Assembly (NCBI GenBank): GCA_000004695.1
Contig: CM000151.3
Location: 6,048,001 to 6,112,000 of the forward strand
From: Dictyostelium discoideum
Taxonomy: Eukaryota
Length of the DNA stretch: 64,000 nt
Direction: 5' to 3'
Made by a program: the position numbers and the translations under genes
Part shown: one piece after another, positions 1 to 64,000 of the stretch
Layout of the letters: each line of letters begins with the position of its first letter
Numbering within the stretch: the first letter of the stretch is position 1
Notes under the pieces: generated by a model
The model's database searches: none
What the model was told of the DNA's origin: nothing
What the model saw: the letters and a program-made list of their open reading frames with translations, nothing else

Positions 1-25
1 TATTATTATTATAGTTTCATTTAAA

Positions 26-491
26 ATGCTAGCAGGTGAAAAAGGTTATATTACAGTGGAAGAGTTTTTATCAATTTTAGAATCAATCTATTCTTCATTA
101 ACAAATTTAACTATTGTAACATGTAATCCACAAGCATTTCTAAAAAGATTATTCCCTGAATTTTCATTTAGTTATCAAAGAAAACAAAAACTATTATTAC
201 AACAACAACAACAATTACAGCAGCAACAACAACAACAACAACAACAGCAGCAACAAAAATCATCATGGTCCTCAACTTCACCTTCACCTTCATCAACTAC
301 TAATTCTCTTAGAAATAGTTTAAGACTATCAAGAGCTATAGATAATAATAATAATCATAATAATCATAACCATAATCATAATAATAGTAATATTAACAAT
401 GAAGATGATTTAAATCTTGATTCAGATTCAGACTCTGATTCATTCCCAACACCATCAACCTCTCCACTTTTATTTAAAATTGGTATAAAAA

Positions 492-531
<40 letters not shown>

Positions 532-545
532 GCAACAACAACAGC

Positions 546-583
<38 letters not shown>

Positions 584-2557
584 GAACAACAGCAACAACA
601 ACAACAAGAAAACCAACAAATAATAAAAGATGAGAATGAAACAGTAGAAAATCAATCACAAGAGATAAAGCAAAAAGAAGATGAAAATCAAAAAGAAGTT
701 GAAAATCAAAAACAAGATTTAAAAAATCAAAAAGAAGAAAAAGAAGAAGAGGAAGAAATAAAGGAACAAAGAAAATTTGAAACCAAAAATGATAATTTTG
801 TTCAAGTTAATACAAAGAAATCAGTTAGAGGTAGTATATTTTTTGCACCATTAGATTCACATGAAAAAATTAATAATATTTCAAGTATTGGTAATCATAG
901 ATCTTTAATTAGAAATAGTAGTAGTAGTGTATTAGATAATAATAGTAATAATAGTAATAATAATAATAATAATAAAAACAATAATGAATCTACAGCAACA
1001 CCAAATACAACTAATTCAACAACACCAATTACATCAGCAACAACATCAACATCATCATCTCCATCATCATCATATAAAAGTCAATCATTACCAGATTTAC
1101 CATCACATATACCAAAAACACCAACAAAATCATCAATTATAAATAATAATAATAATACATCAAAAACAATAACAACTAAATCATCATCATCATTTGAAAA
1201 TGGTTTAAATAATAGTGGAATTGATAATAATTATATTAGTAAAAAAGAAAAAATTGAAAATGATAAAGTTTTTCAATTAAATGGTAGAATTTATTTTAAA
1301 GAATTTAAACAAGCATTATCAGATAATTTATATTTTGTAAAGAGTTTAGGTTTAGTTAATCATTATGAAAATCCATTGATTAGAGAAACTGAGGGTAATG
1401 ATGGTCTATTGGTTAATCATTCATCGAATTGGGTAACATCACAAGGTAAAGATGTATCAATTGGTCATATAAATTGGGAGTTAATTCAATATATTATGAT
1501 TGGTATTAGAAGGTCTGCAGGTGAAGCCATCGTACTAACCAATAGAGCAACATTGAAGCCTAAAGATTTTGAAATGGTTGTTGAATTCAAATATGATGGT
1601 TGGACATTCAAAGATCATTACCCATTAGCATTCAAAAAGATTAGAGAAAGATTAGAAATTGATCCAAAGATGTTTATGTTTTCCTTGGGTCCTGAAAGAG
1701 TGTTTGGTAATTTACTATTAGGCAATCTTTCAGTGTTGAGTGAAATGAACTCTAGTGGTAAAAGTGGCAGTGTTTTCTTTAGATCGACAGAGGGTGATTA
1801 TTTAATTAAAACCATTCCAACACATGAAGAATCAATATTGAAAGCGGTTTTACCAACTTATGTACAGCATTTACAAAAATATCCAAATAGTTTATTAATA
1901 AAGATATTGGGTTGTTATACACTTCAAATAAAGGGTAAAGCAGAGATGAAATTCTTGGTCATGAATAACCTTTTCTTCACTCCATTACCATTGTCTGAGA
2001 AGTACGATTTGAAAGGCTCTGTCATCAATAGAAAAGTTGACAAGAATGATTTACTCTTACCTGATATCGCTTTAAAAGATCAAGAATTTCATAGAATACT
2101 CGATATTGGCCCAGAGTTTAAAGCACCATTATTAGAACAAATCGAACATGATACAATGTTTTTAGAATCTCATAATATCTGTGATTATAGTTTATTGGTT
2201 GGCATTCATACTATAGATGAAAATTCACCATTGGCTCTTTCGGATGATGATGATCCTGATCTTTCAAATGTGGGTGGTGTTAAAAGAGACACTTGGAAAG
2301 TATTGGAAGAAGAATTCTTTAAAAAAACTAGTGGTAAAATCTCTTTATTTCAAAAGAATTTTGGTGGTATCCTTTCAAAAAATAAAAAAGAAGTTTATTT
2401 CATCGCTATCATCGATACTTTTACCGCTTGGGATTGGTGGAAAAAGTCTGAACGTGCCTTAAAATTCTTGGGTAATGATTTAGATAAAATATCTGCTGTT
2501 AATCCAACTGATTATCGAAAAAGATTTCAACATTATGTTTCAAAAATTGTTCAATAA
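26..2557 (+). CDS. Phosphatidylinositol-4-phosphate 5-kinase (PIPK) family protein; 5' end probably lies outside the window
   Basis: 843-aa ORF. The C-terminal half has the PIPK catalytic core (GKSGSVFFRSTEGDYLIKTIPTHEE, MKFLVMNNLF, DYSLLVGIH); the N-terminal half is poly-Q/poly-N/acidic low complexity. The frame stays open back to nt 2, and nt 1-14 end in tattattatag (acceptor-like), so an upstream exon is likely. Confidence 0.8.
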
Positions 2558-3212
2558 ATTTATTATTAAAAAAAAAAAAAATAAAATAAAAAAATAAAAT
2601 AAAAGTTAATAAATTGTTGTATTGCCACCAAAAAAATTTAATTTTATTTATAAAAAAAAATATATATATATATAAATAGATTTTATTTTATTTAAAAGTG
2701 AGGTTGTTTAAAAAAAAAAAAAAAAACAGATACAGATAACTCCTGGTACTATGGTGAATGTATCAATGAGGTTTAATTGTATCAGTTTGTTTTTATTATA
2801 TGTTTATTTAATTGGAAACAACACTACATGATAAATCTAATATGGGATTAAAGATTTATCAAGATCATCTTTATTGCAAGAAAAATTATAAAAAAAAAAA
2901 AAAAATTTAATAAAATGCTAGCAATTTGTTGTTTGAAAGAATTTGTAAATTAGGGGTATAAAAATTATTTTGAGAATACAAATTGGGGGTATTTGTTTCA
3001 TTTATTTTTATTTGTGTGTTTGGAAATAAAAATTTTAAAAATAATAAATAAATAAAATAAAAAATTGAAAAAAAAAAAAAAAAAATGAACATACAATTAA
3101 AGTTAATTATTTAATATTATAAATATATATTTTTTTAATATTATAAATATACATACATATATTTTTTTTTAATATTATAAAAATATATTTAAAAAATTTC
3201 TAAAAAAATAAA

Positions 3213-3875
3213 ATGTGTGGAATTAGTGGTTGGGTAGATTGGTCAAATAAAAATGATTTATTAAAAGAAGTTGCAATAATTCAAAGAATGAATCAAAGTG
3301 TTTATCATAGAGGACCAGAGGAAGGTGGAATTTGGAAATCAAGTGATGCATTATTTGGACATCGTAGATTATGTGTTATTGATGCAGCAGGTGGTAAACA
3401 ACCAATGATTTTTAAAAAAGGTGATAAATCAATTGTATTATGTTTTAATGGGGAATTATATAATTTTCAAGATTTAAGAAATGAATTAATTTCTTTGGGT
3501 AATCAATTTAAAAGTCATTCTGATACTGAAGTAATTCTAATGTCATATATTCAATGGGGTGAACAATGTGTTAAAAAGTTTAACGGAATGTTTGCAGTTG
3601 CAATCTTTGATGAAGAAAACCAAAAATTATTCCTTGCAAGAGATCATCTTGGTGTTAAACCATTATTCTATTGTACTAGAGGTGATTCCATTCTTTTTGG
3701 TTCAGAAATGAAAGTTTTACTAGCAAATAATAAATTGGTTAAAGCAGAAGTTGATAAAGATGGTATTGCTCAATTATTTTATTTGGGTGCATTTCGTACA
3801 CCAGATATTGGTTGTATATTTAAAGATATACATGAAGTATCACCTGGACATTCAATTACATTTAATAAATCATTA

Positions 3876-3939
<64 letters not shown>

Positions 3940-5150
3940 TCTCTTTCACTACAACTGGTCAAAAAGAATATTGGAATTTAAAATGTTTACCACATACTGA
4001 TGATGTTCATCAAACAAGTAAAAAACTTAGAGGATTAATTGAAGGTGCACTTTCAAGACAATTAATATCAGATGTACCAATTACATTTTTATTATCTGGT
4101 GGTTTATCATCTAGTGTATTGGTTTCATTGGCATCATCACTATCGAAATCATCATTTCCTGAACCATGTCCAATTAATGAAACTAGTATTTTGAAAACTT
4201 TTTCATGTGAATTTGAAAATGATGATAAAGATTATAAAGAAGAAATTGAAGGACCAAAAAAACCATGGGTTGAAAAGGTTGTTAAAAATGTTCAAAGTAA
4301 TCATATTTCCACACAATGTAATGTTGATAATTTAATAAATACAATTTCATTACCAATGAAAGCAAGAGATCTTCCAAGTTTTTCAAAATGGGAAACACCA
4401 TTAAGACTAATGCTAAACAAAGTAAAAGATCATGGTGTGGTTTTAATCTCTGATGAAGGTTCTGATGAAATATTCTCTGGTTATGATTGGTTCAAAAAAC
4501 AATCTTCTTTAAATATGGATAGATTACCATGGATTGGCAATATCTATAATAATATCAATCATTTCTTAAAGGATCAAATATTAGAACAAGTTGATTTTAT
4601 GAAATATGGTGAGCAAGTCTATCAAAAAGCCATTAAAAACATGCCAGTGCTACAAGGTGAGGATGAAACTCAAGTAAAACAAAGAGTTGCCTCTTGGTTA
4701 TTTATTAAATACTTTTTAGTATATATGCTTGAACGTGAAGATAGAACATCAATGTCTCAATCATTAGAAGTTCGTGTACCTTATTGTGATTATAATTTGG
4801 TTGAATATTGTTGGAACATACCATACAATATGAAATCAATTGATGATATTGAAAAAGGTATTTTACGTCGTTCAATGGCTCAACAATTACCAAAAGATAT
4901 TTTATATCATACAAAGGATAATTTCCCATTATCAGTTAAAGATACAAATTTCTTTATTTCAGTTTGTAGTCTATTGGAAATTGAATTAAATAATCCATCC
5001 TCACCAATTTTAAATTTTATTAAAAAGGAATCAATTATGGAAATTATTAAAAATAAATATGATGAAAAATATCAAACCTATCAAAATCAAAGTGTTATTG
5101 AACATTTACTTCAAGTAAATACATGGATCATTGATTATAATGTTAAATTT

Positions 5151-5156
<6 letters not shown>
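3213..5156 (+). CDS. Asparagine synthetase (glutamine-hydrolysing) family protein, AsnB-type, intronless
   Basis: 647-aa ORF starting MCGISGW (Cys2 nucleophile of a class-II Gn-amidotransferase). Conserved blocks are HRGPE, GHRRLCVID, FNGELYN, ARDHLGVKPLFY and the synthetase-domain blocks LLSGGLSSS, ISDEGSDEIFSGYDWF, VRVPYCDYNLVEY. There is an internal (AAT)23 poly-Asn insertion. Confidence 0.8.
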
Positions 5157-5185
<29 letters not shown>

Positions 5186-5306
5186 AAATAATAATTACTA
5201 GTTATAAAAATAAATTTAAAATTTTAATATATTTGAAAAATGGAATTAAATAATACATTTAATTAACCATTGAGTTTATTTAATTTTATTATTTTTATAA
5301 ATTGTT

Positions 5307-6202
5307 TTAATGTTGCTTAATTAAAGAGATTTTATCTAATCCTCTTGATTGTTTCAAACCATTATTTGTTAATAAAATGATGCCATCACAATTTCCATCT
5401 TTTGGAATATTAATAATAAAATCATTTTTTTCATTAATATTATTGTTAACACTATCATCATTATTCTCTATTTGAAACTTGTGAGTGATCATTTCATTAA
5501 TTTCATCTGTTTTAAATTCAATCACTGTTTGAGGTTGTACATCTTGTTTTTCAATATTATAAATAATATAAATAAATGTTAGTTTTGAATCTTCAGTTTC
5601 ATTATCTTCGTTTAATGAACTTGAATATTGCTTTGTGTTTTTTTCAATTCTAAAACCTTTTGAAGTTGAATTAAAATCAATATTGAATTGATTTGTTTTT
5701 TTATCCAATAAACTTTGTGTTAACTAAATAAAAACAATAATAAAAATAAAAATAATAAAATATATTAATATTTTATTAAAATCAATTAAATTAATAAATA
5801 TTAAAATTAAAAAAATAATAAATAAATACAAACCTTAATAATTAAATATGAAGCAATTATTCCTATTGAAATAATTGTTACAATAGTGGCTGATAATAAA
5901 ATTAAACCAATTATACTTTTACGAACCCAAATAAAAATTAATGAAAGTAATGTACCTAATAAAACTGAACCAATACCAATTTTATAAGCCATATCTGATC
6001 TATTTAAAATATTTCTACATTCAGTTGCCAATAATTTATATTGGTCAAATGTTAAATAACCTTCTAATTCATTTGGTAATTGAGTTGGTATTATTATTCT
6101 ATCTGAATGGCTACCCTCTTCTAATTTACAATTTTCACAACAACAAGTAGGGAATTTTAAATCTATACATTCTTTTTTTTTATAATTTTTTAATTTTAAC
6201 AA
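5307..6202 (-). CDS. Hypothetical two-TM membrane protein (tandem paralog A); join(6202..5834,5723..5307), 261 aa
   Basis: Exon 1 ends AAG|GTTTGT (phase 0). The 110-nt AT-rich intron ends TATTTAG, and exon 2 continues in the frame of ORF 5307..5708. Two hydrophobic helices sit at the end of exon 1. It is clearly paralogous to the gene at 6662..7659 (IIIPTQLPNELEGYLTFDQYK vs IIIPEQLPDQLKGVLSFKQYK; LDKKTNQFN..EKNTKQY vs LDQKIEQLN..EKKTKQY). Confidence 0.6.
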
Positions 6203-6661
6203 ATAATTTTATAAATTAAATATAAATAAATATAAAAAAAAAAAAAAAAAAAAAAAAAACTATAAATAAATAAAAAAATATAATAAATAAATAAATTAAT
6301 AAATAAAAAAAAAAAAAAAATCAATATTATTATTTGTAAATTAAAAAACCAAAAAAAAAAATAATTTTAATAACAAAAAAAAATTTGTTTGATTTCTTTT
6401 TTAAAAATAAATTTATATTAAAATAAAATAAAAATATTAAAAAAAAAAAAAAATCATCCGACGTGGTGAAAAGTGTGAAAGTCTCACCAAAACCACCACC
6501 CCCCCCCCCACTTACACTAATTTTTCCAAAAAAATAAATAAAAAAAAAATAAAAATTAAAAAAAAAAAAAAAAAAAAAAAACTGTAATTATTTTTAGCAT
6601 ATTTTTGTATGATTTACATTTTATTATACACATATAAAAAAAGTTAACTATATATTAATTT

Positions 6662-7659
6662 TTAATTATCATGGTCATAATTTTTTAGATCTTGTTCTTC
6701 TTGATCTTCTTCTTCATAATCGTTCAAATTATTATGAATTAAAGATGTTTTATCATCAATTACAAGGTTTTCCTTACTTTTACTAGTGATGAGAATAGTT
6801 TTCATTTGAATACCTTGGTAATTGCCACTACTACCACCACCATTATTATTATTATCATCATCGAAATTATTATTTTGATTATTTTCATCAACATCACTAC
6901 AATTTTCATCGGTACCACAGTTACTATGAGATTCATTTGAAAGATTGAGTAATTCCTTTTCATCGATTGAATAATCTTGAGATGGAGAAGCCTCTTCGAT
7001 GATTTCACTATTGTTATCAACATTTGAAGAAGTTGATTGCTCTTCAGAAGAGTTTAGCATTCCATTAGTTGTGTTATTTGAGTTGTAGTGAATATAAATA
7101 TAGGTGAATCTTGAAATTTTATCTGACAAGAAATTTTGAGTGAGACTATCGAAATATTGCTTGGTCTTCTTTTCAAGAATGATTCCTTTTGCGCTATATT
7201 CAGAATTTAATTGTTCAATTTTTTGGTCCAATTGAGGTTGGACAGACTTGTAGTGTATATTTTTAATTTTATTAATAATTATATTTTTTTTTTTTTTTTT
7301 TAAAGGAAAAAAATGTTTAAAAAAACCCTTACCTTTAAAAGCATTGCAGCAAAAGAGAAACCAGTGAATAAAATAAATAAAACGGCTATTGTTAATAAAA
7401 TCAATAATTTTCTATCATTATAAATATTAATATAGAGCAAAGAAATTAAGCTTGCCACAACTACTGTAACTATAATGGATTTATAAGCTTCACTAGTTTT
7501 ATTAATAATATGTCTACAATCTGTGACAATTCTTTTATATTGTTTAAATGATAAAACTCCTTTCAATTGATCTGGTAATTGTTCTGGAATAATTATATCA
7601 TCTGAATAATAACGTGAAAAGAATGAATGTGAATTTGTTGGTACTTTAAATTTAATCAT
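6662..7659 (-). CDS. Hypothetical two-TM membrane protein (tandem paralog B); join(7659..7333,7246..6662), 303 aa
   Basis: Same two-exon structure as paralog A. Donor AAG|GTAAGG, 86-nt intron, acceptor CAAG; exon 2 is in frame with ORF 6662..7231. The acidic, N-rich C-terminal tail is longer than in A. Confidence 0.6.
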
Positions 7660-7934
7660 TGTCTCTGTTATTAATATTGGAATTTTTAAATTTGGATTTT
7701 GATTATTTATGGAAATTGATGAATCTATTTTTTTTTTTTTTAAAATCTATTAATAATTTTTTTTTTTTTTTTTTTTATTAAATCAAAAAAAAAAAAAATT
7801 ATTTATATTTTTGTGGGTGTGTGTTTAGGTGATTAAAGAAGAAGGATGGAAGGAAGGAAGGAAATAAATAAAAAGAAAAAAAAAAAAAAAAAAAAGAAAA
7901 AAAAAAGATTAAAAATAAATTATTTATATTGTTG

Positions 7935-7967
<33 letters not shown>

Positions 7968-8620
7968 TTATTTTTTGAAGAAATCTGGGGAATTTGTGGG
8001 GAGTGCGAAGTGAATTATTGCCAGCTGGCAGTTTTTGGTGCGAAGTGGTGAAATATTTAAACAGAAAATTTATGGCATTGATTATAAAAAAAAAAAAAAA
8101 AAAAAATTTTTTTTTTTGTTTAGCTTTTTATATTAAAAATAAAAAAAAAAAAAAAAAAGAAAAAAAAAAACCAATTTTAAATAAAAAAAAAATAATAAAA
8201 AAAATAAATTTAAATATCTTTAGAGTGAGAGTTTCAGACCAGTCAATCAAATGTCATTCTTTTTTTATTCAATCACAATTATGTCGTGAAAATTTTTTTT
8301 ATTTTTTGTTTTTTTTTTTTTTGCCCTGTTTAATTTTATTTATTTTGATTTTTTGTTTTTTTTAATTTTCTATTTTTCTTCAAAGAAACTGATTATTTTT
8401 TACAAAAAAAGATTTTTTAATTTTTTTTTTTTTAAATTGCGTTCCACATTTAAGTGTTTTTCCCAATACCAATAATTATCTTAATTTATTATTTATATTT
8501 TTTTTTTTTTTTAAAATTTCTTTCATTTTTGTTTTTTTTTTTTTTTTTTTCTTTTCTAAACATTTTTTTTGTGAATCAAAAAAATAAAAAAATAAAAAAT
8601 TAAAATGACTTTTTTTAATT

Positions 8621-8850
8621 ATTATTTTAATTTTAAATTTCTTTTGGTCGAAATGACTGAAAATAAGTTTTTGTGAGTATGATTTTTTTTTTTTTAATTA
8701 TTTTTAATTTTTTATTTTTTTATTTTAGTTTTTAGTTTTTTTTGAAATAATATTTTAATTTTAAATTTCTTTTGATCAAAATGTGAAAATAAGTTTTTGT
8801 GTGTACATTTTAATTATTTTTAATTATTTTTAGTTTTTTTTTTATTTTTT
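8621..8850. repeat. Two copies of a ~95-bp AT-rich direct repeat (period ~123 bp) in the 3' flank of the ABCF gene
   Basis: Copy 1 (8621-8715) and copy 2 (8744-8850) share attttaattttaaatttcttttgRtcRaaatg(act)tgaaaataagtttttgtgWgta...tttttaattatttttaRtttttt. Copy 1 contains ATGACTGAAAATAAGTTTTTGTGAGT (mini-ORF plus GTGAGT); this is disrupted in copy 2. Confidence 0.6.
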
Positions 8851-8869
8851 TTATTTTTTTTTTTTTTTT

Positions 8870-10918
8870 CTAAACAGTTTGAATCTTTTTAAATTTTGAT
8901 CTTGATGGATCATATTTTTTTCCAGTTCTTCTAGTTCTATCTTCTTCATAGGAAGCATAATTACCTTCATGAACGATTACTTGACCATCACCTTCAAATG
9001 CAATAATATGAGTACAAAGACGATCTAAAAAGTAACGATCATGACTAATGATAACAGCACAACCTGGATAATCTTCAATGGCAGTTTCTAAATTACGTAA
9101 TACATCAACATCCAAATCATTGGTAGGTTCATCCAATAATAAAAGATTACAACCTCTTTTAATCATTTTTGCAATATGAACACGATTACGTTCACCACCA
9201 GATAGAGAGCCAATGAATTTATCTTGTTCTGGACCACGGAAATTGAATTGAGAGATGTATTCTCTTACGTGAATTTTATAATTGTCACCCATAACTACAT
9301 CATCGGAGCCATCGGCAACCTCTTCATAGATGGTTTTCTCGTCGTCCATTGAAGCACGTGATTGTGCGACGAACCCCATACGAACGGTTTCACCCACTCT
9401 AATTGAACCGGTCAATGGTTTCAATTCACCAGTCATGATTCTAAAAAGTGTTGATTTACCTGTACCATTTGCACCAATGATACCAACGATTGAACCAGGT
9501 TCAATATCGATATTTAAATTTTTAAATAAAGTTCTACCATCAAATTCCATACTAATATCTTTGGCTTCAAATACTACTCTACCTAAACGTGGACAAGGTG
9601 GAATTGAAATTCTACCTGGTTCTCTGAATTTCTCTGGTGCACTTGCCACCAATTCATTGTATTTATCAATACGAACTTTATTCTTTTTAGTTTGAGCTTT
9701 AACACCACCTTTAAGATACTCCAATTCCTTTTTAATGGCTTTCTTTCTTCCCTCCTCCTTTTTATTCTCCATTGAGAGACGTTGCTCCTTTTGTAATAAC
9801 CAACCCGAGTAATTTCCTTTGAATGGTATGAGTGAACCACGATCAACCTCTAAAATCCAATTGGCGACATTATCTAAAAAGTAACGGTCATGAGTGATTG
9901 CAACCACTGTACCACGGTAGTCATGCAAGAAACGTTCTAACCATGCAACACTTTCTGCATCCAAATGATTTGTTGGTTCATCCAATAGTAATACATCAGG
10001 ATTTGAAATTAGTAAACGTGCCAATGCAACTCTACGTCTTTCACCACCTGACAATGTTGTTACATTACTATCACTTGGTGGGCAATTTAATGCGTCGATT
10101 GCAATTGCAATCTTTCTCTTTAAATCCCAAAGTCTTTCTTCCTCAATAATATCAGCCAATTCATCTCTTCTCTTTTCCAATTGTTTTCTTTCTTGTTTAG
10201 TTAACTCTTCATCTTCATCCTCTAATCTTTCCTCGATCTCTTCATGTTCATCCAATATCTCCTTCTTTTCTGCTACACCATCGAAAATATTCTCCTCAAC
10301 AGTTTTATCTGCATCCAACTCTGGTTCTTGATGAAGGAATCCAACTGTTAATCCTTTTGAATATAATACTTGTCCATCATGTTCCGTATCTTCTTGTGAT
10401 AAAATACGCATAAATGATGATTTACCACTACCATTGGTACCAAGTAAACCAATCTTTGATCCTTCTAAAAATGAAAGTGATATATCTTTTAATAAAATTT
10501 TACCATCATCTAATCTTTTATTAACTCCAACCATTGATAATATAACTTTATCTGTTTGATGTTTATCTGCTCCTGTTTTTTTTTCATTTCCTTTTTTTTT
10601 TGCTTTTTTAAAAAAATAAATTAATATTTAAAATTTTAAAATATTATATATTATATGTATGTGTGAGTGATTTTTAATAAATATTTACTTACTTGAATAT
10701 TGTTGAATTAAACCATATGATAAATTTTTGTTTAATTTTAAATTTTCATTTTTATTATTATTATTATTTAATTGAATTGAATTAACTATACTTTCTTTAT
10801 TATTTAAAGTAGTAATTGAAGTTATTGATTTATTTACATTTGTAATATAACAATATCCATTCTTTGTTGAATTAAGCAAAGATAATGGTTTTCTTAATTT
10901 TGAAAATGATGAAATCAT
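8870..10918 (-). CDS. ABC-F family ATPase (two tandem ABC domains, no TMD), with an N-terminal presequence-like extension; join(10918..10693,10602..8870), ~652 aa
   Basis: The downstream ORF has two Walker A motifs (GTNGSGKSS, GANGTGKST), two ABC signatures (LSGGERRRVALARLL, LSGGERNRVHIAKMI) and a charged linker typical of ABCF. The ORF track starts at an internal Met. The frame stays open upstream through a 90-nt intron (donor TCAA|GTAAGT at 10692, acceptor AAAAAAG at 10603, phase 1). It joins a 75-codon first exon, MISSFSKLRKPLSLLNSTKNGYCY..., that is rich in S/K/R/L. Confidence 0.75.
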
Positions 10919-10990
10919 CCTTTGTTTACATTCGAAAAATAAAAAAAGTAAAAAAAAAAAAAAAGTTGAGCTAAAAAAAATCTAATTTCC

Positions 10991-10991
<1 letters not shown>

Positions 10992-11044
<53 letters not shown>
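10992..11044. repeat. Poly(A) homopolymer (~53 nt) in the ABCF 5' flank
   Basis: Uninterrupted A run read directly from the sequence. Confidence 0.9.
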
Positions 11045-11045
<1 letters not shown>

Positions 11046-11161
11046 GATAAATTAATTATTCGTTTTTTTTAATATTTTATTTTATTTTATTTTATTTTAT
11101 TCTATTTACAATTCGTTTGTTATTTCAGTTATTTATTTATATATATTTTTTTTTTCAATGA

Positions 11162-11427
11162 TTAATTTTTAGTTGATTCATTTGATTCTAAGATTACATT
11201 TGAAATTGCATAATCAGTATCATGAGAAATTGCTAGATGAATTTTATTAATACCCAATTCTTTGAAATATGATTCAGTTGTTTCTAATAAATTTACATAT
11301 GGACGTCCATTTGATTCATTTAAAATTTGAATATTTTGAAAATTTAATTTTGAACGATCTTGATTTCCAATTGCTTTATAAATTGATTCCTTTGCTGCCC
11401 ATCTACCTGCTAAATATTCAAATCCTC

Positions 11428-11476
<49 letters not shown>

Positions 11477-11755
11477 TAATTCACTATTATCGTTATCATC
11501 AATACTTTCTGTTATTGATGCTGTTGGATTTAGTGATTTAAATATTGATATTTCAACTTCATTAAATGCTCTTTTTAAAAATTTATCACCATGTCTTGGA
11601 ATTATCATTAAAAAAAAAAAAAAAATTAATAAAAAAAGGTGGAAAATGATAATAAAATATTTTAATTATTAATTATATTAAAAATACCTTTTAAATGATG
11701 ATTCTAATCTTGATATCTTTACAATATCATTTCCAATACCAAATATCTTATTCAT
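11162..11755 (-). CDS. AcpS-type 4'-phosphopantetheinyl transferase (holo-ACP synthase); join(11755..11688,11594..11162), ~166 aa
   Basis: Exon 1 encodes MNKIFGIGNDIVKISRLESSFKR (canonical AcpS N-terminus, GxGxD). Donor AAAAG|GTATTT, 93-nt intron, acceptor CCAAG; the phase-2 junction gives R-HGDKFLKRAF... Exon 2 has GRWAAKESIYKA and HLAISHD (AcpS motifs 2 and 3) plus an (AAT)n poly-N insert. Confidence 0.8.
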
Positions 11756-11894
11756 TTTTTTATTTTCTTTTTTTTAATTTAAAATCAATTTGAAAACTTT
11801 TTCAATTTTTTTTTTTTTTTTTCATTTCTCATTTTTACATTTTTTTTTTTTTTTTTTTTTAATTTACCTCCAAAACACACACATACATAAAATA
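11756..11894. promoter_or_regulatory. Compact (139-bp) divergent intergenic region shared by the AcpS-type PPTase (-) and TFIIH p34 (+) genes
   Basis: The two start codons (11755 on the minus strand, 11895 on the plus strand) are only 139 bp apart. The region is T/A-rich with a CA-rich stretch cctccaaaacacacacatacata directly 5' of the p34 ATG. Confidence 0.5.
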
Positions 11895-28631: not shown

Positions 28632-30862
28632 TACAACAACCTGAAAATGATATTGAAGTTTATATTACACATGTCGATAATTTATTACCAAAATTTATTG
28701 GTGAAAGTTCAAAGAAATTAGTTCGTCAATTGATTACACCATCGAATAAAAAGATTTTAGATTTATTGGTATTAATCTCTGATATAAATACAACATTTCA
28801 AGAACAATATAATATAAAGATTTCAATTATATCAAAGGCTCAAAATGAATCATCATTCTCAGAGTTTATAAAATATATGGTAAATAAATTGGCATATTCT
28901 ATAGTTGGTAAAGAGAATATTAAATATTTGTTAAGAGGATTAAGAAGTGATTTAGGTTTAGATAATTTCGATAAAAATAATCCAATTGATTTATTGGAAG
29001 AGTTTAACGAGAAAATCTACGAGAAAGAGGTTAAAGATGGTGTACCAGAGACATTAGAGGTTTTATTGATGTTGTCTCAAGTCTATGCAAATATTTTCGA
29101 TGATTATGGTGATCAATTAGTTGGTTTCTTAACTTGTTCAAAGTCAATAGTTTATCCAGTTTTACAAATTCTATCAAATTCTTGGAAAACTTTGAAACTA
29201 TCAAAGAAAACCCTAAAGAGTACATTGGATATGTTATTAAGATTGACTCAAGTACCACAACCAACACTTGCAAGATTAGCATTCAAAACCTTTATTAAAT
29301 TTGCAACACCAGCTTTAACAAGTATAAATTCAACCAATGGTAAAGTTGATAACAATAAATTAGTGGTCACATTGAAAGATTTAGCAAATAATTTATTCGA
29401 TCAATTAGAGGATAAATCAAAGAATCTCCTTTCAATTCTAGAGGTAATTGGTTGTTTGGCAAAGGGTTATTCATTAGTATTATCAGAACATTTGGATACA
29501 TTGGATATTTTATTAATTAAAAAGATTATGACTGGAGTTTGTACATTGGATTTCAATCAAAAGGTACAATTAAATAAATCTGTCGAACATCATTTAAATA
29601 CTTCCTATAGTAAAGATGTACTAATAAAGATTGCTGCAATTAAATGTATGTCAAATTATCTATTGGGTTTACGTGAAATTACAAAGAAATCTCATGAAAT
29701 GGTTAATATGCTATTCGAATTCTACATTGGTTTAGACAAAAATAAAACTTACAATGATTTGGAAAAGAGTCATCTAAAAATTCATATTGCAATAGGTTTA
29801 TTAAGAGTTTTCCAAAGAAGTCAATACGAGAAAGAAATTACACCACAACAATTCATTCTTATTTGTAATTCTACCTCTATCACTACTAAACAAAGAGGCG
29901 ATCCATTAATTAGAAGATTAATAGAAAAGTTGGCAAAAGTGATGATTTTAAATCGTTTACCAATGAAGTATATGGCTGCTTTTGGTATGGCTGCTCAACA
30001 ACCTTATTCTGTGTTGGCATTGGTTCGTAAACATTCAACATCAATTATAAAAACTAGAAGAATGGTTATATCTCGTTTGGCTGCATCATTATCAATGGCA
30101 AAGAATTTAACCGAGTTTTATCCAGAATCTTCAATGCCTTACTTTTTATATGTAGTTAGTCATCGTGAGGATTTTGAAAGGGATGCTCCTGATTACATTG
30201 AATCAGCATGTTATTTAAACTTTTTCATCGATCTATTGGTAGAGGAAGCCGATAACTATTCAATCATTCATACTATCTTTACAAAGCTAAAGAGATCAAC
30301 TGATGCACTCGATAAAAAATCAAAGAATCATATTATTGCTGCTGAATTGGGTCTTCAAATTTTAACTCATCAATATCAACAAAAGAAATGGAAACCACAA
30401 AAACATCCTATTGTTATTGTTTTACCAGAGAAATTCTATATCATTCATGATGATCAAGATGAAATGTCAATCGATGATGAAGTTACCTCAATTAAATTAC
30501 CAAGTTTATTACCAAAAAGATTTAAATTACCACCTTTACCTTCTATTACTGATCAAAATAATAATAATAATAATAATAATACTAACTCAACCAATAATGA
30601 TGAATCAGAAAAAGATGAAAATAATAATAATAAAAATGATAATGATAATGATAATGATAATGATGATAATTCCACTACAGCAGTACCTCAAAAATCAATA
30701 ATATCAAAACCTCCAGCCAAAAAAGTATCAAAAAAAGCAGCAGCAAAACAAAAATCACCAAAAAAGAAAACAAATAAAAAGAAAAAACAATCTAGTAGTG
30801 AAGAGGAAGTATCTAGTAGTGAAGAGGAAGATGAAAGTCAAGATGAAGAGGTCGAGAATTAA
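26432..30862 (+). CDS. pds5: Sister-chromatid cohesion protein PDS5 homolog; exon 1 26432..26968, 77-nt intron, exon 2 from 27046 (apparent +1 frameshift near 27119; uninterrupted ORF 27164..30862)
   Basis: Exon 1 ends ...EKIIKRLK|GTATGA (compare human PDS5 ..DEMIKRLK). After the AATAG acceptor the sequence encodes KLDEYLQDKKRGNTEGLEIVLEVLI, then shifts frame into DPKFADNKIFEIRLMTSCCLSEIFRIYAP (human VRLLVACCLADIFRIYAP). The HEAT-repeat body matches PDS5 throughout (e.g. SIRKGAAIVLSRCYS). The C-terminus is K/S/E-rich. Confidence 0.8.
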
Positions 30863-31795
30863 GGAGATAATTATATTAAAAAATAAAAATAAAAATAAAA
30901 ATAAAAATAAAAATAAAAATAAAAATAAATAACAAGATCAATAAAAATAATAATAATAATAATCAATTATAATAATAAAAAATAATAAAATAAATATTAA
31001 TAATAAAAAATTAATAATAAAAATAAAATGATTTCATATTATTTGTAAACATAAAATCTATATCATTGTATTATGACTACAAAAAAAGAATAAAAAACAA
31101 AAAATTAACAAAAAAATTAATAAATAAATAAAAAAAAAAATAAAAAAAAATCTTATTTATTTAAGAATATGATAGAACATAATAAAAACAACCAGAATAA
31201 AAAAAAAAAAATAAAAAAAATAAAAAAACAAAAATATAACCATTCCTAAAATAGAACCACTGGGGTTTAAACCCAATAAAAAAAAAAATAAAAAAAAAAT
31301 TAATGAAATAAAATAAAAATCCAAGATATCTAATCACACCTTCGTTATTATAATTTTTTTTTTTTTTTTCTTTCCTCAAGTTATTTATTCCAATGATTTA
31401 TCTAATCAAAATACCTTTTTTTTTTTTTCGTTTTTATCCACTTTTTTTTATTTATTTTATTTTATTTTATTTATTTTACTTTTTTTTATAATTAAAAAAG
31501 AATAGGTATTCTTTTGTTAATATTATCTGATAATAAAAAAATAATATGCAAATCTACCTTTGGTTATTAATAATTAGTTGGTTCTTTAAAAAATAATATG
31601 AATAATGTAACATTATATAACATAACATAACATAACATAATATAATATAATATAATTGAAATAGATTTATTTTAATATCAAAATTCTAGAAATGTTTGTT
31701 ACTTGGGTTTTTTAAAGTCTCCCATATAACCTATAAAAATTTTACAATTAGTCTTATAATCGACTTCATTTTTTAACAACTAATTATAATATTTG

Positions 31796-31828
<33 letters not shown>

Positions 31829-32039
31829 AAAATTTTTTAATTTAATATAATTAAAATATTATTTTATTTATTTATTTTTTTTTTTTTTTTTTTAAATCTG
31901 TGGGCGTTAACAATCCGAAATTGATTTAAAAAGGTTTTTTTTTTTTTTTTTTAATGATTTAATTGTGCAAGTAAAAAACTTAATCAACATTTAATAAAAA
32001 AACATTTTTTAAAAGCTTTATAAAAAAATACAAAATAAA

Positions 32040-32307
32040 ATGTTATTCAGTAAGTTTTTCTTTACTTGCTACTTTTTTTTTTTTTTTTTTTTCAAAACAC
32101 AATATTGTAATTTATTTTTTTTTTTTTTTTTTTTTTTTAGAAACTTTAATTTCATCAATTAACAAATCAAATGAATTTTCAAAAATAAATATAAATAATA
32201 GTATTGAAAATATAAACATAGAATTGAATAATCAAATTCATGATAAAACAGTTTCATTAAAAACCAAAAAAGTTTACTTTACAAGACCAAACTTTGTTTC
32301 CTTTTAA
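32040..32307 (+). CDS. Micro-gene copy 1 of a tandem three-member family; join(32040..32049,32141..32307), 58 aa
   Basis: ATGTTATTCA|GTAAGT, 91-nt T-rich intron ending TTTTTTTTAG, then a phase-1 open frame. Product: [58 protein letters not shown]. Not in the ORF track because exon 1 is 10 nt and exon 2 has no Met. Confidence 0.5.
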
Positions 32308-33077
32308 AAAAAAAAAAAAGAAAAAAAAAAAAAAAAAAAAAAAAAAAAACAAATATGTTTATTTCAATATGGAAAAAAAAAAAAAATGTTATCCGATATT
32401 TTAAAAACATTTTTTAAAAAATAAATATTTCATTCCAATACTTTAAAGTTGTTATTTGTTTAACTTTTGATCTATTTTTAGGATTTTTATAAAATGAGGC
32501 TTGTTTTATATTATACCAATGTTTCTAAAATTAGTGTATATAATCAGATTATACATTTTTACATTTATTTTTGAAAGATGGGATATTTTCAATTGATTTA
32601 CTAACTGTTTTAAACAATTTTTTAAATTTAAATTAACAAGATAATATGAGACCCCATTATCAATTCCCAATGAGATTCTATGTGGTTATATAATTTTTAA
32701 AAGTTTTCCGAAAATCAATCACCCCATTTTTTTTAATCCCCTAAATTAATAAAAAAAAATAAAAAAAAATAAAAAAATTATATTTTAAGATCGAGAGTAA
32801 GTGAACAAATACTAAAAATATAACAGTAGACCATCTATTAATTAAAATTTTATTTTAAACTTGGTCAAATATTGTATTTAAAATGTATAACAACATCAAA
32901 AATTAAATAAAATAAATAAAATTTTATTTTTTTAAAATTTTTCAAAATTTTAATAAATAAATTAATTAATATCCGTATAAATAGGTTTTCGAATTTTTTT
33001 CGTTTCATTTCAAAATTATAAATATTTTTTTTTTTTTTTTCAAATATCTAAAACAATAAAAACTATAAAACTTTAAA

Positions 33078-33314
33078 ATGTTATTTAGTATGTATAATAA
33101 TTTCATTTTTTTCTTTTAAAAGAAATAGTTTCTAATAAAAAAAAAAAAAAAAAAAAAAATAGAATCAATAATTTCATTACCATCAAACAATTTAGAATGT
33201 TCATCAAAAATTGAATGTGAAAATAAAACAATTAAAAATTCAGATATTAACACAAAAACATCAATGAGAAGAATAATTTCATTTTTTACCAGACCACACT
33301 TTATAACATATTGA
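33078..33314 (+). CDS. Micro-gene copy 2; join(33078..33087,33163..33314), 53 aa
   Basis: ATGTTATTTA|GTATGT, 75-nt intron ending AAAAATAG, phase 1. Product: MLFKSIISLPSNNLECSSKIECENKTIKNSDINTKTSMRRIISFFTRPHFITY. Confidence 0.5.
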
Positions 33315-33319
33315 AAATA

Positions 33320-33357
<38 letters not shown>

Positions 33358-33484
33358 ATCCGAAAAATAAATATAAATATTCGACAACAAGAAAAAAAAT
33401 AAAAACAATTATAGTTTTTATGTGAAAAAAAAAATAATAATAAAAAAAAAAATAAAAAAAAAAAAAAAGACTTATTTTCTCAAT

Positions 33485-33524
<40 letters not shown>

Positions 33525-34255
33525 TCTTGAGGAACCTTATATTTTATTTTTCAAAATTAGATTTTTCAAAGATTATCAATTCTGAAATTTAACAGTTAAA
33601 AATTACATATATTTAAAGATTAAAATTATAAAATAGACATTCTCCTTAATATATAATTTTTATTATTTTTTACATATTTCTTTCTATATTCTACCACATT
33701 CAAGTATCGAATTCAAACATTAAATTCCTTTTTTAGCAAAACCTTAAAAATGTTACATAAACAATTTTTAAAAAAAAAAAAAAAGAAAAAAAAAAAAAAA
33801 GAAGGGGAATTTACTTTATACAGCTTTAAAAAGTGTAATATTAATTTTGGACCCACCCATAAAATTTTAAATCATTAAATTTCAAAATAATACCATCAAT
33901 TTATTTTTTTTTTTTTTTTTTTTTTTCTCTTCTGTATTTAAAATTAAAAAATATTTTTCACATCAAAAATCCAAAATAATAATTTGATAATTTACTTTTA
34001 ATAGGTTGTTTTTATGAATGATATGGATAAGTATTGATCAATTTTTTTTCCATTTTTAAAATAAAATAAAAAAAAAAAAAATAAAAAAAATAAAAAAAAA
34101 AAACTAACAATTTTTAAATTATATTTTTTATTACCTTATATTTTCATTTATTATTAATATTCGTGTATGTCAACAACAATTGATTACAACATTTTAATAT
34201 TAGATTGAAATAATTATATTTTTATTTTTATTTTCACCCCATTTTAATTTAATAT

Positions 34256-34294
<39 letters not shown>

Positions 34295-34395
34295 ACAAAA
34301 AAAATTGATAAAGGATTTTTTTTTTTTTTTTTTAACTAAAGAATTTAAAAATAAAAAAATAAAAACTATAAGATCAATAATAACAATATAAAAAA

Positions 34396-34627
34396 ATGTT
34401 ATCAAGTATGTTTTTAAAAAAAAAAAAATCTTATCATAAATAAACCCTTGCTAATTTTCTTTTTTTTTTTTTTATATAGAATCAATTATTTCTTTCTCAT
34501 TAAAAATTTCAAATGATAATAATCCAATATCAAATACTATAACTCAAAATGTATCATTTGATAAAAATACAATTTCAATGAGAAGTAAATCAGCTTTCTA
34601 TACAAGACCAAATTTTATAAATTATTA
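34396..34627 (+). CDS. Micro-gene copy 3; join(34396..34405,34480..34627), 52 aa
   Basis: ATGTTATCAA|GTATGT, 74-nt intron ending TTATATAG, phase 1. Product: MLSKSIISFSLKISNDNNPISNTITQNVSFDKNTISMRSKSAFYTRPNFINY. Confidence 0.5.
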
Positions 34628-34631
34628 AAAC

Positions 34632-34666
<35 letters not shown>

Positions 34667-34947
34667 AAAAAAATAAAATCAAATATTAAAAATGGGCCGA
34701 AAATCAAATTGATTACCTTTTTAATAATAATGAAAAATTAATTTTAAAAGAATAAAAAAATAATTTGTTTTATTTTATTTTATTTTATTTTTTGATTTAA
34801 TTTTTTTTTTTTTTTTTTTGATTGATCCCATAACCCTTTAAAATTATCATTTTTTAAAAATTTCATTTTCAAAAAAAAAATAAAAAATTTAATTATTTTT
34901 TTCTTTTTTTTTTTTTTTTTTAATTAATTTTAAACCCATTCATCACC

Positions 34948-38502
<3,555 letters not shown>

Positions 38503-38908
38503 AATTAAAAAAAAAAAAAATGGAAAAAAAAAACAAAAGATAATAAAAGAATTAATAAAAAACATTGTAAAATTTATTAAAAAATAAAATAAACCTAATC
38601 ATAGCTCGGAACAAAGATTTTTTTTTTTTTTATTAATATTTAATTTAAAATGATTAAATCGTTTATAATAATTAAATGTGGAGAAAATGATTTTATTTTA
38701 TTTTGTTTTATTTTATTTTATTTTTTTTTCTATAGATCTTCTCTAGATTTAAGTTAAATTTCTTAGAAATCGCATTTGGCACTTTTCTTGTAATTTCGAA
38801 AAACATTTTTGAAAAATCTTCAACTAAAAAAAAAATCTATAAATAAAACTGGTTTTTTTTTATATTAATCAATTTTAAATATAAACAATATAATCAATAT
38901 TATTTAAA

Positions 38909-39949
38909 ATGTCAAAATATTTCTTTTTATTTATTATTTCAATATTTTTATTTTCAATTTTTGAAACTACCAACTCCCAATCAAGTACTATCTATGTAAT
39001 TCAAACTACTCCAACCTTGTACTCAACCTCATGTTCTTTTAATGTAAAATTTATTTCAAATGTTATCTATACAAATATTTTTGGAACCAATCTTGAGGAT
39101 TGGAGCGTTTCAGATGGTCTTTATAATGTAAATATCTACACTGAACAAGGTCAACAAAATTTATATGTTTGGGGGATTGATTCAAATTCAATTCAATATA
39201 ATCTATTCTTGGGAAATGTAGTATGCTCATCTCCATGTCCAGGTTTAAATGGTCAATGTAATGGAAATGGTCAATGCATTAATGGAGAATGTAAATGTTT
39301 CACTCCATGGAGTGGTAGTGATTGTTTCTTAAATATCACTGAACAATTTGTTTGTAGTTCCGGATGTCAAGGTGATTGTGGTGGTAATGGGGTCTGTAAT
39401 TCCACCAGTATTCCACCAGTTTGTATTTGTAATACTGGTTATTCTGGTACAAATTGTGAAAACATAATTCCAACACCAAATGATAATTTCATCAACTCTT
39501 TAATATTCTTACAAGAAGTTTTACCAAATGGAAAACCATTCTCAAAAATAATTTTCAACGGGTGGGATAAAACCATTGAAACTGCCTACAATGGTATTTA
39601 CTATCACTATAATACAACTATACAAATTGGTCAATTCTCACCAACAATTGAAATCAAAGTAGTTGATTTTTATAATATGTACGACACATTCTCTGTAACT
39701 GGTGCTCTTCAAGTTGAAAGTAGTTTTAATTTTGAAATTAAAATTAGAAACTACCCATTAGAGAACCCATTAAACAATCTTCAATTATTTTTCAACACTC
39801 AAATTAAAGATGGTTGTATGGGTGTTAAAAAAGCAAATACTATTTCCTCTCAAACAATTTATGAAGAATCATTCTTAACTGTTAAAATTGAAAATAGTCA
39901 ATCATCTTTAATGTTTGCTCTTGTTGATTTACTTATTTTTAGTTGTTGA
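38909..39949 (+). CDS. Secreted EGF-like (tenascin-type) repeat protein with signal peptide and hydrophobic C-terminus (possible GPI anchor), 346 aa, intronless
   Basis: N-terminal signal peptide MSKYFFLFIISIFLFSIFETTNSQ. Two EGF-like Cys patterns (CSSPCPGLNGQCNGNGQCINGECKCFTPWSGSDC; CSSGCQGDCGGNGVCNSTSIPPVCICNTGYSGTNC). C-terminal LMFALVDLLIFSC. Confidence 0.7.
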   Translation: MSKYFFLFIISIFLFSIFETTNSQSSTIYVIQTTPTLYSTSCSFNVKFISNVIYTNIFGTNLEDWSVSDGLYNVNIYTEQGQQNLYVWGIDSNSIQYNLFLGNVVCSSPCPGLNGQCNGNGQCINGECKCFTPWSGSDCFLNITEQFVCSSGCQGDCGGNGVCNSTSIPPVCICNTGYSGTNCENIIPTPNDNFINSLIFLQEVLPNGKPFSKIIFNGWDKTIETAYNGIYYHYNTTIQIGQFSPTIEIKVVDFYNMYDTFSVTGALQVESSFNFEIKIRNYPLENPLNNLQLFFNTQIKDGCMGVKKANTISSQTIYEESFLTVKIENSQSSLMFALVDLLIFSC

Positions 39950-40118
39950 AAAAAAAAAAAAAAAAAAAAAAACCATTATTCCCAATAATATGAAAAATAA
40001 TAAAACAAAATAAACGAATCCAGTTTTTTTTTTTTTTTAAATCAAAAAATAAAAACTGGACCACTTCTCCAAAAAAAAAAAAAATAATAATAATATCCTT
40101 TGGTTTCTTTTCTTTTTT

Positions 40119-40153
<35 letters not shown>

Positions 40154-40222
40154 CATTAAATGTTTTTTTTATTTATTTTATTTACACCACTTTAATTCTA
40201 ATATATATATTGAATCAAAACA

Positions 40223-41011
40223 CTATTGATTTAATAATTTTAAACCTTGAATTATGTCAGGATTTTTTAAAGTTCCTCTTTTATATTCTTCTAAGGATAT
40301 ATAACCATCACCATCATCATCCATTGAATCGAAAAATTCTTCTATTAAATCATGAGGATCAAACTTTTTACCAGAACATGTTACAAATGTTCCAACTAAT
40401 TTATACATGCTCTCTAAAATTGATTCCATCTCTGATCTTGTTATATATCCATTACCATCGATATCATATAATGAAAATGCAACTTTATAAAAAAAAAAAT
40501 AATAAAAAATAAAAAATAAAAAAGTGAGGGTATAATATTAATAAATGATAAATAAATATAATGATAATGATGATGATATTAATAAATAATTTACATTCTA
40601 TTTTCTCCTCTGGAGTACCTCTAGTTATTGAAGACAAACCACATACAAACTCTTGAAAGTTTATTGTTGAATCTTTATTTTTATCGAATACATTAAATAA
40701 TAAATCTTGTAGAAATTGATCACCTACACCCATTTGTGTCATTATCTCTTTAAATTCTTGTTTATTAATAGTTCCAGATGGTGAATCTTTTCTAAACTGT
40801 TTATATAATGCTCTTAATTCTCTAGAATCAACTAATTCATTCTTTTTTGGTTAATTAAATGTTATTGTTATTGTTATTGTTGTTGTTGTTGTTGTTGTTG
40901 TTTTTTTAATGGTCATAAAAACAAAAAAAAAAAAAAAAGACACTTACAATGTGATGAATTTTGAAGGAGCTCTACCTCTTCCTTTTTAAGAGTTCCTAAT
41001 TGATTTCCCAT
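40223..41011 (-). CDS. Neuronal-calcium-sensor (NCS-1/frequenin) family EF-hand protein; join(41011..40948,40831..40595,40482..40223), ~186 aa
   Basis: Exon 1 MGNQLGTLKKEEVELLQNSSH (N-terminal Gly2, possible myristoylation) ends CATT|GTAAGT (phase 1). The first frame-compatible acceptor is the second AG (AATTAG at 40832), giving ...SSHFDSRELRALYKQFRKDSPSGTI, which aligns with NCS-1 [22 protein letters not shown]. Exon 2 ends GAAT|GTAAAT (phase 1); exon 3 starts after ATAAAG (40483), giving [24 protein letters not shown]... with EF-hand loops [36 protein letters not shown]. Confidence 0.8.
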
Positions 41012-41361
41012 TCTATTCTTTATATATTTAAAAAACATTATTTTTATTATTAATTATTAATTATTATTTTATTGTGGGCAAATTTATATATATATATGTT
41101 TGTATATGAATAATTTAAGAGGTGTTAATGATTTTTTGTTTTTTTGTTTTTATTTTATTTAAAAAAAAAAAAAAAAAACTATTGCAAAAAATGTTTTATG
41201 TAATTGAATTTGCAATGTGATAAGTTGTTAAGTATTTTTTTTATATGAACCCAAATTATAGTTTGTTAATTTATATTTTCACAATTATTTTAATTCATTT
41301 TACAAACTGTTTTGGTGTTTTCTTTTTTTTTTTTTTTTTTAAAAATAGAAACATACATTTT

Positions 41362-41395
<34 letters not shown>

Positions 41396-41718
41396 TTTTT
41401 TTATTTTTTTTTTATTTTATTTTATTTTATTTTTTTTTTATTTTGGGGGTGAACTTTTTAAATGATGATTACCAAATTTTATTGTGTGTGTTTGGAAAAA
41501 AAAAAAAAACAGTGTGGTGATAAAAATTTAAAAAAAAAAATAAAAAGAAAAAAAATAAATTAAAAAAAAAAAAATTTCGATGAAAAATGAAATGGCAACC
41601 AAACGATTGAGATTTTATTAAAAAACTATAAAGAAAAAAAACACAATTAAATAAAAATAAAAACACTTGATTTAAAATTTTTGTTTAAAGTAAAAATTAT
41701 TTATTATTACTAATAAGT

Positions 41719-42352
41719 TTATTTTTTGGCGGTTTTCTTGCCAGCTTTCTTTAAACGGTTCTTCTTTTCCTTTCTTTGTTTTCTTGAGGTTTGTGGTTTA
41801 GTGTATAAACCAGCCTATTATTTAATGAAAATAGAATGAAGTAGAAAGTAGAAAATAATAATAATACGAACATGGAAATAAAAAAAGATACAGTTTTAAT
41901 TATAATTTAATTTACATAGAAAATTAAAATTATAATAATTTGATTAGTTTAAATGGTTCATTAATGAAATGATCAGCAAGTGATACCCGCAACAACATCA
42001 CTGGTTATTGATGATCATATTGTATTATTGTTGTCGTTGAGAGTATAAAATGAAACGAATTACTTACACGTGCAAGACGGTATTTTGGTTCGTATTTCTT
42101 GGCAATTTCTAAGTTGTCATAGATTAAACCGAAACCAGTTGATTTACCACCACCGAAGTCAGTCTTGAAACCAAAGAGGAAGATGGTTTCTGGGTCAGCA
42201 ACTTTGTGGAGTTTAGCAATGGTGGTTTTTAAGTCTTTTTTGGAGACGTTGGCTTTACCTGGGTGAACAACTTCGACAACGAATTGCTTTCTTGAGAGGA
42301 GACGGTTGGTTAAGACCTTTCTGGTACGAACAACGACGGCAGCTTTATCCAT
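41719..42352 (-). CDS. rps24: 40S ribosomal protein S24 (eS24); join(42352..42068,41814..41719), ~126 aa
   Basis: [41 protein letters not shown]...[36 protein letters not shown] aligns with human RPS24. Donor CGT|GTAAGT, 253-nt intron, acceptor TAATAG. Exon 2 [31 protein letters not shown] matches the eS24 C-terminus ([20 protein letters not shown]...). Confidence 0.9.
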
Positions 42353-42813
42353 TTTCTATTTAAAAATATTTAGTTAGTTATATTCCCTTTGATTTCATTC
42401 TATTGAATAGTTTAAATTTTGTGATGATTGATTGAAATAGGTATGATTGATGATAGATAATGAAAGATTGATATGGATTGATGATTTTAAAGAAGGATTG
42501 AAGATGAATTGAAATGCCTCAGGAAAATCAAATCAAATAAAATAAAATTATATGTATATTATGACTACATACGATTTTGACGTAAAAATAAAAGGATGAG
42601 TTAAAAAAAAAAATTTTAGTTTTGATGGTGGATTCGGTTTTTTTTTTTTTGAAAAAAAAAAAAAAAAAAACTGAAAATTTTGTTGACAAACAATAATAAG
42701 CGTTATGTTATTTTTTTTTTATTTCAAACCAAAAAAACTTTTTTTTTTTTTCTTTTTTTTTCATAATTTTCATTCCATATTAAAATAAATAAATAAATAA
42801 ATAAAAATATAAA

Positions 42814-43106
42814 ATGTCAAAACCAAGACAATCAACACTTGACCCAGAAGACAAAAAATATTTAGAAATTCCAGATTCAGAGGTAGTTTTACCAGCAGCA
42901 GTAGATAGTTATTTAAGACAAAAATTAAAAGATCAATCATTAAAAGAATGTTCAAGTCATGTTGCAGCATTTGCAGATTGTTCAAAAGATAAATATATTT
43001 CAGTTGTTTGGGAATGTAGAGAATTACAACAACTCATGAAAAATTGTTTAGTTGAATAGTAAGTTTTTTTTTAATTTAGAACAAAACTAATATAATTGGT
43101 TCTTTT

Positions 43107-43205
<99 letters not shown>

Positions 43206-43381
43206 GAACACTAAAACAATTATTTACTTTTTTTTTTTATTTAATTTTTTTTATTAATAGCACCACATCAGAAAGATTAATTGGTATGAAAAGAGAATGG
43301 GTTGATGCATCAAAGAAAAGAATTTATGAAAAAAGACTTCAAAAAGAATTAGAATCAAAAGAACCAACACCAAAAAAATAA
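42814..43381 (+). CDS. COX assembly mitochondrial protein Cmc1 homolog (twin Cx9C protein); join(42814..43058,43261..43381), ~121 aa
   Basis: Two Cx9C pairs (CSSHVAAFADC, CRELQQLMKNC). Alignment with human CMC1: DSEVVLPA vs EKDVLIPK; KECSSHVAAFADCSK vs ERCSEQVQDFTKCCK; CRELQQLMKNCLVEY vs CRKENSALKECLTAYY. Donor TA|GTAAGT (phase 2); the 202-nt intron contains a ~106-nt pure poly-T; acceptor TTAATAG gives Y-TTSERLIGMKREW... Confidence 0.75.
43099..43204. repeat. ~106-nt uninterrupted poly(T) homopolymer inside the Cmc1 intron
   Basis: Read directly from the sequence (43099..43204). Confidence 0.9.
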
Positions 43382-43691
43382 AATTTAGAAAAGAAAAAAA
43401 AAAAAAATCCGCAACATAAATATAATTGTACATATAAACAAAATTTTAAAAATAAATACATATATATATAAAGATCGACCATCCAACCAAAAAAAAAAAA
43501 AAAAAAAGTTTTTTTTTTGAAACACCCTTTTATTTATTTATTTATTTTTTCTTTTTAGTTTTGTTATTTCGTGAGAGGATGAGTTTAAATTAAATTATAT
43601 ATGGATTTTGCCATTTTAACTTAAATACTAAAACAATTTTTAGAAATGAGTTTTCTTTCTTTTTCATTGTTTCTTTCCTTTCCTTTCCTTT

Positions 43692-43730
<39 letters not shown>

Positions 43731-44068
43731 CTTTTTCTTTTCTTCTCCTTTCCTTCATTTTGTTCTTATTATTTTGGTTTATTTATTTATTTATTTATTT
43801 ATTTTTATTTTTAGATTTTTTTTTTTTATTATTTTTTTTATTTATTTATTTTTTTTTTTTATTTTTTTATTTTTTTATAGATATATACAACAGAGCACTT
43901 CTGTTTATTACTATTATTGGTTTAGACGATTCTTGTGTATGTATGGTGATGATAATGATGATGGTTGATGATGATGGATGATGAATGGTAATTAAAGTGG
44001 TTTGATATTAATTATTGATATACGGTTACTTTTAAAAATGTGATTATTTGTTATTAATTGAATGATTA

Positions 44069-44207
<139 letters not shown>

Positions 44208-45026
44208 TTATTGAGTAATTGCATTAACTTTTTTAAAGGCGGAAAGTACAGGATAAATATTTTCAAAAGCTTCATAAATCTCTTCACGAACTTTAGCACC
44301 AGTCAAGACGATTTTGCCAGAGACAAAAATCAATAAAACTACTTTAGGTTGAATCATTTTATAGATTAAACCAGGAAAGATTTCAGGTTCATAATTGGTG
44401 AAAGATGTATGTGCATTATGTAAGAGTTCTAATTTGATTGGGAATTTGACATCACAAGATCCAACGATATTTTGAATCTTAAAATCTGTAAATCTTGCAG
44501 GGAAATCCAATTTTTGAATGATTCTTGCATATTTTCTTGCAGCAAATCTACTTGCATCTTCAGATTTTGCTCCAGTGCAAACCATTTTACCACTCTTGAA
44601 AATTAATGCTGTTGTCTTTGGTTCTCTAATTCTCATAATAACTGCTGCAAAACGTTTTGGATTATATTCTGCATTTCTTGCTCCCAATGCAATTGCTTTT
44701 AAATCTAATTCTGTTGCCATATTTACTGTTGAAACTATATTTCTATTTTTTTTTTTTTTTTAAAAAAAAATGATAATAAAAAAAAAAAAAAAAAGGTAAA
44801 AAATCAAAGTAAAAAATTTTTTTTTTTTTTGATTAATAACTTCAATGGGTTGCAGTGATTGAAAAGAAGAAAGAAAAAAAAAAAAAAAAAAAAATTAAAA
44901 AATAAAAAAAAAAAAAAAAAATATAAAAACACACAACACTTACTGGAGGGTTGGAATAATACCAGATGGATGTTTTGAAAGATCAACATTTTGTGCTGGT
45001 GTAGATGTAGTGGTTGCGGTGCTCAT
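44208..45026 (-). CDS. tbpA: TATA-box-binding protein (TBP); join(45026..44944,44742..44208), 205 aa
   Basis: Exon 1 [27 protein letters not shown] ends CTCCA|GTAAGT (phase 2). After a 201-nt intron and ATAG acceptor the junction gives [62 protein letters not shown]... Both TBP direct repeats are present (second: [17 protein letters not shown]...[16 protein letters not shown]). Confidence 0.9.
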
Positions 45027-45602
45027 TTTTTATTAAAAAAAAAGTTTTTTGATTTTTATTGAATTTTTGGTAAATAATTAACACAATTAAGTAAAATGAT
45101 TTCCTAAAAAAAGTAAAAAGTGTTTTTTTTTTTTTTTTTTTTTATTTGTCTTTATTTGTGATTTTTTTCTCAAAAATAAAATTTGTTGTATTATTATTAT
45201 TTTTATTTTTATTTTTTTTTTTTGTTTTTTTTTATTTGATATTTAAAAATAATAGAAGTTATATAAAAAAATAAAGAAAAAAAAAAAAAGGTACTATGAC
45301 AAAATTGAAATAAATGTAATATCTAAATTTTTAAATGATTGTTGTATGTTATTTTTTTTTTATTTATTATTAAAAATAATTTGATATGGTATGAGTGTGT
45401 TTAAATAAAAGCTGTGAGTGATTATATACAAAAAAAAATTAATATAAAATAAAACAATTATTTAATTTTAAGATTAGTAATAATTGTTGTTTTATGTGTT
45501 GTGAGAGTCGACAAAAAATTATTTATAAAGGAAAAAAAAAAAAAAAAAATGAAAAAAAAAAAAAAAAAAAAAAAAATATTTAAATGAAAAAAAAAAAAAA
45601 TG

Positions 45603-45634
<32 letters not shown>

Positions 45635-45731
45635 TAAAATGAAAAAAAAAAAAAAAAAAAAAAAAAATTTTTAACCACATTTTTGTGGTTTTTAACCGGC
45701 CTTGAAGGGAAAAATTGTTTTTTTCTTAAAA

Positions 45732-45774
<43 letters not shown>

Positions 45775-46204
45775 TTTTTTTATCCCGGAACCTTTTAAAG
45801 GGTCCGATTTATTCATTAAAAAAATAATTTCCAAAGATAAAAAAAAAACTATTTAATTTTTGGAGTCAATTTTTTTTCCTCTATAAAATTTTTTCAGAAA
45901 AATAATGGGAAAGAGCCGGGAAAAAAAATAAAAATAAAAATAAAATAAAATAAAATAAAAATAAAATAAAAATAAAAATAGAAATAAAAATAAAAATAAA
46001 AATAAAAATAGAATAAAAATAAAAATAAAAATAAAAATAAAATATTAAATTGTTCTATTTTTATACAATATATTCGATTACTTTTTTTATTTGTTATTAT
46101 TGATTTTTTTTTTTTTGATTTTTTTTTATATCTTTATTTTTTAATATAACATTCACAATTTATATTTTTTGGTACAAATTTGTTTTTTTTTTTTTTTTTT
46201 TTTT

Positions 46205-46411
46205 TTATGTCGATTTTTCTAAAAAGAGTACATAACTTGTTAAACTTCTAATTTGTTGATTTCCAGTTGGAAGTTCCGATGATTGTTTTTGAATTGGAAC
46301 TGGTTTTAAGGTGTTACTAGCTTTATCGTGTTCCCAACACTTGGATGTAGTAACTTTATTATATATAATTATTTTATTATTAATTTATAATTATTAATTT
46401 TTTTGTTAGTA

Positions 46412-46451
<40 letters not shown>

Positions 46452-46815
46452 TTTAAAAAATAAAAGGAAAAAAAAAAAAAAAAAAAAAAAATCACATACA
46501 TTTAATTGTATCCTCTGGTGAAATACCTAAATATGAACTACAATCATTAACAGTGATTGAAGAATATGCATTTGAAATGAGTTCAAAAGTACGTTGTTGG
46601 AAATTTTCTTTTAATGTTGTAATAAATGGTGTATAGTCATCACCAATATTAATTGAAAGTGAAGTATATGTTATTGTTGGATTGGTTTGGGAAATTGATT
46701 TAATAATTGTATAAATATTTTTTAATTGTTGATTTGATTGTTTGAAATCATTTGGTATTCTTTTCCAAAGGTGTTTTGCGTTTATCCTTTATTTATTTAT
46801 TATTTTTTATAAATT

Positions 46816-46858
<43 letters not shown>

Positions 46859-47171
46859 ATTATAATAATAATAATAATAATAAAAAGAAATAACCTACAG
46901 ATCATTATTAATTAAATATGAAAGGAGATAAACACCATAATAACTTTTAATTAAATCTATATTCTACATTAAATATTATGGGTTAATTTTAGGAAATTAA
47001 TAAGAAATTATTGAAAAAAAAAAATACAAAATAAAAAAAATAAAATAAAATAAAATAAAATAAAAAAAAAAAAAAATTTACCTTTGATTCAATCTCTTGT
47101 CTTTGACAATAATCTAAAATTGCTTTAAAATTTTTTGAACTAATTAGGTTTGCAATTTCTGTGAATGCCAT
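46205..47171 (-). CDS. csn8: COP9 signalosome subunit 8 (CSN8, PCI-like); join(47171..47082,46963..46899,46786..46500,46353..46205), ~196 aa
   Basis: Exon 1 MAFTEIANLISSKNFKAILDYCQRQEIESK (human FSFKKLLDQCENQELE). A 65-nt exon 2, NIDLIKSYYGVYLLSYLINND (human VYGQLLALYLLHNDMN), was found between a GTAG acceptor and a CT|GTAGGT donor. Exon 3 starts L-INAKHLWKRIPNDFK (human NARYLWKRIPPAIK). Exon 4 ends NQQIRSLTSYVLFLEKST* (human QQLARLTDYVAFLEN). All splice phases are consistent. Confidence 0.8.
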
Positions 47172-47663
47172 TATGTATAATTTTCAACTTCTTTGTTTTT
47201 TAATTTATGATTCTCAACTAAAAATTAAAAAAAAAAAAAAAAAAAAATTAAAAATCAAAAAAAAAAATAAAAAAAAATTAAAAATCAAAAAAAAAAAAAA
47301 AAAATTAAAAAAAAAAAAATTAAAAAAAAAAAGAAAAATTAAATAAAAATCAAATTCTGAAATGGAAATTAGGTAATCTATTAAATAATTTTGGAATTTT
47401 TTTTTCTCTTTCCAGGAATTTCCTTTTTTTTTAGTTCCTTTTCCTTAATTAGTTCCCTATCCATAACTATTGATTATCTTTATTAAAATGATTATTAGTG
47501 TCACTAGTTGCCAACACGATTTTATTGGTAACGATCCAATTTAGTAATAACTCTCTTGGGATTGAATTTAAAAATTTATTCCTTGAACTTAACATTCTAT
47601 TTAAATCTAAAATTTCATTATCCCTTGATTCTAACTTTTCTCTATTTTTTTTTTATATAGGTA

Positions 47664-47696
<33 letters not shown>

Positions 47697-47732
47697 TTAA
47701 TAAAAAGTTCTTGACCAAAAATAATAATATCT

Positions 47733-47985
47733 TTATAATAATTTTAATAAATACTTTAATACATCTATTTCACTTTCAAGTTCTATTATTCTCTTTTCAA
47801 AGTGTATTAAGGCTTCGTTCTTTTCCAATTCGTCATTTGCTTTTTGTAAAAATGTTGATAGTTTATAATTTTTGTCAATAAATTTATTTGAAGTTTCACA
47901 ATCATCATTAATATTTTTATTACTATTTTCTTGGTCATTCTCATTATCATTCTTTTTCTCATTATCATTCTTTTTCTCATTATTA

Positions 47986-48039
<54 letters not shown>

Positions 48040-48386
48040 TGTATTTGTATTTTGGGTTGTTGTTGTTGTTGTTCATTTGACTTAATATTTACAGGTTTAT
48101 ATACAAAATTATTTTTTAAACTAAATAGTATTGCTTCAGATTCTTTAATACTTTCATCTTCATCATCATTATCTTCATTTTCATTTTCATTTTTATTTTT
48201 ATTATTATTATTATTATTAATTTCAATTGATTCTTCATTTTGAATTAATGTAAGTAATTGATCAAACCCATTAAAATTTAAAATATCATTCTCATTAATT
48301 TGTTGTTTTGATTCATATGGTTTTTCTTTATTTATTTCTTTTTCATTTTCAAGTATCTTTAATTTTTTAGGTGTCCTTTCTTCCAT
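47733..48386 (-). CDS. Hypothetical coiled-coil/low-complexity protein, 217 aa
   Basis: The ORF has poly-N and acidic tracts and a C-terminal heptad-like segment (KANDELEKNEALIHFEKRIIELESEIDVLKYLLKLL). No domain recognised. Confidence 0.4.
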
Positions 48387-48696
48387 TTTTTTTTTATTTT
48401 TTTATTTTTATTTTATTTTTTTCTTTTCAAATAACAGATATATAACAGTTTTTTCAAACATATTATTATTAATTTAGCACTGTTTTGTTGTTGATATTTT
48501 TGAAAAATGAAAAAAAAAAAAAAAAAAAAGATTTTTAAAGTGAAAATTAAAATTAAAAAAAAAAATAAAAAAATAAATATAAAAATTTTGAAATAAATAA
48601 AAAAAAAAAAAAAAAGATGGGTTTGGAAGGACAGGAAAATAGTATGAAATTTCATTTTTTTTTTTATTTTTTAGTTTTTTTTTTTTATTTTTTAAA

Positions 48697-49868
48697 TTAT
48701 TTTGTTTCAAAATGTCTATAAAATGTTTTTATAAATACACGTGATAAATGATCAGCTTGGAAAGTTGGTTCAGGAATTGGACGATGGAATACTTGTTTAC
48801 CAATTTGAGTTGTTAAACATTTATGAACCAATTGTAAACTGGTATGAGCATCCATTTTATGACCTGGTGAAACGTAAATTATGTCACCATCATTATTACG
48901 AAAAGCATGGCCAATGATACGATTCTTATCATTTCTATCGATCATTTCAACAGTATTTGATTTACTTAAACCCTCTTCAATGAACTCTGGTGTTATACCC
49001 TTTGCAACCAACAAAGTCTTGGCGACACCAATTGTTGGTACATTAGCGATAATACCAAAATGGGTAGCAGCCCCAACTGAACGTTGATGATTGACACCGT
49101 TGCCGTCCAATATCATTATATCTGGTTTGAATTGCGGGAATTTCTTTATCATGGCATTCCATAAATCTAAAAAGTGGGGCACTTCTCTGAATGCTAAATA
49201 ACCTGCGACGTAGGGTTCAGTCAATTTCACCATTTTATAACTCTCATAAACCACTCTACAACTTGGGTACTCCAACACAACGATTGAGGCCACCGCATCA
49301 ACTTTACTCTCTTTTGGGAACGAAATATCGCAACCCCCCACCAACTTTATATTACAATTGTTTTCTGATGCATTCAATCCATTGACATTATCCCAAATCA
49401 AACGATTTCTTAAAATGTTTTGTTGTTTCATTTTCTGATATTTCCAATCATCAGTATTCACTGATGGCTCACTACGATTACCATAGGATTCTTTAGTCCA
49501 ACCTTTCAAATCAACATACACTTTCTTTGGGTTTGGACTTAGTGCTCGGAATTTAATATGTGATTGAGTTTCTCCACCTTCAACCTCTACAATTTTTAAA
49601 TCCATACTTTGTTCCATTGCTTTAATTAAAACATCTTCATCACTCTTTTTCTTTTCAAACATATCTGCAAATGCTGTTCTTCTTGGTTCTTCATTTTTTA
49701 TTTCTTTTGCATTTCTTTCATTTTCCGCTTTTTTTGCATATTCATCTTTAAGATTTGTTATAAACATATCTGCAAATGCTGTTTTTCTTGGTTCTTCATA
49801 TTTTATTTCTTTATTATTATTATTATTTCTATTATTATTATTATTATTATTATTTCTATTATTATTTC

Positions 49869-49929
<61 letters not shown>

Positions 49930-50313
49930 TCTATTATTATTATAATTATTATTATTTGTATATGAATAGGTTGGTGTATTGTTATTATTATTATAATTAT
50001 TATTATCATTATAATCATATGTGCTTTCACTATTTAAAATTGGAATTACTGGTACATCAACTTCCATATCACTTGTACTTAAACTGTATGATGTATTGGT
50101 TGTTGGAGTTGAATAATAATAGTTATTATTGTAAGTACTATTATAGTCATTTGTTGTTGTAGTTGTTGTTGAAACAGTTGGTGGATTTCCACTATTACCA
50201 GAAACACCTAAAATTTCATTTTTTCTTCTTTTAAATTCTTCTTCAGAGATATAACTATTTTCTAAAAGATTTTGAATCTTTCTTAATTCATCATCAATAT
50301 CATTATTAAACAT
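48697..50313 (-). CDS. Endonuclease V (deoxyinosine 3'-endonuclease, Nfi/ENDOV family) with a ~260-aa low-complexity N-terminal extension, 538 aa, intronless
   Basis: C-terminal 270 aa align with human ENDOV: VGGCDISF vs VGGVDVSF; YVAGYLAFREVP vs YVSGFLAFREVP; ILDGNGVNHQRSVGAATHFGIIANVPTIGVAKTLL vs [43 protein letters not shown] vs YISVGHRM; RPIPEPTFQADHLSR vs RIPEPVRQADICSR. The N-terminus holds N/Y-rich tracts and two copies of KEIK(Y/N)EEPR(K/R)TAFADMF. Confidence 0.85.
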
Positions 50314-51075
50314 TTTTAAAATTTATTTATTACTAATTAATATTTATTTAATTATTTATATATTATTTATATATATTTATTTATTTATTTTTATTTAAAT
50401 TAAAATATTGAGGGCAATTTTTTTTTTTTATTTTTTATACTTTTTTAATTTTTTTTTTTCTTAAAAAAAACTCAAAAAAAAAGTGCGAAAATCTTTGAAA
50501 ATTTTGGATTAAAATAAGAAATAATAAGGTATGTGGTCATCAAAAAAAAAAATAAAAAATAAAAAATAAAAAGTATATAAACTTTAATAAAAAAAACTTT
50601 AAAATATTTGAATTAGATAATTAAAAATTAAATCTATGTTTGTTGATAATTTAATTTAGTATGATAAAAAACTTTAAATCACTTTTTTTTTTTTTTTTTA
50701 ATATAATCTTCACATAAATGATCAAACATTTCTAATAACACAATTTCACCAAAATTTTAATAAATAAACCTCTTTAATTTAAACAAATAATTTTTATTTT
50801 AATAAATAAACCTCTTTAATTTAAACAAATATTTTATTTTATTATAAAAAACCACCAAAAAAAAAAAAAAAAAAAAAAAAAAATCTCAGTTTTTTGAGTG
50901 GAAAAAAAAAAATGATCAGATAAATAATAATGGCGTCATTGTGTAAAAATCATGATATTTTAAGTGGTTTTTGGAAATTTCGATCAATATTTCAAAGAAT
51001 TTTTTTTTTTATTCTAAACCACAACATTAATATAAAAAATTTTTTTTGATTTTTTTTTTTTTTTTTCAAAAACGA

Positions 51076-51114
<39 letters not shown>

Positions 51115-51174
51115 TATTGATATTTTAATAATAATAATAATATGATTTAAAAAACATATAAATATTTTTTCAAA

Positions 51175-54987
<3,813 letters not shown>

Positions 54988-55075
54988 TATTTATTTTATT
55001 CATTTTATTAAATTTTTATAAATTTAATAATAAAATAAATAAAAAAAAAATAATAAAAAATGAATAAAATAAATA

Positions 55076-55116
<41 letters not shown>

Positions 55117-55245
55117 TTGATTTGATTTGATTTGGTTGAATAGGTTTAATTTCTAATTTACTTTTATTTATTTGATTGCTTTATTAAAAAAGATAATTCA
55201 GTGGACAAAATTATAAATTTCAAAATATTTATTACCTTTGTTTTT

Positions 55246-55294
<49 letters not shown>

Positions 55295-55467
55295 TTTTCT
55301 AAATTAATTTATTTATTCAATATTTTCTTAATAATTGATTTTTTTTTTTTTCTTATTTTTAGCAAAAGAAATTAGCTACACATGTACATATTCTTAAAAA
55401 TATTTATAGTAATTTTTATTTCTATTATTTTTTTTTTGTTTTTATTTTTAATAAGAAAAATCAATTT

Positions 55468-55509
<42 letters not shown>

Positions 55510-55615
55510 TTTTCACTTTTTATTTTTGTTTTTTTAATTTTATTTTTAGCAAACACAAAACAGATGATTTTTTTTTTTTTTTATTTTTTCGTTGTGGAAA
55601 TTCTAATACTTTAAA

Positions 55616-58499
<2,884 letters not shown>

Positions 58500-58564
58500 A
58501 TAATAAACTATTTATGGATACAAAAAAATATTATTATTTTTTATTTTATAAATATTTATGTTTT

Positions 58565-58605
<41 letters not shown>

Positions 58606-58670
58606 AGAGAAGTTGGTTGTGTTGAGAATTGAGAGAAATATAGGTTTTGTTGTTGTTTTTGTTTGTGTTG

Positions 58671-58732
<62 letters not shown>

Positions 58733-58839
58733 GTTGAATTATGATTGATACTTTTTTTTGATTTTCTTTTTTTTTTTTTTTTTTTAAAAGTAATTGGTTG
58801 ACTTTAAAGTTTGACTGATATGTGTTGTGTGGTTGAGAT

Positions 58840-58870
<31 letters not shown>

Positions 58871-58885
58871 AGTAGTTATTTTAAT

Positions 58886-59851
58886 TTATTTTTTTGGTTT
58901 TTGTTGTTTATTTCTTGGAGGAGTTAATGGTCTACCATTACTATCGTTTGTAAGTTTTTTTTTATCGGCAGGTTTTAAAATTTGGAATGAACACATTAAA
59001 GTTTCATCGACACCCATCATAGCACCAGCGTTATCAAATTCACCAAAGTAATTTGGAGCGGAAAAGAGGGTTACCAATTGACGTTTAGCAAAGAATTCAT
59101 AACCATCTTCTACAACTTGATGAGCTCTACAAACTAAATCGAGATCGTGTTTCTTTAAGAATGATTCGACAACGTCGGCACCAAAAGTATAGGAGACACC
59201 ACGGTCATTATCTTCCCAACCTTGAATGTTTTTATCAGGATCAGCCCACAAGAGATCACATAAAAGACCAAAATCTGGAACAACGGTTGGTCTAGTGATT
59301 CTACGAATTTGATCCATATTCTTGAGATCTGGTGAGAGACCACCATGCATACAAAAGATTTTCTCGTCAATGATGGCTGCAACTGGGAGACAGTTGAAGC
59401 AATCTGTAAATGCTTTCCATAATTTGCTGTTGTATCTTCTCTTGCATTCATCGTAAAAACCATAGATACGATTGATGGATGCACATTCGTGATTTCCACG
59501 AAGAATGAAAAAGTTCTCTGGATATTTGATTTTATAGGCCAACAATAAACAAATGGTCTCTAAGGATTGCTTACCACGATCGACATAATCACCTAAAAAA
59601 AGATAATTACTTTGTGGTGGGAATCCTCCGTACTCAAAGAGACGAAGTAAATCGTAGTATTGTCCATGAATATCACCACAGATCTTGATTGGTGCTTCTA
59701 ATTCCAATAAAATTGGTTGATTTATAAAGATTTCAGTGGCTTGAACTGTTAAATATCTAATTTCCTCCTCTGCTAAATCAACTAATTTACCTGGTTTTGT
59801 AGTTCTTGGTTCCAATAATCTTGTAATGATTGAATCTAAATCAATTTCCAT
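58886..59851 (-). CDS. pppB: Serine/threonine protein phosphatase PP1 catalytic subunit, 321 aa, intronless
   Basis: Full-length match to PP1c: [72 protein letters not shown]; N-terminal [14 protein letters not shown]. Confidence 0.9.
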
Positions 59852-60686
59852 TCTTTTTTATTTATATTATTTTATTTTATTTATTTTCTTCTCTTTTTAT
59901 TTTTTTTTGTTTTTGTTTTGTTTTGTTTTGTTTATTTTAAATATATTTTATATATTTAAATTTTCGTTATTGGTTGTTATTACTATTATTATTACTACCA
60001 CAAACTTCTCTTTCTAATCAAGTCTTTTCTTCTTTTTTTATTTTTTCTTCTTTAATTTATGAAAACTGAAAAACTATAATACAAAATTTAATTTTTAAAA
60101 AATAAATAACTTATTAATATAAATTTTTTTTTTTTTTTTTTTTTTTTTTATTATTTTTTTTTTTTATATAAAAAAAATAATAATGAAATAAGTGTATGTG
60201 TGGTTTGAGTTTGTGTTGTATAAATTTAATAAAAAAAAAAAATAATAATAATAATAATAATAAAAAAAGAAAATAATAAAAAAAACAACAAAAAATTGAG
60301 ATAATAAAGAGTGAGTGAGAGAGAATAATAAAAAAAGTGTAACAAAGAAAACCACAAAAAAAATAATAATTTAATAATTAAAAAAAAAAAAAAAATCCAT
60401 GGAAAAAAAAAAAAAAAAAAAAATAATAATTTGTGTGTTTTTTTAAAAAAAAAAAAAAAAAAAATTAAAAAAAAAAAAAAAAATTTAACTATCTCTTAAT
60501 TATAATTGTTGATTAAAACAAATATTGGTAATAAAATATTTAACTTATACATTTTATTTATTTATTTGTTAATTAATTTATTTTTATTTTTTAATTTTAT
60601 TTATCTATTGAATATTAAGGAAAAAAAAATAATAAATTATAATAAAAAATTATGAGGTGTGCACACCGATCTATTTTTGTTAAAAT

Positions 60687-60730
<44 letters not shown>

Positions 60731-61447
60731 GGCGCGATTTTTTGTTTGTGTGGGTTATTTTTAAAATAATAAATAAAAAAAAAAAAAAAATGGATAAAAA
60801 AAAAAAGAAATAGGAAAAAAAAAATAAAACAAATAAAAAATATATATTGTGTATATAGGAGAAACTAAAAGAAGTTAAATGATTGATTGTAACAATCTTT
60901 TTTTTTTTTTCTCTTTCTTTTTTTTTTTTAAAAATTTTCTCGAAGTTTTTTTTTTTTTTTTGTTCTTATCGAAAAAAATATTAAAATAAAAATAGATCAA
61001 AAAAAAAAAAAATAAAAATTTTATATTATTCTTTTCTTCATAAAACTATTAAAACTTACAAAATATTTTGTTAAATTCTGTTACAATTAATGGGTTTTTT
61101 TTTTTTTTTTGCGCGTCTGAATTTATGATTAAACAATTACAATAAAAAGGAATTATTTAAAAAAAAAAAAAACATTTAAAAGAAAAATAAAAAAAAAATA
61201 GTTTTTTTTTTCAAAAAAAAAAATTCAATTTTTTTTTTTTTTGAAAAAAAAAATAAAAATAAAAAAAAAATAAATTTAAATAGGTGTATTTATGATCGTT
61301 AAACTTCCAACTTTTGTGTTGATTCATAGTTGGAATTTATAAAGTGTTGTTAAAAAGGATATTGCAGATATAAAGTTAGCTCAGCGTTTTTTTTTTATTT
61401 TTTTTTATTTTTTTTTTATTTTTTTTTATTTTTTTCTTATTCCAAAT

Positions 61448-61487
<40 letters not shown>

Positions 61488-61500
61488 CAATTGTGTGTGG

Positions 61501-61545
<45 letters not shown>

Positions 61546-61735
61546 AAAATCAGGATAAAAAAAAGTAATTGGATGTGGAAAAAAAAAAAAAAAAAAAAAA
61601 AATTATAATAAAAAAGATTTGAACTTAAATTTTATTTTTGATTTTTGATTTTTTAATTGTTTTTATTTATTTATTTTTTAATTTTCCAGATCGAAGGACA
61701 TTAATTATAGCAGTGGTGATTGTGGGGGGTGGTAA

Positions 61736-61780
<45 letters not shown>

Positions 61781-62110
61781 TGAAAATTGTGCATGCACGA
61801 TCTTATAAAAAAAAAAAATAAAAAATAAAAAAAAAAAAAAAAAAAAAAAGCCAAACTTTAAAATAGACAAAGATAAATACAAATAAAATTATATTTAGAA
61901 AAATAAAAATAAATACAAATAAAATTATATTTTATTATTTAAATTTTTTTTATTTATTTTTTTTTATTTATTTTTTTTTATTTATTTTTTTTTTTTTTTT
62001 TTTGAGTTTGGAAATTGTTTGGAATTATACATTATAAAAGTGTTGTTAGGATATAGAGTTATAAAATATGATGATAAATAGGTCGCAAAATTGTATTTTA
62101 AAGTTTAAAT

Positions 62111-63847
62111 TTAATCCAAGTCAAGATTAGGGAAACCATTTTGACCACCTTTACCAGCACCACCTCCCATGCCTCCCATCATTTTGGCGAGGTCACCCAT
62201 ATTTGGCATACCACCACCTCCTCTACCGCCGCCACCCATACCTCCCATCATTTTGGCAAGGTCACCCATACTTGGCATACCACCGCCACCACCTCCACCA
62301 CCACCAAACATTTTTGCAAGATCACCCATTCCACCCATACCTTTAAGTGAATTCATTAAACCCTGCATACCACCATTAGCATTCATTTGTTTCATTGCTT
62401 GTTCCATATTCTTTGGACCACCTTTACCTGCCATCAAACTACCCAAACCACCACCTGGACCACCTTTACCAATAAGTTTTTCAAATGTTTTATGTTGTTC
62501 CAATAATTCTACAACCTCATTTGGATGTCTACCTGAACCTTGAGCAATTGTAATAATACGTTTTTGTGTGATTGGTTTCTTTCCATCCAATTCTTTTTCT
62601 GATAAACTATCCAATATATTAATATATGCTTTTAATTTCAAACCACCTTCATTACCTTGTAATTGTGGTAATTGATTCATACCAGGTATCATTTGTACAA
62701 CTAATTTATTATTTTTTTAAAAAAAATTAATAAAAAATATTATTTAAAATTAAATATATTTGTTTTTTCTTTTTCTTTTTTTTTTTTTTTTAAAAAAAAA
62801 AAACTTACGTTTATCAATTGGACCTAATTGCATAATTTGTTGAAATTGTTGTTGCATACTTCTAAGAGTGAATTTACCTTGAGCAATTTCTTTTAATGAA
62901 GTTGAATCCTCTGGAATGACTTCTTTAATTTTTTCCAACATACCTTTCATATCACCATAACCTAAAAGTTTACTAACAAATGTTGAAGGATCGAATAATT
63001 CTAAATCTGTTAAATGTTCACCAGTACCAATGAAAATGATAGGTGTATTAGTGGCGGCAACAGCAGAGATTGCACCACCACCCATTGAATTACCATCCAT
63101 TTTGGTGATAATGATTGAACCAACTTTAACTGAACTTCTAAATGCTGTTGCTTGTTCGTATGCAGCTTGACCAATTGAACTATCCATAACGAAAATACAA
63201 TTGTCAGGTTTGACTGCTGTTTCAATTTGTTTCATCTCTTCAAATAACTCACTATCTTGTTTATGTCTACCTGATGTATCGACGATGATGATCTCTGTTC
63301 CATCCTTTTTAAAGATATCAACACCAGTACGTGCTACTACGACTGGATCCTTCTCAGTCTCGCTACCATAGTAGTGGATCTTTGCCTTTGCGGCATTGTG
63401 ACGTACTTGGTCGAATGCACCAGCACGAAAAGTATCAGCACAAACGATTGCAGTTGAAAAACCTTTCTTCTTATAAAAATAGGCTAATTTAGTGACAGAT
63501 GTGGTTTTACCAGCACCTTGTAAACCTACAAACATTACTATATTTGATTTACCTTTGGTTGGTTTCCATAATGGTACACCTGGATCCAATAAACGAATGA
63601 GTTCATCGAATACAACTTGTTTGATTATCTTTCTCTTATTTAAACCTGCTGCCATTTGATCCAATTTAATCTTATCTTTTATATTCTTTCTCATTTGTAT
63701 GATTAAACTCATACTAACATCTGATTTACTTAATGCATTTCCAACCTCTTTTAATAATTGATTAATTGTATCTTCATTTACAATGGTTGTTTCATTTAAT
63801 GATCTTAATGCTGAAGATAATTGATTACCTAAATCTGCTAACACCAT
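62111..63847 (-). CDS. srp54: Signal recognition particle 54-kDa subunit (SRP54); join(63847..62809,62700..62111), ~542 aa
   Basis: N domain (MVLADLGNQLSSALRSL), G domain (VMFVGLQGAGKTTSVTKLAYFY, DTSGRH, TKMDG). Donor AAAC|GTAAGT (phase 1), 108-nt intron, acceptor AATTAG; the junction GPIDK-L-VVQMIPGMNQ aligns with the SRP54 M-domain start (MGPFSQILGMIPGFG). The M domain has a Gly/Met-rich C-terminal tail. Confidence 0.9.
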
Positions 63848-64000
63848 TTTTTTTTATTATCTAAACCTATATTATATTTTTAAAATATAATATATAAATA
63901 AATAAAAAAAAAAAACAAAAAAATAAAATTTTTTTTTAAATTAGTTTTTAATAAGAAAAAAAAAAAAAAATGAAAAAAATAAAATTATTTTTTTTTTTTT

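Follow-up and report, generated by a model that had tools for sequence, protein, structure and literature searches.

Can a PP-loop enzyme dispense with the aspartate of its signature motif, and if so, what would such an enzyme do? In asparagine, GMP, NAD, and argininosuccinate synthetases, in tRNA-modifying enzymes, and in QueC, this residue is regarded as a defining, invariant metal ligand. We examined a 64,000-nucleotide stretch of Dictyostelium discoideum DNA (the window) in which a preliminary description had singled out an AsnB-type gene whose PP-loop reads SGGLSS in place of SGGLDS.

A complete AsnB-family gene with a canonical glutaminase domain

As first described, the gene is intronless in D. 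discoideum and carries a poly-asparagine insertion. The ORF begins with MCGISGW and contains zero in-frame stops; the D. purpureum ortholog has a single intron of 79 nt. The gene, its N-terminal domain, and the linker that follows are laid out below.

3213..5156, + strand: complete coding sequence of an AsnB-family amidotransferase paralog, 647 amino acids plus a TAA stop codon (ORF list)
3213..3857, + strand: class II (Ntn) glutaminase domain, residues 1-215, located by aligning it with E. coli AsnB and human ASNS
3216-3218, + strand: Cys2, the nucleophile after the initiator Met, invariant in all orthologs
3366-3368, + strand: Arg52, kept by alignment to E. coli AsnB
3447-3455, + strand: Asn79-Gly80-Glu81, kept by the same alignment
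3522-3524, + strand: Asp104, kept by the same alignment
3876..3938, + strand: poly-Asn tract of 21 N within the linker between the domains, residues 222-242

Pfam searches with the 647-residue protein returned Asn_synthase (7e-81) and GATase_7 (1e-46). The protein scored 273 bits with PF00733 (cut-off 21) and 436.9 bits with TIGR01536 (cut-off 267.1), and its AF2 model has a pTM of 0.87. The base composition of the gene (GC 27%, GC3 12%) is comparable to that of the adjacent genes. Synteny around it is conserved between species, the conserved neighbors being PIP5K, two small ORFs without a Pfam match, ABCF, and an AcpS-type PPTase. A tblastn search for a second copy of the gene within the 64-kb window found none.

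The poly-Asn tract lies in a linker with pLDDT values <50 at residues 223-240. Its length differs among species, and it is almost lost in D. firmibasis and D. purpureum. The tract is a host-type simple-sequence expansion outside the enzyme core.

The glutaminase domain, which had been thought to be intact, proved so on alignment to E. coli AsnB. Cys2 is present, and Arg52, Asn79, Gly80, Glu81, and Asp104 stand opposite E. coli Arg49, Asn74, Gly75, Glu76, and Asp98, which Larsen reportedly described in 1999 as glutamine-binding and oxyanion residues. The motifs YHRGPEE and FGHRRLCVIDAAGG can be recognized. The domain retains 45 of 53 family-invariant positions, its substitutions are conservative, and its dN/dS is 0.08-0.18. 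In a comparison with the paralog P0006, it shows 35 unique changes versus 23, an acceleration that is not significant (p = 0.12). This half of the protein is canonical and constrained.

The PP-loop aspartate is missing from all Dictyostelium orthologs

The C-terminal half contains the PP-loop and the other features that bear on ATP and metal binding.

3960..5153, + strand: synthetase (PP-loop ATP-pyrophosphatase-like) domain, residues 250-647, with the PF00733 match at residues 271-639
4095..4112, + strand: PP-loop SGGLSS, residues 295-300, from the alignments
4107-4109, + strand: Ser299 (codon TCA) in place of the Mg-ligand Asp, equivalent to E. coli Asp238 and human Asp-261
4152..4181, + strand: clade-specific 10-residue insertion SFPEPCPINE, residues 314-323, right behind the PP-loop helix, from the alignment
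4257..4259, + strand: Lys349 (AAA) for a near-universal Asp, equivalent to E. coli Asp279 and human Asp-294
4449..4469, + strand: SDEGSDE motif, residues 413-419, with Ser413, catalytic Glu415, and the second Mg ligand Asp418 kept
4452-4454, + strand: Asp414 (GAT) for a near-universal Gly, equivalent to E. coli Gly347 and human Gly-363
4734..4745, + strand: REDR, residues 508-511, with Glu509 for the Lys of the subfamily RKDR, from the alignment
4854..4856, + strand: Lys548 of the IEK motif, equivalent to human Lys-444, from the alignment
4908..4916, + strand: His566-Thr567-Lys568, with His566 for a near-universal Arg (E. coli Arg447, human Arg-464)

Ser299 stands opposite the SGGLDS aspartate in three pairwise HMMER alignments, to TsnB9 (7ylz), E. 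coli AsnB (1ct9), and human ASNS (6gq3). Two MAFFT multiple alignments likewise set it against this residue. Since all five alignments concur, the concern raised with the original description, that an aspartate might have been overlooked through misalignment, is ruled out: the Asp is not there. A sequencing error is also ruled out. Four species have TCA at codon 299 and a fifth has GCC, all from independent assemblies, so that in the assemblies of four other species the position likewise encodes Ser (TCA) or Ala (GCC).

The replacement that had been noticed in one gene is fixed across the ortholog group. The PP-loop aspartate is absent from all 6 Dictyostelium orthologs, which have Ser or, in D. 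purpureum, Ala. All of the 115 other close homologs have it, as do 141 of the 149 diverse representatives of a set clustered at 50% identity. Position 299 probably changed first from Asp to Ala, which D. purpureum still has.

In a human ASNS structure solved by cryo-EM, the Mg ligands are Asp-261, which binds both Mg2+ ions, and Asp-367 (bioRxiv 10.1101/2025.10.16.682859). In the AF2 model of the amoeba protein, the PP-loop region consists of a strand (residues 290-293), a loop, and a helix (residues 298-311); the motif retains its Ser, Gly, Gly, and final Ser and lacks the Asp. The SFPEPCPINE insertion is found in all 6 orthologs, is missing from the paralogs and the bacterial homologs, and is modeled with a pLDDT of ~80-90. 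A literature search on Mg coordination in beta-lactam synthetase found nothing relevant.

Other near-universal residues are replaced across the clade

Besides position 299, near-universal sites at the Mg-PPi corner carry whole-clade replacements of Asp349 by Lys, Gly414 by Asp, and Arg566 by His. Further changes in the synthetase domain, where several charged residues invariant in the subfamily are altered, are K509E, R528N, and D278G. None of these had been noticed in the preliminary description, nor had the 10-residue insertion or the strong purifying selection described below. Overall, 56 of 73 family-invariant positions in this domain are retained and 17 are altered, several of them radically.

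Position 349, mapped through HMMER alignments to human ASNS and TsnB9, is Asp or Glu in 140/149 representatives and Lys in all orthologs; in the AF2 model, segment 339-349 is of low confidence. Loss of Asp299 is associated with loss of Asp349 across independent lineages (Fisher p = 1.7e-7). Position 414 is Gly in 143/149 representatives, and Asp was found there in none of the 149 diverse representatives or the 115 close homologs. At position 566, Arg is present in 138 of the 141 representatives without a gap, and His (CAT) in all orthologs. By alignment, positions 299, 349, and 414 correspond to human Asp-261, Asp-294, and Gly-363, which are named together in a modeled pocket for an adenylate analogue and MgPPi, as part of the active-site water network (PMC6748925). 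From the mapping to these published descriptions of human ASNS and from the fold topology, we infer that Asp414 and Lys349 lie near the phosphate/metal site.

Much of the site is otherwise preserved. SGG..S, Ser413, Glu415, Arg508 (human Arg-403), Asp510, Arg511, Lys548, and Lys568 are invariant clade-wide. SGG..S supplies the backbone and Ser cradle for the phosphates, and Ser413 is the residue that contacts the ribose. Catalytic Lys568 is the counterpart of E. coli Lys449 and of human Lys-466, which has been described as essential (PMC6748925). Lys548, which is Lys in 130/149 representatives, is retained though its PP-loop Asp partner is lost; in human ASNS, the corresponding residues form the Asp261-Lys444 salt bridge (bioRxiv 10.64898/2026.02.01.703106). 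Human ASNS is inactive when carrying E364A, E364Q, or D367A and has reduced activity with D367N (PMC6748925). The D. dimigraforme ortholog has Asn at position 418, which suggests that the metal site is under relaxed constraint.

Because position 509 is variable in the wider family (Lys in 55/149 representatives), Glu509 is a subfamily-level change. A charge-swapped salt bridge, from Asp349/Lys509 to Lys349/Glu509, was unsupported: position 509 is variable and position 349 near-universal, with no covariation between them. Loss of Arg566, of Arg528, and of the subfamily Lys509 could weaken triphosphate binding. Met505, present here and in the aligned Bacillota homologs, lies opposite E. coli Asp384 and human Asp-400, and the human residue has been placed in the modeled pocket for the ligand amino group (PMC6748925).

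The synthetase domain is accelerated under purifying selection

ORFs are intact in six species, and purifying selection on the whole protein spans the divergence between D. discoideum and D. purpureum. The synthetase domain has a dN/dS of 0.10-0.17 and evolved ~2.5 times faster than that of the paralog P0006 (87 versus 35 unique changes, p = 2.5e-6). This acceleration is specific to the synthetase domain, and D. purpureum also has two canonical SGGLDS copies, which together bear out the earlier suggestion of a diverged paralog. DICPUDRAFT_88339 is an example of a canonical D. purpureum paralog. Judged from the sequence, the changes in the synthetase domain are targeted and do not represent decay, the other nucleotide-binding and catalytic residues all being kept. 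All of the changes trace to one stem branch, which makes their joint occurrence a single evolutionary event; it does not count as independent replication.

The gene derives from Bacillales-type bacteria

The best non-amoeba matches to the protein are from Bacillota (41-44% identity over the full length, E ~1e-160 to 1e-169), compared with E = 5e-38 for E. coli AsnB and 4e-30 for human ASNS. In NJ trees built from the closest relatives, that is, from amoeba and bacterial sequences with canonical eukaryotic ASNS left out, the protein falls inside a Bacillales-type clade (98/52% bootstrap), within a eukaryote clade nested among sequences of this type, and the Dictyostelium copies all fall in one clade. 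The resemblance to bacterial proteins over eukaryotic ASNS that had been noted at the outset is thus confirmed. Identity between the canonical amoeba paralogs and Bacillota proteins is 51-56%. Two paralogs have an intron site in common, with the introns of P0005 and P0006 lying 2 nt apart.

These comparisons document an old transfer of a gene from bacteria to amoebae, after which it duplicated and diverged: the gene was evidently acquired long ago from Bacillales-type bacteria and then duplicated in the Dictyostelium lineage. The preliminary description had offered a paralog and a horizontally acquired gene as alternatives. Each part was right, but the choice between them falls away, since both apply. 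D. discoideum presumably also has a separate asns gene. A literature search combining Dictyostelium with asparagine synthetase returned nothing relevant, its sole match being the ASNSD1 ortholog DDB_G0278193.

Comparison with characterized AsnB-family proteins

Among solved structures, the best match by sequence is TsnB9/SaHAT (PDB 7ylz; E = 7e-93), which are Streptomyces hydroxyamidotransferases. TsnB9 is the best match by fold as well, with a Foldseek TM score of 0.83 by query and 0.93 by target, at an identity of only 29%. The proteins have in common two domains, an N-terminal Cys, a length of about 600 residues, and a long C-terminal helical extension. Unlike the amoeba protein, TsnB9 has a canonical SGGLDS, SGEAADE, and an Asp at the equivalent of position 349. 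As TsnB9/SaHAT carry out the ATP-dependent activation and amidation of non-aspartate carboxylic acids (PMC13418202), the subfamily is not limited to asparagine synthesis. The TsnB9 gene lies inside a biosynthetic gene cluster, a context that the amoeba gene lacks; given the neighbors listed above, a cluster around the amoeba gene was unsupported. A PKS adjoins the D. purpureum paralog P0016 only; DICPUDRAFT_96549 is the neighbor of this PKS.

The Bacillota relatives, mainly from Bacillales, are about 606-625 residues long and annotated as "asparagine synthase (glutamine-hydrolyzing)"; we take them to be AsnO-like. Those listed all have SGG(L/I/V)DS and SGE at 413-415, and most have RKDR. They lack the 10-residue insertion, the poly-N tract, and introns. 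E. coli AsnB (1ct9) and human ASNS (6gq3, 8sue) share with the amoeba protein the fold, the domain order, and the glutaminase residues, as well as Glu (348/364), Lys (449/466), Asp (351/367), and the IEK Lys. The amoeba protein does not have their Asp238/261, Asp279/294, Gly347/363, Arg447/464, or Asp384/400.

Beta-lactam synthetase, carbapenam synthetase, and lasso-peptide cyclases share the fold (Foldseek E of about 1e-16 to 1e-20). These are AsnB homologs that have lost asparagine synthesis and the glutaminase Cys and have kept the PP-loop, whereas the amoeba protein has the inverse pattern, with Cys2 present and the PP-loop Asp absent. This combination is rare: in 45 of the 149 representatives the Cys is gone and the Asp is retained, versus 4 in which the Cys is retained and the Asp is gone, the class to which the amoeba protein belongs. 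The other lineages without Asp299 are mostly degenerate at several motifs, and in the truly degenerate ones the glycine-rich loop decays too (e.g., RESLHS, CDGLSS). With NF033535, used for comparison with the glutaminase-dead relatives, the amoeba protein scores 186 bits (cut-off 525).

Possible functions of the altered site

Because the ATP/Mg site is altered at four near-universal residues and yet is strongly selected, the protein is probably no longer an ordinary asparagine synthetase. Probably it still binds nucleotide, with its metal use and its acceptor altered. The reading we favor, giving it an even chance of being correct, is that this is a horizontally acquired Bacillales-type AsnB-family paralog of the TsnB9 subfamily that has been neofunctionalized and has a re-wired Mg-ATP site. 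Glutamine would be hydrolyzed at Cys2, and the ammonia would pass through the interdomain tunnel. The synthetase site would still bind ATP/adenylate and would still activate a carboxylate acceptor, in this case one other than aspartate. Its cation arrangement would have changed, in that the ammonium group of Lys349 would substitute for one Mg2+ and a relocated carboxylate, Asp414, on the same loop as Asp418, would hold the remaining metal.

Binding of nucleotide without the Asp side chain is plausible, since in QatC-AMPPNP it is the side chains of the PP-loop Ser residues, along with the backbone amides at the Leu and Asp positions, that hold the phosphates (PMC13376578). Several observations count against the favored reading. 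Replacement of Asp by Ala at position 299 is a classic inactivating metal-ligand substitution, Asp418 is Asn in D. dimigraforme, and Arg566, Arg528, and Lys509 have been lost. Among kinases, WNK (with a relocated Lys) and CASK (with metal-independent catalysis) are functional without a signature residue. The logic of these enzymes may be likened to that of Asp414 and Lys349; the fold and chemistry are unrelated, and we treat the likeness as a lead, not as evidence. A bolder proposal, which we regard as doubtful, is that the clade represents the first PP-loop adenylating enzyme active without the PP-loop Asp, with Lys349 standing in for one Mg2+ and the carboxylate moved to Asp414. It would then be an amidotransferase that uses a single metal or is independent of Mg, has a new acceptor, and evolved in an amoeba from a horizontally acquired Bacillus-type gene.

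The same changes could instead have produced an adenylation-dead pseudo-synthetase, whose C-terminal domain serves only in ligand binding, regulation, or as a scaffold, and which works as a glutaminase or a regulated source of ammonia. We consider this possible, if somewhat unlikely. Within the clade, neither Mg ligand is immune to change (Ser or Ala at 299; Asn at 418 in D. dimigraforme), the human D367A and E364A/Q enzymes are inactive (PMC6748925), and Asp-261 binds Mg directly (bioRxiv 10.1101/2025.10.16.682859). Moreover, the other lineages without Asp299 are mostly degenerate at several motifs, and of the two halves, the glutaminase is the better conserved and shows no significant acceleration. 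However, a dead synthetase domain would not be expected to be as constrained as the glutaminase (dN/dS 0.10-0.17) or to keep SGG..S, Ser413, Glu415, Arg508, Asp510, Arg511, Lys548, and Lys568 invariant throughout the clade. Lineages that are truly degenerate lose the glycine-rich loop itself (RESLHS, CDGLSS), and the invariant Lys349 and Asp414 are specific replacements, not random loss. Another way to account for kept nucleotide-cradle residues beside changed metal ligands is that the acceptor arrives pre-activated (adenylated, phosphorylated, or as a thioester) from another enzyme, so that the protein only transfers ammonia and does not need Mg-ATP. PAPS reductases would provide a parallel: their fold is PP-loop-like, the Asp is absent from it, and the substrate that they bind is adenylated. 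The new cationic Lys349 in the phosphate region would fit this scheme, as would the intact glutaminase, which implies a nitrogen acceptor. We nonetheless think it unlikely: the conserved neighbors (PIP5K, two small ORFs, ABCF, and an AcpS-type PPTase) include no evident adenylating partner, Glu415 and Lys568, whose AsnB/ASNS counterparts function in forming the adenylate, are invariant, and an AsnB-family precedent was not found in the literature searched.

That the protein is still an ordinary asparagine synthetase, in which the Asp to Ser change is tolerated and functionally neutral, seems very improbable, even though it passes the TIGR01536 equivalog cut-off and an E. coli strain auxotrophic for asparagine is complemented by B. 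subtilis AsnB, AsnH, and AsnO alike (Yoshida 1999, cited in PMC5485061). The lost Asp is a direct Mg ligand kept in 141/149 diverse relatives, three more near-universal residues changed alongside it, Met505 occupies the site of the amino-group pocket residue E. coli Asp384/human Asp-400, and the synthetase domain is significantly accelerated. The unusual motif, taken alone, might also point to a pseudogene in decay, to an artefact of assembly or sequencing, or to contamination from bacteria, explanations whose likelihood we consider negligible. Relaxed decay is ruled out by a dN/dS of 0.10-0.18 across both domains and the 56/73 invariant synthetase sites that are kept, and the ORFs are intact in six species. 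The same codon state recurs in independent assemblies. Contamination is ruled out by the host-like GC and GC3, the synteny, and the spliceosomal intron in the D. purpureum ortholog.

The locus amounts to a natural experiment in the re-wiring of a PP-loop site, in which four near-universal residues have been replaced while the remainder of the nucleotide site and an intact glutaminase have been kept under purifying selection. Its outcome would be either an alternative cation arrangement for adenylation or a clean pseudo-synthetase controlling a live glutaminase, and since genetics is readily done in this model organism, the predictions can be put directly to the test. The gene also carries a warning for annotation: the TIGR01536 equivalog would label the protein "asparagine synthase" despite the missing defining residue.

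Sequence, fold, and orthologs of the amidotransferase

The window has a GC content of ~22% and carries the poly-Q and poly-N tracts usual for Dictyostelium. It contains the following gene and motif.

3213..5156, +, AsnB-family amidotransferase ORF (647 aa, N terminus MCGISGW)
4095-4112, +, PP-loop S295-G-G-L-S299-S300 (Ser299 codon, TCA)

Pfam detected GATase_7 (1e-46) and Asn_synthase (7e-81) domains in the protein, and NCBIfam TIGR01536, 'asparagine synthase (glutamine-hydrolyzing)', scored 437 bits (cut-off 267). The PP-loop Asp-to-Ser replacement reported in the preliminary description is real, as Ser299 lies opposite the Asp of SGGLDS in all three HMMER alignments. The glutaminase domain, described there as intact, has Cys2, Arg52, Asn79-Gly80-Glu81, and Asp104, all matching their E. 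coli AsnB counterparts by alignment. The poly-N insertion was also found, at amino acids 222-242 in a disordered interdomain linker whose length differs among species; it is host-type simple sequence that carries no functional information.

The top solved-structure relative was the Streptomyces hydroxyamidotransferase TsnB9 (7ylz, E=7e-93, HMMER), with far weaker matches to E. coli AsnB (5e-38) and human ASNS (4e-30). A confident AlphaFold2 model (mean pLDDT 82.8, pTM 0.87) superposed first on TsnB9 (TM 0.83 normalized to the query, 0.93 normalized to the target), followed by ASNS, AsnB, beta-lactam synthetase, and carbapenam synthetase. The window protein probably descends from the long Bacillales/TsnB9-type AsnB branch and would work like it.

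Orthologs in D. cf. discoideum, D. citrinum, D. dimigraforme, D. firmibasis, and D. purpureum (71-92% identity) share conserved synteny, with an Ank-C1-PIP5K gene upstream; on the downstream side come small genes, followed by ABCF and a PPTase gene. The PP-loop Asp is absent from all six members of the ortholog group, five having Ser (TCA) and D. purpureum Ala (GCC). Since the canonical paralogs have GAT at position 299, these codons suggest that the path was Asp to Ala to Ser.

Nei-Gojobori dN/dS among the orthologs was 0.11-0.18 for the whole gene, 0.08-0.18 for the glutaminase domain, and 0.10-0.17 for the synthetase domain; the Asp-less state is thus fixed in a gene that selection maintains. 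In relative-rate tests against the canonical D. purpureum paralog DICPUDRAFT_88339, the synthetase domain of the window lineage evolved ~2.5x faster (87 vs 35, p=2.5e-6), but its glutaminase domain showed no significant acceleration (35 vs 23, p=0.12). After a phase of rapid change, the window lineage came under constraint. The last few residues of the D. cf. discoideum ortholog (P0001) are unlike those of other orthologs, and the protein has a Ser/Thr-rich extension of ~26 aa, suggesting a shifted reading frame, an altered stop codon, or divergent annotation at the 3' end.

Origin and paralogs

The bacterial-like look noted in the preliminary description held up: outside the amoebae, its nearest relatives are Bacillota proteins (~606-625 aa, 41-44% identity), which are probably AsnO orthologs. 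Canonical eukaryotic ASNS was rejected as an identity for the window protein, human ASNS matching at only 4e-30.

Two more D. purpureum copies, DICPUDRAFT_88339 (56% identity to Bacillus proteins) and DICPUDRAFT_96549, retain canonical SGGLDS, and both have AT-rich spliceosomal introns and eukaryotic neighbors. We built neighbor-joining trees only (100 bootstraps), from amino-acid distances and after Dayhoff-6 recoding.

Bootstrap support in neighbor-joining trees of the closest relatives
Group; amino-acid; Dayhoff-6
Window ortholog group; 100%; 100%
All Dictyostelium copies together; 100%; 100%
All eukaryote copies, including two EukProt sequences; 97-98%; 67%
Eukaryotes plus Bacillales-type sequences; 98%; 52%

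The EukProt sequences P0055 and P0337 (gene5304-6605_t and gene3257-4077_t) fall in the same clade and have canonical SGGVDS and SGGLDS loops; they come from one or two organisms, whose identity would date the transfer from bacteria to eukaryotes.

Two introns bear on the duplication.

L001:7459-7537, D. purpureum ortholog, its sole intron (79 nt, phase 0)
L005:6449-6518, DICPUDRAFT_88339 intron (70 nt, phase 2)

Both lie at window codons 507/508, within the ER(K/E)DR motif. As the sites are 2 nt apart, they fit an intron that predates the duplication, with a single acquisition followed by duplication in the amoeba lineage. Orthologs in the D. discoideum complex are intronless, implying that the intron was lost there. 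The composition of the window gene (GC 27%, GC3 12%) is entirely host-like, implying that the transfer is old. In annotated proteomes of D. discoideum-complex species, no orthologs of the canonical paralogs were among the matches where they would be expected to score, so the Asp-less copy seems to be the sole family member kept in those proteomes. D. discoideum presumably also has a separate asns gene elsewhere in its genome.

Remodeling of the synthetase active site

We compared the window clade with 184 close homologs to identify family-invariant positions. The glutaminase domain retained 45 of 53, with conservative changes, and the synthetase domain 56 of 73, with most fixed changes altering charge (D278G, D299S/A, D349K, G414D, E476N/K/R, K509E, R528N/K, and R566H). 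A conserved 10-aa insertion, SFPEPCPINE, directly follows the PP-loop helix. The remodeling is targeted and goes far beyond one residue. The remaining nucleotide-binding and catalytic residues do not vary within the clade: Ser295, Gly296, Gly297, Ser300, Ser413, Glu415, Arg508, Asp510, Arg511, Lys548, and Lys568.

An exhaustive search with 67,796 homologs, clustered at 50% identity, yielded 149 representatives for a family survey, in which the family residues at positions 299, 349, 414, and 566 proved near-universal.

Active-site positions in the family survey, with equivalents from HMMER alignments
Position; family; window clade; human ASNS; E. coli AsnB
299; Asp 141/149; Ser/Ala; Asp-261; Asp238
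349; Asp or Glu 140/149; Lys; Asp-294; Asp279
414; Gly 143/149; Asp; Gly-363; Gly347
418; -; -; Asp-367; Asp351
566; Arg 138/141 non-gap; His; Arg-464; Arg447

Among the 149 representatives and 115 close homologs surveyed, Asp at position 414 did not occur outside the window clade. In human ASNS, cryo-EM with AMP, PPi, and two Mg2+ identified Asp-261 and Asp-367 as metal ligands (bioRxiv 10.1101/2025.10.16.682859). Modeling and mutagenesis placed Asp-261, Asp-294, and Gly-363 jointly in a water network around the adenylate analogue; E364A, E364Q, and D367A were inactive and D367N had reduced activity (PMC6748925). Loss of Asp299 was associated with loss of Asp349 across independent lineages (Fisher p=1.7e-7), suggesting a functional link between these residues.

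Degeneration in this family usually takes the form of loss of the Cys with the Asp kept (45/149 in the survey); only 4/149 kept the Cys and lost the Asp. In beta-lactam synthetase, CarA, and lasso cyclases, the Cys is lost and the PP-loop kept, whereas the window protein is the inverse. The PP-loop Asp was independently lost in metagenomic AsnB-family lineages (the P0244 cluster, with six members on contigs up to 74 kb, P0296, and P0327), whose loops read SGGMGC, SGGLNS, and CDGLSS. These also lack the Asp349 equivalent and often that of Lys548, and two keep the glutaminase Cys; unlike the window clade, they are more degenerate and lack its pattern. AsnB homologs with an intact glutaminase and a degenerate PP-loop seem to be a recurrent, unstudied category. 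We found no literature on the window gene or on AsnB-family members without the PP-loop Asp.

Proposed function and alternatives

Judged by its residues, the glutaminase domain looks live; the PP-loop fold and nucleotide cradle are preserved, and the Mg-PPi corner is rebuilt. Characterized subfamily members amidate non-aspartate carboxylates using ATP (PMC13418202). In QatC-AMPPNP, the phosphates are bound by Ser side chains of the PP-loop together with backbone amides, one of which belongs to the Asp position (PMC13376578); by analogy, the Asp side chain may be unneeded for nucleotide binding.

Our best reading as a whole, held with middling confidence, is a nucleotide-binding, glutamine-dependent amidotransferase with a Lys349/Asp414 cation swap and re-shaped acceptor specificity. 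We infer that the protein would remain a glutamine-dependent amidotransferase and still bind nucleotide. The Lys349 ammonium would take the place of one Mg2+, and Asp414 would be a relocated carboxylate, sharing a post-strand loop with Asp418 beside the PP-loop in the Rossmann-like sheet. The new loop, together with R566H, R528N, K509E, and D278G, would change which acceptor the enzyme takes.

The main rival, tentative but to be taken seriously, is a complete loss of adenylation, which would leave the C-terminal domain only to bind a ligand or to control the glutaminase; it is favored by a first step at position 299 that was probably Asp to Ala, by the loss of basic residues, and by the D. dimigraforme change of Asp418 to Asn. 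That the acceptor reaches the enzyme pre-activated is unlikely. An ordinary asparagine synthetase is more doubtful still: the protein clears profile thresholds for 'asparagine synthase', and we did not file it as one since it lacks two defining residues, namely the Asp of the PP-loop and the pocket residue Asp384/Asp-400, and a third feature, the Gly of the SGE motif, is altered. An artefact or pseudogene is barely credible, as Asp absence in all six orthologs, conserved synteny, and low dN/dS rule out sequencing error or decay. The amidotransferase pattern is distinct, has solid statistical backing, lends itself to experiments, and is one that specialists on PP-loop enzymes would find surprising; it is confined to a single lineage-specific paralog, with an inferred mechanism.

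Neighboring genes

DICPUDRAFT_96549 (P0016; L006:1-7065) lies ~900 bp from a divergently oriented type I polyketide synthase gene (>2,646 aa, KS-AT-DH-MT-KR). Since TsnB9 amidates a polyketide acid, the two may by analogy form a small PKS-amidotransferase biosynthetic pair. Genes flanking the amidotransferase gene, and one farther along the window, are as follows.

26-2557, +, 3' part of a large gene with a PIP5K domain (E=3e-76)
5307-6202, -, two adjoining ORFs (133 and 131 aa)
10685-11608, -, AcpS-type 4'-phosphopantetheinyl transferase (PPTase) gene
27164-30862, +, PDS5 sister-chromatid-cohesion protein homolog (PF20168, E=3e-196)

The window starts inside the PIP5K gene, which is annotated in D. 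citrinum as ~1,570 aa with Ank-C1-PIP5K domains and is very rich in poly-Q/poly-N. The adjoining ORFs, of which the 131-aa ORF has a hydrophobic C terminus, correspond to one conserved gene (~235-248 aa) at orthologous loci, with no Pfam match. The PPTase gene, ~5.5 kb downstream of the amidotransferase gene, encodes the motifs GRWAAKESIYKA...HLAISHD and its own poly-N insertion. Its synteny with the amidotransferase gene is conserved at two ortholog loci (L002:13359-13890 and L004:13522-13905), and it is probably a coincidental housekeeping neighbor. The PDS5 homolog is ordinary and unrelated to the amidotransferase finding.

What the first reader, a model, noticed from the sequence alone, without database searches (positions are those of the whole stretch)
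32040..34627. Tandem cluster of three paralogous two-exon micro-genes (52-58 aa) hidden in a gene desert
Three +-strand units at 32040, 33078 and 34396 (spacing ~1.04 and ~1.32 kb) share one architecture. Each has a 10-nt first exon ATGTTAT(T/C)NA, then GTAAGT or GTATGT, a 74-91-nt T-rich intron ending in AG, and a phase-1 second exon of 48-54 codons. The products are [58 protein letters not shown]; MLFKSIISLPSNNLECSSKIECENKTIKNSDINTKTSMRRIISFFTRPHFITY; and MLSKSIISFSLKISNDNNPISNTITQNVSFDKNTISMRSKSAFYTRPNFINY. They share an N-terminal ML(F/S)K(S/T)(L/I)IS motif and a C-terminal T.S(L/M)(K/R)...(F/Y)(F/Y)TRP(N/H)F(I/V).(F/Y) motif. An ORF scan cannot see them because exon 1 has only 3 codons and exon 2 has no usable Met. 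I cannot match them to any family I know with confidence. They lie in an otherwise featureless 4-kb intergenic region, which suggests a lineage-specific, recently duplicated small-protein family.
Basis: seen in the sequence. Interest (0 to 1): 0.7.

Follow-up and report, generated by a model that had tools for sequence, protein, structure and literature searches.

The report
Three annotated Dictyostelium micro-protein genes
The three tiny two-exon genes are real, but they are already annotated in the Dictyostelium discoideum reference genome as hypothetical proteins, and they belong to an uncharacterised family of about 40 roughly 53-residue proteins found only in D. discoideum and its closest relatives.

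Summary
Three +-strand genes share a 10-nt first exon, a GTAAGT or GTATGT donor, a 74-91-nt intron and a phase-1 second exon, and they encode 58, 53 and 52 aa.

They are not hidden. The window is D. discoideum AX4 chromosome 2, and the three proteins are identical to the annotated DDB_G0275639, DDB_G0275477 and DDB_G0275641.

They are not recent duplicates either. Protein identity is 35-43% and dS is about 0.7-0.9. Each groups with different relatives elsewhere, and unit 1 has a likely D. firmibasis ortholog.

They belong to a family of about 25 AX4 genes (nearly all on chr2) plus members in D. firmibasis, D. citrinum and D. cf. discoideum. The family has a conserved MLFKSLISLSNK N-terminus, a variable Ser/Asn-rich middle and an invariant C-terminal FFTRPNF[VI]N[YF]. 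There is no Pfam, PDB or literature match, and AlphaFold predicts disorder.

The closest known kind is the 96-gene sigN / HssA-2C-7E small-protein family. It has the same micro-first-exon, phase-1 architecture and a similar N-terminus, but sequence membership was tested and not met.

Function is unknown. My best guess is a disordered micro-protein that acts through its C-terminal motif. Interest is modest.

The parts
32040..32049 (+). Unit 1 (DDB_G0275639) exon 1: ATGTTATTCA, encoding M-L-F plus the first base of K4
   Evidence: The start context is AAAATG. The exact 58-aa product is annotated.
32050..32140 (+). Unit 1 intron, 91 nt, GTAAGT...T-run...AG, phase 1
32141..32307 (+). Unit 1 exon 2 including stop TAA (32305-32307). 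The product ends in [10 protein letters not shown].
   Evidence: The likely D. firmibasis ortholog is RB653_002531.
33078..33087 (+). Unit 2 (DDB_G0275477) exon 1: ATGTTATTTA
33088..33162 (+). Unit 2 intron, 75 nt, GTATGT...A-run...TAG, phase 1
   Evidence: An alternative in-frame 108-nt intron would delete the conserved SIISL residues, so the 75-nt intron is preferred on homology.
33163..33314 (+). Unit 2 exon 2 including stop TGA. The product ends in FFTRPHFITY; it is the only one of 30 aligned members with H in place of the near-invariant N.
34396..34405 (+). Unit 3 (DDB_G0275641) exon 1: ATGTTATCAA
34406..34479 (+). Unit 3 intron, 74 nt, GTATGT...T-run...TAG, phase 1
34480..34628 (+). Unit 3 exon 2 including stop TAA. 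The product ends in FYTRPNFINY.
34234..34259 (+). Composite upstream element of unit 3, TCACCCCATTTTAATTTAATATAATT (-162 to -137 from the ATG). It may be a remnant of an ancestral promoter or a cis-element.
   Evidence: its two halves recur exactly upstream of units 2 and 1.
32719..32730 (+). TCACCCCATTTT, 359 nt upstream of the unit 2 ATG. It is an exact copy of the 5' half of the unit 3 element.
   Evidence: these are the only two matches in the window, both on the + strand. The statistics are weak: 17 of 100 shuffles give at least 2 matches when 1 mismatch is allowed.
31835..31852 (+). TTTTAATTTAATATAATT, 205 nt upstream of the unit 1 ATG. It is an exact copy of the 3' half of the unit 3 element.
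   Evidence: these are the only two exact matches in the window.
32237..32352 (+). Reference copy of the only non-trivial three-copy DNA repeat (also at 33244-33359 and 34558-34673). It spans the codons for the C-terminal motif, the stop codon and the following A-run.
   Evidence: family D12, 68-73% identity.

Best explanation
These are three old, divergent members of a taxonomically restricted Dictyostelium gene family that I call the FFTRPNF family. It has about 25 genes in AX4, and all three window members are already annotated as hypothetical proteins. Each gene is its own transcription unit: an A-rich start context, a 10-nt coding first exon, a phase-1 intron of about 75-90 nt, one second exon, and an A-run directly after the stop.

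The product is a basic protein of about 53 residues, 46% Ser/Asn/Thr and predicted to be disordered. It has three parts:
1. A conserved N-terminal dodecapeptide, MLFKSLISLSNK.
2. A fast-evolving, indel-prone spacer.
3. An invariant extreme C-terminal aromatic motif, [FY]FTRPNF[VI]N[YF]-COOH.

Shown: the genes are real, protein-coding and under constraint at both termini, and some family members are transcribed and developmentally regulated.

Inferred: the family arose from the same stock as the sigN / HssA-2C-7E small-protein genes. The evidence is the same micro-exon architecture, an intron at the equivalent position and in the same phase, and a similar M(T)LFxS[IL]xS[IL]SN leader. The family then replaced the Gly/Cys-rich tail with a different C-terminal module.

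Inferred mechanism (low confidence): the protein acts as a flexible carrier of its C-terminal motif, which docks onto a partner or co-assembles with it. [quoted passage not shown] The shared N-terminal leader may serve targeting or stability.
For: Gene models and annotation:
- Exact gene models, with identical annotated proteins DDB_G0275639, DDB_G0275477 and DDB_G0275641.

Family:
- An exhaustive profile search found only full-length relatives of 52-57 aa.
- A second search lists about 25 AX4 members, about 12 in D. firmibasis, and members in D. citrinum and D. cf. discoideum.
- In the 30-sequence alignment M1 and T-R-P-x-F are invariant, and L2, K4, S5, S8, F, N and N are nearly so.

Coding constraint:
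- dN/dS is 0.22-0.44 in the termini.
- The reading frame is kept through many indels.
- MLF is conserved even though it is encoded on a separate 10-nt exon.

Expression:
- Paralogs DDB_G0276651 and DDB_G0276707 appear in the differentially-expressed lists of a developmental RNA-seq time course.
- The D. firmibasis models were built from transcript plus homology evidence.

Disorder:
- AlphaFold gives pTM 0.17 and no secondary structure, but pLDDT 84 over residues 41-50.

Link to sigN:
- Real HssA/B-like proteins start MTLFSSISSISN.
- hhalign aligns residues 2-14 of this family with residues 3-15 of those proteins, which puts the split codon (K4 against S5) at the same position and phase.

SRCP1 analogy.
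Against: - No direct transcript, splice-junction or peptide evidence for the three window genes could be reached. They are absent from the supplements I could search, including a life-cycle proteome.
- The sigN/HssA relationship is not statistically supported. hhalign gives probability 1.7% and E = 0.03 over 13 columns. The best PF05710 hit among 30 members is E = 7.5.
- Composition is very different from sigN/HssA: 0% Gly and 0.9% Cys, against Gly/Cys/Ser-rich.
- The proposed C-terminal docking or co-assembly mechanism rests only on the conservation pattern and on analogy.
- Unit 2 sits on a long branch and has H in place of the near-invariant N, so it may be under relaxed constraint.
Confidence: 0.6

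Rival explanations
1. The proteins are precursors of a small secreted or organelle-targeted peptide. The conserved basic, acid-free N-terminus would act as a targeting leader. A frequent Lys/Arg 15 residues from the C-terminus would mark a processing site that releases a peptide of about 14 residues, S-S-T-S-FFTRPNFVNY, which would act as a signal or effector during development.
For: - 29 of 30 members have no acidic residue and have 1-3 basic residues in the first 14 aa. Net charge is +2 to +5.
- K or R occupies position -15 in 21 of 30 members, directly before the most conserved block.
- The layout of conserved leader, variable spacer and invariant C-terminal core resembles peptide-precursor families.
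- For the architecturally similar sigN family, antibodies stained small vesicles and secretion was proposed.
Against: - There is no classical signal peptide: the N-terminal hydrophobic stretch is interrupted by K4, S5 and S8, and mean hydrophobicity is low.
- The K/R at -15 is missing in 9 of 30 members.
- There is no detected peptide and no homology to any known peptide-precursor or processing system.
- No targeting predictor was available here.
Confidence: 0.15
2. The three window copies are non-functional or decaying relics (or over-annotated ORFs) of a family whose active members lie in the larger chr2 cluster at DDB_G02766xx-02767xx. They would be transcribed weakly or not at all.
For: - None of the three window genes appears in the searchable differential-expression lists or proteome tables, whereas two members of the large cluster do.
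- They sit on the longest branches of the family tree.
- Unit 2 carries the only N-to-H change in the motif.
- Whole-gene dN/dS is fairly high, at 0.39-0.67.
Against: - All three keep an intact ATG in an A-rich context, a consensus donor, an acceptor, an open frame, the invariant T-R-P-x-F and a stop at the family's canonical position.
- dS of 0.7-0.95 means there has been ample time for disabling mutations, yet none is present.
- Unit 1 has an intact counterpart in D. firmibasis.
- dN/dS in the termini is 0.22-0.44.
- Absence from differential-expression lists does not mean absence of expression.
Confidence: 0.15
3. The resemblance is chance similarity in AT-rich DNA, or a gene-prediction artefact, and these are not genes at all.
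For: - The very AT-rich, low-complexity DNA makes spurious Asn/Ser/Lys-rich ORFs and spurious DNA alignments common.
- The AX4 models for such small genes may be purely computational.
Against: - Only these three loci in 64 kb fit the micro-exon model.
- The motif occurs exactly three times.
- About 40 full-length relatives in four taxa share the same length, both termini and the stop position, with E-values down to 1e-20.
- The intervening introns and spacers are not conserved, while the 10-nt exon and the C-terminal codons are.
Confidence: 0.02

Closest known systems
sigN / HssA-2C-7E ('Coiled', Pfam PF05710) small-protein gene family of D. discoideum (Vicente et al. 2008, PMC2257962)
   Same: - Both are small proteins of under 120 aa found only in Dictyostelium and encoded in tandem arrays, many on chromosome 2.
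- The gene architecture is the same: a micro first exon holding only a few codons, one short intron and a single second exon. The exon-1 ORF is 13 nt in 89 of 96 sigN genes and 10 nt in three of them.
- The intron is phase 1 and sits at the equivalent aligned codon.
- The N-termini are similar: MTLFSSISSISN against M-LFKSLISLSN.
- Both are Ser-rich and predicted to be largely unstructured.
- C-rich/G-rich boxes lie in the promoters.
   Different: - There is no significant sequence or profile similarity (hhalign probability 1.7%; no PF05710 hit).
- These proteins are shorter: 52-58 aa against mostly 75-100 aa.
- They have 0% Gly and about 1% Cys, instead of a Gly/Cys-rich tail.
- They carry a unique invariant FFTRPNF[VI]N[YF] C-terminus.
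- None of the three window genes matches any entry in the published list of 96 by chromosome, size and intron length.
SRCP1 (serine-rich chaperone protein 1) of D. discoideum
   Same: It is a tiny (about 9 kDa), Ser-rich, Dictyostelium-specific protein with no recognisable domain. Its activity resides in a short C-terminal segment, a 'pseudo-amyloid domain'. It belongs to the same large class of small, developmentally regulated proteins as sigN.
   Different: SRCP1 is about 88 aa. Anti-aggregation activity has not been tested for any FFTRPNF protein, and their motif contains a central Arg-Pro that does not fit a simple amyloid strand.
Annotated AX4 gene models DDB_G0275639, DDB_G0275477 and DDB_G0275641 (UniProt Q86IA8, Q86IA7, Q86IA6)
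   Same: They are identical in sequence and structure to the three units in the finding.
   Different: Nothing differs. The database entries carry no family, domain or function assignment.

Membership tests
FFTRPNF small-protein family (unnamed; defined here from database hits) | Length of about 52-58 aa with an end-to-end match to the family profile | tested here: met
   the three window proteins score E = 1e-15 to 1e-25 over their full length. Relatives are 52-57 aa.
FFTRPNF small-protein family (unnamed; defined here from database hits) | An invariant T-R-P-x-F within [FY][FY]TRP[NH]F[VI]x[YF], immediately followed by the stop codon | tested here: met
   present in all three. Unit 2 has H in place of N.
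FFTRPNF small-protein family (unnamed; defined here from database hits) | N-terminus M-L-[FS]-K-[ST]-[LI]-I-S, with MLF encoded on a separate 10-nt exon followed by a phase-1 intron | tested here: met
   for the three window genes.
sigN / HssA-2C-7E family (Pfam PF05710 'Coiled') | A significant match to the PF05710 profile or to family members | tested here: not met
   no hit for the window proteins, and the best hit among 30 family members is E = 7.5; hhalign against five real HssA/B-like proteins gives probability 1.7% and E = 0.03 over 13 N-terminal columns only.
sigN / HssA-2C-7E family (Pfam PF05710 'Coiled') | A two-exon gene with a micro first-exon ORF (13 nt, rarely 10 nt) and a short intron | tested here: met
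   One search gives a 10-nt exon 1 and introns of 74-91 nt. The published family has introns of 66-128 nt.
sigN / HssA-2C-7E family (Pfam PF05710 'Coiled') | A Ser/Gly/Cys-rich composition with conserved cysteines | tested here: not met
   Gly 0% and Cys 0.9% across 30 members. Compare P0043-P0047, which are Gly/Cys-rich.
sigN / HssA-2C-7E family (Pfam PF05710 'Coiled') | Developmentally induced, prestalk-enriched expression | not testable with these tools
   The only information is that two paralogs appear in developmental differential-expression lists. There are no data for the window genes or for cell type.
Classical secreted peptide precursors | An N-terminal signal peptide with an uninterrupted hydrophobic core | tested here: inconclusive
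   the N-terminal stretch LFKSLISL is interrupted by K and S, and mean hydrophobicity is 0.17. No dedicated predictor was available.

The most novel reading that the evidence does not exclude
The FFTRPNF proteins form a distinct, undescribed class of Dictyostelium micro-proteins, and their invariant C-terminal decapeptide is the active entity. It could act as a released developmental or defensive peptide, or as an SRCP1-like module that co-assembles with the organism's abundant Asn/Gln-rich, aggregation-prone proteins. The shared MLFK/MTLF micro-exon leader would mark a much larger superfamily of more than 120 genes, built by swapping C-terminal modules behind one ancestral first exon.
Probability: 0.12. 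Interest if true: 0.6.

Novelty: already known. Interest (0 to 1): 0.27.

Why it matters
As gene models, these are already in the reference annotation, so the finding adds nothing to the gene catalogue. The follow-up adds a family-level description that I found in neither Pfam nor the searchable literature. It covers about 40 proteins with a sharply conserved C-terminal motif, restricted to the D. discoideum species complex, with an exon-intron design that ties them to the large and still functionally enigmatic sigN/HssA class.

If the C-terminal motif proves to be a binding or assembly module, the family would be a compact system for studying how micro-proteins arise and diversify by module replacement. 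It might also help explain how Dictyostelium manages its very Asn/Gln-rich proteome. A practical point is that ORF-based scans miss these genes, and several database models of relatives have wrong N-termini because the 10-nt exon was missed.

Tried and rejected
- Pfam on the three proteins and on all 30 aligned members: nothing meaningful.
- PDB profile search: no hit at E <= 10.
- Rfam and tRNA scans of 30.5-35.5 kb and of the window: nothing. An RNA-gene reading has no support.
- blastn between the three units of about 1.3 kb: swamped by AT-rich low complexity. Anchored MAFFT alignments show little conservation outside exon 1, the C-terminal codons, the A-run and two short upstream words.
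- Exact-product look-ups for DNA or transcript contigs of the three genes: not on record. Spliced transcripts therefore could not be checked.
- Full-text searches for 15 gene IDs of this family, for UniProt and RefSeq accessions, and for the peptide motifs: only one incidental mention, a promoter G-quadruplex near DDB_G0276707.
- Supplements of six transcriptome or proteome papers: the window genes were never found. Three of the papers have no held supplements.
- AlphaFold on the 30-sequence alignment: no fold, so no fold search was run.
- Metagenome scan with FTRPNF[VI]N: no relatives.
- Permissive tblastn of the family against the window: only noise. The strict version shows exactly three loci.
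- Identity with the three 10-nt-exon sigN entries (sigN132, sigN183, sigN176) was considered and rejected for the window genes on chromosome, size and intron length.
Full report
**1. What is there**

The window is extremely AT-rich (14-16% GC across 31-35 kb) and has short GTAAGT...AG introns. Database matches place it on Dictyostelium discoideum AX4 chromosome 2, an 8,484,197-bp record.

- Unit 1: exon 1 32040-32049, a 91-nt intron, exon 2 32141-32307, 58 aa.
- Unit 2: exon 1 33078-33087, a 75-nt intron, exon 2 33163-33314, 53 aa.
- Unit 3: exon 1 34396-34405, a 74-nt intron, exon 2 34480-34628, 52 aa.

All three ATGs sit in an AAAATG context, each donor is GTAAGT or GTATGT, and the intron splits codon 4 after its first base (phase 1). 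Spacing is 1038 and 1318 bp.

Chance does not explain this. A scan of both strands of the 64 kb for any micro-first-exon model with an ORF of at least 45 codons finds these three and only a few low-complexity junk models. The C-terminal motif occurs exactly three times in six-frame translation.

**2. They are already annotated**

An exact-sequence look-up finds all three proteins in NCBI and UniProt:
- DDB_G0275639 (XP_643625.1, Q86IA8)
- DDB_G0275477 (XP_643626.1, Q86IA7)
- DDB_G0275641 (XP_643627.1, Q86IA6)

All are labelled hypothetical or uncharacterized. So 'hidden' and 'gene desert' are wrong. The 4.1-kb interval lies between a gene encoding PDS5 that ends at 30862 (PF20168, E = 3.4e-196) and the next gene, which starts at 34948. 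It holds three annotated genes.

**3. They belong to a real, conserved family**

An exhaustive HMM search of 1.84 billion representative proteins with the three-sequence profile returned only full-length hits of 52-57 aa. The exceptions were one 101-aa read-through model and one spurious low-complexity hit. A second search with a 15-sequence profile listed 33 clusters.

Members by taxon:
- About 25 AX4 genes, nearly all on chr2. Most lie in a second cluster, DDB_G02766xx-02767xx, which a published coordinate for DDB_G0276707 places near 7.07 Mb. One gene, DDB_G0282383, is on chr3.
- About 12 D. firmibasis genes.
- Members in D. citrinum, D. cf. discoideum and other D. discoideum strains.
- Nothing outside this species complex, and nothing in environmental contigs.

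The 30-sequence alignment shows invariant M1 and T-R-P-x-F, and near-invariant L2, K4, S5, S8, F, N and N. The consensus is MLFKSLISLSNK, then about 25-30 variable Ser/Asn/Thr-rich residues with many indels, then x-[KR]-S-S-T-S-FFTRPNF[VI]N[YF] followed directly by the stop codon.

Several database relatives have aberrant N-termini (MYGSSIDDF..., MEQVLIFQF..., MLITYISFDF...). The probable reason is that the predictor missed the 10-nt exon.

**4. Evidence that they code for protein**

- The frame, the length and the stop position are preserved across about 40 loci in four taxa, despite frequent indels.
- The tripeptide MLF is conserved even though it lies on a separate 10-nt exon, and the introns are not alignable.
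- Among the three window genes dS is 0.68-0.95. dN/dS is 0.39-0.67 overall and 0.22-0.44 in the conserved termini. These samples are small and near saturation.
- The only three-copy DNA repeat that is not low complexity is the block of C-terminal codons, stop and A-run (family D12).

Direct transcript evidence for the window genes could not be obtained, because product look-ups found no contigs. The indirect evidence is as follows:
- Paralogs DDB_G0276651 (five lists) and DDB_G0276707 (one list) are among the differentially expressed genes of a developmental RNA-seq time course. I could not resolve the direction or the time point.
- The D. firmibasis gene set was built by MAKER from Trinity transcripts plus D. 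discoideum protein homology. I infer that protein homology alone would be unlikely to place a 3-codon exon, so the correct MLFK starts there probably reflect transcripts.
- The window genes are absent from the supplements I could search, including a life-cycle proteome.

**5. They are not recent duplicates**

Protein identity among the three is 35-43% and dS is about 0.7-0.95. In a neighbour-joining tree they do not group together:
- Unit 1 pairs with D. firmibasis RB653_002531. The two share ...IHDK[TS]VS[LF]KT...Y[FY]TRPNF[VF]S[FY].
- Unit 3 joins the DDB_G0276699/0276737/0276749 subgroup, at up to 60% identity.
- Unit 2 sits on a long branch.

The tree rests on about 53 columns and is weakly resolved. 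Even so, the pattern fits old paralogs that predate the D. discoideum-D. firmibasis split.

Short traces of a shared promoter survive. Unit 3 carries TCACCCCATTTTAATTTAATATAATT at 34234-34259. Its first 12 nt recur exactly upstream of unit 2 (32719), and its last 18 nt recur exactly upstream of unit 1 (31835). The few GC islands in the spacer are C-rich or G-rich boxes. These observations are suggestive and not statistically strong.

**6. Properties of the protein**

- Composition is S+N+T 46%, F+Y 12%, Gly 0% and Cys 0.9%. Net charge is +2 to +5. There is no acidic residue in the first 14 positions in 29 of 30 members.
- AlphaFold with the 30-sequence alignment gives mean pLDDT 63.7, pTM 0.17 and no secondary structure. 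Local pLDDT is 84 over residues 41-50, which is the motif.
- There is no Pfam hit and no PDB hit.
- No paper contains the motif or discusses these genes. The one hit is an incidental table entry for a promoter G-quadruplex near DDB_G0276707.

**7. Closest known kind**

Vicente et al. 2008 (PMC2257962) described 96 sigN-related genes encoding proteins of under 120 aa. [quoted passage not shown] Their supplementary table lists three members with a 10-nt exon 1. None matches the window genes by chromosome, size and intron length.

I pulled real HssA/B-like proteins (PF05710) from the database, using a bait sequence recalled from memory. They begin MTLFSSISSISNPMTSSKSS, against M-LFKSLISLSNKSSNVSSSKS in this family. 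hhalign aligns residues 2-14 of the FFTRPNF profile with residues 3-15 of those proteins. This puts the intron-split codon (K4 here, S5 there) at the same aligned position and in the same phase. The match is not significant, however: probability 1.7% and E = 0.03. PF05710 matches no member, and the Gly/Cys-rich composition that characterises sigN/HssA is absent.

My conclusion is that the architecture is of the same kind and the two families plausibly share ancestry, but formal membership was tested and not met.

For sigN/HssA itself, function remains unclear. Expression is developmental and prestalk, and deleting 13 genes or six individual genes gives no phenotype. [quoted passage not shown]

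**8. Most likely mechanism and its rivals**

- Best-supported (confidence 0.6): these are bona fide genes for disordered, basic micro-proteins whose function resides in the invariant free C-terminal aromatic motif, a docking or co-assembly module. The N-terminal leader is inherited from the sigN-type ancestor. Gene reality and constraint are shown; the mode of action is inferred from the conservation pattern and the SRCP1 analogy.
- Peptide-precursor or targeting reading (about 0.15): supported by the basic, acid-free leader and a frequent K/R at -15. It is weakened by the lack of a classical signal peptide and by nine members that lack the basic residue.
- The window trio are decaying relics (about 0.15): supported by long branches, the absence of expression hits and the N-to-H change in unit 2. 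It is contradicted by intact starts, splice sites, frames and motifs despite near-saturated dS.
- Chance or annotation artefact (about 0.02): excluded by cross-species conservation.

**9. Verdict**

The claims of being hidden, recently duplicated and family-less are wrong.

As objects, the genes are already known as annotated hypothetical proteins. As a family, they are uncharacterised and, as far as I could search, undescribed. They form a variant of the known Dictyostelium micro-exon small-protein theme. A specialist would not be surprised, and the finding does not open a long-standing question, so interest is modest (0.27).

Noticed in passing
window 27164-30862 (+): The large ORF immediately upstream of the cluster encodes a PDS5 sister-chromatid-cohesion protein (PF20168, E = 3.4e-196). 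This is only the last long exon of the gene.
   Followed up: partly
window 34234-34259, 32719-32730, 31835-31852: Unit 3 has a 26-nt upstream element, TCACCCCATTTTAATTTAATATAATT. Its 5' 12-mer recurs exactly upstream of unit 2, and its 3' 18-mer recurs exactly upstream of unit 1. It may be a remnant of an ancestral promoter or a shared cis-element. The statistics are weak in this AT-rich DNA.
   Followed up: partly
window 31897-31909, 32647-32657, 33847-33860: The few GC islands in the 4-kb spacer are C-rich or G-rich boxes: CTGTGGGCG, GAGACCCCAT and GGACCCACCCAT. They resemble the GBF-type G/C boxes reported in sigN promoters, which hints at post-aggregative regulation.
   Followed up: no
window 32306-32350, 33320-33356, 34637-34664: In all three genes the stop codon is followed almost at once by a genomic A-run of 28-45 nt, and long T-runs lie 60-120 nt upstream of each ATG. 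The introns rule out retrocopies, so this is probably the usual Dictyostelium flank organisation.
   Followed up: no
window 31607-31655: There is an (ACATA)n / (ATATA)n microsatellite about 400 nt upstream of unit 1.
   Followed up: no
window ~35125-35155: A CA-rich box (cacacacccacacaccactaacactcacc) lies inside the first intron of the downstream gene (ATG at 34948). It is unusual in sequence that is otherwise about 15% GC.
   Followed up: no
Database relatives P0012, P0028, P0033, P0037, P0039, P0009, P0030 (D. discoideum and D. firmibasis): Several annotated family members have aberrant N-termini or C-terminal read-through extensions (62-108 aa). The probable cause is mis-annotation from missing the 10-nt first exon or from a wrong splice. 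DDB_G0276703 and DDB_G0276751 encode identical proteins, which indicates a local duplication.
   Followed up: partly
Paralog DDB_G0276707, AX4 chr2 7077389-7077409 (outside the window): A published G-quadruplex-forming sequence, TGGTGGAGGGGGGTGGGTGGT, lies in the promoter of this family member (PMC6511855). It may be the same kind of G-rich promoter box.
   Followed up: no
window 36184-37419 (+): This 411-aa ORF in the downstream gene has long poly-Q and poly-N tracts and no Pfam match. It is a typical Dictyostelium low-complexity protein.
   Followed up: no
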